Virus record (IMG/VR): IMGVR_UViG_3300021085_000037
Span: 1-57,145 of that record
Reading direction: 5' to 3' (one strand)
Length of the DNA stretch: 57,145 nucleotides
Source: a virus
Taxonomy: Duplodnaviria > Caudoviricetes
The notes under the pieces: generated by a model
Seen by the model: only the letters and a program-made list of their open reading frames with translations
Databases searched by the model: none
What the model was told of the DNA's origin: nothing
Translations under genes and position numbers: made by a program
Part shown: piece by piece, positions 1 through 57,145 of the stretch
Position numbering within the stretch: position 1 is the stretch's first letter
Layout of the letters: every line of letters starts with the position of its first letter

Positions 1-1
1 A

Positions 2-298
2 CTGAAAACAGATGATGTGTATTATATAAAAGCATTTATGAAATACATAGAAAATCTTGAATCAAAGTTAAGTGAAGTTAGTAAAGCACATAGAAACATA
101 TTGAATGATTATCAGTCACCTATGTGGCTGATGACATACAACGATATGGTCGAGGGTTCACTACACGAAGTAGTGACAAACGATCCAAAATTATATCTTA
201 ATAGACTTAACAGAGATAGAGTAGCAGATGGTGAACTTCCTGATAAGATGGAAGAGTATACCAAAACATTAATTAAATTAGAAACCTTTAAAAAATAA
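2..298 (+). CDS. Hypothetical protein, probably 5'-truncated by the window edge
   Basis: ORF track gives 17..298 from a GTG, but the frame is open from position 2 (CTG AAA ACA GAT GAT GTG). Confidence 0.6.
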   Translation: MKTDDVYYIKAFMKYIENLESKLSEVSKAHRNILNDYQSPMWLMTYNDMVEGSLHEVVTNDPKLYLNRLNRDRVADGELPDKMEEYTKTLIKLETFKK

Positions 299-302
299 AA
301 CT

Positions 303-575
303 ATGGGAAAAACAAGAGAAGTAAAAATCAGTAGCAGAACTATATACTCAAAATATTGTGAGATATATATTGAAATACCTAAAGACTTACCTCAAGAAAA
401 AGTAGAGGAATGGTTATTCGAAAACGAAATAAAGTGGACTGATGCTATCGACAATGCAAATGGTCAAGCAACATTAGACTTTGGATTTGGATTAGGAGAT
501 GGTATGGATGAAAAGGATAGTGAACACGAGATGAGATTTGATATAGTAGGGGAACAATATGGTGGACATATATAA
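303..575 (+). CDS. Hypothetical acidic protein (90 aa)
   Basis: ATG with A-rich leader 4 nt after the upstream stop; no recognised motif. Confidence 0.7.
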   Translation: MGKTREVKISSRTIYSKYCEIYIEIPKDLPQEKVEEWLFENEIKWTDAIDNANGQATLDFGFGLGDGMDEKDSEHEMRFDIVGEQYGGHI

Positions 576-699
576 ATACTCTGATGAGCAACACTGAAAG
601 GTGGCGAAACAATGATGGGAGTTGAATGGTGATTAGCTAACATACCAACTTAATGAGAGACAAACAAGATACCAAACTCTCTCCTATCATTGTCAGTAT
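576..699 (+). ncRNA. Hammerhead ribozyme, type I
   Basis: Stem I ATACT 576-580 pairs with AGTAT 695-699. Core CTGATGA is at 581-587. Stem II is GC-AA-CACT-GAAA-GGTG-GC at 588-605, followed by GAA at 606-608. Stem III ACAATGATGGGAG 609-621 pairs with CTCCTATCATTGT 681-693 (13 bp, one G-U). GTC cleavage triplet is at 692-694. Confidence 0.9.
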
Positions 700-719
700 A
701 AATAAAATAAAATAAAACT

Positions 720-1439
720 ATGCCTAATTATGTATATGCTGGGATAACATTAGATGAAGTTTCAGCTGATCAAAAAAAGATTCTCAAAAAAATAGAAGAG
801 AAAGGATCGTTCTGTAATTATTACATAACAATGCCTGAAGAATTAAAAAATATTGTAATTGGTAAAACAATTATAAATGGAAAAGAATATAAACTATATA
901 GACAAGTAGATGGTAAAGATGTAGGAATTTCTGAAAGAGAAAAGAAAATGTTACTTGCAGTCTATGGTGCAACAAACTGGTATGACTTTAGAATGAATGC
1001 CTTTGATACTAAATGGGGAGACTGCGAACTTGAAGTAGATATTGATGGTGGTCAGCTGAATTTTAATACTGCTTGGTCACCAGTTGGTGACAAAATATTA
1101 AATATGTTTGCAGAAGACTTTCCTAATTTTAATTACTGGTACGAAGAAGAAACTGGATGGGGAGGTGAAAGAGATTATGAGAAAGGTAAAGTTGTAAGAG
1201 ATATGTTTTATGAAGAACCTGAATGGGAAGAAACAGAATATGAGATAGGTGATTCAGTATATACTATAACTGAACTTGAAAACGATCATCCAAACTATGA
1301 AGATGGTAAAGGATTCTATGTAGATTATTCTCACGAGTTTGCTGGTAAAACATTAGAAGAAGCAAAGAAGTATATTGATGAGCAACATAAAGAATGGATG
1401 AAGACAAGAGGAAAATCATTTGAAGAACTAATAAAATAG
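720..1439 (+). CDS. Api92/YubB-like ferredoxin-like domain protein (DUF1281-related)
   Basis: MPN start with NWYDFR..FDTKWG and LNFNTAWSP motifs typical of this family. Confidence 0.65.
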   Translation: MPNYVYAGITLDEVSADQKKILKKIEEKGSFCNYYITMPEELKNIVIGKTIINGKEYKLYRQVDGKDVGISEREKKMLLAVYGATNWYDFRMNAFDTKWGDCELEVDIDGGQLNFNTAWSPVGDKILNMFAEDFPNFNYWYEEETGWGGERDYEKGKVVRDMFYEEPEWEETEYEIGDSVYTITELENDHPNYEDGKGFYVDYSHEFAGKTLEEAKKYIDEQHKEWMKTRGKSFEELIK

Positions 1440-1441
1440 CT

Positions 1442-1756
1442 ATGAAAAATATTTATGAAGTAATACAAAAAGAAAAAATGAAAAGTAAAAGAGACAGAGA
1501 CTACATACAACTATTACAACAAATTGCAGACAAGTCAGAGTCAGCAGTAGAATTTGTAAAAGATGTAAAGACTCAAAGATTTTTAGATAAATTATATAAA
1601 GATAATATTATAGAACTGGATGATTATTTCAAGTATAGTGGAATGAGAGAACATAAGAATAAGATTATAAATGATCCGATCAAACCAGCTGAAAAGAAAA
1701 CATTAAAAATTGAGAACGATATGAGTAAGTATAAATTAAAAAATTATAGAAAATGA
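1442..1756 (+). CDS. Hypothetical protein (104 aa)
   Basis: Co-oriented ORF with tight spacing and ATGA overlap with the next gene. Confidence 0.65.
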   Translation: MKNIYEVIQKEKMKSKRDRDYIQLLQQIADKSESAVEFVKDVKTQRFLDKLYKDNIIELDDYFKYSGMREHKNKIINDPIKPAEKKTLKIENDMSKYKLKNYRK

Positions 1757-2028
1757 AAACAGAAGACTTAATTAAAGAAGTTGGAAGAGAAGTAGTAATG
1801 CTTCTTCTTGAAAAGAATAAAGCATACGGAGACACTGCAAATAAACCACCTAAAATATTTTCAAAACTATCAGCGAAAGAAGGAATACTGGCGAGGATAG
1901 ATGACAAGTTAAGTAGAATTAAACAAGTAGGTATCAATGATAAAACAGAAGATACTTTACTTGATCTAATTGGATACCTTATATTGTATAGAGTACAATG
2001 TAAGATGGAAGAAATTAAAAAAAGTTAA
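1753..2028 (+). CDS. DUF1599 / nucleotide-modification-associated domain 1 protein
   Basis: LLEKNKAYGD, RIDDKLSRI and EDTLLDLIGY motifs. Confidence 0.75.
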   Translation: MKTEDLIKEVGREVVMLLLEKNKAYGDTANKPPKIFSKLSAKEGILARIDDKLSRIKQVGINDKTEDTLLDLIGYLILYRVQCKMEEIKKS

Positions 2029-2034
2029 ACATAA

Positions 2035-2066
2035 TTTGCTCAAGTAATACAAAAGTATTATATTTG
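2035..2066 (+). promoter_or_regulatory. Bacteroidota primary-sigma promoter (-33 TTTG / -7 TAnnTTTG)
   Basis: TTTG at 2035-2038, 20-nt spacer, TATATTTG at 2059-2066, 20 nt upstream of ATG 2087. Confidence 0.75.
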
Positions 2067-2086
2067 CAGAACTTAAATTAAATTAA

Positions 2087-2380
2087 ATGAAGAAGAATAT
2101 ATTTGATGCATATGCATTAGCAATAGCAAAGCAATTTCATCTAACTTTGGATCAGATGTTTACTAAAACTAAACGGAGAGAAATTGTAGATGCAAGACAA
2201 ATGCTTTACTATTTATGTATGGAAAGACCTATTAGAATTTCATACATCCAAAGATTCATGGAAGAAGCTGGACTATCAGTTTGTCACTCGACTATTATAC
2301 ATGGATACAAGAAAGCAAAAGAGATGATAGATAAAGATCAAGACTTCAAAGAAGTAGTAAGTGAACTTCAAGATGTATAG
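2087..2380 (+). CDS. DnaA C-terminal (domain IV) helix-turn-helix-like protein
   Basis: KTKRREIVDARQMLYYLC and HSTIIHGYKK resemble the DnaA domain IV R..ARQ..MYL..DH.TV.HA signature; no AAA+ domain. Confidence 0.75.
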   Translation: MKKNIFDAYALAIAKQFHLTLDQMFTKTKRREIVDARQMLYYLCMERPIRISYIQRFMEEAGLSVCHSTIIHGYKKAKEMIDKDQDFKEVVSELQDV

Positions 2381-2792
2381 TATAGAAGATATTTATCTAC
2401 AAGCTAAAAACGATTCAGGTGCTATAAAAATTAGTATGCTTAATGGTGATAGTGTAGTAAATAACGGAGTCAAGATACAGAAGTTTCCATCTAAAATAGA
2501 ACTCTTAAATTGTGGAAGAAGTGGGGATTTCTTTCAAGAGTTTAACGAAGAAGAGTATAATGTATTCTTTAAGTATGGATGGAAAGAGGGAGGAATTAGA
2601 TTATCAATGATGAATTGTAAAAGAAAGCTGGATCTAATTGAAGATAAGATTAGAAACGAAGTCAATACAAGAAAGAATGATAAGCATATTCAAAGATTAA
2701 AGACCAGTAGAGAAAATCTACTAATTAAATACAGCAACAGAAATATTAAATTAAATAAAATCAAATCAAATGGAAAAGAAAAACATCTTTAA
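2361..2792 (+). CDS. Hypothetical protein (start may be the second Met)
   Basis: Overlapping operon-like ORF with a basic coiled-coil C-terminus. Confidence 0.65.
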   Translation: MNFKMYSIEDIYLQAKNDSGAIKISMLNGDSVVNNGVKIQKFPSKIELLNCGRSGDFFQEFNEEEYNVFFKYGWKEGGIRLSMMNCKRKLDLIEDKIRNEVNTRKNDKHIQRLKTSRENLLIKYSNRNIKLNKIKSNGKEKHL

Positions 2793-3369
2793 GGAACTAT
2801 CTTCCATCTCTATCAAAGGGAAAACAGATAAGAAAGGAAAGTTTGACTACTTATCTTGGGCAACTGCTTGGAGTTTAATTAAGTCACAACATCCTGATGC
2901 ACAAAGAAAAGTTTATGAATCAGAACACACTGGACTAAACTTTTTTACAGATGGTAAGACTGCATATGTAAAGGTAGGTATTACTATAAATGGTATGGAA
3001 CATATTGATTACTTACCAGTAATGGACTATCGTAATAACTCTATACCTATTGAAAAGGTTTCATCTATGGATGTAAACACTGCAATACAAAGATCAACTG
3101 CTAAAGCTATTGCAATGCATGGATTAGGTTTATCTTTATGGATAGGTGAGGATACAATAATTACAACTACAACTCCAGTTAGTAAGACTCCAGTACCAAA
3201 GAAGCCAACTCACGTTGAATTAAATATAGGAGATGAAAACTGGGTTAAAGTATTAAACTATATTGGTTCTAATAAAGAGTTAGGGTTACCTAAAATTATA
3301 AAGAACTTGGAGGTGAAATACAAGATCAAGGCAGTAGTTAAGAAAGAACTTTCAAAAGCTATTAAGTAA
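2770..3369 (+). CDS. Sak-like single-strand annealing protein (DUF1071 family)
   Basis: YLSWATAW, LPVMDYRN and AIQRSTAKAIAMHGLGL motifs; adjacent to an exonuclease and an SSB-like gene. Confidence 0.8.
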   Translation: MEKKNIFKELSSISIKGKTDKKGKFDYLSWATAWSLIKSQHPDAQRKVYESEHTGLNFFTDGKTAYVKVGITINGMEHIDYLPVMDYRNNSIPIEKVSSMDVNTAIQRSTAKAIAMHGLGLSLWIGEDTIITTTTPVSKTPVPKKPTHVELNIGDENWVKVLNYIGSNKELGLPKIIKNLEVKYKIKAVVKKELSKAIK

Positions 3370-4106
3370 TGGAAAGTGTACTTGAAAAATTAAAAAGTGA
3401 TGAGCACTACTATGGAGAGTTTGGTAAACAATACTTATCTAACTCTGATATTATAACTCTGCTCAATGATCCTAAAAACTTTCGTAAGGATAAAGAAATA
3501 ACTAAACCAATGCTACTTGGAAGATACTTTCATACTGCAATGTTAGAACCTGAGAAAGTAAATTCAACAGAATTTTTAGAGATAGATGCTTCCAGTAGAA
3601 ACACAAAGAAATATAAAGAAGAAATCCTTACACATAATAAAAGTATTATGATGTTAAGTAAGGAGAAGATAGATATTGATAAAGCTATTTCTACTATGAC
3701 AAATAACTTAGAGTTCTATGAAGCTATCTATGATGAAAGAAACCTTTATGAAATTCCAGCAATAAAAGAAGTTCATGGAATGATGTGGAAAGGTAAGGCA
3801 GATATTGTTGCAGAAGATATGTTAATAGATCTTAAGACAACATCTAACATCAAAGACTTTAAGTATAGTGCAAGAAAATATAATTATGATAGTCAAGCAT
3901 ACCTATATCAAAAATTCTTTGGTAAACCTCTTGTATTCTATGTTGTAGATAAAACAACATATGAGTTAGGAATCTATCATCCATCTCAAACATTCTTGGA
4001 GTATGGTAAAGAGAAAGTAGAGAGAGCAATCGAAGTGTATAACAAATTTTATAGTAAAGATGCTGAAGAAAATATTGAATCGTACATCATTAAAGAAGTA
4101 CTTTAA
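3369..4106 (+). CDS. PD-(D/E)xK exonuclease (RecE/ExoVIII-like, DUF3799)
   Basis: YLSNSDI, LGRYFHTAMLEP, KGKADIV..LIDLKTT and YNYDSQAYLY motifs. Confidence 0.8.
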   Translation: MESVLEKLKSDEHYYGEFGKQYLSNSDIITLLNDPKNFRKDKEITKPMLLGRYFHTAMLEPEKVNSTEFLEIDASSRNTKKYKEEILTHNKSIMMLSKEKIDIDKAISTMTNNLEFYEAIYDERNLYEIPAIKEVHGMMWKGKADIVAEDMLIDLKTTSNIKDFKYSARKYNYDSQAYLYQKFFGKPLVFYVVDKTTYELGIYHPSQTFLEYGKEKVERAIEVYNKFYSKDAEENIESYIIKEVL

Positions 4107-4224
4107 AAAGAAAAGTGTAGTGTGGTTGCAAATTCCAACCGACCTCAATACACAAGCTGAAAGAGATAATCTCATGGAAGCTACAATGAACCAGTTGGAA
4201 AAAATTATTTATAAATCATTTTAA
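4060..4224 (+). CDS. Small hypothetical protein (54 aa, not in ORF track)
   Basis: Hand translation MLKKILNRTSLKKYFKKKSVVWLQIPTDLNTQAERDNLMEATMNQLEKIIYKSF*; fills the gap and stops 2 nt before the next ATG. Confidence 0.55.
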   Translation: MLKKILNRTSLKKYFKKKSVVWLQIPTDLNTQAERDNLMEATMNQLEKIIYKSF

Positions 4225-4226
4225 TT

Positions 4227-4484
4227 ATGGCAGAAGAAAAAATCTATGTAGGAAACGGGACATCAAAATTTGATGGAAACATGATCTCATGTAGCGTATG
4301 TTTAACAGACTTACCTCAAGAGCATATGTTCGAGTACAACGGAAAGAAGTACATTAAGTTAAATGTCTCGGCTAAAAGAGATGGTGCTGACGAGTATGGT
4401 AAAACACATTACTTATCAGTAGACACTTACAAGCCAGAGCCAAAGAAAGAAGAAGCACCTCAAGGTGAAGATCTTCCATTCTAA
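4227..4484 (+). CDS. Putative single-stranded DNA-binding protein
   Basis: Small beta-rich protein with acidic C-terminal EDLPF tail in a recombination module. Confidence 0.65.
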   Translation: MAEEKIYVGNGTSKFDGNMISCSVCLTDLPQEHMFEYNGKKYIKLNVSAKRDGADEYGKTHYLSVDTYKPEPKKEEAPQGEDLPF

Positions 4485-4508
4485 ACATTGGCTAACACAA
4501 GAAAAGTT

Positions 4509-4538
4509 AGGGGACTCGTTCCCCTTTCTTTTTCTTTT
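4509..4538 (+). terminator. Intrinsic terminator
   Basis: AGGGGA-CTCGT-TCCCCT hairpin followed by a T-rich tract after the SSB-like gene. Confidence 0.75.
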
Positions 4539-4542
4539 AACT

Positions 4543-4644
4543 ATGTCGATATGTCAATCAAAAACAATTTATAGAGTAGTACTAATATTTATTTATATAT
4601 TTATTCTTTCTTTATTTTTTTCTTTTTCTTTAACATATTAACAT
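4543..4644. repeat. Iteron-like inverted repeat element (candidate origin or operator)
   Basis: ATGTCGATATGTCAA at 4543-4557, TAGTACTA palindrome at 4577-4584, AT-rich tract, and degenerate inverted copy TTAACATATTAACAT at 4630-4644. Confidence 0.6.
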
Positions 4645-4676
4645 AAAATAATAATAATAAAATACAATAAAATTTA

Positions 4677-7088
4677 ATGGAGATAACAATATTTAAAGAT
4701 ATTAAAGATACTGCTCAACCTTTTTATAGAGATGTATCAATAATATTAGACAGGATAAAACAGGGAGCATCACAAGAGATAGTGAGAGCAATCCGATCAG
4801 AAGGAGATAAAGAAAAAAGAAATCTAATAAAGCAGTCATTACCAGCAATTTGTTTTAGTGGTAAATTTACTAAAAGAAATGATAGTGCATTAAGTTTACA
4901 TAGTGGACTGATATGTTTAGACTTTGATAACTTCCCATCAGAGAAGTTAATGCTGGAAGAAAAAGAATTAATTACTAAAGACAGATATACTTATTCTGTT
5001 TTCGTTTCACCAAGTGGACTTGGATTAAAGGTGCTGGTAAAGATCCCAGCTGAAGAGGAAAACCACAAGAAGTTTTTTCAATCACTACAACATCATTATG
5101 GAAGCGAGTTCTTTGATGTGACATGTAAGAATGTATCAAGAGTATGTTATGAATCATATGATCCATTAATATATATCAACGAGCAATCAAGCGTATTCAA
5201 TCAAATTACAGAACAAGAATATCAAGAGGTAGTAAAACATAAAGATGTACAAACTATACCTATCACAGATGAAAACAAAATAGTAGAAATACTTATGAAG
5301 TGGTGGGAAAGAAAGTATGGATTTAAAAGTGGAGAGAGAAATAATAATGTATACATACTGGCATCAGCATTCAACGACTTCGGAGTTACACAGACTCTTG
5401 CTGAATATGTAATGAGTCCATACACCTCATCTGACTTTACAGAATCAGAGTTAAGAAGAACAATTAAATCAGCTTACGCACAAAAACAAAACTTTGGAAC
5501 TAAATATTATGAAGATGAAGAAAGAGTAAATTCTGTCAAACAAAAAATGAGAAAAGGAATGTCAAAGACAGACATCAAATCATCATTAGAAGAGTCCACT
5601 AATATAGATGATGTAGTTATTGATAATGTTCTTAGAAGATTTGAAGAAGAACAAGATGAGCAAAAATTTTGGACTAAAAGCGAGAAGGGTGTAGTAAAGA
5701 TTATTCACTTATCATTTAAAAACTTTTTAGAAGACAATGGATTCTATAAGTTTAGTCCCGAAGGAAGTAAGAACTATGTATTCGTTAGAGTAACAAACAA
5801 CCTAATCGAACATGCCTCAGAAAAAGAAATAAAAGATTTTGTATTGGAATATCTTTTAGAGATAGATGATACCAGTATATATAATTATTTTGCAGAATGC
5901 ACAAGATATTTTAGAGAAGAGTTTCTTACTTTACTTTCATCTATCAGCGTATACTTTATTGCAGATGATAAGGATACTGCTTACTTATACTACACTAATT
6001 GTGCAGTAAAGATTACTAAAAATGAGATTACTCCTATTGATTACTTAGACTTGGGTGGATATGTATGGAAGGATCATGTCATCGATAGAGTCTTTGATAT
6101 ATGTGAGATAACTGATTGTGATTTTAAAACTTTCGTATCCAATATATCAGGAAGTGATAGTAAAAGAACAAAGTCTATGGAATCCACAATAGGATTTTTA
6201 CTGCATGGGTGGAAGAATTTATCATACTGCCCAGCTACCATATTAAATGATGAGGTTATATCTGACAATCCTGAAGGTGGTACTGGTAAAGGTTTGTTTA
6301 TGACAGGGATATCTCATATGAAAAAGTTAGTAATGATTGATGGTAAATCATTTAATTTTGAAAAGTCTTTTGCTTACCAATTAGTTTCAGCTGATACACA
6401 AATACTATGCTTCGATGATGTTAGAAAACATTTTAACTTTGAAAGATTGTTTAGTGTAGTTACTGAAGGTTTAACATTAGAGAAGAAAAACAAGGATGCA
6501 ATTAAGATTCCTTTTAGTAAATCTCCAAAGGTTGCCATCACTACTAACTATGCAATTAGAGGTAAGGGTAATTCATTTGCTCGAAGAAAGTGGGACTTAG
6601 AGTTAAACCAATTCTATACTAAAGAGTTCACTCCACTGGTAGAGTTTGGTAAACTAATGTTTGGAGAATGGGATGATAATGATTGGTGTCAATTTGATAA
6701 TTATATGATTAAAAACTTGCAACTATATTTAGATAAAGGATTACTAAGAAGTGACTTTATAAATCAAAAGACAAGAGATTTTGTTGCCAATTCATCTCAC
6801 TCATTTGTAGAATGGTGCGGAGTAATAGATAACAGAAAGCATCCTAAGTTAGTAACTAAAACAACTATCTATAAGAATGATCTCTATTTAGATTTCATTG
6901 ATGAGTATCCTGACTTTGGGCCAAGAATGAAAGACTCTGTGAGTAGAAATGAATTTGGTAAGTGGTTAGTATCTTATTCTGAATTTACTTATGGATGTAA
7001 ACCATTAAGTGGAAGAGACATGATAGGAAGATGGATTGAGTTTGTAACTAAAAGCCATTATGAAAAACAAGAAAAATTAAAAATATGA
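4677..7088 (+). CDS. Primase-helicase (BT4734/VirE-N-like primase domain, PriCT-like domain, P-loop helicase)
   Basis: KQSLPAICFSG, HSGLICLDFD, SPSGLGLK, D..CKNVSRVCY, GERNN, Walker A PEGGTGKG and Walker B ILCFDD. Confidence 0.85.
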   Translation: MEITIFKDIKDTAQPFYRDVSIILDRIKQGASQEIVRAIRSEGDKEKRNLIKQSLPAICFSGKFTKRNDSALSLHSGLICLDFDNFPSEKLMLEEKELITKDRYTYSVFVSPSGLGLKVLVKIPAEEENHKKFFQSLQHHYGSEFFDVTCKNVSRVCYESYDPLIYINEQSSVFNQITEQEYQEVVKHKDVQTIPITDENKIVEILMKWWERKYGFKSGERNNNVYILASAFNDFGVTQTLAEYVMSPYTSSDFTESELRRTIKSAYAQKQNFGTKYYEDEERVNSVKQKMRKGMSKTDIKSSLEESTNIDDVVIDNVLRRFEEEQDEQKFWTKSEKGVVKIIHLSFKNFLEDNGFYKFSPEGSKNYVFVRVTNNLIEHASEKEIKDFVLEYLLEIDDTSIYNYFAECTRYFREEFLTLLSSISVYFIADDKDTAYLYYTNCAVKITKNEITPIDYLDLGGYVWKDHVIDRVFDICEITDCDFKTFVSNISGSDSKRTKSMESTIGFLLHGWKNLSYCPATILNDEVISDNPEGGTGKGLFMTGISHMKKLVMIDGKSFNFEKSFAYQLVSADTQILCFDDVRKHFNFERLFSVVTEGLTLEKKNKDAIKIPFSKSPKVAITTNYAIRGKGNSFARRKWDLELNQFYTKEFTPLVEFGKLMFGEWDDNDWCQFDNYMIKNLQLYLDKGLLRSDFINQKTRDFVANSSHSFVEWCGVIDNRKHPKLVTKTTIYKNDLYLDFIDEYPDFGPRMKDSVSRNEFGKWLVSYSEFTYGCKPLSGRDMIGRWIEFVTKSHYEKQEKLKI

Positions 7089-8320
7089 TAAAATTTAGAG
7101 ACTACCAAGAAGATATTATATCTAAGGGTGCAGATATACTCTGTGCCCACAAGTTCCTATACTTAGCTATGGAAGTAAGAACAGGTAAAACATTAACGAG
7201 CTTAGGAATATTAAATGAAGTACAAGTAAACAACGTATTGTTTGTTACAAAAAAGAAAGCAATATCAAGTATACAAAGTGATTATAATTTACTATCACCA
7301 TCGTTTCATTTTACAGTAATTAATTATGAGTCATTACATAAAGTAAATCAATTAGGATGGGATGCAATAGTGCTGGATGAAGCTCATGGAATGGGAGCAT
7401 TTCCTAAACCAAGTGGACGAGCAAAGAAAGTAAAAGAGTTATTTAAAAACTCCAGTCCATATGTTATACTATTAAGTGGAACACCTACACCTGAATCTTA
7501 TTCACAGATGTATCATCAAGTATATTATATTAATGGGAATCCATTTAGAATGTACAAGAACTTCTATCAATTTGCGAAGGACTTTGTGAAGGTAAAGAAA
7601 AAGAAAATAGGTGGTATGTTTATTAATGATTACTCAAAAGGAAGCGATCAGATAATAAAAGAAATGGAACGGTTTACTATTAGCCACTCTCAAAAAGAAT
7701 CTGGCTTTGTTGTATCTACAAAAGAGGTTGTATTAGAAGTAGATATGCCATCTAAAATATCTAAGATAATAAACAAACTTAAAAAAAATTTAGTAGTGGA
7801 GGGTGATAGAGAAGTTATTCTTGCTGACACATCTGTTAAGTTAATGACTAAGATACATCAGCTATGCAGTGGTACTATTAAATTTGAAAGCGGAAACTCT
7901 ATGGTACTTAGCGATTACAAAGCAGAGTTTATTAAGAATAAATTTAAAGGAAAAAGAATAGCTATATTCTATAAATTTAAACAAGAGTTAGAAGCATTAA
8001 AGTCTGTTTTTGGAGACAGGTTAGTTACAGAGTTGGAAGACTTTGATAAAGGAAGATCTAAAAAAGTAATTGCTTTACAGATATATTCAGGTAGAGAAGG
8101 TATATCATTAAAGAGAGCTGAAGCTCTTGTGTATTATAATATAGACTTCAGTGCTACAAGTTACTGGCAATCAAGAGATAGGATGACAACTAAGGATAGA
8201 TTAAAAAATGATATATACTGGATCTTCTCAAAAGGAGGTATAGAATCTGACATATATAAAGCTGTTCAAGCAAAGAAAGACTATACACTCAGACACTTTA
8301 AACGAGATTTATTATCTTAG
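7085..8320 (+). CDS. SF2 (SNF2-like) helicase
   Basis: RDYQ, MEVRTGKT, INYESLH, VLDEAH, LSGTP, GREGISL and QSRDR motifs. Confidence 0.85.
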   Translation: MIKFRDYQEDIISKGADILCAHKFLYLAMEVRTGKTLTSLGILNEVQVNNVLFVTKKKAISSIQSDYNLLSPSFHFTVINYESLHKVNQLGWDAIVLDEAHGMGAFPKPSGRAKKVKELFKNSSPYVILLSGTPTPESYSQMYHQVYYINGNPFRMYKNFYQFAKDFVKVKKKKIGGMFINDYSKGSDQIIKEMERFTISHSQKESGFVVSTKEVVLEVDMPSKISKIINKLKKNLVVEGDREVILADTSVKLMTKIHQLCSGTIKFESGNSMVLSDYKAEFIKNKFKGKRIAIFYKFKQELEALKSVFGDRLVTELEDFDKGRSKKVIALQIYSGREGISLKRAEALVYYNIDFSATSYWQSRDRMTTKDRLKNDIYWIFSKGGIESDIYKAVQAKKDYTLRHFKRDLLS

Positions 8321-8336
8321 CACTATAAAAAAGTGA

Positions 8337-8519
8337 ATGAGATTTGTACGTTTTTTATTAATATGGATAAGTGAAAACTTAGCTATTCCTTTTTGGGTAG
8401 TAGGTCATATTCATCTTTCCATTCATAGCTATCACGATCTCGTAGAGCTTTTATCTTCCATAAGTATGAACCTTATAGTAGCTATAGGATTCATGGAGGA
8501 TTATAGAAAAAACGGATGA
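8337..8519 (+). CDS. Small putative membrane protein
   Basis: Two hydrophobic segments; ATGA overlap with the next gene. Confidence 0.55.
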   Translation: MRFVRFLLIWISENLAIPFWVVGHIHLSIHSYHDLVELLSSISMNLIVAIGFMEDYRKNG

Positions 8520-8764
8520 CTGAACAGCAAATACAAAGTAAAAGAATTAAGCAATTAGAGTCGGAAGGGTACTATGTTCTTAAGCTAATCAAGACTAATA
8601 AGAATGGTATCCCCGACTTGATTGCAATACCACCTAACTGCGATGTATTATTTTCAGAGGTTAAAAAACCAACAGGTAAGTTATCTAAACTACAAGAATA
8701 TAGATTAAAAGAATTAGAAAAACATGGAGTTAAAACAGAAGTATATAAGGGAGGCGGGGTATGA
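8516..8764 (+). CDS. VRR-NUC domain nuclease
   Basis: TEQQIQ, GIPDLI, FSEVKK..GKLSKLQ motifs. Confidence 0.85.
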   Translation: MTEQQIQSKRIKQLESEGYYVLKLIKTNKNGIPDLIAIPPNCDVLFSEVKKPTGKLSKLQEYRLKELEKHGVKTEVYKGGGV

Positions 8765-9101
8765 TGTTGATGAAGCATTCGTAGAAAGCCTTCAAGGTAT
8801 GGACATAAGAACTGGAATAAAGATAGCCAACTTTATTGAGAAGCATGTAGGGTTAGTTCCTGAAAACGATCTTGTGTCTACTGTAATGGGTGGTGTTATT
8901 ATAGATGACAACAACGAACCTATTACCTTTGCTTTAGAAATGATAAGAACAGAATCTCCTTATGTAATATTATCTGATGTTCAACTAATAGATATGGATG
9001 AATACTTAGACTTAAGAAATTTAAATTTAAATATAAAATCAAATGAATCATTTAAAGGTACAAGCAATAAAGAATCTGGTAACATCCCAGACAGGACTTG
9101 A
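8724..9101 (+). CDS. Hypothetical protein
   Basis: Overlapping co-oriented ORF; no recognised motif. Confidence 0.6.
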   Translation: MELKQKYIREAGYDVDEAFVESLQGMDIRTGIKIANFIEKHVGLVPENDLVSTVMGGVIIDDNNEPITFALEMIRTESPYVILSDVQLIDMDEYLDLRNLNLNIKSNESFKGTSNKESGNIPDRT

Positions 9102-9561
9102 TTTAAATAGTAGATATAAAACAGATGCTTTAGTAAAAGCAAGAGCTATATGTTATAAGATATTAAGAGACGAATGTCTTATGTCTTATAAATATATAGG
9201 AGATAACTTTGGGAAAAATCACGCAACAATTATACATGCATGTAAAGAGTTTAAGTGGATGCTTCAATCTGATAGATCTATGGAAAGAATGTATCATACT
9301 GTGCTCAGTCTTTGGAAAGAGGAAGCACAAGATTATATAGAATTAAAACCAGCTGAACTAAAAAAAGAACTAAAAGATTTGGCTGAACAAAATAAAATGT
9401 TAAATTTGTCCTTAATTAATGTTCAAGAACAGTGCGAAGAGATACGGAGATATACCAGTAAATATTCTAACATTGTAAATCTAATTGAAGGAAGAAATTT
9501 ACCTGAACAAAAATTAAAAGAGGTTGAAACTAAGTTAAATCATGTATTAAATGGATTGTAA
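9043..9561 (+). CDS. Second DnaA domain-IV-like protein with C-terminal coiled coil
   Basis: RYKTDALVKARAICYKIL..IGDNFGKNHATIIHACK followed by a heptad-rich tail. Confidence 0.7.
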   Translation: MNHLKVQAIKNLVTSQTGLDLNSRYKTDALVKARAICYKILRDECLMSYKYIGDNFGKNHATIIHACKEFKWMLQSDRSMERMYHTVLSLWKEEAQDYIELKPAELKKELKDLAEQNKMLNLSLINVQEQCEEIRRYTSKYSNIVNLIEGRNLPEQKLKEVETKLNHVLNGL

Positions 9562-9790
9562 ATATAAATATACAGACATCGAGAGGATAATGGGATACTC
9601 CACTTGGACTGATAAAAAGAAGGTAGACACCTTACTTCACATCGACTGTATTATGTATACAAATTTAGGGATCGACTCTTCTAAAAATGAAAGATCAACA
9701 ACAAAACAATTATCAAAAAAAATTTATAAAGCAATCAAAGAAATCAAGCCAGAACTTGGAGTATCTTTATTGTCAGCAATGGATAACTAA
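9551..9790 (+). CDS. Hypothetical protein
   Basis: Overlapping operon ORF. Confidence 0.65.
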   Translation: MDCKYKYTDIERIMGYSTWTDKKKVDTLLHIDCIMYTNLGIDSSKNERSTTKQLSKKIYKAIKEIKPELGVSLLSAMDN

Positions 9791-9981
9791 TGTCAAAAAT
9801 AGCACCCGAAGATACACAGGCTATAACTCACATAACATATATATGTGACAAAGTCCACGACTTCGGTGATGAACTCTACGAAGATCTAATGGAGAGGGAT
9901 CATATCCAAGCAAAAGAAAAAGCTCAAGAGCTAATTAAAGAGTTAGCTGATCTCATTCAATCTTTATCCGATGAGATATAA
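9790..9981 (+). CDS. Hypothetical acidic helical protein
   Basis: TAATG stop-start coupling with the upstream gene. Confidence 0.6.
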   Translation: MSKIAPEDTQAITHITYICDKVHDFGDELYEDLMERDHIQAKEKAQELIKELADLIQSLSDEI

Positions 9982-10022
9982 AAAACATATAGATATATGT
10001 ATTGTAATTTGGCCATCATAAC

Positions 10023-10370
10023 ATGGCTTACAAAGACAAGAAAGACCAGGCAGCATGTTCTAAAAAGCACTATGAAGCTAATAAAGAAAACATTAAGCGT
10101 AGGTCTTCTACCCGTAATAAATTACAACGAGATAAAAATATAGCTTATGTTAATGAGATAAAAAGAATAACTCCTTGTGTTGATTGTGGATGTGTTAATC
10201 CAGTACTGTTAGAGTTTGATCATGTTAGGGGAGAAAAAGAGAAGTGCATATCTGATATGGTTAGGGGAGCATATAGTATTGATACCATACAGAAGGAGAT
10301 AGATAAATGTGAAGTAAGATGTGCTAATTGTCATAGACTAATAACACATCAAAGGAGAATAAATAAGTAG
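10023..10370 (+). CDS. HNH endonuclease (zinc-binding)
   Basis: CVDC..LEFDH..CEVRCANCHRLITH. Confidence 0.8.
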   Translation: MAYKDKKDQAACSKKHYEANKENIKRRSSTRNKLQRDKNIAYVNEIKRITPCVDCGCVNPVLLEFDHVRGEKEKCISDMVRGAYSIDTIQKEIDKCEVRCANCHRLITHQRRINK

Positions 10371-10443
10371 GACGAGTAGCTCAACTGGACAGAGCAACAA
10401 CCTTCTAAGTTGTAGGTTGAAGGTTCGAGTCCTTCCTCGTTCA
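10370..10443 (+). tRNA. tRNA-Arg (anticodon UCU)
   Basis: Acceptor GGACGAG/CTCGTTC, D arm GCTC/GAGC, anticodon stem ACAAC/GTTGT with loop CTTCTAA, T arm GAAGG-TTCGAGT-CCTTC; CCA not encoded. Confidence 0.93.
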
Positions 10444-10456
10444 CAAAACAAAAGAG

Positions 10457-10702
10457 ATGGATGAAATATTAGAAGACTTAAAAGATCATGAATGTTTGTT
10501 AGCGGATGGATTTAATGAAGCTATAGTTGGCATTAGTCTTGGTGCAAATCCAAGAGCTATATATGATAGTAGAAAATGCATTAGAATATTAGTAGCGGAT
10601 CAAGACATGACAGAGGAAGATGCTGTAGATTATTTTTACTACAACACAGTACAAGCATACATGGGAGACAACACACCAATATTTATAAACGCATATGAAT
10701 AA
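10457..10702 (+). CDS. Conserved phage hypothetical protein
   Basis: LLADGFNEAIVG..AIYD..EEDAVDYFYYN..AYMGDNTP pattern recalled from aquatic phage proteins. Confidence 0.7.
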   Translation: MDEILEDLKDHECLLADGFNEAIVGISLGANPRAIYDSRKCIRILVADQDMTEEDAVDYFYYNTVQAYMGDNTPIFINAYE

Positions 10703-11087
10703 AGAAGTAGCTAAGGAACTACATAAGTTCAGTAAAGTAATAGCAGAAAGATTCTCCAGACCTGATAGAGAGGGGAATGGATCTAAAGAAACATTTAAAG
10801 TAGAGGAGGTTATACCAACATCCGAACACACAGCTGTAATTAATTTTAAAAAGAACAGTGGTAAGATAGGTGTGGCTTTCTGTTATTATATAGCAAGAGG
10901 TATGTCTAAAGGTTGGAAGTATTTCTTTCCAACTGATTCTCATCTCAATGGATTCCAAGCATTTATATATTATAAATTAGAAGCGGAAAGAAAGAACTAT
11001 GATAAAAATTTTATTGTAGATCAATACAACAGAAACAGAGATAGCAAGGATCAAATAGAACACGAATATGAAATACAAAACGATTAG
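10695..11087 (+). CDS. Hypothetical protein
   Basis: Overlapping co-oriented ORF. Confidence 0.7.
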   Translation: MNKEVAKELHKFSKVIAERFSRPDREGNGSKETFKVEEVIPTSEHTAVINFKKNSGKIGVAFCYYIARGMSKGWKYFFPTDSHLNGFQAFIYYKLEAERKNYDKNFIVDQYNRNRDSKDQIEHEYEIQND

Positions 11088-11259
11088 GTCTGTACTCAGA
11101 CAAAACATTGAAAGAAAAGTAAACACATTATGGACGTGGGATAGGGAGGAAAAAAACTTTACTCAAATCTATCAGAACTTTAACGATAAACTCCCTATCT
11201 ACACTGCCAATCAATTACTGGAAGAAATAGAAAAAGAGATTAAGAAGACTGCTTCTTAG
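11068..11259 (+). CDS. Hypothetical protein, last gene of the + arm
   Basis: Overlaps the upstream gene and converges on the - arm. Confidence 0.6.
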   Translation: MKYKTIRSVLRQNIERKVNTLWTWDREEKNFTQIYQNFNDKLPIYTANQLLEEIEKEIKKTAS

Positions 11260-11473
11260 CTAATATTTCTGCACACTTTTCGTACTCTTCAGTGGATGTA
11301 AAGTATTCAATAAGAACATCATACACATCATCCACCATTACAATAGTTGGCTTTTCTGGATTATGAATAAAGTACAATGTATCTTGTTCTTCTAACAATT
11401 CATCCACTGTTTTCTTTCCAAGTAGTAATTCATAACTACTTCTCATGCATAAGTCTTCATTAAATTCTGGCAT
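11240..11473 (-). CDS. Hypothetical protein with UVR-like C-terminal helix
   Basis: Ends EEYEKCAEI; start coupled to the giant protein stop. Confidence 0.6.
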   Translation of the reverse strand: MPEFNEDLCMRSSYELLLGKKTVDELLEEQDTLYFIHNPEKPTIVMVDDVYDVLIEYFTSTEEYEKCAEILAKKQSS

Positions 11474-14400
11474 TATCTCGATTTTTGTCTTGAGTTAGTT
11501 GATCTTGCAGATCCTCTTGATCCTGTTCCCCTTGATCCTGTACTTCTTGATGTACCACCATCGCCACCATCATCAGATGGTCGGTAAGATGGACTAATAC
11601 CAAACATCATCATCACTGCTTCATCATCTGTAGTGTCTCCTATATCAGCACCCAATACATTAAACAGTCCAATGAATGGATCTAACTGAGCACCCATAGC
11701 AATCTCTAATAAAGGTTGTGCAGATTTAAAACCATTATCTTCCTTCATTCCTTTTATTACTTTTCTCATGATACTCTTATATGGATTCATTACATCATCA
11801 CCAAAACCTCTTTCGCCTCTTGCTTTAGCAATAGCAACTTCAGAAGCACCACCTATTAATGGAACTTGATATAAAAGATTTAACCCCATAGCCGCATCTT
11901 TTATTCTACTCATTGCTTCCTCCTCATCTTCATCATCTCCACTAAACTTCATCATGTTAGCAACAGCAACAAACAATACGTTGGCAACAGCAAGGTTTAA
12001 AGTAAAAGACCTTACGTCTTTTTGTAGTTGATTCTTATCAGACTTCTTACCTTCTTTTAATGCTCTCATTATATTGGTAGTAGAAGACATAACCTTATTC
12101 ATTTGTAAGAATAATGTACTACCAAACATAGTAAAGGATCGAGTAAGTTCATCACCAGATAACTGTAACATATTTTTATCACTTGATCTTCTGGACTGCT
12201 GTGTAGCATTGTAGTTATTAAATGCTTGTAGTGCATCAGCTTTACTCATACCATTAGCAATGTTTCTATTATAGTTAGCCATGTAACCCATAACACCCAT
12301 AACATCTCCAATAATAGTTGGAGAAGCAGCTGCTGTTTTTAATAGCTGTATAGTTCTTTGAACCTTACTTGCTCTTGGAGACATAGGCTTATAGGTTCTA
12401 CTACCAGCCTCTAAACCATATACATCACCCTCTAATCCTTGAGCCAAACGATTTCTAAAATCAGGAGACATTGCATATGCTTTCTTTACTTGCTTAGGAA
12501 ATGTAGCAATTACCTTTGCTATATCAGCCATAAACATAATCATATCTAAACCAGGAGTTCTTTTACCCCCCTTGCTAAATACATAATCTTCATATGCATT
12601 TACAAATGAAGTAGCCTGTTTAGGTATCTGAATAATTTTAAAGCTCAATGCATACTGAGTAAACTTACTCATGATACCAGCAAGTTTACTCGCTTGTTGT
12701 TTTAATCCAGAGTTTGGATTAACAGAAACATTAATAATATTTTTAACAACTTGTTTTACACCAAGCTCTTGCATTAATGTATCAACAGCTTTATTAGAAA
12801 ATATATTATTTAATATTTTAGTTCCTTCAGCAAACGCTTTGTATCTCTCCATGCTATCTATATGTGCACTCAATACATTAGTAAACCCTAATCCAGTTTT
12901 TAAAGTACCCTCTCTATCAACACGTTTCTTAAATGCACTATCATACTCTGCATTAAAAATACCATTAAAGTTAGCACCACCATCTTCCATGATCATTGAG
13001 TCTACGTTCTCTGATAAGGTGCTGGTAGGAAAATAGTTGGCTACATAATTAAGATTTACATCATTAACTTGTTTGTAGGTTTGATTTGTTTCTTCAAAGT
13101 ATTGGTTACTTAAAAAGTCTACTACCTTATCTACAAACTCTACAGCTATTGGCCCTATGGTTCTTTCTACCTCACTCATAACATCTGCATCGTAACCCAT
13201 CTTCTCCAGCTTAGCAGATTGAATATCATTTTTAGATAATGCATATAACCTCATCATCTCATCTATAGTTATAGTAACCTCTTTACCTTTTATATATAGT
13301 TTTCTTGTTCCTTTAGGTAGTAAGGTTAGTAACTCTTTATACCCTTTAGTAACACCCTCAATAGAATTAGCAATACCACCTAACCCTTCAGTCATAGAGT
13401 CTAACATTCTTTGCTTACCCTCAAGAGCTTTAGTCTCCATTCTGTTTATTCTATTATAAACATTATCAATAAAGAATTTATTACCCTTAGCTACATTATC
13501 CATTAGATTCATAAGAGTACCGAGGTGTGCTATCTTCTTTCTGAAGAAATCAGCAATACCTATACCGCTTGTAAATTGATACCTATTAGCCCAAGACTTT
13601 ATACCATCCCATATTTTTAGTTCTTGAAATTTATTCCAAGTTGATCGAGCATCTTGATCTAAATCATTCTCATCTTTTAAAGTTCCATCTTCATTAAACA
13701 AGAAAGGATAGTTTTCTTTTATTTCATTAGTTGCTTGTTCGTCAAGCTGTGCCTGAGCTATTGCTCTTTTTAATCTGTTGGCTGCTAATCTTTTTATAGA
13801 TTCAGCTCTAACATCTTTTACTCCAGCAAGTAATTCTGTAACATCTTCAAGACTCATGTTTTGGATATCACCAAAAGTATCTAAAGCTGTTATCATTTCT
13901 AAAACTTTAGTTTCTTTTAGTGTCAGTTTCTCACCTCTCATTTCTTTAGCTAACACATCTTTAACAGATATAACTTTACCACCAATAGTAATCTCTGGCT
14001 TATTAAGTTCATCAATTAAACTCTGTAGAGCTTCAGGTCTTTTTGTATCTAATGCTAAGTCTAATATTTTTTTAACTGTTGCGAAGAACTGTTGTCCTTC
14101 AGCATCTAATCCTTTACTTCTTTCTTTACCACTCTTAGTTAAAGTCTTACCAGCTTTCTTATCTACTATAGCTTTTATCTTTTTTATAATAGCTTTCTTC
14201 TGCTTCTCTCTTTGTGCTTCTACTATATCTAATACTATTTTAGCATCAGCTAAATATGTTGCAGCACTTGACTTCTCTATAAGATTTGATACTCTATCAA
14301 TAACAGACTTACTATATTCTCCTTTAGGAAGAGCTGTTCTTATAAATTGACGTAGTCTTGCTTTACCTTGCTGAGCAGCTTTGACACCTTGCTTAAACTT

Positions 14401-17400
14401 TAACAATCCTTTTCTGATATCATTAATAGTTTTTTGAATCTTACGATTAGCTGTTGTAGCTAATGTTCTATCAAAAGCACTAACCAATTCATCCTGAACT
14501 ATCTTAGGTTGTTTTTTAAAGTCTTCATTGTTAGTTAAAAGATCAAAAGCCTTTTGACGTAGTTCACCATTGGTAGGTTTTTTCTTTTTAAACTTTGCCA
14601 ATTGAAGTGTAACTGCTTCATAAATTCTTTTACCTACATTCATACCTCCCTCTACATTTCCAAATGCACGAGGTATACTATCAATTAAAAATCCATCTCT
14701 CGCTAATAAGACTTCTATATCATCAGCCTTAACTTTTCTAACTCGTTTAAGGTAATCACTAATTGCAGCATCAGAGAAATCCATTTGTCTTGCCTTCTCA
14801 ACTATATCTTTATTAGTATCCTCTGAACTAAATTCTACCTGTTGTAGTCTTTCATTTAATGGTGGGTTATATTTTCTACCGTTCTTAGTTATATAGTATC
14901 CTGTTAAACCACCATCACCATAAGATCTATACGCAGCTTTTAAACCATAGCCTTGTTTCTCTAATTGCTTTCTAAGTGCAGCTGGATTCCATAGTTGATT
15001 AGAAAAGAATCCAGATTGATTCATTCCATTTTGTTGTGCAAGTTTTGTTACCTTTTGTTTTGGATTTAGCTCAGCCTTCTGTTCTCTTTCATTAGGTGTG
15101 TAAGGTTTAGGTTTGTTTGCTTCTGTAAAGTATTCAATCTTACCCCTTCCAAAAACTCTGAATCCAACAACAGTAGCTTCCTCTACAGATCGTACTGGTT
15201 TACCATCCATTGTTTCAAATAAATTACCAGTCATAGGATTAAACCTAATTTCTACACCATCAAAATTTGTATCAGCAAGAGGCACTTCTTGGTAAAGCCC
15301 ATCAACTGAAGCTATAGGAGTTTTATTAGTTATACCTTCCTTTATCTTATATATACCAAGTTGACTGGTGTTAAGGTGGGCATCTTTTAATGTTACAGCT
15401 GGAGCATAGTTTATTGCTTCACCGCCAAAGAATCCTGATTTACCATCTACTCTTTTATATTTATCGCTAACCTGTCCTTTATGTACAGTTTGAATAGGAA
15501 TCCCTTTATTTTTTAATACATTTAGATTCAACCTAATTCCAACCTTTTCACCTTGTTTCGGTTGTAATCCTTTAGCTATAACTTCTACTGATCTTTTATC
15601 ACTATCTAAAGCCTTATCTACCTCGTCTTGAGTAAACTCAAAACTTCTTTGCTGACGCTCATTAGTCTCAGGATATAATAATTCTAAATCTTTCTGAGAT
15701 ATCTCTTCTCCTGTTACATCTATATTAGAAGGAACTGTATCTACATATTGACCACCCATTGCAGAACGAGCTGCTAAAGGTTTCTTTCTTTTTCCTAATG
15801 GAGTTTGATTACCAGCAACTGGTTTAGCATTAGGAAATACTTTTCGTACATCAACAGCTTTATTAAATACCATTATTGGATTACCAGGTATTGCCCATGG
15901 ATAAGCTGGGTGATATCCAGGATCTCCTTCTTTTAATTTAAATGGCTTACCTTCTTTATCAAATTGAATAGCAGAAACAATATCACCATAAGATACATCA
16001 GCTATAGATGGATCATTAACCGCACTCTCTACATCTGCATTAATAGTTTTAAGAGGTGAGAACGGATAGATACCAAACTTATCATAAGACTCTTTGCTCA
16101 TAAATGTTTTAGCAAAGCTACCTCGCTGTTCAAAGTTTAATGTTTTAAGTAAGTCTTGTAGTTCTTGAACACTTTTTATCTGAGCTGGTAATCCTTTCTT
16201 TTTTAATCCGTTAGCTACTTTAGTTAGTTTTAACTTCTCATTAATATATGCTACCATTTCTTTAGGAGATGCACCTTTCTTTATTGCATGTGCTACTTCT
16301 GCATTTAAGAAATCATAGAATTGTAGATTACCTGTAATACCATCTGAAGCCTGAGACATAACAAGTCCCACACCATCGCTTTCTTTAGCTTTATTTAAAA
16401 CTTTATTAGCAGCAGTTTCATTTGAGAATACCCATGCGGCATTACTACCTTGAGATTGTGCACCATATGGATATAAGAAACCACCATTAAACATAAATTC
16501 TAAACCTGATGGACTTTTAGTTTTACCATATGTAGCTTGATCAGCAGCAAAAACAAATGCGTTGGTTCCACTTAAATCATTTATTGAACCACGCTCTATT
16601 TCATTAGTGTTTATACCACCTCTATCTACCATAGACTTTCTTTCAGTAGCATCTAAATTTATAGGTGGCCCATTGTCTTCTATGTTGTTAGGTATATTAC
16701 CTTCAGCATTATCAACTGGTTTACCCATGTCGCTAACTTCAAAAGCATCTAAGTTAACTTCATCTATTTGTTTACCTTCTTTTATGTTTTCAGCCATAGA
16801 CTGTAACACTTCCAGAATATCATCTTCTTGTACCACTAATTTGTTAGCTACCTCTTTAGATAAACCAACCATTTGAGATACTTTAGCTATCCATTTTTTA
16901 ACAAGGCTTTTCTCAGGAGTATTTAATACCTTATAATTATCCGCTAATATTCCTATCAACTCAGACAAGTATTCTTCATTTTGATATTGTGTGTATTGAT
17001 TAGAAAACTCTTTTAACTTTTCTTTTAATGCTGGATCAGTAATTTTTTTATCTAAAGCTGCAACCATTCTTTTAGTTACATCAGCTATCTTAAGATCTGA
17101 TCCATACTTATTAAATACTACAGCATGGAATACTTCATGTGCTATTGTTTTACCATTAGCATTAGCCATATTGATATGAATATCATTTGTTCCTGGAGCA
17201 TACAAACCTCTACTTCCTTTCTTACCTTGTGATGCTCTTGATGTTTGACCAGTAGCTCTATTGTAAGATTCTTCAGTACGGTGTAATACAAAATTTACAC
17301 CAGGTAATATTTTCTTTGCTGCCTTAGCAGCCATCTTAGCTAAAGAAACAATTTTTAGTTCTTGTACTTTTTGTTGTACTTCACTACCATCATACTTAGG

Positions 17401-19764
17401 ATCCATAGAGTTCATGCTTTCGCTTTCCTCAACGATATATACATTATCGTCTTGCTTCTCTCCCTTTAACTTTACTTTTTCTTTAGACCTATTATTTACA
17501 ACATCAATAGAACCATCTTCATTTTGATTAACAGACTCCTCACCCATCATTACTTGCTGAGTATCTTCTAAATTATCAGTGGTCTGTTCTTCAGTTGTGG
17601 TTTCATCTACCGTTGTTTCATTTTCAGGAGTAGTATCTACCTCTGTTTCTTCAGTAGTTGTTTCATCAGTAACAACATTTCCTGTTGGCTCCCCATCAAT
17701 TAATGTTTCTAAGTCTGATGACTCTTGTGTTACTTCCTCTTGCGTAGTCTCGGTAGGATCGTTCTCGGTCTCTGTGATACTCTCTTCGGTAGTAGTTGTC
17801 TCGGTGTTTCCATCTCCCACTTCGCTGCTAACTTCGGCTTGTTCTGATGCATCCACGCTCTCTGTGCTTGACTCTTGAATGGCATTGTCTTCTTGTTTTA
17901 AACGGTTAATTTCATCCCTACCCTCTTGCATCAATTCAGCTTGTTTAGCATCGATCTGCTCTTGAGTAGGATTATCTATTCCCTCTTCTTTAAGTTGCTC
18001 TATAGTATACTCTTCAGAAACCTCTACTACTTCTTCAGTAGTGTTTCCTTCACCATCATCAGTTCTATTAACCTCAACATCTATAGTACCATCAAGTATA
18101 CCCTCTATTCTTTTATTAATTCTCTCTAACTTCTTTTTACTTATTGGAGTTCTTGGTGTGCCTATCTCTTCTTTTTGAGATTGCAGTTCTACCAGCTCAT
18201 CCAAAGTTTCTTCGTTAGGCATCTTTATATCAGGATTATTATTTAAATCTTGTACAAGTTTATTTCTAATCCTTAATTTCTTTTTTCTTTTTTTGGTAAA
18301 GTCTTTTACTTCTGAATCATTTTCTACTTCAAACTTCATAGCAGCAAAGTCTTTATCAGATGCTTTGTTAACCATGTCAGTATATGTTTGGAGATCAACT
18401 TCTCCTCCATTAATTTTATATACAGGTTTAGATTTTAGTTTACCATAAGCATATGTGAATGGTGCTTTACCAGTACCACCTATAGTTTCAAACCCTATCT
18501 CTCTGGCATCCATATCTTGACCAACAACAAGTCTTGCACCAGCTTCACCTACACCACCACCTATACCTTCAACAGCAGTAGCAGTTGCAAATCTTTTTCC
18601 TTTACCTACTCCTTTAGCAACTTGCTTACCAATAATCTTACCACCCATTTTCATGGTGTATCTATCAACAAGACCAATCACCGCACCACGACCAGCTGAC
18701 TTAGCTCTTATATTAAACATGGCATCTTCATCAGCTAATACTTTTTGAATACCAGCTTCATCAAAATTATCTCCATTCTTTTCTACCTCTTCTCTAAGAA
18801 ACTCTGCAAAGCTCATACCTGTTTCTAAAGCCATACCAGCAGCACCAAAAGCTGTAGGTAAAGCAGCTATTGCTCCAGGAAGAGCACCAACTCCACCAGC
18901 TAAAGCACCAACACCAGCACCACCAGCAACTACAGTTCCAGCGGCAGCAGCCGAAGCTGGGTTAACCATTTGTGTTATTGTTTGTGCAGCTAACTGAGTA
19001 GCAACAGATGGATTATATGCAAGTCCTTTTAAGAAACCAAGCACACCTCCACCAGCTTCCTCATATATTTGATTAAAGCTACGCATCTCATCAGTTTCAC
19101 CTAATGCCTGTAGCTCTTCTTGTGATTTAATAAACTCTGCTATATCTTGTGGGGATGCATCAGAACCTTTAAACATTAAGTCATAAGATTCATCAGCTGT
19201 ATTTCCTTGAACGTAACCTTGTTTACCAGCACGATAAATATCTCCTATAAAATCTGTAAGAAAGTTTTTACCTACCAGCTCTTCAAGCATGGTATCATCT
19301 TCTGCTTTATCAGCAGTAATATTATCTCTGGAATTTCCTTCTCTGGCATTAGCTATTGAATCTCTGCTCGTAGCTATTGCATCTCTTCCAGCTGCAAATC
19401 GAGTTCTTTCATCATTAACTTCTACCGTATCATACGTCCCTCCATCAACATCATATTGATCTTGAGGGTTATTTTGTGGTACGGTTGGAACTGAAACACC
19501 CGAAGAACCAGCGTCTGGATCCATAACTCCAGGAGATTCCATAACCGTTTCTTCCCCAATAACCTCGGTATCGTCTTTTTTTTTTAAGCCATAGGCTTGT
19601 TCAAAAATATCAAGGCTTTCAACCTCAAAGTTTGGTGCAATAATTTCTTCATAAAAAAGTTTACGCTTCTTGTCATCTGCCAAGTAAGCCTCAAATTCTT
19701 TAAAGGTTCCTAAATCATATTCACCTTTTAATGCGTCAAATAACTTTTGTAGTCTTTCGTTCAT
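11473..19764 (-). CDS. Giant virion/ejection protein (polyvalent-like) with HExxH metallopeptidase-like domain
   Basis: 2763 aa at the end of the structural module; Gly/Ala hydrophobic segment, acidic T/E-rich linker, TIAHEVFH..EEYLSE motif, helical C-terminal region. Confidence 0.7.
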   Translation of the reverse strand: MNERLQKLFDALKGEYDLGTFKEFEAYLADDKKRKLFYEEIIAPNFEVESLDIFEQAYGLKKKDDTEVIGEETVMESPGVMDPDAGSSGVSVPTVPQNNPQDQYDVDGGTYDTVEVNDERTRFAAGRDAIATSRDSIANAREGNSRDNITADKAEDDTMLEELVGKNFLTDFIGDIYRAGKQGYVQGNTADESYDLMFKGSDASPQDIAEFIKSQEELQALGETDEMRSFNQIYEEAGGGVLGFLKGLAYNPSVATQLAAQTITQMVNPASAAAAGTVVAGGAGVGALAGGVGALPGAIAALPTAFGAAGMALETGMSFAEFLREEVEKNGDNFDEAGIQKVLADEDAMFNIRAKSAGRGAVIGLVDRYTMKMGGKIIGKQVAKGVGKGKRFATATAVEGIGGGVGEAGARLVVGQDMDAREIGFETIGGTGKAPFTYAYGKLKSKPVYKINGGEVDLQTYTDMVNKASDKDFAAMKFEVENDSEVKDFTKKRKKKLRIRNKLVQDLNNNPDIKMPNEETLDELVELQSQKEEIGTPRTPISKKKLERINKRIEGILDGTIDVEVNRTDDGEGNTTEEVVEVSEEYTIEQLKEEGIDNPTQEQIDAKQAELMQEGRDEINRLKQEDNAIQESSTESVDASEQAEVSSEVGDGNTETTTTEESITETENDPTETTQEEVTQESSDLETLIDGEPTGNVVTDETTTEETEVDTTPENETTVDETTTEEQTTDNLEDTQQVMMGEESVNQNEDGSIDVVNNRSKEKVKLKGEKQDDNVYIVEESESMNSMDPKYDGSEVQQKVQELKIVSLAKMAAKAAKKILPGVNFVLHRTEESYNRATGQTSRASQGKKGSRGLYAPGTNDIHINMANANGKTIAHEVFHAVVFNKYGSDLKIADVTKRMVAALDKKITDPALKEKLKEFSNQYTQYQNEEYLSELIGILADNYKVLNTPEKSLVKKWIAKVSQMVGLSKEVANKLVVQEDDILEVLQSMAENIKEGKQIDEVNLDAFEVSDMGKPVDNAEGNIPNNIEDNGPPINLDATERKSMVDRGGINTNEIERGSINDLSGTNAFVFAADQATYGKTKSPSGLEFMFNGGFLYPYGAQSQGSNAAWVFSNETAANKVLNKAKESDGVGLVMSQASDGITGNLQFYDFLNAEVAHAIKKGASPKEMVAYINEKLKLTKVANGLKKKGLPAQIKSVQELQDLLKTLNFEQRGSFAKTFMSKESYDKFGIYPFSPLKTINADVESAVNDPSIADVSYGDIVSAIQFDKEGKPFKLKEGDPGYHPAYPWAIPGNPIMVFNKAVDVRKVFPNAKPVAGNQTPLGKRKKPLAARSAMGGQYVDTVPSNIDVTGEEISQKDLELLYPETNERQQRSFEFTQDEVDKALDSDKRSVEVIAKGLQPKQGEKVGIRLNLNVLKNKGIPIQTVHKGQVSDKYKRVDGKSGFFGGEAINYAPAVTLKDAHLNTSQLGIYKIKEGITNKTPIASVDGLYQEVPLADTNFDGVEIRFNPMTGNLFETMDGKPVRSVEEATVVGFRVFGRGKIEYFTEANKPKPYTPNEREQKAELNPKQKVTKLAQQNGMNQSGFFSNQLWNPAALRKQLEKQGYGLKAAYRSYGDGGLTGYYITKNGRKYNPPLNERLQQVEFSSEDTNKDIVEKARQMDFSDAAISDYLKRVRKVKADDIEVLLARDGFLIDSIPRAFGNVEGGMNVGKRIYEAVTLQLAKFKKKKPTNGELRQKAFDLLTNNEDFKKQPKIVQDELVSAFDRTLATTANRKIQKTINDIRKGLLKFKQGVKAAQQGKARLRQFIRTALPKGEYSKSVIDRVSNLIEKSSAATYLADAKIVLDIVEAQREKQKKAIIKKIKAIVDKKAGKTLTKSGKERSKGLDAEGQQFFATVKKILDLALDTKRPEALQSLIDELNKPEITIGGKVISVKDVLAKEMRGEKLTLKETKVLEMITALDTFGDIQNMSLEDVTELLAGVKDVRAESIKRLAANRLKRAIAQAQLDEQATNEIKENYPFLFNEDGTLKDENDLDQDARSTWNKFQELKIWDGIKSWANRYQFTSGIGIADFFRKKIAHLGTLMNLMDNVAKGNKFFIDNVYNRINRMETKALEGKQRMLDSMTEGLGGIANSIEGVTKGYKELLTLLPKGTRKLYIKGKEVTITIDEMMRLYALSKNDIQSAKLEKMGYDADVMSEVERTIGPIAVEFVDKVVDFLSNQYFEETNQTYKQVNDVNLNYVANYFPTSTLSENVDSMIMEDGGANFNGIFNAEYDSAFKKRVDREGTLKTGLGFTNVLSAHIDSMERYKAFAEGTKILNNIFSNKAVDTLMQELGVKQVVKNIINVSVNPNSGLKQQASKLAGIMSKFTQYALSFKIIQIPKQATSFVNAYEDYVFSKGGKRTPGLDMIMFMADIAKVIATFPKQVKKAYAMSPDFRNRLAQGLEGDVYGLEAGSRTYKPMSPRASKVQRTIQLLKTAAASPTIIGDVMGVMGYMANYNRNIANGMSKADALQAFNNYNATQQSRRSSDKNMLQLSGDELTRSFTMFGSTLFLQMNKVMSSTTNIMRALKEGKKSDKNQLQKDVRSFTLNLAVANVLFVAVANMMKFSGDDEDEEEAMSRIKDAAMGLNLLYQVPLIGGASEVAIAKARGERGFGDDVMNPYKSIMRKVIKGMKEDNGFKSAQPLLEIAMGAQLDPFIGLFNVLGADIGDTTDDEAVMMMFGISPSYRPSDDGGDGGTSRSTGSRGTGSRGSARSTNSRQKSR

Positions 19765-19780
19765 CTTTATTTATATAAAT

Positions 19781-21754
19781 TTATTCATCTACCCCAGGTA
19801 ACTTCTTCTTATTACTACCACCCTTACTTCTTCCTTTCTTAGACTCAACTGCCTTGTCAATAAATATTTTTATCTGTGGCCATATGTCAGTGTTCTCATC
19901 ATATTTATTTGATGTAGCTGTCTTTCCACCATCAGGATCATACCCTTCTACATCTTGTGGATAGTTAAAAGTCATATCTCCAATTTGGAACTTTAAATTA
20001 TAACCATCTTCACCAGCTGGACTAACTTTAATTTCTTCTCCTCTAAATGCTTCCTCTAATCCAGGAGTATTTTTATTTTTAAATACTTCTTGTAAAACAT
20101 TCTGATAACTTGAAGCAGCCTCTTTTACACTTTCTCTTGCACCATACGGAGTTACACCACCCATATCAGGTATATCATCAATCACAGACTTAACACTTAC
20201 TTCTGCTCCGTCAACAAAAATCTTGGTTCCATAGTCTGGTTGCTCAATAAGATCAGTAGCTGTTTGAGTACCACTCGCATCTGATTTATTTCTATCACCT
20301 ATACTACGTCCTCCAGCAGCTTTTTCAAATGGTACGCTTCCATCAGTAACTTCATTCCAAATAGCTGCACCAATAGCATCTCCACTAAGATCCTCACCGT
20401 CTACTACTGCATCAACAGTAAATGGCTCCTTACCTTTTCTTTGAACTATAAACTGATCACCTACTCTTTTTATTGATTGAATAGGAACATAATTTTTATT
20501 ACCTGAGTTTTGCGAATTAATAGATGAAGCTAATTCAGTAGCAGCTCCTTCTGCTTCAGTCGGATCTGCTGTAATTAAAGTGTCTAATGAATTGAAAATA
20601 TTACCAGCTCTTTCATCTCGCTCACTAATAGCTATTTCATTACCACTTTTAGCTCTGTACTGGAAGGTACTTTCTTTCATAGTTTCTTCACGACCTAACT
20701 TAGCTTTAATAGATCTTATATAGTAATCTTCAGCAGCTTTTTGCTGTCCCTCAGTAATATCTGGTTCAACAAGAACACCATTCTTTTTATAACCCATAAC
20801 AATAACAGGGTTCTGGCTTTGATCTGCATCAGGATTTTCAGATGCCCACTTATCAAAGTCTTCTTGAGATCCCCCAAAGAATGATTGTCCTAAAGAATTT
20901 TGAACACCATTGTCAGCAAGTAAACTACCAGTCTCAAATGGACTTGTAGTAATTGCTTTAGCTTTATCTCTTAAATAAGTCTCAGCTTCTGGTGTCTGCA
21001 TAAAGTCATCAATAGTAACTACTGCTCTTGAGCTACCATCTTTATTCTGAGATGTAGCATTACCAGCTGTAATATAATCACCAAGCTGAGCAACAGTTCC
21101 GTCAACAGCTTTACCTAAATCTAACTTATCAATTTGTTGTTTACTAATAGCTGTCATTCTATTAATACTAATCAAATCATCTGGGCCTGTCATTAGCTCT
21201 CCAGTTTCTGGATCCATTCTTGCAAATGCTAAATTACCTGTAGTTGGATTAGTTACTAACTGCATGTTTTTTAGGTTACCAAATGACTCCATTCTTTCAC
21301 CTAAGTATTGTTCTAAAGAACTTGAAGTTCCAGCCTCAAGTCTTTCTGAATATCTTTTAAAGTCTGCATCCCATTGCTTAGCATTCTTTTGAAACTGAGT
21401 AAATCCTGAGCTAATATTTTGTTTTAGTTTTTGAAAATCTTGAGGTCTTAACTCTCCTCTTTTCATTGCTTGTTCTGCTTCGTATATTGCGTTTGCTGCA
21501 TTGTTAGATCCGTCAATGGTCATATCCATTAACGTCTGGTTGTCCATTGCATCCAGGTTATTTAACGCATCTAAATTCTTTTTAGTATCATCGTCAATGT
21601 CCTGTTTTCTTTTTGCTCTATCATCTGCAACACCAGTAAACGCATCACTTATTACCTTGGCTTGTTCTTGCCAGTTAATACTTTGTGATGGATCTGGTTT
21701 ATCATAAACATCAAAATTTATATTTCGTTTTGCTTTAGTAGGATCTACTGCCAT
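19781..21754 (-). CDS. Putative internal virion/ejection protein (657 aa)
   Basis: Lies between the pilot-like and giant protein genes; N-terminal coiled coil. Confidence 0.55.
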   Translation of the reverse strand: MAVDPTKAKRNINFDVYDKPDPSQSINWQEQAKVISDAFTGVADDRAKRKQDIDDDTKKNLDALNNLDAMDNQTLMDMTIDGSNNAANAIYEAEQAMKRGELRPQDFQKLKQNISSGFTQFQKNAKQWDADFKRYSERLEAGTSSSLEQYLGERMESFGNLKNMQLVTNPTTGNLAFARMDPETGELMTGPDDLISINRMTAISKQQIDKLDLGKAVDGTVAQLGDYITAGNATSQNKDGSSRAVVTIDDFMQTPEAETYLRDKAKAITTSPFETGSLLADNGVQNSLGQSFFGGSQEDFDKWASENPDADQSQNPVIVMGYKKNGVLVEPDITEGQQKAAEDYYIRSIKAKLGREETMKESTFQYRAKSGNEIAISERDERAGNIFNSLDTLITADPTEAEGAATELASSINSQNSGNKNYVPIQSIKRVGDQFIVQRKGKEPFTVDAVVDGEDLSGDAIGAAIWNEVTDGSVPFEKAAGGRSIGDRNKSDASGTQTATDLIEQPDYGTKIFVDGAEVSVKSVIDDIPDMGGVTPYGARESVKEAASSYQNVLQEVFKNKNTPGLEEAFRGEEIKVSPAGEDGYNLKFQIGDMTFNYPQDVEGYDPDGGKTATSNKYDENTDIWPQIKIFIDKAVESKKGRSKGGSNKKKLPGVDE

Positions 21755-21777
21755 GTCTTTTATTTTTTATTATTGCC

Positions 21778-22557
21778 CTACCCAAATAAAGTTGGGAATT
21801 TAGATTTATCTAATCCTAATCCACCGCCAAATTGTGGGGTTCCAGATCCTTGATACTGCATTCCAAACGCACCAGGTGTTTGTTTTCCAAATGCACCTGT
21901 TGTTTGTTTAAGTTGTAAGCCTGGGCCTATTGTTCCTGTTTGTAAATTTAAAGATGGAGACGGAAGTGTTGTACCAGTTGAATTTCCAGTTCCCTTACCA
22001 CCACTCTTAGGAAACAATGGTACAGCAGCTGCTACAGCATTAACAGTAGAACCTATACCTTGAATACCCTGTTGGATTGATGCTGCTCTGGCTTGTTCAG
22101 CTGCGTTCTTACGTTGTTGCTGCTCTTTTGCATTAGCAACATCCATCTGTAATAATTGCTGGTTTACAGCGTCTTTAGATTGAGCCTTAGTTTCTTGAAG
22201 ATCAGAGATTTGTTCCCCCATAGCAATACGAGTTTGCTCTGCATTTGCACCAGCTTGTGCACCTACTCTACCCACACCAGCTGCTAATGCTCTTGCATCA
22301 CCTTCTTGAAGTGCTTCTGTATTTTGTTGAGCTACAGCTAAGTTGTTTTCAAACTCAGCTTCATATGCATCTAATGGAACATTAAGTCCTTCATAAAAAT
22401 CTTTAGATGCTTTTGATTTAGCATCTGCCATAGCTTTCTTAGCTGCTTCATCAGCTTCAGCTGCGGCTCTTTTTTGTTTTGCAGCGTTAGAAAAACTCAT
22501 ACCAGTTGATACTAATGAGGTTCCTATTCCAACTACTGCTGCGGTTACTGCTGCCAT
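21778..22557 (-). CDS. Putative pilot/ejection protein
   Basis: Hydrophobic Gly/Ala N-terminus followed by a Q/A-rich coiled coil, as in podovirus core proteins. Confidence 0.55.
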   Translation of the reverse strand: MAAVTAAVVGIGTSLVSTGMSFSNAAKQKRAAAEADEAAKKAMADAKSKASKDFYEGLNVPLDAYEAEFENNLAVAQQNTEALQEGDARALAAGVGRVGAQAGANAEQTRIAMGEQISDLQETKAQSKDAVNQQLLQMDVANAKEQQQRKNAAEQARAASIQQGIQGIGSTVNAVAAAVPLFPKSGGKGTGNSTGTTLPSPSLNLQTGTIGPGLQLKQTTGAFGKQTPGAFGMQYQGSGTPQFGGGLGLDKSKFPTLFG

Positions 22558-22558
22558 A

Positions 22559-22969
22559 TTATATTTTTTTAATCATTTCGTGAGTATAAGTACTCCCCTC
22601 TTCAAAACCTATCTTCTTATACACATTTATTAATGGTTTATTTTTAATTAATGCGTATATATATTTTTTACCCAACCCTTCTGCTTGGTCACTAATAGTT
22701 TGTATTAATAACTCTAATGCATCTTTTCTTTTTTGTCTATCTTTATATTTAAGATTAGATATAATCCAGTCACACCATACAGCTTTTGAGTTTGTTAAAT
22801 ACATAAACCCAGCACAAATTGGTGTGTCTCCATCATAAACAATAAAACCACCCATTCCATCTTCTGGTAAAAATTCTTTTGTAGGCGGTGTCCATCTCCA
22901 ATCTTTCCACCAATTACAGAGAATGTCTTCATAATCATTTTCTTTTAGCGGTAATATATTTAATTTCAT
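22559..22969 (-). CDS. GNAT-like protein (position analogous to T7 gp13)
   Basis: PICAGFMY..WIISN..LINVYKKIGF resembles a GNAT fold; lies between tail and ejection genes. Confidence 0.55.
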   Translation of the reverse strand: MKLNILPLKENDYEDILCNWWKDWRWTPPTKEFLPEDGMGGFIVYDGDTPICAGFMYLTNSKAVWCDWIISNLKYKDRQKRKDALELLIQTISDQAEGLGKKYIYALIKNKPLINVYKKIGFEEGSTYTHEMIKKI

Positions 22970-22990
22970 TACAGCAAAGATAATAAAAAT

Positions 22991-23755
22991 CTATGGATAT
23001 GATTTCATCACGCTACTACCGACAGAAAACAACTCAACTGGAGTTGTATTAGAGTTTGTCAACGTATATTGCATAAAATATCCACGAGCACCATGAGACT
23101 CTGCTACAGGATTTTTAATAAACAATATAAAAGATCCATTAGCAGCTAATATTCCAGGTGCACCAGTAGGATCTGGTATAGCTTCGTTAATAGTTAATGT
23201 GTTTGTTGCTTGATTAATAGCGGTAACTTGACCAAAGTAAAGAGCATTAGCTGTAGCATAAACATAATCTCCTATACTAATAATACTTCCTAACTCCACA
23301 TTAAACGGAACTGTAAAAGCACCAGGAGCACCACCTATAACAGTACAAGCTCCTATTCCATTTGCCGACCTCATATTAAAATTAACAGTATCACTATTGG
23401 CTCTAAGGAAAGTAAACCACTCTCTTTCTTTTTGTTCAAAATAAGTATTCAACATTGAGCCAGTGCTAAGCTCTGTAAATAAAGCTGTGCAAGTCCAAGC
23501 TGCATCACTTTCATAAGACATAGTTTTAAATAACTTAATAGTCTGTGGTTCTGTATTAAACACAGATGTTATCTCTGAAGCATATTGAACACCATAATAA
23601 TTATTTCTTAAAGCATTAGTATTATGTCTATATAATTGTCCATGTCTAAAACTATAAAAATAACTATTCATACCTATCATTTGATCAGGCTTGTATGAAT
23701 AAAATGAAGGCCAACCTTTGGCTTCTTCGCTATATGTTAGTGTATATGTTGCCAT
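22991..23755 (-). CDS. Tail protein resembling the C-terminal part of tail stabilization/tubular-B proteins
   Basis: TLTYSE..KGWPSFYSYKP, KLFKTMSYES, FEQKEREWF, GARGYFM and VELFSV motifs. Confidence 0.55.
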   Translation of the reverse strand: MATYTLTYSEEAKGWPSFYSYKPDQMIGMNSYFYSFRHGQLYRHNTNALRNNYYGVQYASEITSVFNTEPQTIKLFKTMSYESDAAWTCTALFTELSTGSMLNTYFEQKEREWFTFLRANSDTVNFNMRSANGIGACTVIGGAPGAFTVPFNVELGSIISIGDYVYATANALYFGQVTAINQATNTLTINEAIPDPTGAPGILAANGSFILFIKNPVAESHGARGYFMQYTLTNSNTTPVELFSVGSSVMKSYP

Positions 23756-23756
23756 C

Positions 23757-24695
23757 TTAACAAGGTGTTATATTAATAATTACTCCATTTGCTATCTCTA
23801 AAGAGTTCCATACTCCAGCTATCTGACCTCTAACAAAACCATCTTGAATAGGTACAACTCCGTATGCATCTTGAAATACAAAATCATTTATAGCTGGTAT
23901 ACCAGGTACTCCAGAAACAGGATAATGATATCTTGGCCCAGGAGAAGGAGGACTAACAGTACAAGCCGCAACATGTGTAGGAAAACCAGCTGTTAAATTT
24001 CCAGTAAACGATGGTAATAAAGCTGGACACTCTACTTCTAATGACCATGCGTTAAGACCACCTGGAGCCATCTCTATATTAAAATTAACATTAACAGGAT
24101 TAGTATTTGGTTTTGGTATTATCATTATAACAGTTCCGTAACCACCACCTGGAGTAAGAGTTACCCCACCTGAAGGAGCATCTAAAAAAGGGCCCATTGA
24201 AATAGGAAAGTTGTTAACCCAAGCACCTTGAGAATATATGTACTGAGTACCATTATACTGAGCACCAGCACTACCAGCTGCATTAGTAAGAGGAGTTACA
24301 TTTTCGTCTCCTATAATTCCCTCACAATACCCAAAGTTTGGAGAAGAATATTCACTTGCACTTTGACCATCATATGTCCATGTACATCCAGCTACAGAAT
24401 TAGCACCCACTGTAAACTTAACCACTATTGCACCTTGAGTATTCCCGACACCAACATCAGCAACATAATTTCCAAACGCACCAGCATTATCAGCTAAAGG
24501 AGCTGATCCACAATTATATATGCAAGAAGGACACGCAACTGCATTAGATAAAATTCCTCCAGTAAGCTGTCTATATATTCCACCTTGAGCATAATACCCA
24601 TTTGGTGCTGGAGTCAAGAGCTGCTGATCTAACCACAAACCTGTAGCCATTGCAAAACTTGTTCCGTCATAATAATAATTTCCTAATGTTGCCAT
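23757..24695 (-). CDS. Putative virion structural protein (Gly/Pro/Cys-rich, beta-rich)
   Basis: Within the tail module; shares a module with the C-terminus of the 1608-aa protein. Confidence 0.55.
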   Translation of the reverse strand: MATLGNYYYDGTSFAMATGLWLDQQLLTPAPNGYYAQGGIYRQLTGGILSNAVACPSCIYNCGSAPLADNAGAFGNYVADVGVGNTQGAIVVKFTVGANSVAGCTWTYDGQSASEYSSPNFGYCEGIIGDENVTPLTNAAGSAGAQYNGTQYIYSQGAWVNNFPISMGPFLDAPSGGVTLTPGGGYGTVIMIIPKPNTNPVNVNFNIEMAPGGLNAWSLEVECPALLPSFTGNLTAGFPTHVAACTVSPPSPGPRYHYPVSGVPGIPAINDFVFQDAYGVVPIQDGFVRGQIAGVWNSLEIANGVIINITPC

Positions 24696-24708
24696 ATTTA
24701 TTTAATTT

Positions 24709-27700
24709 TTAACAATTGTCTGAAGCTATTACTGCTCCGTTTGCTCCAACTTGAATCCATATTTTAGGTGCTGCACTCGGTTGAACAGGAGAAACAATGT
24801 AATACCCAGGTGGCACATGTTGACTTATGTCACACGCAGTTCCTTGATAACACACTTCACCAACTTGCGGAATAGAACCTGTTCCATGGAACGACCAGAA
24901 GTTAGAACCAGGACTATTTGTATCTGTATTACACACTAAAGTTTCACTAACTTGAACTGGGCCAAACCAAGTAGTTGTACAAACTGGAGAGCAATTTCCA
25001 CAACAAACATCTGATACAGTAGCTGCTGAATAGCATAATTGAGATTGAGTTGTTTCTCTTAAATCCCAAACTAAATATAAATAGTTGTTTGCTGGTGGCA
25101 TATTTACACCAGTAGTAAGAATACTTGATTCATAAACACCAGTTGAAGGGTTTAGTATTGGAACTAAATCTATAAGGTTAGGATCTTGTAACAATAAATT
25201 CATACCCGCTGGTGTATTTGGATACAAAGCATTGGAAGATAATAATCTAAGTTTATCCTGTAAAGGATCAAAGTCATAATCATCAAACCCTTGTTTTGAT
25301 GTACTCATATTGATTGTAGATCCTGAGTATGGATATGATCCAACTGATGCCTGACCAGTTTGAGAAATATATTCCGATGGACTTCCTTGTGTTAACGAAG
25401 CCAAAGAAGTTGTTACTGGACTTATTGTAGTTCCGTCTGCCCAGTTATATCTATAATGAATAAACTTACCACTATCACTTGGAGAGTTAAGAACAATTCT
25501 AATAACAGTCAAGTCATTACTTGGTGGGCAGTCAACAGTTATACCATAAGATGCAGTACCTTGAGGTGTTACTTTTATTTCTACATCATTTGGAGTGTTA
25601 GTTGTTTTTTGGAATGAAAGTGTTCCTGAAGAATTTACTACTCCACTTGAGAAAACTGTACTATTCCATGTTGCTTCTACCAATATACTACCACTCGTAA
25701 CGGTATAAGGTATATTTATTTGACCTATAGACTGACCAAGATTAACAGTGTATGCTAATACATTTGTTGCATTAACTTGTGTTAAATTAGTTCCACATGC
25801 AGTTCCTACTGCTGGTGTTGGAATATCTCTATCGTTAGTACTTATTACATACTCATTCATATAAGGATCAAATCCACCAATCTTTTGTGTTCCCAATTGA
25901 GTTATAAACTGGTCTCTAAACCATGAACGCATACCATAAGATGAAATAATTTGAATCTGGTCATTACCTCTTGATGTTCCTCTTAGATTAATTACAGAAG
26001 ATCTTTTAGTATCAGTAAAGAACATGTCAGCTCCCCATGCAGCAAAACTTTCTGGATTAAAACTAATACCATATTCTTCAATACGAGCTACCTGTGTTCC
26101 TAAAACTTCAGGTACAGATGCTATTGCTCCTCCTCCAGTGGAATCAGTAATAACATTTTTAGATGCTAATACATAAGATATTCTATCTTCTTGTAAAGTA
26201 AGAATATCTGTTTCTCTTGAGTATAATAATTGTATTGGGCCAAATGAAGGCTCACAATCTTTATAATTAACTAAACCTAAATTAAACTCATTTAAGTTAT
26301 TAGAGTTAGCAGCACCACTGTACACACCACTATATGTCATTCCAGCAAAACGATCTGCCTCTTTATAATCTTGATTAGAAACAGCTGTTACTCTTTGTCC
26401 CATAACCATATACTTAGTTGCTGGAGAGTCTGTTATTCTAAAACTTTCTACTCCATTACCAAATGTAAAGCAGTTACCAAAAGCTAATGTTTGTATTAAA
26501 TCACTACTAACACTTGATTGATCTGTATTAGATCCCCCTGAAGACTTATGATACCTTTGACTATCAGCTGGATCAGTATATATATCCATCATTTCTGAAG
26601 CATCATAAAATAAATTTGGATCAACCTCTTCAGGTTCTGTTTCCCAAACAATCAATTGTCCTCCACGAGTTATTTCAATTTTTGTACCTACATGACCTGG
26701 TCTTTTATCTCCCCAAAAAGAACTACATCTTGGAATACCACAACGATTTCTAAACTTAAGGTCACCAGTAGATGCGGTTTCATCTCCATAGCAAAACAAT
26801 CTTGTTGTAAAACATGCAGCACTAATAGAGCCAGAAGTTGCATAAGGGCCAGATCCACTATTTAAAAATTGTTGACAAGCCATTTCATGAGAAGAACCAT
26901 CTGTCATATCTCTATTATCTCCATACCACCATCTATAAAAGTTAGGGTAATCAATAGATGATATCCATGATCTATCTAAACGATAATGTTTGTCTGTACA
27001 GTTATTTCCTTTTTGACCTCTCCAGTTATTAATAACTACTCGTATTGTAGAACCAGCTGGTAAATCATAAGGGCCAGTATTTGTTGAGGATGATGGAAAG
27101 TTTAATGAATAACTATTAGAAAGATTACAACTTGTGCTGTTAGATTTGGATGATTTATTACCGTAGTTGATATTGGCATCGTCACCTATCTCTGTGTTAA
27201 AGCCACCTGGTTTTATAGACATATATAATCCAGCTAAACTTCCTGGATTTAATAAATCACCAGCACCATATGCTTTTATCTCTAATATCTTACATATCTC
27301 TTCTTGGTTAATAGGGCCTAATGTATCCATCTTGATAATTAGGTTCATCCCAGTTTGTGCTATGTTAGTATTATCTCCTTCAAGTTTAAACCAGAAAACA
27401 GAAGCATCTTCAGGATCTTCATAATACTGACTTGAATATAATGTTTGATAAAGTCCTTCACTTGGCTTAACAACAAATTTATATTTAGTTGCCCAGTATG
27501 GAGGTAAGTTACTTAATGTAACTCTTATAGTGTTTTTATCTGGAGAAGCAGATGGTGGAACAAAAATAGTATTATCATTAGCAACTAACGCAGTAGATGC
27601 TCTACCATAATCATCCATATAAACAATTGCAGTTTCATAATCTCTATTACTATGTAAGCTCAAAGTGTTTGATACTAATAAATATCCAGCAGTACTTGAA

Positions 27701-29535
27701 AAATCTATAAAGCTAAAAAATTCATATTGTATAGAAACATCTACACCAGGTGCTGACTCTGAATAAAAAGTTATAGCTGGTGCTTGAATAGAAAACCCTA
27801 TTGCTGTTGGAGTATATCTAAAACCTTGCTGTATACAAACACTGGTAGCTGGTGGCCCAATAGCGGCACACGCACCAGAGTCTATTGCACTATTCACTAT
27901 GTCCAGACTGGTAGCTGGTGGTGCTATCATATAATTATTAAACTTATCAGTAACAGTACCTCCTTGACCAGAAAGATTTGTAGGTACTAATGGTTGATAG
28001 TTTCCAATAGCTGTAGTACCAATTGGATTCTGAAACTCTGTAGAGTTTACTAAGTCATTCATTGTGTTGTAAATCTGGTTAGCTGTAAAGCTCCAGGTTA
28101 CACTAAATGGACTTGTCTGTTGAAAAGATGTATCTACATCAACACCACCATTACTCTGTGGATTTACCATTGCTCCTGTTGAGGGTGCTGACTGTAATGA
28201 AATATCAAAATTAAGAGTAAGACCAGGTTGAATAGGGAAAGTTAATGCACTTAAATCAAACGTAATTAAAGAGTCAAGAACACTACCACCACCTGGTTGA
28301 CCTATTGCATAAGCTATTCCGTTAGAAGCAACTGGAGTGTCTAATGCTACACCGCCTACTTCTTGTACTTCATGATCTGTCCTGTAACTAATTGGTATCT
28401 TTTGACCGTTTTGATTTACTATATCATATCCATCAACATAGTTTCCATATATAAGTCTATTGCCCTGAATGGTTTGTGCCTTTGCAGTTCGAGGAACATT
28501 ATCATATTGCCTTAATAATTCATCCGATCCTAATACTGTAAATATTTTACTATTAGTAAAAACTATGGTTTGCTGTATATTATCTGACCAACCTAAATCT
28601 GCTTTATTATATCTTTCTATTACATATATAGTATTAGATGTAGATTCTTTATAAAGCAAATCAACTTGAACAACTCTTTTAGATCCTGTAGAAAAACCAA
28701 TAGTAGCACCATTATATTTATTTACCATACCTCCATTATTGAAAGTAGTCAAGTCAAATCTAAAAGGGCCAGGTTCAAACACCGCATTAGTAAATAAAGA
28801 CGTAGCACTATAACCACCATCAGTATACCTATATCTATATGCAAAAGATAAAAATCTTGTTTCCATATAATTTTCATCTCCTGGAAACATTTCAGGCTGT
28901 ACAGTTGGAACTGGTAAAGGAATATTACCACCCGCTGGAGTCTCAAATCCAGGTGGCTTAACAATAACACTTATATCTTCTTCTACAATCCCGTCTACTC
29001 CAGCAACAGGATCATCGTAATTTCTTTTTACATTTATAGTTCGAGGTGCATTTTTGTCATCAGTAAAAAACAATAAGTCTTCTATTTTATTTACACCTGT
29101 TACTAAAAACTTAGGATCAAAATTTAATGTTGTATTAACACCTCCACCATCATCTACAGAAACAACATGATATGTAGTGGTATTGTTATTAGTATTAAAA
29201 GAAACAATCATATCAACCTTACCTGTGGTAGATAATGGATTGTTAGAGTCATGAATAAACCAATATATAGTTTCATTCATTCCATCTTCAAAAGAACCAA
29301 TACAAAATGTAGTAGGTGGTGCTGGATCAGCTGGTTCTGATAACGGACTTCCATTGTAAGATAAAAATGAAAGACGAGTATTCCCCTTAGAATTTTCTAC
29401 AGCTCCAATCTCAGTTGTTTCAGTAGAACCTAAACGTACATTAAGAGCATCAACATATTCGCCTGGAGGAACTAAACGCTCATCCACACTCTTATTCATT
29501 TTACCAGCTATAAAATTTGATCTAATATCTGCCAT
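24709..29535 (-). CDS. Tail stabilization/muzzle-like protein (1608 aa)
   Basis: F..GKMNKSVDERL.P.GEY.DALN start, FAYRYRY.DG.YS, GNRLIYGNY, EYGIS.NPESFA and GGFDPY..EY motifs recalled from crAss-related tail proteins. Confidence 0.65.
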   Translation of the reverse strand: MADIRSNFIAGKMNKSVDERLVPPGEYVDALNVRLGSTETTEIGAVENSKGNTRLSFLSYNGSPLSEPADPAPPTTFCIGSFEDGMNETIYWFIHDSNNPLSTTGKVDMIVSFNTNNNTTTYHVVSVDDGGGVNTTLNFDPKFLVTGVNKIEDLLFFTDDKNAPRTINVKRNYDDPVAGVDGIVEEDISVIVKPPGFETPAGGNIPLPVPTVQPEMFPGDENYMETRFLSFAYRYRYTDGGYSATSLFTNAVFEPGPFRFDLTTFNNGGMVNKYNGATIGFSTGSKRVVQVDLLYKESTSNTIYVIERYNKADLGWSDNIQQTIVFTNSKIFTVLGSDELLRQYDNVPRTAKAQTIQGNRLIYGNYVDGYDIVNQNGQKIPISYRTDHEVQEVGGVALDTPVASNGIAYAIGQPGGGSVLDSLITFDLSALTFPIQPGLTLNFDISLQSAPSTGAMVNPQSNGGVDVDTSFQQTSPFSVTWSFTANQIYNTMNDLVNSTEFQNPIGTTAIGNYQPLVPTNLSGQGGTVTDKFNNYMIAPPATSLDIVNSAIDSGACAAIGPPATSVCIQQGFRYTPTAIGFSIQAPAITFYSESAPGVDVSIQYEFFSFIDFSSTAGYLLVSNTLSLHSNRDYETAIVYMDDYGRASTALVANDNTIFVPPSASPDKNTIRVTLSNLPPYWATKYKFVVKPSEGLYQTLYSSQYYEDPEDASVFWFKLEGDNTNIAQTGMNLIIKMDTLGPINQEEICKILEIKAYGAGDLLNPGSLAGLYMSIKPGGFNTEIGDDANINYGNKSSKSNSTSCNLSNSYSLNFPSSSTNTGPYDLPAGSTIRVVINNWRGQKGNNCTDKHYRLDRSWISSIDYPNFYRWWYGDNRDMTDGSSHEMACQQFLNSGSGPYATSGSISAACFTTRLFCYGDETASTGDLKFRNRCGIPRCSSFWGDKRPGHVGTKIEITRGGQLIVWETEPEEVDPNLFYDASEMMDIYTDPADSQRYHKSSGGSNTDQSSVSSDLIQTLAFGNCFTFGNGVESFRITDSPATKYMVMGQRVTAVSNQDYKEADRFAGMTYSGVYSGAANSNNLNEFNLGLVNYKDCEPSFGPIQLLYSRETDILTLQEDRISYVLASKNVITDSTGGGAIASVPEVLGTQVARIEEYGISFNPESFAAWGADMFFTDTKRSSVINLRGTSRGNDQIQIISSYGMRSWFRDQFITQLGTQKIGGFDPYMNEYVISTNDRDIPTPAVGTACGTNLTQVNATNVLAYTVNLGQSIGQINIPYTVTSGSILVEATWNSTVFSSGVVNSSGTLSFQKTTNTPNDVEIKVTPQGTASYGITVDCPPSNDLTVIRIVLNSPSDSGKFIHYRYNWADGTTISPVTTSLASLTQGSPSEYISQTGQASVGSYPYSGSTINMSTSKQGFDDYDFDPLQDKLRLLSSNALYPNTPAGMNLLLQDPNLIDLVPILNPSTGVYESSILTTGVNMPPANNYLYLVWDLRETTQSQLCYSAATVSDVCCGNCSPVCTTTWFGPVQVSETLVCNTDTNSPGSNFWSFHGTGSIPQVGEVCYQGTACDISQHVPPGYYIVSPVQPSAAPKIWIQVGANGAVIASDNC

Positions 29536-29536
29536 A

Positions 29537-30457
29537 CTATTTTATCCATTTATCCTGACCTCTTAAGTTTTGTAAGAGTCGGCCAGGGTGTATGTTACTT
29601 AATCTTAATTTAGCATTTCTAAGCAAAGAAGATTTATCTTTTCTTGCTCGATTTACTACATATTCTTGAACCCCTAACTTACCATTCAAAATAGAATATC
29701 TAATATATGCATAGATAAATTCTTCAAATAATTTGTTAACCTGTACACGAGAATCATTCCCGTTTTCTAATCCATCTGAAACATACTCTAATACCACAAA
29801 CTCTCCAGCCATCTGTGAGTTAAAAGTAATTAGACCATCTTGTTTATTAATACTGAATGTTGGGTTTATGTTTGCGGTCTCCGTATTCAAACCAAACTTT
29901 CCTCCAATCTGATAATCAAAACACCACTGTCCATTTACACACCAACCCATCTGACCAGCATAAGGGCCTGTACCTGGATACATGTTTTTTTGAGTACCAT
30001 CTAATCTTTGTATATCAAAGAAAGAATCAGCTGGTTTCAATACATTACCATCTATATCAAATAATATTCTACAGTCATGATCTTGTAAATAAGCTCCACT
30101 CCAGTTTGTTTGTATGTTTTCTGTTAAAGGAAATAACATACCACCTTTCATAAGGTTTACCCTAACCCAGTTAACATAATCAGGAGGTAAAACAAATCTT
30201 AATGTATCACAAACTTTAAGTTCTAATATTTTTATTTCTTTCATTGCATCATAATGCAACTCTTGTATACCACGCTTAGCGTGGAATAAAACTTGATAAC
30301 GATTTATATTATTAACTAACTCATGATTTCCTTGATACATCATCATGAAATTATTAACTATATCTTCTAAAGAAACATATTGGTATGATCCCCAGTTCTC
30401 GTCAGTAGGTATTATTCCACTGTTTTCGTAATATTGATAATCTGTTATATAACTCAT
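29537..30457 (-). CDS. Tail ring/adaptor protein
   Basis: YQYVSLEDIVNNF, AKRGIQEL.YD and LPPDYVNWVRV motifs; position in the head-tail module. Confidence 0.6.
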   Translation of the reverse strand: MSYITDYQYYENSGIIPTDENWGSYQYVSLEDIVNNFMMMYQGNHELVNNINRYQVLFHAKRGIQELHYDAMKEIKILELKVCDTLRFVLPPDYVNWVRVNLMKGGMLFPLTENIQTNWSGAYLQDHDCRILFDIDGNVLKPADSFFDIQRLDGTQKNMYPGTGPYAGQMGWCVNGQWCFDYQIGGKFGLNTETANINPTFSINKQDGLITFNSQMAGEFVVLEYVSDGLENGNDSRVQVNKLFEEFIYAYIRYSILNGKLGVQEYVVNRARKDKSSLLRNAKLRLSNIHPGRLLQNLRGQDKWIK

Positions 30458-30459
30458 AA

Positions 30460-31413
30460 TTAACTACTTTCTTGGGTTTCTATTGTCTCTAATGAATTTC
30501 CAAATCCATATACCATTTCTTCTCTAATCTCTATACCTATGTATTGACATATCTTAGCTATCAATGTTGGCTCATCAGAATCTGGTAATTCAAACTCTTG
30601 AAAATCAGGTTGAGTTTGATCAAATAAAGGTTCACCACCGACTAAACTTAAGTAAGTCCATTTAGGATCTAATGGATACCTCACATACTGAGCTTGTATA
30701 TCTCCAGGATTCATAATAGTAGTAGGATATACCGTTACACTATTTGCATCCAAAACATAAGCTGGATATGTTTTTGTAGGATTAGTTAACATAGAATTAG
30801 TTAAATAGAATATTTTGTTTTGACTTACTCTTTCAACCTCTCTTGTATTAGTATTAGAATATATAACATAGCTATCTCCAATGTTTGGAAATATATCTGC
30901 ACTTAAATTAATTGTTGTAGAGCTTACTACTCCAGTAACATATGCTTGATTAAAGGTGCTTGTATTGACAATTATAGTACCAATATTTGGTGTTGGTGCT
31001 GAAGCTGGTATTGTAGTCCAACCTACAGCTAATGGATCAATTAATTGATTTACACCTGGCCCAGCTGATACTCCTGTAAATAAAGGAACTGAATAATAAA
31101 ATAATTTATTAATTAAGTAATAATCATTAGGCAGAGTAAATACATTAGCATTACTCTGAGCTAAAAAAACTTGAGTAGAAAAACTATCTATAACCTCTAC
31201 TAAACCTTTTACGATATTAGCATATCCTGTTCCAGATTGACGATTGTTTTCTTTATTAATCCAGTTGTTGTACTGGTAGAAATAATCTTCAAACATATCC
31301 ATCTGAGCCTGTTTAGCATATAGGTTAAAATCTTGTGGGGATATATATCCGTAATTATTTTTATTCGCTATAGCTAATACAGTGTTTCGTACTTCATTTA
31401 TTGATGCCGCCAT
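30460..31413 (-). CDS. Tail ring/adaptor protein
   Basis: V.NTVLAI.NK...GYISP..FNL.A.QAQ, LPNDYY and YVRYP..PKW motifs. Confidence 0.6.
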   Translation of the reverse strand: MAASINEVRNTVLAIANKNNYGYISPQDFNLYAKQAQMDMFEDYFYQYNNWINKENNRQSGTGYANIVKGLVEVIDSFSTQVFLAQSNANVFTLPNDYYLINKLFYYSVPLFTGVSAGPGVNQLIDPLAVGWTTIPASAPTPNIGTIIVNTSTFNQAYVTGVVSSTTINLSADIFPNIGDSYVIYSNTNTREVERVSQNKIFYLTNSMLTNPTKTYPAYVLDANSVTVYPTTIMNPGDIQAQYVRYPLDPKWTYLSLVGGEPLFDQTQPDFQEFELPDSDEPTLIAKICQYIGIEIREEMVYGFGNSLETIETQESS

Positions 31414-31441
31414 ATTATATAAACATTTCTACAAAGATAAC

Positions 31442-31477
31442 AAAAAAAAAGAGGTCTACTTTTTTTAGCAGACCTCT
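31442..31477 (-). terminator. Intrinsic terminator
   Basis: GAGGTCT/AGACCTC stem at 31451-31477 followed by a U9 tract on the - strand. Confidence 0.7.
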
Positions 31478-31498
31478 CTTAATATAATGTAAACTAAC

Positions 31499-32278
31499 TT
31501 ATGCTAATACAATATTCTCACAATAAAGTACAGGAGAAATTCCTCCCGCTTTTTTTAATGGAGAATTTATCAATGGCATTTCATTTACTACATGAGTCCA
31601 TTCAGACTCCATAGTTTTAATAGCCAAATCTAAAAACGCATTAGAATAACAGTAATCAACCTGAGCCTCATTAATTGTAAAGTTTAATGTTTTAGCATTA
31701 ACGCTTTCTTTATACTCTATAGATAGAGGTGTAGTTCCACCACCACCAGCAGTAGGTATAGGCATCATGATGTCTTTTAGGTTTACTAAAATACAACCAA
31801 ATCCATTTTGTGAAATCATAACAGCTTTATCTGTACCGTTATCATCAAAAATAAGATTATCGATCATTACTTCTGTATCGCTTACTACTGATACAACTTT
31901 TGCATGTAAACCAGTGTCTTCATTTAATACAAAGTCACCAGCTCTAACATTAGACAAAAATAATCCACTTGCATACGTTAGACTGTAAGCATCTGCTGGA
32001 CTCCATATTTTGAAGTTAGCACCTGTTACTTCTAATGTTACGTTACCAGCACCAGCAATTGTAAGTAGTGTATCACTATCTACTTTAGTTACTACTGAAG
32101 TAACCCAAACATCTGTGTCTAAAACTATATCCCCAACAGAAACCGCACTTGCGAATCCTCCTGTCCCGTAAGATAACTTACCAGGAACCGAAGCACTTGC
32201 TGCACCAGCTACTAAAGGGTTAGCCATGTCCGATACAAAATCATACATCGGGATTGGCACACTAATGAACTTACCCAT
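31499..32278 (-). CDS. Putative virion structural/decoration protein
   Basis: Likely start MGKFISVP at 32278, coupled to the upstream stop, rather than 32341; beta-rich. Confidence 0.6.
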   Translation of the reverse strand: MGKFISVPIPMYDFVSDMANPLVAGAASASVPGKLSYGTGGFASAVSVGDIVLDTDVWVTSVVTKVDSDTLLTIAGAGNVTLEVTGANFKIWSPADAYSLTYASGLFLSNVRAGDFVLNEDTGLHAKVVSVVSDTEVMIDNLIFDDNGTDKAVMISQNGFGCILVNLKDIMMPIPTAGGGGTTPLSIEYKESVNAKTLNFTINEAQVDYCYSNAFLDLAIKTMESEWTHVVNEMPLINSPLKKAGGISPVLYCENIVLA

Positions 32279-32553
32279 TAGGCAATTACGATTCCAGATA
32301 CTGCTTGTGGAGTAATCACAGAGTAAGTTACACGAGTCCAAGAAGTTGATAGTGCTGCCACTATTGCATCTTGAATTGCTTTTCTCATACTGAAGTTGAC
32401 TTGAGCAGCCGCAGTAATTGTTGCAGTATTACCATTTAAATAAGTAATAGTTGTTGTTGTTCCAGTAACAAGAGCTGTAACTGAAATAACGTCATTGACA
32501 TTCAAAAGAATGTCCCCAGATCCTGTCACTGGGATAGATAAGAATTTTTCCAT
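32278..32553 (-). CDS. Small putative virion protein
   Basis: 91 aa, Thr/Val-rich, preceded by a TATCTTTG element. Confidence 0.6.
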   Translation of the reverse strand: MEKFLSIPVTGSGDILLNVNDVISVTALVTGTTTTITYLNGNTATITAAAQVNFSMRKAIQDAIVAALSTSWTRVTYSVITPQAVSGIVIA

Positions 32554-32596
32554 TTTATAAAAAGTTTTAATGGGTTAATAAAGGACAAAGATAATC

Positions 32597-32623
32597 AAAA
32601 AAAAACACCCCAATTGGAGTGTT
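32597..32623 (-). terminator. Probable intrinsic terminator
   Basis: AACACCCC-AATT-GGAGTGTT imperfect hairpin with an adjacent A-run (U tract on the - strand). Confidence 0.55.
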
Positions 32624-32631
32624 CTTTATTA

Positions 32632-33384
32632 CTATTTTTTCTTTAGTATCTTTTTCAAGTACTTATAGATTTCTAAGCCATCGTCACTTTGGAAATAATC
32701 AGCAAGAATATATTCTGCGTCCTCTCCATAAGGTACTGCGGTTAGTTTTTTCTTATTATCTTTTAGATTAAAGTATACATCCTTACCATTATTTCTTAAA
32801 GTAATCAATTGGTTTTGGAAAAACAATACAACATCTTCTTGTACTTGTAATGTTGGATCATTAATTACCTCCATAAAATCATTAGGATAGTTTCTTGAGT
32901 ATACTAAGATATCTCTTTTTAGTTCTGCTGTACTTAATGTATCAACATCACCACCTAAAAGAACTCTACCAACCTGAACAAGTTTATCTAAATCTAAAGA
33001 TCTTGCTGCAATTTGTGCATCTAAAGCAATGTTCTCCATTTCTAAATCTTCAGCCGCATCCTTCTGATCATTAATCTCTTCAAAGACCTGACCGTTTGCT
33101 GGATGATAAGTAAGAAATTGTTGTAGTACTTGGTTATTTTTAGGAACATGTAGAAATCCATCTTCAAATATAATTGGTTCCATAATTGCATTACCATCTT
33201 GTTCATCCTCGAAAGGAGACTTTTGGTTTCTTGCATAACGAAGAGGTCTATTGGTTCCAGTCTCTTCATCGAAATGTAGAAGAGTACTTCTCTTAGAATG
33301 ATGAGAAGATAACATGTATGCTAACGGTGTATTGTTAGACTTTAGCTTATAGCTTTTAGCTACGAATTTTTTTGTTTTTGACAT
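32632..33384 (-). CDS. Conserved protein downstream of the major capsid gene
   Basis: 250 aa; RPLRYA.NQKSPF.DEQ and IIFEDG.L.V motifs; function unknown. Confidence 0.65.
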   Translation of the reverse strand: MSKTKKFVAKSYKLKSNNTPLAYMLSSHHSKRSTLLHFDEETGTNRPLRYARNQKSPFEDEQDGNAIMEPIIFEDGFLHVPKNNQVLQQFLTYHPANGQVFEEINDQKDAAEDLEMENIALDAQIAARSLDLDKLVQVGRVLLGGDVDTLSTAELKRDILVYSRNYPNDFMEVINDPTLQVQEDVVLFFQNQLITLRNNGKDVYFNLKDNKKKLTAVPYGEDAEYILADYFQSDDGLEIYKYLKKILKKK

Positions 33385-33407
33385 TTTATTTATAATTTAA
33401 TTAGATT

Positions 33408-33438
33408 AAAAAAAAAGGGGAGGAGGTTAATCCTCCCC
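33408..33438 (-). terminator. Intrinsic terminator after the capsid gene
   Basis: Perfect 8-bp stem GGGGAGGA-GGTTAA-TCCTCCCC at 33417-33438 plus a U9 tract on the - strand. Confidence 0.85.
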
Positions 33439-33453
33439 TAATTACTTACTTAC

Positions 33454-34869
33454 TTAGTCTTGGAATAAGAAGAAGTTGTTTGCACCTAAAGTACAACAAG
33501 CTCTCTCACTCAAGAAGTTTACTTGCATTGCATCAAGATCAGATGTTCTTGCACCACCAGCAGAACCAGTAATCCAAGTTTTGTAACGTCTGTCTTCAGC
33601 TTCTGAAGCTCTATATCTAACGTGTAAGAATGGACGCTTAGCGTTCTTTCCTAAGATTTGGTCATATACAGATGTAGATCCAGCTGGAACTAATAGTCCG
33701 CTAATTCCACCACCTACGATATCACCTCTCATTGAAGCATCGTTTAGATATTTCCAGTCAGACTTGTAGAAGTCATAACCTCTTCTGAATCCAGTGAATC
33801 CAAGATTTAAAGCCATGTCTTCATCATTGTCAAATAAACCATATGAAGTACCACCCGCTCCATAAGAGTTTTGAGCAGCTAACATATCGTCAATATCAAA
33901 TGAGAACTGACGGTCTACGAAAAGAACATTCTCTTCAATAGAACCTTGCTTGTCTAATCTCTGAATAACTGTATCGAATCCAGCAAGTGTTGTTGGGTTA
34001 CCACCACCCCATACATTACCTCTGTTTCCTACAACAAAGAATACACCTTCAGAACCAGCGTTGATTGTACCAGCAGCTGGAGCAGATGTAGAAAGTGCAG
34101 CTTCAGCACCAGAACCTGGAGCAGCTGGAACAGCCTCAATCATTGCAGTTTCAAGATAGTCTTCAAATCTCAATCTTGTTTCGTGCTCAGACTTCAAGTA
34201 CCATAGGTATCCTGATCCACCATTTTCAGTAGAAATTTCAACCCAACCAATTTGAGCCATGTCAGAACCACTTACCTCGTAAGTATCCTTAATGATAATT
34301 GGTTTGTTGTCAAAGAATACATCGTTTGCTTCTAATGAGTCTACCATTCCTGGAGTTCCTTTTGCAAATTCAGAACCGTAAATCATTACAGTTAAGTTTG
34401 TTGCAGCTGGAACAACACCAATAATCTCATAGTAAGATGCAGTGAATGTATTTGCAGTTACAGCAGTCACTACAGCTTTATTGCTAAGTGCAGATCCCGC
34501 AGTGTTGTCAGAAATAAATACCGTTTGTCCAACTCTAACAGCGATGTTAGAACCTACTGGATTAAGGGGATCATTTACTGTGAATACACCAGCAGTACCA
34601 CCAGCCGCAGCTACTGTTACTTGTGTGTATTTTGTGTGTAGTCTACCTTGCTCTGCCCATTTAATCATGTCAGAGTTTGAAGGCATTTCAGCACCTACCA
34701 TTCTTAAGAATGAAGCTACTGTTCTATTACCATATCTCTCAAATTCTTTCTCGTATGTATCTGGAAGATACTGATTAAGAAAATCGAAATTAGTAATATA
34801 GTTCGAAGGAAGTGCTACCCTTTCCGAAGAAGGTTGTAGATCAAATCCTGGGTTTGCTAATATTGGCAT
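33454..34869 (-). CDS. Major capsid protein
   Basis: 471 aa after portal and scaffold-like genes, followed by a strong terminator; QYLPD.YE.E.ERYG.R and WAEQGRLH motifs. Confidence 0.8.
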   Translation of the reverse strand: MPILANPGFDLQPSSERVALPSNYITNFDFLNQYLPDTYEKEFERYGNRTVASFLRMVGAEMPSNSDMIKWAEQGRLHTKYTQVTVAAAGGTAGVFTVNDPLNPVGSNIAVRVGQTVFISDNTAGSALSNKAVVTAVTANTFTASYYEIIGVVPAATNLTVMIYGSEFAKGTPGMVDSLEANDVFFDNKPIIIKDTYEVSGSDMAQIGWVEISTENGGSGYLWYLKSEHETRLRFEDYLETAMIEAVPAAPGSGAEAALSTSAPAAGTINAGSEGVFFVVGNRGNVWGGGNPTTLAGFDTVIQRLDKQGSIEENVLFVDRQFSFDIDDMLAAQNSYGAGGTSYGLFDNDEDMALNLGFTGFRRGYDFYKSDWKYLNDASMRGDIVGGGISGLLVPAGSTSVYDQILGKNAKRPFLHVRYRASEAEDRRYKTWITGSAGGARTSDLDAMQVNFLSERACCTLGANNFFLFQD

Positions 34870-34890
34870 TTCTTTTTAATTTTTAAATTA

Positions 34891-36021
34891 TTAACTTTTT
34901 TTAATACTTCTAATTTTGAGTCCTCTTCCACTACTCGTGTCACCTACAGCTCTGATTTTTAATCCATCTTTACTTAAGCTGGTTGGTGTCTTCCTCATCT
35001 CCATATTAATGTTCTTAGATTTTTTACTTACTTCATCTACAGCCGAGGTTACACCTTGATTGTAAAAGAACTCCGCAAACTTATCTAAGTTCATAGCAAC
35101 GGACATAGCCTTGTGGTATCCTTTAGCGTCTGAAATCATTCCTGTCTTTTCATCCATGAATTTCTTCGTGAAATTATTAACATCTGATTGCTTACTCTTT
35201 AGTTCACCACTGTCTCCAGGTTTGAATGTAAATTGTTTCTCTCCGATACTGAACTCAAAACCTTTGAACTCATCGTTAAAAACCTCAGCGGTTTTATCTA
35301 AGAAATAATCATACCTTCTCTGCTGTGCCTCTTGAGCATTAGTAGATTCCTCTATATAACTTTTATAACTATCAAATTTCTCTTTGTCTTCGCTTGATAA
35401 CCCACCCCCACTTGACTCAAGAGGAGCTTTATATTTATCTCGCTGTTCGTTAAGAAACTTTTTAGCTTTAACAAGTTCTCTTTTTTTAGCTAATTGCTTT
35501 TTCTTAATATCTTTTGGATCATCTAAATCTTCATCAAATGAAAACTTATCATCCATAATATCAGTAATGTCATCACTATCCAAACCTTCTTCGGTAGAAT
35601 TGTAATAAGCTCTTAGCACTTGGTCACCATCCATGTCATCATAGTTTCTTTGTAGTTTAACAAAGTCTTCAATACCACGACCAGTTTCCTTTTTATACTT
35701 AAAATACGCTGACACATCTTCTGGTAAATCTTCGTTTGAATTTTTTTGATCAAACAATCCTTCTACAGAATCTATATCTTTATCGTATCTATTTTTAATA
35801 TATTTAAGAACGTCTGCATCATTTATCTCTGATGCGGGAGTTTCTTCTTTTACTTCCTCAACTTTTTCAACCTCTTCTTCTTTAGGTTTACTATCCGTAA
35901 ACTTTTCTTCATGCTTAGCAAGTAATTGTTCTTCTACTTCAGCACGAGATTTTTCTTCTCCTGTTACTTCTTTAACAGTGAACTTTGGTTGTTCAGGTGT
36001 TTCGTTTTTGTTTTCTTCCAT
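34891..36021 (-). CDS. Putative scaffolding/head assembly protein
   Basis: Acidic, E/K-rich coiled-coil protein between portal and capsid genes. Confidence 0.6.
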   Translation of the reverse strand: MEENKNETPEQPKFTVKEVTGEEKSRAEVEEQLLAKHEEKFTDSKPKEEEVEKVEEVKEETPASEINDADVLKYIKNRYDKDIDSVEGLFDQKNSNEDLPEDVSAYFKYKKETGRGIEDFVKLQRNYDDMDGDQVLRAYYNSTEEGLDSDDITDIMDDKFSFDEDLDDPKDIKKKQLAKKRELVKAKKFLNEQRDKYKAPLESSGGGLSSEDKEKFDSYKSYIEESTNAQEAQQRRYDYFLDKTAEVFNDEFKGFEFSIGEKQFTFKPGDSGELKSKQSDVNNFTKKFMDEKTGMISDAKGYHKAMSVAMNLDKFAEFFYNQGVTSAVDEVSKKSKNINMEMRKTPTSLSKDGLKIRAVGDTSSGRGLKIRSIKKS

Positions 36022-36077
36022 TTTATTTAATTTAATTTGTACAAAGTTAATATATTATTTAATGTTTATTTAAGGTC

Positions 36078-38513
36078 TTACCTTGGTTCAAATTCTGCCA
36101 AGTCAAACCCATCTAAACTATCTTCGTTAGATTCAAAGTTTATAGGAGCACCATTGTTTTTTCTCTGGGTGATCATTTTAGACTGCTGAGTATTACCCAT
36201 ACTTATACGAGCTGCTTTAGCATCCTCCTTCTGAGTTTCTCTTGCATCTATCTGACTTTGCTCCATTCCCCTAAGTTGCATGTTATAGTTAAATTCAACA
36301 TCCATTAATCTTCTTTTCAACTCAGCTTCATTAGTTTGCTTCTCTATTTCAAAAGCAATCTCTGCTTGTTTAATTTGAATCTTAGCTTGTAATTCAGCTT
36401 GAGTTTGTTGCATCTTAGCTTGAGCAGCTTGTTGCTGAAGAGCCTGTTGCTGCTGACCTTGCATAGCTTGTTTCTGTTGCTCTTGTTGTTGAACTTCAGT
36501 TTGTTTTTGTTTTCTCTTAACTTTTAAAAGCTGGTTAGCCATTTTTAGATTATTAAGAGTTCTAATATCAATAGCATCTTCTAAATCAATACCACCTTTC
36601 TGTAAAGCCATTTGAATGTTTTGTTCAAGTTGTGCTTTTTCTTCTTCATCTGGTGACATTTCAATATATATACCAAAGTCATATAGATAAAGATTTTTAA
36701 TCTCTTCTATAATACCTAAATTATATTTACCAATTTGCATTGCAAACTCATCTTTAAAATCTGCGTACTCTAAAATATCAGCAGTTCTAATAGATAAACA
36801 TTCAGCTAAGGTTCTTGTAATGTACAAGCTACCTTGCATAATATGTCTTGTAGCAACATTAGAATTTAATGCTGCTAACTTTTGTACACCTACTAAAGAA
36901 TTAGGATCTGGCATTGAGGCATCTCTTGCTTCATTTAATCCAGTTACCTGTCTAATCATATTTAAATAATGATTATAATTTCCAATAAGCATTTGCATTT
37001 TACTTCCACCACTATTAGAATTAAGTTGAGTAATAGGAACTTTAGCATTATTAAACTCACCATCTTGAGTATAACTTCTACCAACTACACTACCAGTTTG
37101 GAAGTATAATCGTAAAGCATCTGACGGATCATATGCATTTCCTGTTCCTAAATCCACTTCACTTAATCCATCCGCATCTATAAACACACCATCTGGAACA
37201 ACCTTAGAAACAACTTGCTGTATCTTTAAGTGTGTCATTTGAATTAAATCAGCAAAAGGAATCATTCTTCTTACTAAAGAATCTAAAGCTCCTTTATATA
37301 ATCTTGGTGCACATGCTACATAGTTTGGCATAGCATACTGATTAGCAGAATTAGGACGAACCATGTTCTCCATCATTTCCCACTTTATCAATAAGTTACT
37401 ACCCATTACCATTACACCATCATACCATACATCTATTCTTTTTTCTACTCTTTCAAAGTTCCCTTCATCCATCATTTCCTGTGGAGGATTAAACTCATCA
37501 TCTTTTTCTACAGTCTTGAATGTACCTTCAGCCATTTTCTTTTTCTTGTACACAAAACTATTTGTAGTTTTATAATTAAAAAATAATAAAGTACAAGTGT
37601 CTCTGGCAAACATACTATTTTCATACATGGCTGCTACATTATAATAGTCATACCACGATTGACTGTATTTAGATATTTCTTCTAAGTCTTCTTCTGTTAG
37701 GTCAGGATTAATTTTTATAACCTCAGTAATAGGAACAGTTTTAATTTCACCCCAATAGAAACAATCTTTAAAGTAAGGATCTTCTGTATAACTATAAACA
37801 ACATTTGCTGGATCAACATACTCAACTCTTATTCCATCTCCTTGTTGAAACATATGCTTAGTCATACCAACACCAAGAGTAGTAATATCCATATCAACTC
37901 TTTTACGAGTATCATTATAATGGTTTTCTTGTAGCATTGTATCAATAGCTATTTCGTTTGCTATTTCAATTGCTGGTTTATAATTTAGTTGCATATACAA
38001 TTCCATCTCTGTATCACTTTGAGGTAATGTTTTAGGATCAACCTGAAACACTTCCATATCAAAGTCTTTTTCTACTTGATGAAATAAATCTTGAGCAGCC
38101 ACATTAATCTCAACCATTTTCTGGAATTGATTTCTTTTCTCAGCAGACATAGCATCTGAAGCAACACAGTTTACTTTGAATAGTCTATCTGACATTCCGT
38201 TAACAACAATGTCAACAAACTTTGGAATGATAGGAATTGGAGTCCAATCTAAATTTAGGTATGACAAATCTCCGTCTACCGCTAATTCATTTTTGTATTT
38301 TGCTATTGACTGCTCTCCTCTCGCATACAATCTTAGTCTATTAAATTCTGCCCACTGATTGTAGAATCTACAACTCATGCCATCTTTTCTAAACCACTCA
38401 TATTGTATTGCTTGACCAACTTGTAAACCAAACTCTTTTGTTGCTTTAGTTTTGTCGTTTACAAATTGATCAGGAAACGCAGCAGACTGTATATCTATTT
38501 GGACTGCTTTCAT
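36078..38513 (-). CDS. Portal protein
   Basis: 811 aa directly after terminase; PIIPKFVDIVVNG, TGLNEARD and Q-rich C-terminal barrel region. Confidence 0.8.
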   Translation of the reverse strand: MKAVQIDIQSAAFPDQFVNDKTKATKEFGLQVGQAIQYEWFRKDGMSCRFYNQWAEFNRLRLYARGEQSIAKYKNELAVDGDLSYLNLDWTPIPIIPKFVDIVVNGMSDRLFKVNCVASDAMSAEKRNQFQKMVEINVAAQDLFHQVEKDFDMEVFQVDPKTLPQSDTEMELYMQLNYKPAIEIANEIAIDTMLQENHYNDTRKRVDMDITTLGVGMTKHMFQQGDGIRVEYVDPANVVYSYTEDPYFKDCFYWGEIKTVPITEVIKINPDLTEEDLEEISKYSQSWYDYYNVAAMYENSMFARDTCTLLFFNYKTTNSFVYKKKKMAEGTFKTVEKDDEFNPPQEMMDEGNFERVEKRIDVWYDGVMVMGSNLLIKWEMMENMVRPNSANQYAMPNYVACAPRLYKGALDSLVRRMIPFADLIQMTHLKIQQVVSKVVPDGVFIDADGLSEVDLGTGNAYDPSDALRLYFQTGSVVGRSYTQDGEFNNAKVPITQLNSNSGGSKMQMLIGNYNHYLNMIRQVTGLNEARDASMPDPNSLVGVQKLAALNSNVATRHIMQGSLYITRTLAECLSIRTADILEYADFKDEFAMQIGKYNLGIIEEIKNLYLYDFGIYIEMSPDEEEKAQLEQNIQMALQKGGIDLEDAIDIRTLNNLKMANQLLKVKRKQKQTEVQQQEQQKQAMQGQQQQALQQQAAQAKMQQTQAELQAKIQIKQAEIAFEIEKQTNEAELKRRLMDVEFNYNMQLRGMEQSQIDARETQKEDAKAARISMGNTQQSKMITQRKNNGAPINFESNEDSLDGFDLAEFEPR

Positions 38514-40756
38514 GTAATTATTTTACTTTGAGTACTCTTATTGTTATATCTCGCAAAGTTAATACTTATTTTTGATTTTTGTTTAGATGGTGTGTATAAG
38601 TGCTTTTGGTTAGCCATTATAGCTAATCCAGAACTTATAGCCGCATCAAACTTAGTTCTATTACTAATATCAAACTTTGCCCAATCTTCTAATGTTCTTC
38701 CGAAATACATACTTCCCATATCTCCAGCATCTCTATAATCCCCTTGAAAATCTATACCCACATACTTTTCTATATAAGATTCTATAGCTGAAGCATGTGA
38801 TTGTTTTACGTCTTCTGAACTATTAGGTATACCTCCTAACTCTCTTTCTGTTTTAGATAATTTACTGTATACTTTATCTGGTCTGTTTAGTGAATAACCT
38901 CTATATCCTCTGTTTTTAAAATGGTATAATAATCTTGGTTTATTATTTTCACATAGTATTGGCATACCATAAAATATACAAGCCATTAAAACTTCTTCAA
39001 AAAATATTTCTGCTGTCTGAGGTCGTGCTATATATTCTAAAAAGAAATGGTTACTTGGAGATTCTTCCATATTAAATTTAGTTAATCCATGCAAAGCTCC
39101 ATTAGATCCTTTACCAACAACAACTCCTGATATATCATAAGAGTCACAACCAAAAGAACCCATATGTTCGTTACCAGGTTTTTTGATTCCTCTTTCAGTA
39201 ATTTGTCTATTTTGTAAATGTTTTGCTGGTAACCAAGTTGTTAAGAACCTACCATTTTTATTAGGAGTCCAAATAACCTTAGTATCTTTTACACCATTCT
39301 CCCAGTGAAACGAACCTCTGGTAGCATGATGAGACATTATTAAAGAATCATTATAATCTATTTGCTGATATATCTTTGTTAAATTAAATAAAGATTGTTT
39401 ACTCTCATCTCTAAAAGCATGAGACTCTGTTCTTGGAAACTGTCTATAAAATTCATTTAAAGCATCAGCATCTTGAGATAATGAATCAACTTCATTCTGC
39501 CAATAATTAATTGCTCCTATAGAAATTAATTCACCGTCAATCCCAACTCTTGGGTTTTTTGGAGTATGCAATACTGGCATACCATACTTATCTATGTATC
39601 CTTCAAAGTTCCATTCCATAGGAATAAAAAGACAATACAGTCCGCTTTTAGTTTGCCCGTTAGCATTTCTTTTATTAGGCATAGAATCTTCATATAAAGA
39701 TTTAAAATTACTACCACCTTTATCTAATGCGTTAGATGTAGAACCCATCATGCACTTACCAATAATTTTACTACCTAATCTTAAACATGTTTTAGTTACT
39801 CTCCAGTTATTCAATATATTATCAGGCCTTTCCCATTTACCACTTTCATCGTGTAGTAGTAGTTGTAACTTTTCACCATCATAACTATTGTCACCTGTAT
39901 TCTTCCAGTCTATAGTTGTATCTAATCCTTCAAGCTCTTCATCAGCCAAGGTGTGCATATTCTTTTTAGTAATTTTAGAAGCTGGGACTCTATAGGCTAA
40001 TTCTGTTTTAGGTTTATCCATACCATCTTGAATAGGTTTAAAAAAGAATGGATAGTTATTAGAAATAGGGACAACCTTATCGGTAAACATTTTTTTTGCA
40101 TCCGATCCAGACTTAGAAAGTATTCCTATACGAGCATCTTTAGTTATAGTTGCCTGATTAACTCCTTCACAAGAACTCATAAATGAAAATCCAGAACGTC
40201 TTATTTTTAAGTAACACATTCCAAAACTTCTTTTATCTGCTTTACAGGCCTCCCAAAAAATATAAAATACTCTATTAGCTTCTCTAAAATCTGGATTACC
40301 TACATCAATCTTTGTCCATTGTAAATACATATAATGTGTACCAGTTATATATGTTGGTACTCCATTATTCATAAACCAGTGTCCTTGCTCTCTTCTATTA
40401 AACTCCTCTTCTATATAGTCAACCCACTGTGATTTAAATTGATCTGGAGTTTCGTGCCATTGAAATATAGATTTAACTCTATTTAGTTCTTTAGATATAG
40501 GTACTGGTTCCCAATACTGTTCTTGCTTATCTTTAGATCTTTTATATACATTTTTTGGTGGCTTAGGTAATGCTATTTTTAATCCATTAATATCAATAAC
40601 ACTTTCTATTTGACCTGTTCTTGATATTACAACAACATCATATTTTTCATTATAACCATACAGCCAACTTCTCCCTCTGTTTTTACTTGCGATAACTGAG
40701 TTTGGAATAAACTTATTTAGTTTTGTATATAATTTATTTTGATCTTGACTCTGCAA
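38510..40756 (-). CDS. Terminase large subunit
   Basis: LKIRRSGFS Walker A variant, LLHDESGK Walker B, GST motif, GCDSYD nuclease motif and ENNK. Confidence 0.85.
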   Translation of the reverse strand: MQSQDQNKLYTKLNKFIPNSVIASKNRGRSWLYGYNEKYDVVVISRTGQIESVIDINGLKIALPKPPKNVYKRSKDKQEQYWEPVPISKELNRVKSIFQWHETPDQFKSQWVDYIEEEFNRREQGHWFMNNGVPTYITGTHYMYLQWTKIDVGNPDFREANRVFYIFWEACKADKRSFGMCYLKIRRSGFSFMSSCEGVNQATITKDARIGILSKSGSDAKKMFTDKVVPISNNYPFFFKPIQDGMDKPKTELAYRVPASKITKKNMHTLADEELEGLDTTIDWKNTGDNSYDGEKLQLLLHDESGKWERPDNILNNWRVTKTCLRLGSKIIGKCMMGSTSNALDKGGSNFKSLYEDSMPNKRNANGQTKSGLYCLFIPMEWNFEGYIDKYGMPVLHTPKNPRVGIDGELISIGAINYWQNEVDSLSQDADALNEFYRQFPRTESHAFRDESKQSLFNLTKIYQQIDYNDSLIMSHHATRGSFHWENGVKDTKVIWTPNKNGRFLTTWLPAKHLQNRQITERGIKKPGNEHMGSFGCDSYDISGVVVGKGSNGALHGLTKFNMEESPSNHFFLEYIARPQTAEIFFEEVLMACIFYGMPILCENNKPRLLYHFKNRGYRGYSLNRPDKVYSKLSKTERELGGIPNSSEDVKQSHASAIESYIEKYVGIDFQGDYRDAGDMGSMYFGRTLEDWAKFDISNRTKFDAAISSGLAIMANQKHLYTPSKQKSKISINFARYNNKSTQSKIIT

Positions 40757-41012
40757 ATCCTTTTAATGTATTACTTTTTTTCTCGGTAAAATTACCATCT
40801 AACATTGCTTTCTCTTCTTCTATTCTTTTTAGTATTTCAAAAGCATCCATTATACAAAGTTTCTTTGTAGCTGCGGCATTCTTTAATCTGTCAGCTGCAA
40901 GTTCATCATCTTTATCGTACTTAATAATATCTTCTTTTGCTACTTTAATCAATTGTTTTACAGCCTTTTGACCAGCATCTATAATATTTTGTTTAAGTTC
41001 TCTTGTGTCCAT
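40734..41012 (-). CDS. Small helical protein, possible terminase small subunit
   Basis: Overlaps the TerL start; function inferred from position only. Confidence 0.45.
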   Translation of the reverse strand: MDTRELKQNIIDAGQKAVKQLIKVAKEDIIKYDKDDELAADRLKNAAATKKLCIMDAFEILKRIEEEKAMLDGNFTEKKSNTLKGFAESRSK

Positions 41013-41584
41013 TATTTAAATTTATAAAAAATTACATACACCTCTCTACCTTCTTTCCAAGATTTATTAGGATACTTACTATGAAAGTAATTAGATGGAT
41101 ATGATATAATTCTATTTTGCTCATAGCCAACTACAGAAGTTAATCTCCATTTCTCAAGAATCTCAGAATCTTCTTGCAATAATAAATCAAATTCTTTATC
41201 ACTAATATCCATGGGTAATTCTTTGCCATATATATCATGTTCATAAAAAGCTGTTCCATGAAGTTCTTCTAATTCTCTTGGTGACATATAGATAACAGCC
41301 GCTCTATCTGGCTGCTCCCCGTTAATCTTAGCATCGGCATGTATTCTCCAATTAGTATCTAAATTATCATTAGACATCCTAAAGAAACTTAATATGTTGT
41401 ATAACTCTTTTCCTTCAAAGTTAGACAGTTTACTAAGTACATATTCATTAAATGATTTTGGGGATTCCTGTACATAGAAGTTTTTATCTCCAGCTTTATG
41501 AGTTACCCACTTTCCTTTTTTTAAATAGTTAGTAGCTATCTTAAATAAATCTTTATCAATAAAATCATCTATTGCATATATCAT
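41012..41584 (-). CDS. 2OG-Fe(II) oxygenase-like protein
   Basis: IDDF start, IHAD (HxD), AAVIYM, GTAFY, NRIISY..YFH and R.VYVIF motifs. Confidence 0.7.
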   Translation of the reverse strand: MIYAIDDFIDKDLFKIATNYLKKGKWVTHKAGDKNFYVQESPKSFNEYVLSKLSNFEGKELYNILSFFRMSNDNLDTNWRIHADAKINGEQPDRAAVIYMSPRELEELHGTAFYEHDIYGKELPMDISDKEFDLLLQEDSEILEKWRLTSVVGYEQNRIISYPSNYFHSKYPNKSWKEGREVYVIFYKFK

Positions 41585-42144
41585 ATAATCATTGTTATAT
41601 TATTAGTATACATTCGATATAGCTTTTCTCCATCTATCGTGAAAGGATAATCACTGTCAGGAGTGTAAGATATCTCATCTCCTTCCTTGACTCCCATATC
41701 TAAAAGTTCTTGATTAATATATTTTACTTTTCCAAATAAAGGTTCTTCTCCACCTGGTTTAAATATATACGAATCTTTTAATGCAATAGGTTCTATAAAA
41801 CAATACTTACCCCATGCATTCCATTGTGTACCGTTATGATACATGTAAAACTGTTCGGTATCTACTAAGAATAAGTTTTCTTTTAAAAAACTTCTTCCGC
41901 TTTTTCTTCTACCTTGCATGTCATTATAAAATTTAAAAACATTATGGTGTACTAAAAGCATGTCACCCTTTTTGATAGGGCCATTATATCCAATAGGTGT
42001 TTCAACAACTATTGCAAAACGATTAGATGATGTATGATCTTCTTCAGAAACACTGGTAATAAAGTTAACCTCGCCTATCTCTTTCTGATTATCATACCTT
42101 CTATCGTTAACTGGTGTTACGATAAAGCAGTATGGAGATTTCAT
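41581..42144 (-). CDS. Tandem GroES-like fold protein
   Basis: Two repeats of F.V.P..(G/A).V...(K)GD pattern: FIVTP..AIVV..KKGDMLLV and FIEP..GKVK..KEGDEI. Confidence 0.5.
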   Translation of the reverse strand: MKSPYCFIVTPVNDRRYDNQKEIGEVNFITSVSEEDHTSSNRFAIVVETPIGYNGPIKKGDMLLVHHNVFKFYNDMQGRRKSGRSFLKENLFLVDTEQFYMYHNGTQWNAWGKYCFIEPIALKDSYIFKPGGEEPLFGKVKYINQELLDMGVKEGDEISYTPDSDYPFTIDGEKLYRMYTNNITMII

Positions 42145-42362
42145 CAGAAGTTTATATTATATTCAACAGCTATTGGAAGTGTAGTTAAAAACTCTTTCCA
42201 AACAAATAACTTTTCATCCTTCTCCACCCATATTCTAAATGAGCTTTTTTGTGCTTGTATAAGATGTATTGTGTGTGATCCACCAAGAACTTCTTGTCCT
42301 TTTATATAGTGCATTGCACCAGACTTAAAGTCTGATCCAATTGATATTTTTCTAATGTCCAT
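42144..42362 (-). CDS. Hypothetical protein
   Basis: IRKISIG.D.K..AMHY..GQ.V; coupled to the next gene. Confidence 0.65.
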   Translation of the reverse strand: MDIRKISIGSDFKSGAMHYIKGQEVLGGSHTIHLIQAQKSSFRIWVEKDEKLFVWKEFLTTLPIAVEYNINF

Positions 42363-42385
42363 TTCATTTTATTTTAATTTGATTA

Positions 42386-45253
42386 TTATGGTGCTGGGTT
42401 AAATTCTAAATCTATAGTTCCGTTCATGCCACCAAGAGTACCATCGGAAGAATGTATCGACATAAATATTGCTTCATCAGCTTGTACGTCAAGATATGAA
42501 GAAGGAGTTGCAGTTAAGTCAAGCTCACAACATAACATATTATTTAAACCTCCAGGTGATTGCACAAAGAAACATCTTGTAATAAAGTACCAGGTTGGTA
42601 CATCTAATTCGTTTTGACAAATTCTCTTTTTATATAAGTAAACTTCAAAAGTTTTCATAGTGTGAGAAACAGTAACTTTACCACTACAAAGTCTATATGT
42701 TTGCCCAAGACAATTATTATTCATTCCTCTAAATACAGAAGCGTTTATAATATTACTTCCGTTAGATGGATTTGTTAATTGTGGATCATCAATATTGTAT
42801 CCAATTAAATCCATACCTGTAAATCCAGTTGTTGGAAGAGCTTGTGTAGGATTCATTGGGTTTTCATATAACCACCAATCTAACCCAGGTGATGTTCTTT
42901 TTAGTTCTGGACTATAAAATCCTCTTGAGGCTCTTATAATATTGCTACCACCACCGCCACCACCAGTAGCGGTAACAGTTACATTTCCAGCTGCTTGATT
43001 GACACTTATACCAGCACCAGCTATAATACTTAATACACCAGTATTAGTAATAGTAACAATATCAGGATTACTCATTGCAGTTGATATCCCTGATCCTCCT
43101 AAGAATTGTAGTTTATCACCATCTACTATTGTTTCGTTACCACCAGCGTCAGCTTGTACCTCAAAAGAACTCATTGTTCCACCACCAGCACTTGAAGCAA
43201 CTGTTATTTGGTTAGCACCATTATCAGTTAAAGTTATGTTTGATCCAGCAACAAGAGATACAACATCTGTTACAGTAGGACTTGTTTGAGCATAAGTCAT
43301 ATCCACATTAGCTCCATTCTGAGCACTTGTGTAAGTAGCTGTACTACCACCACCACCAGTACCATTAGATGCTGCTGTAATTTGCCCTTGAGCATTTACT
43401 GTAATATCAGCATTTGTATAACTACCAGCTGCTACCGTTGTGTTGTCTAAATCAAAAGTAACTGTATTTACTGCTGTAACAGAAGATGTTAATCCAGTGC
43501 CTCCAACAAAAGTTATTTTATCACCATTTACTATTGTTTGACTACCAGCAGCACTATCTGCTATATCAAAAGAAGTCATTCCTCCTCCTCCACCAGCAGC
43601 GTCTATTGTTATAGCATTACCAGTATCTGTAATTGTAATATTTGTACCAGCAATAATTTGAACAGTATCTGTTGTACCATCACTACCTATTAGGTTTACG
43701 TTTGAATTACTTCCGTTCTGTTGTGAAGTTAAATCATATGTTGTGTCTGTTGGTGTCGCTCCACTAATAGCAGCAACATGACCATACTGATCAACTGTAA
43801 CAGTTGCATTAGTATATGTTCCAGCTAAGCCTGTACCCAGATCGTGATGTACCTCTACCGTATCTACTGCTACTGCCTTAGTGTATATAGGATTATTTCC
43901 TACTTGTCCTATAATAGAAAGTATATCGTTATTAGCTATTGGTAAGTTAGCACCACTATCGGCTCTAACATCAAAACCACTCATTCCACCAGGAGCATTA
44001 ACCCACTCTATACTTGCACCATTTGTTTGTAATATTTGACCAGCCGAACCTGTTCCATTGGAAGCTACAAGAAAACCTGGTGTCATAGATGGTGCTGTAA
44101 CATTTGCTGCACCACTTAATAAAATACTATTAGCAGATGTATTACCAGCTACTAAAACGTCATCTAAAGGACAACAGTTTGTAGACAATGAAGTCCATTC
44201 AACACCCGTTGCTGTAGCTGTTAGATATTGTCCTGGTGTTCCTACAGATGCGTTAGCACTAATTGTAGTATTGGCTCCTAAAACTAAACTTCCTGTTAAG
44301 TCTATTATACCTGTTAGATTAATATCTTCTGTAGCTGTATTACCAGCATCTAAAACATTTTGAAGTGTTGGTGCTGCTGTGTTGTTAATCCATGCTACAC
44401 CAGCTCCTGTGGAACTTAAGATTTGACCAGCCACACCTACTGATCCATTAACATCTTCCAGTGCACCATCTATATCTAAATCTCCAGAGAATGTATTAGT
44501 ACCAGACCACACGTTATTAGCCGCTGAAGTTATTTGAGAACTTGCGTCAAATGTAGTTGTACTTGGCCCTACAAAACTTAGTCCAATTGCTGTTAAAGTA
44601 TTTCCAGCTGTTGCTGTTGATTGTATGCTACAACAACTTCCTAAATTTGGATCTGCCCAAACAATATCACTACCGTCCCAAGTTAAAACTTGATTAACTA
44701 ATCCTGTTGATCCAGCCGCATCATTAATAGTAGTACCAGGAGATAATAAAATAGAACCTGATCCATCAATATCAAGATCGGTTCCATTTGTTAATTGAAG
44801 TAATTGATTAGCTCCAGAGAAGTACATGCTCCCTGTTGTGAGTATATCATTACCACCAGTAGTATTACCTACAGCAAGTACGTCTTTAAGTGCACAACAA
44901 CCCGCTGCTCCAGGAGTAGTCCATGTAGCACATGCACCTATACCTTGTGATGTAAGTACTTGTCCTGGTGCTCCAACATTACCAGATAAATATATTTGGC
45001 ATAGATCAAGATAAGCTACACCAGGGCCACCTAATAAACTAATGTGACCTGATAAATTTATATCTTGAGTAGCTGCATTATTTTCATCTAACACAGACTG
45101 CAATCCTTGAAGAAGTCCACCGCCACCCCCAGCTATATCACTAACTAAAAAAGTAACCGTCTTGTTATCGTCACTTACATCAGTTCCAACTATATAGTCA
45201 TCCATTGCTGGAGTGACCGTAGGGTATACCGTAGTATTCTCAATTTTTGCCAT
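42386..45253 (-). CDS. Tail fibre protein (955 aa)
   Basis: Gly/Thr-rich repeats G..GQVL....W, L..VL..GNT and YTNA.ITV...G. Confidence 0.7.
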   Translation of the reverse strand: MAKIENTTVYPTVTPAMDDYIVGTDVSDDNKTVTFLVSDIAGGGGGLLQGLQSVLDENNAATQDINLSGHISLLGGPGVAYLDLCQIYLSGNVGAPGQVLTSQGIGACATWTTPGAAGCCALKDVLAVGNTTGGNDILTTGSMYFSGANQLLQLTNGTDLDIDGSGSILLSPGTTINDAAGSTGLVNQVLTWDGSDIVWADPNLGSCCSIQSTATAGNTLTAIGLSFVGPSTTTFDASSQITSAANNVWSGTNTFSGDLDIDGALEDVNGSVGVAGQILSSTGAGVAWINNTAAPTLQNVLDAGNTATEDINLTGIIDLTGSLVLGANTTISANASVGTPGQYLTATATGVEWTSLSTNCCPLDDVLVAGNTSANSILLSGAANVTAPSMTPGFLVASNGTGSAGQILQTNGASIEWVNAPGGMSGFDVRADSGANLPIANNDILSIIGQVGNNPIYTKAVAVDTVEVHHDLGTGLAGTYTNATVTVDQYGHVAAISGATPTDTTYDLTSQQNGSNSNVNLIGSDGTTDTVQIIAGTNITITDTGNAITIDAAGGGGGMTSFDIADSAAGSQTIVNGDKITFVGGTGLTSSVTAVNTVTFDLDNTTVAAGSYTNADITVNAQGQITAASNGTGGGGSTATYTSAQNGANVDMTYAQTSPTVTDVVSLVAGSNITLTDNGANQITVASSAGGGTMSSFEVQADAGGNETIVDGDKLQFLGGSGISTAMSNPDIVTITNTGVLSIIAGAGISVNQAAGNVTVTATGGGGGGSNIIRASRGFYSPELKRTSPGLDWWLYENPMNPTQALPTTGFTGMDLIGYNIDDPQLTNPSNGSNIINASVFRGMNNNCLGQTYRLCSGKVTVSHTMKTFEVYLYKKRICQNELDVPTWYFITRCFFVQSPGGLNNMLCCELDLTATPSSYLDVQADEAIFMSIHSSDGTLGGMNGTIDLEFNPAP

Positions 45254-45516
45254 TACTCAACTTTTTCTAATTTTTCTTTTTCTTTTTCGGAGATATCTCC
45301 AGTTTGAATATCGATAACAGCATCTTGTCCGTACTTCTCAGTTAATTTTTCCTCAACTGATTTATATTCTTCTTTAAGTTTTGCAACCTCACCAAGAAGA
45401 TGTTCTTTCGTTAGTACTGTATCTGCGATCTTCAGTTTAAGCTGATTAAAAGCGTTGTTCATTGATTGAACTTCTAATAATTCTGCTTCCGTAATTTTTT
45501 TTGCTGCGTTTGCCAT
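45253..45516 (-). CDS. Small coiled-coil protein, paralog of 49442-49690
   Basis: KKITE.EL..KYG.DAVID..TG.I shared with the 82-aa protein. Confidence 0.65.
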   Translation of the reverse strand: MANAAKKITEAELLEVQSMNNAFNQLKLKIADTVLTKEHLLGEVAKLKEEYKSVEEKLTEKYGQDAVIDIQTGDISEKEKEKLEKVE

Positions 45517-45584
45517 TTGATTTAATTTAGATTAATATATTCCACAAAGATAGTAAAAATAAAATTCTTTACTTAATAGTTGTA

Positions 45585-46592
45585 TTAAGCTATTTTATGA
45601 GCAGAGAACCTACAACCATCGGTTACTGTTGTTATTCCAGAACCGCTTGATGCTCTTCCCTCAATCCAAAATCTGGCTCTAATATATGCCTCAGTTGCTA
45701 TTGAAAAAATAAGACTACAACTTCCACTTCCTCTATACACAAATCCCCAAGTTGAAGCACCACTACTTGTAGCTGTACCTCTGTCATAATTATAAACTTG
45801 ACTTCCTTGTATAGAAGTCCAAGTTGTACCATTGGTAGAATATTCCAGATTTGCTGCGGCTAAAGTTCTATTTGGAGAAGCTGAAACTGTAGATGCAAAA
45901 TTAAAATCAATGTGGTAAAGTCCAGAAATATCAAATGCTATAGAACTACTACTTGCTGTTATGCTTTGAGCAGTGATTTGAGATGTACTTAGATTCAATG
46001 TAACCTTAGTTCCAGTCACCCCTCCAGAGTTTATTACCTGTGCTGATGGAGGACTGAAAGATCCATAAGCTGTTTCACTTGGAGCTTCAGTTATATAATT
46101 TGCATCATTTATTATAAACTTATTATTTAATGTTTGTTTTCTAATACTTGTAACACAACCCTGAACTAAGTTTACCTCTGATATAGATTCTCCTGGGCCA
46201 AGTACTCCAAAGAATTGAGTTAATCCTATAGTAGTGTTTCCACTTGTAGTTACATAACCAGCACCATTTGTTAATTGATTGTTATTGGTTATATAATTAG
46301 CATTTGATGCTCCTGTAAAACCTAAGTTAGAAAGTGTTAAAGTTCTTGTAGTTGCAGATGTAGCAACACCATTTGTAAAATTTAATGTTGCAAATACTGT
46401 AGCTGTGTTTAAAGTATTACTTTGATTGATACCTATAGTAGTATTTCCACTTGTAGTTACATAACCAGCTCCATTAGTGAGCTGGTTATTATTAGTTGGA
46501 ATAGTAGTACTTGTAAAAGCATTTGTTCCTAAAGCACTTCCGTTTATAGTTATGTCTGGGACTTGAATGTCATCCTTAAACTCTATAGCCAT
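45585..46592 (-). CDS. Tail fibre / receptor-binding protein (335 aa)
   Basis: Internal TNNNQLTNGAGYVTTSGNTTIG duplication; beta-rich C-terminal head (SGLYHIDF). Confidence 0.6.
   Translation of the reverse strand: MAIEFKDDIQVPDITINGSALGTNAFTSTTIPTNNNQLTNGAGYVTTSGNTTIGINQSNTLNTATVFATLNFTNGVATSATTRTLTLSNLGFTGASNANYITNNNQLTNGAGYVTTSGNTTIGLTQFFGVLGPGESISEVNLVQGCVTSIRKQTLNNKFIINDANYITEAPSETAYGSFSPPSAQVINSGGVTGTKVTLNLSTSQITAQSITASSSSIAFDISGLYHIDFNFASTVSASPNRTLAAANLEYSTNGTTWTSIQGSQVYNYDRGTATSSGASTWGFVYRGSGSCSLIFSIATEAYIRARFWIEGRASSGSGITTVTDGCRFSAHKIA
46224..46496. repeat. 66-bp intragenic direct repeat (46224-46289 and 46431-46496)
   Basis: Both copies encode the identical 22-aa peptide and differ at synonymous positions. 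Confidence 0.8.
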
Positions 46593-46601
46593 TATTTAGT
46601 T

Positions 46602-48686
46602 TTATTTTACAACTGCAATAGTGTAATTTAATGCATTAGCAGCAACCGCTGTAGATACTGCAATAGTTACAGTGTTTACACTTGGTCTTGTTACTCTTGC
46701 ATAAACAGTGTCATAATTTCCACTATTTAAATATACTCCTACTTGTACAGCTCTTGTATTGAATCCATGAGTAATAGTCCATGTAGCAGCACCACCAATA
46801 GTTCCAGATTTCTGGAAAGCAGTACCCACACATGTTTCAACTTCATCACAGAAGTTAGTTACTTGAGAAGCGGCTATCTGAATGTTTTGTTCAGCAAGAG
46901 ATGAAACTCTACCCTTAGCATCAGTTGTTACCGTAAGTGATTTAGCAGCTCCACCTTTAGTTGAAGCAGTACCTACCGCTGGTAAGCTAACAGCACCAGA
47001 TGAAACACTAAGTCCACCAGCTGTTGGGAAGTTTGCAATACCTAATACTGTAGCTGTTGCAACATCAATATTTTTGTTAATCTCTGTCCAGTCAGCTGCT
47101 GATGTAGGATTATCTTGATTAGCAATAATCAAATCACCAACTTCTAATTTAGGACTCCAGAATCCAGCTGGATTACCTGTACCAGCTACAGTAACTGCGT
47201 AAGTAAATCCTTTCTTGATTGAAGTTCCTGTTGGTGCAGCAGTTGTTGCATCATAACCACCTTGATAAATCAAAGCTCCTGATCCAGCAAATGTTGTATC
47301 TACATAGTTCTTTGTAGCTGCATCTTGAGCAGCAGTAGGATCTACAACATTAGTAACCTTGTTAGTTCCTATTGAAAGATTTGCAGTAGGAACCGCAAAA
47401 TTACTTAACGAAATGTCTGTAGATTTTATTTTTCTATTTAAATTACCATCAGCTACCGCAAAATGATCGGCAGCCTTAGTCCATGTAGTTGTAGCATTAA
47501 GACCATCTATATCTAAGTTTATATCTACAATATCACCAGCAACTCCTCTTGTTAAGATTCCATCTCCACCAGAAATAGTTAATGTATTACCATCTGAAAT
47601 AGTTTGATTAGCTCCAGAGTCACCAGCAACTATAAAATCATCCATTGTTCCTGGAGCACTACCAGCTGTAATAGCTGTAATGTGACCAGTTGCATTATAT
47701 GTAATAGAAGCTGGGTAAGCACTTGTACCAGCTGTTACACCTGATGCATCGTGAGTAATAGTAATTGTATCTACAGAAGAACCCGTTGTGCTTATTGGGC
47801 CAGTACCTAATATAGAAACAGTATTACCATCTGTAATAGATAATGATGTAGCAGAGTTGTCACCTTTAAGATTCCATGATGACATTGTACCAGCACCACC
47901 AGTTGATGCCGCTGTTATTCTACCATATGTATCTACTGTAATGTTAGCTGAAGTATAAGATCCAGCTGAAACTCCAGAAACTGGAAGTGTTACATCAAGA
48001 GTACCAGTTGTAGATGCGTCTAATTTAACAGTAGAATTAGTACTTAAAAATTCTACAGTATTACCAGAAGATACAGTAAAAGTATTTGAACCATCACTAA
48101 CATCCCAACCACTATATCCAGATGGAACACTTGCCCAAGTACCATCTTGTCTTAAGAACTGACCAGCACTACCACCAGTTAAATTAAGTGTAAGTGTGCC
48201 TCCAGATCCAGTAAGTGGAGAAGATCCAACAACGAAAGCAGCAATATTAGTAGTAAGTCCAACGCTTGTAATACCTGAGTTATTAGTAAATGGTAAATCA
48301 CTAACATTACCAAAGTTTACAACTGAAGATCCATCACTATATATGATGTCCGCAGTTGTTGGTATAGCTGTACCTTGTGCGTCTGTTGCTTTAAGAACAA
48401 TATTATTAGATGTAGCATATTGGATATTAACCGTTGCAGCTCCACTTGCTGTAGTAACTGTAATACCATTTCCAGATAATACACTTGAAATTGCTCCTTG
48501 TCCATCTAATTCTACCCAAGCTGAATTTACATCATCGTAGTACTTAATAGTACCAGCATTTGAATCATAAACTATTTGACCACCACCAAGAGGTGTCCCT
48601 GTAGGAGTACCCGCTGAATTTTGGAGTAAAACTTTAGTAATCTCATTACCACTAAAATCAATTCCATCTAAAAACTTTATTGCCAT
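46602..48686 (-). CDS. Tail fibre protein (694 aa)
   Basis: SYTSANITVDTYGRITAAS and DPTAAQDAATKNYVD fibre motifs. Confidence 0.7.
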   Translation of the reverse strand: MAIKFLDGIDFSGNEITKVLLQNSAGTPTGTPLGGGQIVYDSNAGTIKYYDDVNSAWVELDGQGAISSVLSGNGITVTTASGAATVNIQYATSNNIVLKATDAQGTAIPTTADIIYSDGSSVVNFGNVSDLPFTNNSGITSVGLTTNIAAFVVGSSPLTGSGGTLTLNLTGGSAGQFLRQDGTWASVPSGYSGWDVSDGSNTFTVSSGNTVEFLSTNSTVKLDASTTGTLDVTLPVSGVSAGSYTSANITVDTYGRITAASTGGAGTMSSWNLKGDNSATSLSITDGNTVSILGTGPISTTGSSVDTITITHDASGVTAGTSAYPASITYNATGHITAITAGSAPGTMDDFIVAGDSGANQTISDGNTLTISGGDGILTRGVAGDIVDINLDIDGLNATTTWTKAADHFAVADGNLNRKIKSTDISLSNFAVPTANLSIGTNKVTNVVDPTAAQDAATKNYVDTTFAGSGALIYQGGYDATTAAPTGTSIKKGFTYAVTVAGTGNPAGFWSPKLEVGDLIIANQDNPTSAADWTEINKNIDVATATVLGIANFPTAGGLSVSSGAVSLPAVGTASTKGGAAKSLTVTTDAKGRVSSLAEQNIQIAASQVTNFCDEVETCVGTAFQKSGTIGGAATWTITHGFNTRAVQVGVYLNSGNYDTVYARVTRPSVNTVTIAVSTAVAANALNYTIAVVK

Positions 48687-48700
48687 TTTCTTTTTTTTTA

Positions 48701-49435
48701 TTAATTACAGAATGCTCTACCTGAAAAAGCTGCTGTAAATGTTACTGTTAATTTATTTTTATCTATATAATCTACCTTCCCGTATACCTGTTCATCAAAT
48801 GAGTCCACAACACTTACTGAAGGGTACTTATTTAAATTATGTGTTATAACCCATACTGGTTGAGGTATTCCTTGTGTAAAAACAAAAGTTTTATCGCCAC
48901 CAGTTTGTGTAGGATTCCAACTTAGCAAAGATATAAAATATTCTTCACCCGCTTTTAGGTCTCCTTGAGAAGCTAAATGAGTTAAAGTAATATCATGAAA
49001 TTCATTTTGAGCAATATTAGGAACAGCATTGCTCCATAAGTATACACCAAATTTACTTATATCTTTTGTGTTAGAAATAAAAACACGAGAGTCTATTAGT
49101 TGAGTATAAAAAGAAGAAATATCTACAGGGTTTCCACCTTGTGCTAAATACTTTAATGAGTAATCACTAAGCATAAATTGTAGATTGGCATTTAAAGAAA
49201 CAGTCATACCTTGATTCGGATTAAAAGAAATAGTTCCTTTCTCTCTTACTTGATTAGGTTGTACAAATTGAAACTTATATCTAAGTGTCTGTGAGTCTAC
49301 AGCAGAAGTTAAATTAATAAATTCAATTACTTCGTCTACAGAAAAATTCTTAGTTAGTTCAGTACCCTGTTGAGTACCAATCCACTTATCACCAAGTTTT
49401 ACTTTTGATACTATAGGATATGTTTCAATTCTCAT
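48701..49435 (-). CDS. Tail fibre anchor/adaptor-like protein (244 aa)
   Basis: RI.TYP..D..IGT..TKNF N-terminus; C-terminal WVITHNLNKYPSVSVVD domain. Confidence 0.55.
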   Translation of the reverse strand: MRIETYPIVSKVKLGDKWIGTQQGTELTKNFSVDEVIEFINLTSAVDSQTLRYKFQFVQPNQVREKGTISFNPNQGMTVSLNANLQFMLSDYSLKYLAQGGNPVDISSFYTQLIDSRVFISNTKDISKFGVYLWSNAVPNIAQNEFHDITLTHLASQGDLKAGEEYFISLLSWNPTQTGGDKTFVFTQGIPQPVWVITHNLNKYPSVSVVDSFDEQVYGKVDYIDKNKLTVTFTAAFSGRAFCN

Positions 49436-49441
49436 GCTACT

Positions 49442-49690
49442 CTATTTCTTTTCTGTTACGACTTCTTTATCTTTGATCGCTCCTGTTTCTAAGTTAATCA
49501 CCGCATCTTTTCCGTACTTGTCTGTTAGACTTGACTCAAGTGCTTGAAACTCTCCCTTAATCCTTTCTACCTTTAAACACAATCCATGTTTTTGTAAAGT
49601 TAAATCTCCCAATTGAGACTTAGCATTATTAAAATCTTTGTTTAATGTTTGAAGTTGAGAAAGCTCTTGTTCAGTTAATTTCTTTTCCAT
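49442..49690 (-). CDS. Small coiled-coil protein, paralog of 45253-45516
   Basis: KKLTEQEL..KYGKDAVINLETG.I. Confidence 0.65.
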   Translation of the reverse strand: MEKKLTEQELSQLQTLNKDFNNAKSQLGDLTLQKHGLCLKVERIKGEFQALESSLTDKYGKDAVINLETGAIKDKEVVTEKK

Positions 49691-49743
49691 TATAATATAT
49701 TTAATTATTTAGGACAAAGATAATAAAAGTTATCGAATGAGTT

Positions 49744-49878
49744 TTACTTTCCTTGACCTCGATACTTCTTAGAATAATTTTTGCTTGTTTTAAGAGTACT
49801 GCTTTTAGATTTGCTATGTACTCCAGGTCTTTTCTTTTTAGATGTAGACCTATAAACAAATGCTACTGACTTAGCCAT
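49744..49878 (-). CDS. Small very basic protein (44 aa, not in ORF track)
   Basis: Hand translation MAKSVAFVYRSTSKKKRPGVHSKSKSSTLKTSKNYSKKYRGQGK*; starts 1 nt after the holin stop. Confidence 0.7.
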   Translation of the reverse strand: MAKSVAFVYRSTSKKKRPGVHSKSKSSTLKTSKNYSKKYRGQGK

Positions 49879-49879
49879 T

Positions 49880-50272
49880 TTATTTTTTTATTTTTTCAAA
49901 AGTTCTTCCACCAAAATAAGAACCTATTACAACCATAAGTATAACTTCTAAAAGAGAAGTCCATTTTTCTTCTACATTAAATGAAATCGTACCAGCATCT
50001 ATAAAGATCATAAGAACTGTACACACAACAAGAAATATTAAAACCATAGGTCTTACATTCTTGCTGAGCCACGAATCGGATTTCATGTCTTGTCTCCATC
50101 GTTCAGTTACGTTTCTTTGCATCTCTGCTTCAGCTTCGATAAATAGTTTTTGCATTTCCATTTCAAAGGCTGCTTTTTCTTCCTTTGTTTGAATAAACTT
50201 ATCTGCAATGTTAGCTACTTTACCAGCTACATCTAATGCACCCTTACCAAATATTTTAGTCCATATACTCAT
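49880..50272 (-). CDS. Holin (3TM/GTA-like family)
   Basis: D.F..T.EEK, RW..DM.SDSWLSKNVRP, hydrophobic helices and YFGGR.EK; close to the endolysin. Confidence 0.75.
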   Translation of the reverse strand: MSIWTKIFGKGALDVAGKVANIADKFIQTKEEKAAFEMEMQKLFIEAEAEMQRNVTERWRQDMKSDSWLSKNVRPMVLIFLVVCTVLMIFIDAGTISFNVEEKWTSLLEVILMVVIGSYFGGRTFEKIKK

Positions 50273-50526
50273 TATCTTCTTGATTTTTTACCAACACATT
50301 TCCATCTTTTGCGAGATAAGTTATTAGCAGTATTAGGATCATTTCTTTTTCCAATAGGTAATCCCATTTTGATTCCATAGCTTCTTGCACAATATGCATC
50401 ACCCTTAGAAGTACCAGGCTTTACTCTTGGGCCTCCACCTTTAGCTTTACCAGCCTGACCATAACTAACCTTCTTTCCAGAAGAAGTTATTTTTACTCTT
50501 GCCTTTCCTTTACTTGGTTTTGCCAT
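50272..50526 (-). CDS. Small basic conserved phage protein
   Basis: KKVSYGQ, KGDAYCARS and LSRKRWKC motifs. Confidence 0.7.
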   Translation of the reverse strand: MAKPSKGKARVKITSSGKKVSYGQAGKAKGGGPRVKPGTSKGDAYCARSYGIKMGLPIGKRNDPNTANNLSRKRWKCVGKKSRR

Positions 50527-50678
50527 TATCTTTTCTTAGGTAATGATTTAATCTTTCCGTTTTCTGTTCTTGCGTATCTGTGAGTTTTGGTTTCTTTACT
50601 TGCTATTAGTGTACCACAGTATTTTCCTTTACCGTACTCCCAGCATACTTTTTTTCCTGTTCTTCCTTTCTTTGCCAT
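50526..50678 (-). CDS. Small basic protein (50 aa, not in ORF track)
   Basis: Hand translation MAKKGRTGKKVCWEYGKGKYCGTLIASKETKTHRYARTENGKIKSLPKKR*; exactly fills the gap with TAATG coupling. Confidence 0.7.
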   Translation of the reverse strand: MAKKGRTGKKVCWEYGKGKYCGTLIASKETKTHRYARTENGKIKSLPKKR

Positions 50679-50679
50679 A

Positions 50680-51045
50680 TTAATATAACCATATTGCGTT
50701 AGGCTTAGATGAGTCGTTGTCTACATGAACAAAAGATTTTGAAATCCCAAGTCTTGTAAAACCAACATTTATTAAAGCCTTAACTATTATTAATCTATCT
50801 GCTGAATTGTTACACCTAATATCAGCGGCACATCCTTTCATGTGCGAACTGTTCATACTTGCTTTGTAACCTCTGTTACGCAAGTCTTGATTGTGCTTTT
50901 GAGTTCTATATCCCGAAGTTACTTTGAACGGTATTCCCGCTTCTTCTCTTGCGTGATCTAATAAGTCTAAAAAATCCGCTCTCATGTTTTTACCTGATCC
51001 TGGTTCATCAGGGGAATCAAATTCCTGATAGGTAAAATATTGCAT
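50680..51045 (-). CDS. Peptidase M15-family endolysin
   Basis: YF...EF, TSGYR...HN, SSHMKG.AAD and FVHVD zinc motifs. Confidence 0.85.
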   Translation of the reverse strand: MQYFTYQEFDSPDEPGSGKNMRADFLDLLDHAREEAGIPFKVTSGYRTQKHNQDLRNRGYKASMNSSHMKGCAADIRCNNSADRLIIVKALINVGFTRLGISKSFVHVDNDSSKPNAIWLY

Positions 51046-51047
51046 GA

Positions 51048-51206
51048 TTACTTTTTAGATTTTTGTATAAACTTATAAATTGTGAATGCTATAGCAAGTG
51101 AAAGAGAGATAAACTGTAGCATCTCATTGCACTGCGTTAATGTAAGGCCTAATGCACCACCATTGGCAGCAACTACTTCTACTGTATCTTTCAATTCTTT
51201 AGTCAT
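51048..51206 (-). CDS. Small membrane protein (lysis-associated?)
   Basis: Likely start MTKE at 51206; C-terminal hydrophobic helix followed by KK. Confidence 0.55.
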   Translation of the reverse strand: MTKELKDTVEVVAANGGALGLTLTQCNEMLQFISLSLAIAFTIYKFIQKSKK

Positions 51207-51279
51207 TTTTAAAGGATAAGGTTGATGATTGAACATATATCATTTCTCCGCTCCAAGTGTTAGTCTGTGTCCATTTCAT
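51199..51279 (-). CDS. Possible 26-aa micro-ORF
   Basis: MKWTQTNTWSGEMIYVQSSTLSFKND*; ATG 5 nt after a TATCTTTG element; stop overlaps the next start. Confidence 0.35.
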   Translation of the reverse strand: MKWTQTNTWSGEMIYVQSSTLSFKND

Positions 51280-51303
51280 AATTGCAAAGATATAATTATT
51301 TTA

Positions 51304-51540
51304 TTATACTTTTCTGCTTGGGTTCAGAGCTTTGGTTGCGTCTCTAACTCCCTTGCTTTTCTTGTGTAAATCTGTGTGAGCCTTAACTACAGTCTTAACT
51401 ATATTATAAGCTGACTTAGCTGGATTAGGAGGACTACCAGCAAATTTTTTCTTTTTCTCTTCCTCAGTTAATCTTCGTAAATTTTTATTAGTATTACGAT
51501 GATTTTTATTTGTCTTATTATTTCCGCTTGGATTAGGCAT
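51304..51540 (-). CDS. Small basic hypothetical protein
   Basis: K/N-rich 78-aa ORF. Confidence 0.55.
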   Translation of the reverse strand: MPNPSGNNKTNKNHRNTNKNLRRLTEEEKKKKFAGSPPNPAKSAYNIVKTVVKAHTDLHKKSKGVRDATKALNPSRKV

Positions 51541-51550
51541 AACTATATAA

Positions 51551-52111
51551 TTACCAGAGTGCTATAATATTTTCAATTGTTGTTCTCGTTCTTCTCACCA
51601 TTATAACATTAATTGGGTGATAAGATCCTGGAATACAATTTTCAAAAATCATAGGGGTTAATCCATTAACATCATCAACTGTTGTCCAAGAATGATTCAT
51701 CTCTGCCATAACAACAGATAAATCCCCACCTTCTACTGGGTTGGTAGGCCCTTGTTGACCATCAAGAAATCCTCCAGTATATAAATTACATGCCTCTGCT
51801 GCTCTATTGTAAATCTGGAATACCGCACCAGCTGATCCATTTGGATAGTCTCCTTTAATTTCTAAAGTAGTATCATCAATAACCTTAATAACATTCCAAC
51901 ATTTTTTATCTGCTGGGCAATATATGATTGCACCGTTCTGAATACCCGCTGATAAGAATGTTGCTCCAGCTACAGTAACTTGGTTTACAGTAGTAAAATC
52001 TCCTGTCTCATTTGCGTATGCAAGTATTAATGAATTTGGATCTGGGATTCTTACTGTATCACTTTTAATAACCAATAGTGATTGTCCGTAATTTAACTTT
52101 TGATATGCCAT
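51551..52111 (-). CDS. Hypothetical protein, possibly virion-associated
   Basis: MAYQKL start, LYTGG..GDLSV..G...PI.V..V...T...IIALW end; beta-rich. Confidence 0.65.
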   Translation of the reverse strand: MAYQKLNYGQSLLVIKSDTVRIPDPNSLILAYANETGDFTTVNQVTVAGATFLSAGIQNGAIIYCPADKKCWNVIKVIDDTTLEIKGDYPNGSAGAVFQIYNRAAEACNLYTGGFLDGQQGPTNPVEGGDLSVVMAEMNHSWTTVDDVNGLTPMIFENCIPGSYHPINVIMVRRTRTTIENIIALW

Positions 52112-52115
52112 TTTT

Positions 52116-52283
52116 TTATTTGTTATATGGGAATGCTCGATTCAATGTATCTTTTCTTTTGCCACAACCGCAGTCTTTACCAGTAGCTTTTGCTACAGTA
52201 TCAACTACTTTCTTTATTCCAGTAGCAGTAGTAAACTTTTCTATTGAATCTCCTAATCCTTTTGATTGTTTAGTTCTTTTCAT
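52116..52283 (-). CDS. Small basic protein with CGC motif (55 aa, not in ORF track)
   Basis: Hand translation MKRTKQSKGLGDSIEKFTTATGIKKVVDTVAKATGKDCGCGKRKDTLNRAFPYNK*. Confidence 0.7.
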   Translation of the reverse strand: MKRTKQSKGLGDSIEKFTTATGIKKVVDTVAKATGKDCGCGKRKDTLNRAFPYNK

Positions 52284-52420
52284 TTTTTACAAGTACATAA
52301 TTTATTAGGGCATGACATTACATCAAACATCATCTTACCTACTAACCAGTTCCAACCGCATTGGAACTTGCACCATACTGACTGCATCCACAGTCCTATC
52401 TTTACTAATAATTTACCCAT
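52280..52420 (-). CDS. Small Cys/Trp-rich protein (46 aa, not in ORF track)
   Basis: Hand translation MGKLLVKIGLWMQSVWCKFQCGWNWLVGKMMFDVMSCPNKLCTCKK*; ATGA coupling with the next gene. Confidence 0.6.
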   Translation of the reverse strand: MGKLLVKIGLWMQSVWCKFQCGWNWLVGKMMFDVMSCPNKLCTCKK

Positions 52421-52423
52421 AGT

Positions 52424-52627
52424 TTATTTTGTTTTACATCCAAAGTTATTAGCATAGTTAGCCATCTTTACTACTTTACCAGAATACTTTTTTGTATTCT
52501 TCATTACAGCAGCAGCTCCACTACACGCATCTTTGAATCCATTATTCTTTGCCCACTTAGTAAAATCTCCTTCACGAGATTTTTTAATCTCAGGAAACTT
52601 TTCTTTTGTCTTTCCTTTGTAAGCCAT
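52424..52627 (-). CDS. Small basic protein
   Basis: IK....G.FT.WAK..G and KMANYANN; coupled to the upstream gene. Confidence 0.65.
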   Translation of the reverse strand: MAYKGKTKEKFPEIKKSREGDFTKWAKNNGFKDACSGAAAVMKNTKKYSGKVVKMANYANNFGCKTK

Positions 52628-52833
52628 TATTTTCTAATTCTTGCAGAGTTCTTTGCCTTTACATTATTGATACACTCATAAGACATATTGTGATCTCCAC
52701 CGTATGCATGACCGTATTCTTTTTTAGACATAGCTTTAGACTCATCTCTTCTGTCTTTCATAGACTGAGACTTCTTTCCGTTCTTAGCTCCTAATGACTC
52801 ATCAAGTCTTGAATTGTAACCTTGCTTTTTCAT
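52627..52833 (-). CDS. Small basic protein
   Basis: KKQGYN.RLDESLG..NGKKSQS.K.RRDESK.M. Confidence 0.65.
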   Translation of the reverse strand: MKKQGYNSRLDESLGAKNGKKSQSMKDRRDESKAMSKKEYGHAYGGDHNMSYECINNVKAKNSARIRK

Positions 52834-52835
52834 AA

Positions 52836-53231
52836 TTATTTTTTCTTTTTAATTTTATTACCACGTTTGTCTCTACCCATTTCCTTAAACCTTGGATCAT
52901 CATAGATATAAGTCTTTGTATTAGGATTTCCAAAACCTGATGCATTAGATTTTGGCTTTAAAGATTTTACATCACTTTGTAATTTATCTCTTTTTTCCTT
53001 GAGCTTAATATATTTTCTTGTATTACGAGCTGTTTTAGATAATCCTTTAGTCTTGTCGTAGTCAATCTTTTTCTTTCCAGAATCATGGTCAGCTTGTTTT
53101 TTATTTATTTTCTCATTGACCTTAGCAATCCTTTTAGTTTTTCTTTTTATTTTTCTTGCAGTTCTTTTTGCTTTACCATCAAACTCAGATTCTGATAATG
53201 GTTGTGATAGATTTCTTCTTATGGGTGCCAT
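52836..53231 (-). CDS. Very basic K/R-rich protein (131 aa)
   Basis: K/R-rich composition; own upstream TATCTTTG element. Confidence 0.65.
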   Translation of the reverse strand: MAPIRRNLSQPLSESEFDGKAKRTARKIKRKTKRIAKVNEKINKKQADHDSGKKKIDYDKTKGLSKTARNTRKYIKLKEKRDKLQSDVKSLKPKSNASGFGNPNTKTYIYDDPRFKEMGRDKRGNKIKKKK

Positions 53232-53274
53232 AATTTATTTTTTAATTCTTTACAAAGATAATAATATTTTAAGA

Positions 53275-53901
53275 CTAACCCCAGGTTTGATCCCAACGTC
53301 TTAGTCCCGCTCTTTCTAATGCTTTAGCTCTATTCTTTTTTCTACGAGCATTTCCTTTTTTATATCTACTGGTAGCTGATTCTTCACGTTTTTCTTGACG
53401 AGCATTTCTTTTGTTCATCTTACGATCTTCATCAACTGCTTTACGCTTAACCCTATCGGCTCTCTTTTCTGTTTTCTTAGCTATTCTTTCTGTTCTTCTA
53501 TTAGCTCTTTCAACAGCTTTCTTTTGTTTTCCAATTAACTTCTGACCTTCCTTTTCAGTAACACCTTTGTCAATTTTCTTTTGAATCTTTTCAACTTTCT
53601 TTTTAGCTTTACCTACAACTTTCTGAGATCTCTTTTCAGCATCACCATCCTTGATGTCTTGTATTCTTCCTCTCTTTCTTTTCTGCTCAATGTTCTCAAC
53701 CTTGATAGCATTTCTTACAGAAGTATTATTTCCTAACTTTTTGATTCTTCTTTTGTCAGCAGCAATTTGTTTAGCAGTTCTTCTTTTTCTAATCTTTGCT
53801 TTTCTCTTAGCAATCTTTGCATCTCTAACAGGATCTAAACTTGAAGGTCTTTTAAGTTTAACTTTCTTAACGCTACCCCTTGGGTTGTTTTTAGTTGGCA
53901 T
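53275..53901 (-). CDS. Very basic K/R-rich helical protein
   Basis: Likely start MPTKNN at 53901, because the longer ORF start overlaps the TATCTTTG element at 53924-53931. Confidence 0.65.
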   Translation of the reverse strand: MPTKNNPRGSVKKVKLKRPSSLDPVRDAKIAKRKAKIRKRRTAKQIAADKRRIKKLGNNTSVRNAIKVENIEQKRKRGRIQDIKDGDAEKRSQKVVGKAKKKVEKIQKKIDKGVTEKEGQKLIGKQKKAVERANRRTERIAKKTEKRADRVKRKAVDEDRKMNKRNARQEKREESATSRYKKGNARRKKNRAKALERAGLRRWDQTWG

Positions 53902-53944
53902 AATTTTAGTACTTTTGTAATGACAAAGATACAAATTTAATTTA

Positions 53945-54415
53945 ATGCCTAATATAGTCCGTAAGAACTACGATAGAGTTCAACCATCTCATGATTACAT
54001 GAAGTATTGGAGGGTGATAAGGTACTGGGCCAAAGCCAAGTACGAGATCGGAACTCCTGATATAGATATGCTATTCTTTCTATATAGTGAACAGATCTTT
54101 AATAAAACAAAGTTTAAAGAGTTTGAAGAATGTATGTCATGGGATGAACCAAGATTCCATAGACTTCTAAAAGAAGGATGGATACATATCTGGAGAAAGA
54201 GAAAGGGTAAAGAAACAACCCTATATGAATTATCATATAAAGGAAAGAGACTTATCAATACATTATACAAGAAACTTAATGGAGAAGAAATAGGGGAGAA
54301 CCCAAGAGTTAATCCCCTATTTCGAAATGATGCATCTTATATGGATAAGATATATAGAAATATGATTATAGAAATGAACGAGTTTATAAAACAACAACGA
54401 CATCTCTCTCAGTAA
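53945..54415 (+). CDS. Putative winged-helix DNA-binding protein
   Basis: DIDMLFFLY..F.RLLKEGWI..LYELSYKGK resembles a wHTH wing; lone + strand gene in the late arm. Confidence 0.6.
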   Translation: MPNIVRKNYDRVQPSHDYMKYWRVIRYWAKAKYEIGTPDIDMLFFLYSEQIFNKTKFKEFEECMSWDEPRFHRLLKEGWIHIWRKRKGKETTLYELSYKGKRLINTLYKKLNGEEIGENPRVNPLFRNDASYMDKIYRNMIIEMNEFIKQQRHLSQ

Positions 54416-54641
54416 TAACCGTATAAGGGTTATCTTCGATTAACATCTCATGTCCAGCAGCCTTATCATAATAGATAAGATCTCCTTCATTAATAACATT
54501 AACATCTGTTCCAGGTTTAACAACTTGTCCTTTACGATATCTAAAATCAGATACGTCTTGTGCTGAAAGCAAAAGTCCAGACTCAGTTTTTAATTCCTCT
54601 TTGATTGTTTTAATTACGATGTACTTTCCTATCGGTTTCAT
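54384..54641 (-). CDS. groES: Co-chaperonin GroES (Cpn10)
   Basis: MKPIG..IVI, KTESGLLL mobile loop, GQVV..G, EGD.I.Y and ERDVVVVL. Confidence 0.9.
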   Translation of the reverse strand: MKPIGKYIVIKTIKEELKTESGLLLSAQDVSDFRYRKGQVVKPGTDVNVINEGDLIYYDKAAGHEMLIEDNPYTVITERDVVVVL

Positions 54642-54713
54642 ATTTTTTTAAATTAGATTCAATATTATTTTCTTGGTATTTAAATATCCACCTCCATATT
54701 CTACTTAACATCA

Positions 54714-56363
54714 CTAAGCTCTTTTATGTGTTACGATTGCATTGGTAGTTAAGATAGTTGTAGCTACACTAATAGCATTAAGCAATGCACTCTTAGTAAC
54801 CTTAGCTGGATCAATGATCCCCATCTCAAACATATCTCCATACTCTTTCTTTACAACATCATAACCTTTATTGTTTACTGGTTGCTCAGGCTCGTCATCA
54901 ACTGTACCTAACATCTCAGGAGTATATATCTCTGACATTATTTCCTTTTCATCCAGTCCAGCATTCTTTAGTATTTGTTGTAGAGGTGCTCTCAATGCTT
55001 CACGCATCATCATCTCAGCAACCATATCCTCATCAATATGTTCATGAGAGTTATCTTCACAACTACATCCGAAGTGTCTTGCAAAATCATATAACAATAA
55101 TCCACCACCAGGAACAATACCTTCCTGTAGTGCGGAACGCACTGCACAGACAGAGTCATCGACTCTGTCGAATTTTTCTTTCTGCTCTATATCAGATGTA
55201 GCACCTACATAGATACAACCAATCCCTCCAACTAAAGAAGCTATTCTCTCATTGATAAAGTCTTTCTCATGTTTAGCTGATGTATTTTCTTGTTGAACTC
55301 GTAGCTCCGCTACTCTCTTTTGAGTTTCCTCAGTTACATCTCCATCTTTAATTATAACAGTATTGTCTTTACCTACAATAATTTTATCTGCATGTCCAAG
55401 ATCTGCTGGAGTAATAATAGATAAATCATCTCCAGTCTTTTCAGAAAAGTATTTAGCTCCAGTTGCAAAAGCAATATCTTGCATTAACTCATGAGTCTTA
55501 TATCCAAATGATGGAGGTAAGATATTACAAAACTTTAATCCATTACGAGCTACGTTAGCTGCAAGAGTATTAATAACATTACCAGAACATGTTCCTATGA
55601 TAAGTAACTTCTCTCCTGAATTGATTATTGGTTTAAGTATATTCTCAATCTGAAGTATATTATTAATCTCAGTATCGCATACTAAGATATTTACATCATC
55701 CATGATGCACTCATCTTTTCTTTGATCATTAATAAACAAAGGAGAAGTATAACCTCTATCAACTCTAATACCATTGGTAACCTCTGAATAAGTCTTATCA
55801 GTTTGAGATCTCTCAACTGTAACAAGTCCATCTTTACCAACCTTCTTATATGCGTCAGCAATTATCTCTCCAAGATCATAGTCGTTGTTAGCACTAATAG
55901 AAGCAATATGATATAACATATTATCAGTAACATCGATGGATCTTTCTTTAATGTTTTTAAGAATAACTTCACTATCATATCTAATTCCGTTTATTACTTC
56001 GAAGACATTGTGATATGGTTTGATCCATTTAAGTCCAGCTTGAACAATAGCTTCTGTTAATACAATTGCAGTGGTAGTTCCGTCACCAGCTACATTAGCT
56101 GTTTTCTCCGATGCTTGTTTAAGCATACGAACAGCAAGGTTCTCAATTGGATCATCAAGATGAATTGACTTAGCTACAGTAACTCCATCTTTAGTTACCG
56201 TTAATCCTTGTAGGTGTTCGGTTGATTCTATAAGTACTGTCTGTCCCCTTGGGCCTAATGTACTCTTTACTGCTTTTGAAATTTTAGTGATTCCGCTGAT
56301 TAGCTTCTCACGAGCCTCGCTATCGAAAGTAAGGTCTTTTGGAATGTATCCCTGTTTATCCAT
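54714..56363 (-). CDS. groEL: Chaperonin GroEL (Cpn60), phage-type
   Basis: TLGPRG, VTKDGVTVAK, AGDGTTTA, ISANND, GIVPGGG and GIIDPAKVT motifs; likely start MDKQG at 56363; no GGM tail. Confidence 0.93.
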   Translation of the reverse strand: MDKQGYIPKDLTFDSEAREKLISGITKISKAVKSTLGPRGQTVLIESTEHLQGLTVTKDGVTVAKSIHLDDPIENLAVRMLKQASEKTANVAGDGTTTAIVLTEAIVQAGLKWIKPYHNVFEVINGIRYDSEVILKNIKERSIDVTDNMLYHIASISANNDYDLGEIIADAYKKVGKDGLVTVERSQTDKTYSEVTNGIRVDRGYTSPLFINDQRKDECIMDDVNILVCDTEINNILQIENILKPIINSGEKLLIIGTCSGNVINTLAANVARNGLKFCNILPPSFGYKTHELMQDIAFATGAKYFSEKTGDDLSIITPADLGHADKIIVGKDNTVIIKDGDVTEETQKRVAELRVQQENTSAKHEKDFINERIASLVGGIGCIYVGATSDIEQKEKFDRVDDSVCAVRSALQEGIVPGGGLLLYDFARHFGCSCEDNSHEHIDEDMVAEMMMREALRAPLQQILKNAGLDEKEIMSEIYTPEMLGTVDDEPEQPVNNKGYDVVKKEYGDMFEMGIIDPAKVTKSALLNAISVATTILTTNAIVTHKRA

Positions 56364-56419
56364 TGATGTTAAATTTAAATTAAAGTATATTGTTTGGCAA
56401 AGATATAAAAAAAAATATA

Positions 56420-56617
56420 ATGTCAATATGTCGATGGTATTTTATATTTAACTCTTATAGTACTCTATTTCTTTTTATTATTTTTCTTTTAATAAATATT
56501 AGATTTTGTTGACATATCGACATAAAAAAGTATAAGTATAAGTAAATCAATAAGTTACAAGAAAATGCTTTGACATAAAATCGACATAGATTTTAAAGTA
56601 TATTAAAAAGTCGACAT
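56420..56617. repeat. Cluster of ATGTCRA / TYGACAT repeats in an AT-rich intergenic region
   Basis: ATGTCAATATGTCGA at 56420-56434; inverted TTGACATATCGACAT at 56509-56523; further TTGACAT 56570, TCGACAT 56581 and TCGACAT 56611. Confidence 0.75.
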
Positions 56618-56677
56618 AAAAAAAAGAGCTAACTATAAAAGTCAACTCCTTTTCACAACAGAACAAATGGGATTCTT

Positions 56678-56878
56678 TTAAAACTTAAATATCTTTTTGT
56701 GTTCCTTACGCATCTCAGCTCTTTCAATACCGTCAGCGATTTTATCTATTTCATACTGCTTCTTCATTTGGTTCCTATACATTGAAGCCTGTTGTATACC
56801 TGTCATACCAGCGGGACGATCATTAATCAATCTTCCGTTTCTAACTGATAAGCCATCCATGTCTGCGAACTTTTTCAT
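56678..56878 (-). CDS. Hypothetical protein (66 aa)
   Basis: GL.V.NGRLIN.RP..MTGI; co-oriented with the late arm. Confidence 0.65.
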   Translation of the reverse strand: MKKFADMDGLSVRNGRLINDRPAGMTGIQQASMYRNQMKKQYEIDKIADGIERAEMRKEHKKIFKF

Positions 56879-56884
56879 ATCTAT

Positions 56885-57028
56885 TTATTTTTTAGTTTTC
56901 TTTTTTGAGGCATTAACTGTTTGTTTAAAACTTTTATTAACTGTTTTCTTATAAGCATCAAACTGACTTACCGATAAAGGTGTTCTCATGTTTCGTTTAC
57001 TTACTCTTGTTGTTTTAGGATCTGGCAT
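56885..57028 (-). CDS. Small basic protein (47 aa, not in ORF track)
   Basis: Hand translation MPDPKTTRVSKRNMRTPLSVSQFDAYKKTVNKSFKQTVNASKKKTKK*; 15 nt downstream of a TATCTTTG element. Confidence 0.6.
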   Translation of the reverse strand: MPDPKTTRVSKRNMRTPLSVSQFDAYKKTVNKSFKQTVNASKKKTKK

Positions 57029-57145
57029 CTGTTTTATTTTTTACAAAGATATAAAAATTTTTTAGATGTATCGGGGTTGAGGGTTCCCCCCCATAATACA
57101 CTTCACGCATCGTTCACCAAACGAAAAAAAAAATGCACCCCACCA

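What the first reader, a model, noticed from the sequence alone, without database searches (positions are those of the whole stretch)
576..719. Complete type I hammerhead ribozyme in an early-gene intergenic space
Seen in sequence: all conserved core nucleotides (CUGAUGA, GAAA, GUC) and three pairable stems are present. The ribozyme begins at the first base after the stop of 303-575. Stem III carries an unusually large 59-nt loop (622-680) that could form extra helices, such as TGGT/ACCA. Established: hammerheads cleave 3' of the UH and leave a 5'-OH. Inference: cleavage after C694 would release the mRNA of the Api92/YubB-like gene with a 25-nt almost pure A/U leader. This suggests self-processing of the early transcript to control stability or translation, and the loop III insert may be a regulatory module.
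Basis: partly seen in the sequence, partly recalled or inferred. Interest (0 to 1): 0.9.

Follow-up and report, generated by a model that had tools for sequence, protein, structure and literature searches.

The report
Hammerhead ribozyme between two phage genes
A genuine self-cutting hammerhead RNA sits between two early genes of a marine phage; this kind of element is already known in phages, but this copy carries an unusually large extra piece on one arm.

Summary
Window 576-699 (+) has every hammerhead core nucleotide, three helices and type I topology, and it starts at the first base after the stop codon of ORF 303-575. None of 1000 shuffled windows gave an equally strong match.

Relatives settle it. 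A covariance model built without the window found 34 copies in 22 viral loci. In these, 96.3% of pair cells are paired and 15 of 17 pairs show double compensatory changes. Six syntenic relatives keep the ribozyme, and their only core change is at N7, the one free position.

The "59-nt loop" is a UCU triloop plus a 56-nt indel. One relative has the same 12-bp stem III without the insert, and others have a 6-bp stem III. In silico the insert does not change hammerhead folding (0.018 with it, 0.026 without).

No Rfam model reaches its threshold. Cleavage in vivo is not shown, and two RNA-library contigs bridge the site.

Hammerheads flanking phage genes were described by Perreault et al. 2011 (PMC3088659). 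This scan already holds 922 notes with these words. Verdict: a real new member of a known kind, with only modest interest in the insert.

The parts
303..575 (+). Upstream ORF (90 aa, no family match). Its TAA stop at 573-575 abuts the ribozyme.
576..580 (+). Stem I, 5' strand (AUACU).
   Evidence: pairs with 695-699. Helix I covaries in relatives.
581..587 (+). Core strand CUGAUGA (C3-A9). Position 585 is N7.
   Evidence: N7 is U or A in syntenic relatives and all other core positions are invariant.
588..605 (+). Stem II hairpin with two unpaired A and a GAAA-containing loop.
   Evidence: The 30 bases 581-610 (core, stem II, GAAA and the first stem III base) recur letter for letter in 7 other viral loci. 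Helix II covaries.
606..609 (+). Core strand GAAA (G12-A15.1). A609 pairs with U693.
610..621 (+). Stem III, 5' strand (12 nt).
622..677 (+). 56-nt insert in loop III, present or absent among close relatives.
   Evidence: Absent in L032, identical in L031, and 1 substitution plus a longer linker in L033. Not found elsewhere.
678..680 (+). UCU, which is the whole loop III in the insert-free allele.
   Evidence: L032
681..692 (+). Stem III, 3' strand.
692..694 (+). GUC triplet. The predicted scissile bond is between C694 and A695.
   Evidence: hammerhead consensus (recalled numbering). Invariant in 7 syntenic sequences, including the partial L001.
695..699 (+). Stem I, 3' strand (AGUAU). It would be the 5'-OH end of the downstream RNA.
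700..719 (+). A/U-rich leader without a Shine-Dalgarno-like run.
   Evidence: The cleavage-to-start distance of 25 nt is typical of the family: 22-41 nt in 26 of 33.
720..1439 (+). Downstream gene, 239 aa, with the Api92-like DUF1281_C domain.

Best explanation
Window 576-699 encodes a functional cis-acting type I hammerhead ribozyme within a + strand early transcript of a marine phage. Once transcribed it folds into three helices around the canonical core and cleaves between C694 and A695. The upstream RNA (ORF 303-575) then ends a few bases after its stop codon. It carries the whole folded ribozyme, including the long stem III, and a 2',3'-cyclic phosphate at its 3' end. The downstream RNA (the Api92-like gene) starts with a 5'-OH and a 25-nt unstructured A/U leader once the 5-bp stem I falls apart. 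The likely consequence is that the two cistrons are uncoupled, giving them different stability or translation. Shown here: the motif, its non-random nature, its conservation, covariation in all three helices, and the indel nature of the loop III insert. Inferred: cleavage itself, its extent in vivo, and any effect on expression. The 56-nt insert is most likely a tolerated peripheral extension of stem III and not a switch.
For: Anatomy and shuffle test: 0 of 1000 shuffles gave an equally strong match. The 30 nt of core plus stem II recur exactly in 7 other viral loci (9 copies), with unrelated stem I and stem III sequences that still pair. A degenerate pattern gave 22 loci, 21 of which hold a copy with stems I and III. 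Model R1, built from 6 non-window sequences, scores the window at 35.9 bits, E 8.9e-8. It finds 34 copies in 22 loci, 165,461 bases in all. Covariation over these: 96.3% of 519 cells are paired, against 31-41% for slid partners. 15 of 17 pairs change on both sides, and 0 of 500 shuffles reach the covariation score. Synteny: window, L031, L032, L033, L034 and L025 all have the ribozyme directly after the same upstream gene's stop, and the partial L001 keeps the cleavage site and stem I 3' strand. The only core substitution is U/A at N7, with A in 3 of 6. More distant syntenic copies are in L049, L051 and L053. The ribozyme is more conserved than the flanking coding DNA: against L031, 1 difference in 124 nt versus 13 in 171; against L033, 3 substitutions in 124 versus 22 in 171. 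Placement is typical of the family: the upstream stop lies within -3 to +4 nt of stem I in 21 of 25 cases that could be scored. Published precedent: hammerheads flanking genes in prophages, cleaving in vitro in three tandem arrangements and in vivo in one (PMC3088659, passages read).
Against: No cleavage data exist for this sequence. Two contigs from RNA libraries span 694/695: X15 record 3 (434-861) and X16 record 9 (422-936). Uncleaved RNA, or carried-over DNA, therefore exists in those libraries. No Rfam hammerhead model reaches gathering score on the window or on 7 related loci holding 14 copies. R1 aligned only the 5' half of the window copy and skipped stem III through a local end. Stem I is only 5 bp. 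I could find no Watson-Crick partner of 4 or more bases for loop II in the adjacent tails, which have no UU or C-rich run. The tertiary contact that fast natural hammerheads need is therefore unidentified. The predicted equilibrium fraction of hammerhead-compatible secondary structure is low (0.018), although it lies within the family range of 0.004-0.43 over 19 copies. The window has only this one copy, so it does not show the clustered arrangement.
Confidence: 0.8

Rival explanations
1. The motif is a genuine hammerhead by descent, but in this lineage it is slow or inactive, either because of the insert or because no tertiary contact exists. It would then persist only as a structured intergenic spacer or 3'-end protective hairpin.
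For: RNA-library contigs bridge the site. No tertiary partner for loop II was found. The predicted hammerhead-compatible fraction is low, 0.018.
Against: The core is invariant in three insert-bearing sequences (window, L031, L033) whose flanking genes differ by up to 28% in protein, and the only change is at the free N7 position. The fold fraction equals that of the insert-free allele.
Confidence: 0.1
2. The loop III insert is a regulatory module, such as a ligand- or protein-binding domain, that makes this a natural allosteric hammerhead.
For: The insert is as conserved as the core: 0 of 56 differences against L031 and 1 of 56 against L033, where flanking coding DNA differs by 7.6% and 12.9%. 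It contains a repeated AUACCAA(A)C element, and UGGU can pair with either copy.
Against: It sits on a 12-bp helix that forms without it (L032). The predicted hammerhead-competent fraction is unchanged. No Rfam family matches it. It occurs nowhere else in the viral contigs or in the loci held. With only 3 near-identical copies, no covariation test is possible. Its conservation could reflect recent recombination.
Confidence: 0.05
3. The conserved ribozyme sequences mainly act at the DNA level, as short shared linkers where phages recombine and swap neighbouring genes or ribozyme arms. RNA cleavage would be secondary.
For: An identical 30-mer occurs in otherwise unrelated contigs. At one syntenic locus, stems II and III occur in mosaic combinations. 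L033 and L034 share flanks, N7 and stem II but have entirely different stem III. L034 and L025 share stem III but differ in stem II.
Against: Compensatory changes in all three helices show selection on the RNA fold. The two roles are not exclusive.
Confidence: 0.04
4. Chance resemblance to the hammerhead consensus.
For: Loose matches arise in 13 of 1000 shuffled windows. Rfam thresholds are not met.
Against: 0 of 1000 shuffles gave an equally strong match. There is also syntenic conservation and family-wide covariation.
Confidence: 0.01

Closest known systems
Hammerhead ribozymes flanking genes in phages and prophages (Perreault et al. 2011, PMC3088659; passages read)
   Same: Canonical core, intergenic position between co-oriented phage genes, and variable neighbouring genes. 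The proposed role is the same: cutting long phage transcripts into gene-length mRNAs. Relatives of the window copy are clustered in the same way, for example 5 copies in L020 and 4 in L004.
   Different: The window has a single copy. Stem III is 12 bp with a 59-nt loop. The copies here abut the preceding stop codon. Whether this stem II subtype is already in that paper's Dataset S1 could not be checked, because supplements are closed.
Rfam hammerhead models (Hammerhead_3 RF00008, RAGATH-1-hammerhead RF03152, and the rest of the hammerhead clan)
   Same: The core and the stem II consensus align. RAGATH-1-hammerhead has the same type I order of elements.
   Different: All scores are far below gathering: 14.4 bits on the window, and 24.5 and 23.4 bits on short relatives, against cut-offs of 48.5 and 56.3. 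The upstream hairpin of RAGATH-1 is not evident.
Split or one-to-many hammerhead arrangements noted earlier in this scan (e1-3293241, e1-6200246)
   Same: Phage early operon; hammerhead core.
   Different: There are no remote substrate sites here. The 13-nt substrate-like motif has 2 matches, one of which is the ribozyme itself, against 3.3 expected by chance. This is a plain cis ribozyme.
Engineered aptazymes with an aptamer grafted on a hammerhead stem (recalled; PMC10400872 seen only in the search listing)
   Same: An extra domain sits on a peripheral stem.
   Different: In aptazymes a short communication helix links the aptamer to the core. Here a stable 12-bp helix insulates the core from the insert.

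Membership tests
Hammerhead ribozyme | Core nucleotides C3 U4 G5 A6 N7 G8 A9 and G12 A13 A14 (numbering recalled) | tested here: met
   581-587 is CUGAUGA and 606-609 is GAAA. These are invariant in 6 syntenic sequences except N7.
Hammerhead ribozyme | A15.1-U16.1 pair followed by H17 (not G) at the cleavage site | tested here: met
   A609 pairs with U693 and C694 is H17; the triplet is GUC.
Hammerhead ribozyme | G10.1-C11.1 pair closing stem II | tested here: met
   G588-C605. This pair is G-C in 32 of 32 scored relatives.
Hammerhead ribozyme | Three helices around the core, supported by covariation | tested here: met
   In 34 relatives, 96.3% of cells are paired and 15 of 17 pairs have double changes; slid controls give 31-41%. 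The window's own stems were read directly.
Hammerhead ribozyme | Tertiary contact between stem I and loop II (or a pseudoknot) that gives fast cleavage at low Mg2+ | tested here: inconclusive
   No complement of 4 nt or more to loop II is in the 12-nt tails beside stem I. Loop II is strongly conserved in the family, which hints at an unidentified contact.
Hammerhead ribozyme | Site-specific self-cleavage giving a 2',3'-cyclic phosphate and a 5'-OH | not testable with these tools
   Only assembled contigs of RNA libraries were available.
Type I topology | Stem I open; stems II and III closed by loops | tested here: met
   The order is stem I 5' strand, core, hairpin II, GAAA, hairpin III, UC, stem I 3' strand.
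Rfam hammerhead families (clan CL00010, RF03152) | Score at or above the curated gathering threshold | tested here: not met
   No hit at gathering. The best is 14.4 bits against 48.5. The short relatives also fail: 0 matches in 7 loci holding 14 copies.
Clustered phage/prophage hammerheads (Perreault 2011) | Several ribozymes close together, flanking single genes or short gene blocks | tested here: not met
   The window has one copy. The next best R1 hit is 15.2 bits with a broken core. Related contigs do show clusters.
Allosteric (switch-controlled) self-cleaving ribozyme | The accessory domain changes whether the catalytic fold forms | tested here: not met
   In silico only: the hammerhead-compatible fraction is 0.018 with the insert and 0.026 without it. 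Ligand or protein binding was not testable.

The most novel reading that the evidence does not exclude
The 56-nt insert in stem III may be a selected functional RNA module and not junk. It could be a protein-binding or 3'-end-protecting domain that stays attached to the upstream mRNA after cleavage. Stem III at this one locus would then be a hypervariable cassette, with three alleles among close relatives, exchanged between phages while the catalytic core is held constant. That would make this a natural example of a hammerhead used as a scaffold for swappable accessory domains.
Probability: 0.12. Interest if true: 0.6.

Novelty: new member of a known kind. Interest (0 to 1): 0.35.

Why it matters
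The biological role of bacterial and phage hammerheads is still described as largely unresolved (review PMC6765202, passages read). This locus offers a clean natural experiment. The same gene junction exists with a short stem III, with a 12-bp stem III, and with a 12-bp stem III plus a 56- or 64-nt insert, and it exists with two stem II types. It also shows that a common marine-phage hammerhead subtype, placed directly after stop codons, is invisible to Rfam at curated thresholds, so annotation pipelines will miss it. Beyond that, the element is an ordinary example of a kind described in 2011 and met many times in this scan.

Tried and rejected
Rfam at gathering and E-value thresholds gave no usable hammerhead hit on the window or the relatives.

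blastn of 300-1450 against the annotated phage collection gave no match.

The first MAFFT alignment of 33 copies (A1) misaligned the 3' halves and was not used. I built R1 from 6 equal-length copies instead.

R1 could not span the window's stem III and used a local end. Its score therefore speaks only for the 5' half.

The pattern from the stem III 5' strand hit 3 viral loci. All lie inside coding-like sequence without a hammerhead core, so they are chance matches.

A 20-mer of the insert had 0 matches in viral contigs. blastn-short of stem III against the window and all held loci found only L031, L033 and the stem halves of L032.

The core plus stem II pattern had 0 matches in genome contigs, so no prophage or host was found.

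The promoter/terminator scan of 1-2500 gave 11 promoter-like sites against 13.4 expected, none within 576-719, and 0 terminators. The insert is therefore not an evident sigma-70 promoter.

The remote substrate site search was at chance level.

RNA evidence: only Logan contigs were available, and these cannot show RNA ends. One contig of run X18 lies on 493-693 and stops within a few bases of the predicted site. That is a single contig from a single study, so I do not count it. X16 record 10 matches only 689-722 and diverges upstream, probably a relative with another stem III allele.

Association with the downstream gene family: R1 found a hammerhead upstream in only 3 of 79 loci encoding more distant Api92-like homologues, and my + strand descriptor found 2 of 79. 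The ribozyme is therefore not a fixed leader of this gene family.

Pfam on 10 of 29 ORFs downstream of family members gave no common function.

Literature searches turned up no description of a large natural loop III insert in a bacterial or phage type I hammerhead. This covers only the open-access library, and supplements, including the alignments of PMC3088659, were closed.

Full report
WHAT IS THERE. The stretch 576-699 on the + strand reads as follows:
- Stem I, 5' strand: 576-580.
- Core CUGAUGA: 581-587.
- Stem II: an 18-nt hairpin at 588-605. It is closed by G588-C605, has two unpaired A residues and a GAAA-containing loop.
- Core GAAA: 606-609.
- Stem III: 12 bp, 610-621 with 681-692, including one G-U pair, capped by 59 nt (622-680).
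- Cleavage triplet GUC: 692-694.
- Stem I, 3' strand: 695-699.

ORF 303-575 ends with TAA at 573-575, and the next ORF starts at 720. The order of elements is that of a type I hammerhead.

IS IT MORE THAN CHANCE. A simple descriptor (core, GAAA, U-H, three stems) finds one hit in the 57,145-base window on both strands. Among 1000 dinucleotide-preserving shuffles, 13 gave a loose hit and none gave one with stem I >=5 and stem III >=8. The region folds somewhat better than shuffles: z = -2.26 for 570-710 and -3.05 for stem III alone.

The proposed Rfam test is negative. Only a tRNA passes gathering score in the window. In E-value mode the best hammerhead hit is Hammerhead_3 at 14.4 bits against a cut-off of 48.5, covering only the core and stem II. 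This is a limit of the models and not of the element. Seven related loci that hold 14 compact copies also give no Rfam hit at gathering. In E-value mode they reach only 24.5 bits (Hammerhead_3) and 23.4 bits (RAGATH-1-hammerhead).

RELATIVES. The 30 nt of core plus stem II occur letter for letter in 7 other viral contigs, 9 copies in all. In each, stems I and III have different sequences that still pair. Allowing the inner stem II to vary gave 22 loci. Of these, 21 hold a copy with stems I and III, and stem II itself covaries; L017 is a chance match inside a gene. Many contigs hold several copies: 5 in L020, 4 in L004, and 2 each in L003, L006, L008, L012, L014, L019 and L025.

I built covariance model R1 from six equal-length copies, none from the window. 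It scores the window at 35.9 bits, E 8.9e-8, although it skips the oversized stem III. It finds no second copy in the window: the next hit is 15.2 bits with a deleted C3 and GGAA in place of GAAA. Over 22 loci (165,461 bases) it finds 34 copies. On that alignment:
- 96.3% of 519 pair cells are standard pairs, against 31-41% when partners are slid by 1-3 columns.
- 15 of 17 pairs change on both sides.
- 0 of 500 shuffles reach the observed covariation score.

The alignment was fitted to the model's structure, which favours pairing. The sequence diversity of stems I and III is, however, visible without any model.

THE SAME LOCUS IN RELATED PHAGES. The downstream protein retrieved L031 (96% identity), L032 (87%), L034 (78%) and L033 (72%) from metagenome contigs. 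The upstream protein retrieved L025 (86% to the upstream protein). All five have a hammerhead that starts directly after the same stop codon. The truncated L001 keeps the cleavage site and the stem I 3' strand.

The only core difference is U or A at N7, with A in 3 of the 6 full sequences. From established hammerhead biochemistry (recalled), N7 is the one core position free to vary.

Stem II comes in two types. Stem III comes in three alleles:
- 6 bp with a GCAA loop (L034, L025, L001).
- The window's 12-bp helix with a UCU triloop (L032).
- The same helix with a 56-nt insert (window, L031), or a 64-nt version (L033).

So the "59-nt loop" is UCU plus a 56-nt indel at 622-677.

Two loci with 80% and 54% relatives of the upstream gene but a different downstream gene (L026, L027) have no hammerhead. 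Among 79 loci with more distant Api92-like homologues (27-50% identity), only 3 have one upstream. At least L049 and L051 follow a similar upstream gene end and have the same stem I.

The ribozyme, insert included, is more conserved than the flanking coding DNA. Against L031 there is 1 difference in 124 nt versus 13 in 171. Against L033 there are 3 substitutions in 124 versus 22 in 171.

THE INSERT. It matches no Rfam family. It has no other copy in the window, in the loci held, or in the viral contig collection. It holds no sigma-70-like promoter by the simple scan.

Predicted folds place a UGGU(G)/(U)ACCA hairpin and a GAGAG/CUCUC hairpin on top of stem III. The latter borrows at most the top two pairs of stem III.

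Under the nearest-neighbour model, the fraction of the ensemble compatible with the hammerhead secondary structure is:
- 0.018 for the window.
- 0.054 and 0.072 for the other insert-bearing alleles.
- 0.026 for the insert-free L032.
- 0.004-0.43 over the 19 copies computed.

The insert is therefore neutral for folding in silico, and a 12-bp helix separates it from the core. Its high conservation is the one point in favour of a function. With three nearly identical copies, that could equally be recent exchange.

HOW IT MOST LIKELY WORKS. Shown: a conserved, covarying hammerhead placed 0 nt after a stop codon and 25 nt before the next start. This matches the family pattern. The upstream stop lies within -3 to +4 nt of stem I in 21 of the 25 copies where an upstream ORF of 40 or more codons could be scored out of 34. 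The cleavage-to-start distance is 22-41 nt in 26 of 33.

Inferred from established hammerhead chemistry: cleavage after C694. This leaves the upstream message with the whole ribozyme and a cyclic phosphate at its 3' end. The Api92-like message gets a 5'-OH and an A/U leader, which becomes single-stranded when the 5-bp stem I dissociates.

Further inference (recalled knowledge, not tested): such ends alter decay by 5'-end-dependent RNases and 3' exonucleases. A ribosome terminating at 573-575 would cover stem I and the core, so folding and termination compete.

The published view is the same. [quoted passage not shown] A 2019 review still calls the roles of bacterial ribozymes largely elusive (PMC6765202, passages).

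EVIDENCE ON EXPRESSION. Near-identical DNA is held by marine and viral metagenome runs. Leaving out the possible sources, rows X9-X14 from studies P8-P12 hold 0.97 of the sampled words. Four RNA-library runs were laid, all as assembled contigs. Two contigs, in X15 and X16, span 694/695 with more than 200 nt on each side. Uncut RNA or contaminating DNA is therefore present. Contigs cannot show RNA ends, so cleavage in vivo remains open.

CONTEXT. The record is a linear viral contig estimated to be 94% complete. Neighbouring + strand genes include a DnaA-type HTH protein and a Sak single-strand annealing protein, which fits an early or replication module. The downstream gene has the Api92-like DUF1281_C domain and 26 database relatives. 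A first-reader note on this genome proposes Bacteroidota-type promoters (e1-6275548). I did not test that, but the leader's lack of a Shine-Dalgarno run is compatible with it.

COMPARISON AND VERDICT. The element meets every sequence-level defining feature of a type I hammerhead. It fails only the Rfam score thresholds. Its tertiary contact and its catalysis are untested.

It works like the phage and prophage hammerheads of Perreault et al. 2011. It differs in being single in its genome and in carrying the largest stem III seen among the copies collected here. It is not a split or one-to-many arrangement of the kind noted elsewhere in this scan. The scan already holds 922 notes containing these words, in at least 813 genomes.

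I rate it a new member of a known kind. Interest is modest and rests on the natural allelic series of stem III and on the blind spot in Rfam.

Noticed in passing
L004:8535-11428 (-): There are four type I hammerheads within about 3 kb, each just after a stop codon. The gene after the first one encodes an ArdC-like anti-restriction protein (ArdcN 59.4 bits plus a zincin peptidase domain at 100.4 bits). This recalls the ardA gene flanked by hammerheads in Perreault 2011.
   Followed up: partly
L020:567-11389 (-): There are five hammerheads by descriptor, plus a sixth R1 hit at 3692-3753, in 14 kb of one viral contig. Their stem I sequences are nearly the same, and three stem II types are used.
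   Followed up: partly
L006:2177-2663 (+) and the identical L009: Two hammerheads 420 nt apart flank a 107-codon ORF. Both have mismatches in stem III next to the core and use GUU or UUC in place of GUC. They may be weaker or decaying copies.
   Followed up: no
L003-L009 (7 loci): Rfam 15 at gathering score reports none of the 14 compact hammerheads in these loci. This marine-phage subtype is a blind spot of the curated models.
   Followed up: yes
window 641-649 and 669-677: The insert contains two copies of an AUACCAA(A)C element, and UGGU at 627-630 can pair with either. L033 keeps both copies but has a longer linker before the second.
   Followed up: partly
window 52761-52810 (-): This is a weak hammerhead-like match (15.2 bits, E 0.085) with C3 missing and GGAA in place of GAAA. 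It is probably chance or a dead relic.
   Followed up: no
window 10370-10443 (+): A tRNA gene (69.6 bits), the only Rfam hit at gathering score in the window.
   Followed up: no
window 689-722: One contig of RNA-library run X16 matches only 689-722 and is unrelated upstream of 689. It is probably a co-occurring relative with a different stem III allele or upstream gene.
   Followed up: no
L028:2127, L029:5871, L030:1402: The window's 19-nt junction of stem II and stem III recurs by chance inside a conserved coding region of three unrelated viral contigs. This is a reminder that short ribozyme-arm patterns give false hits.
   Followed up: yes
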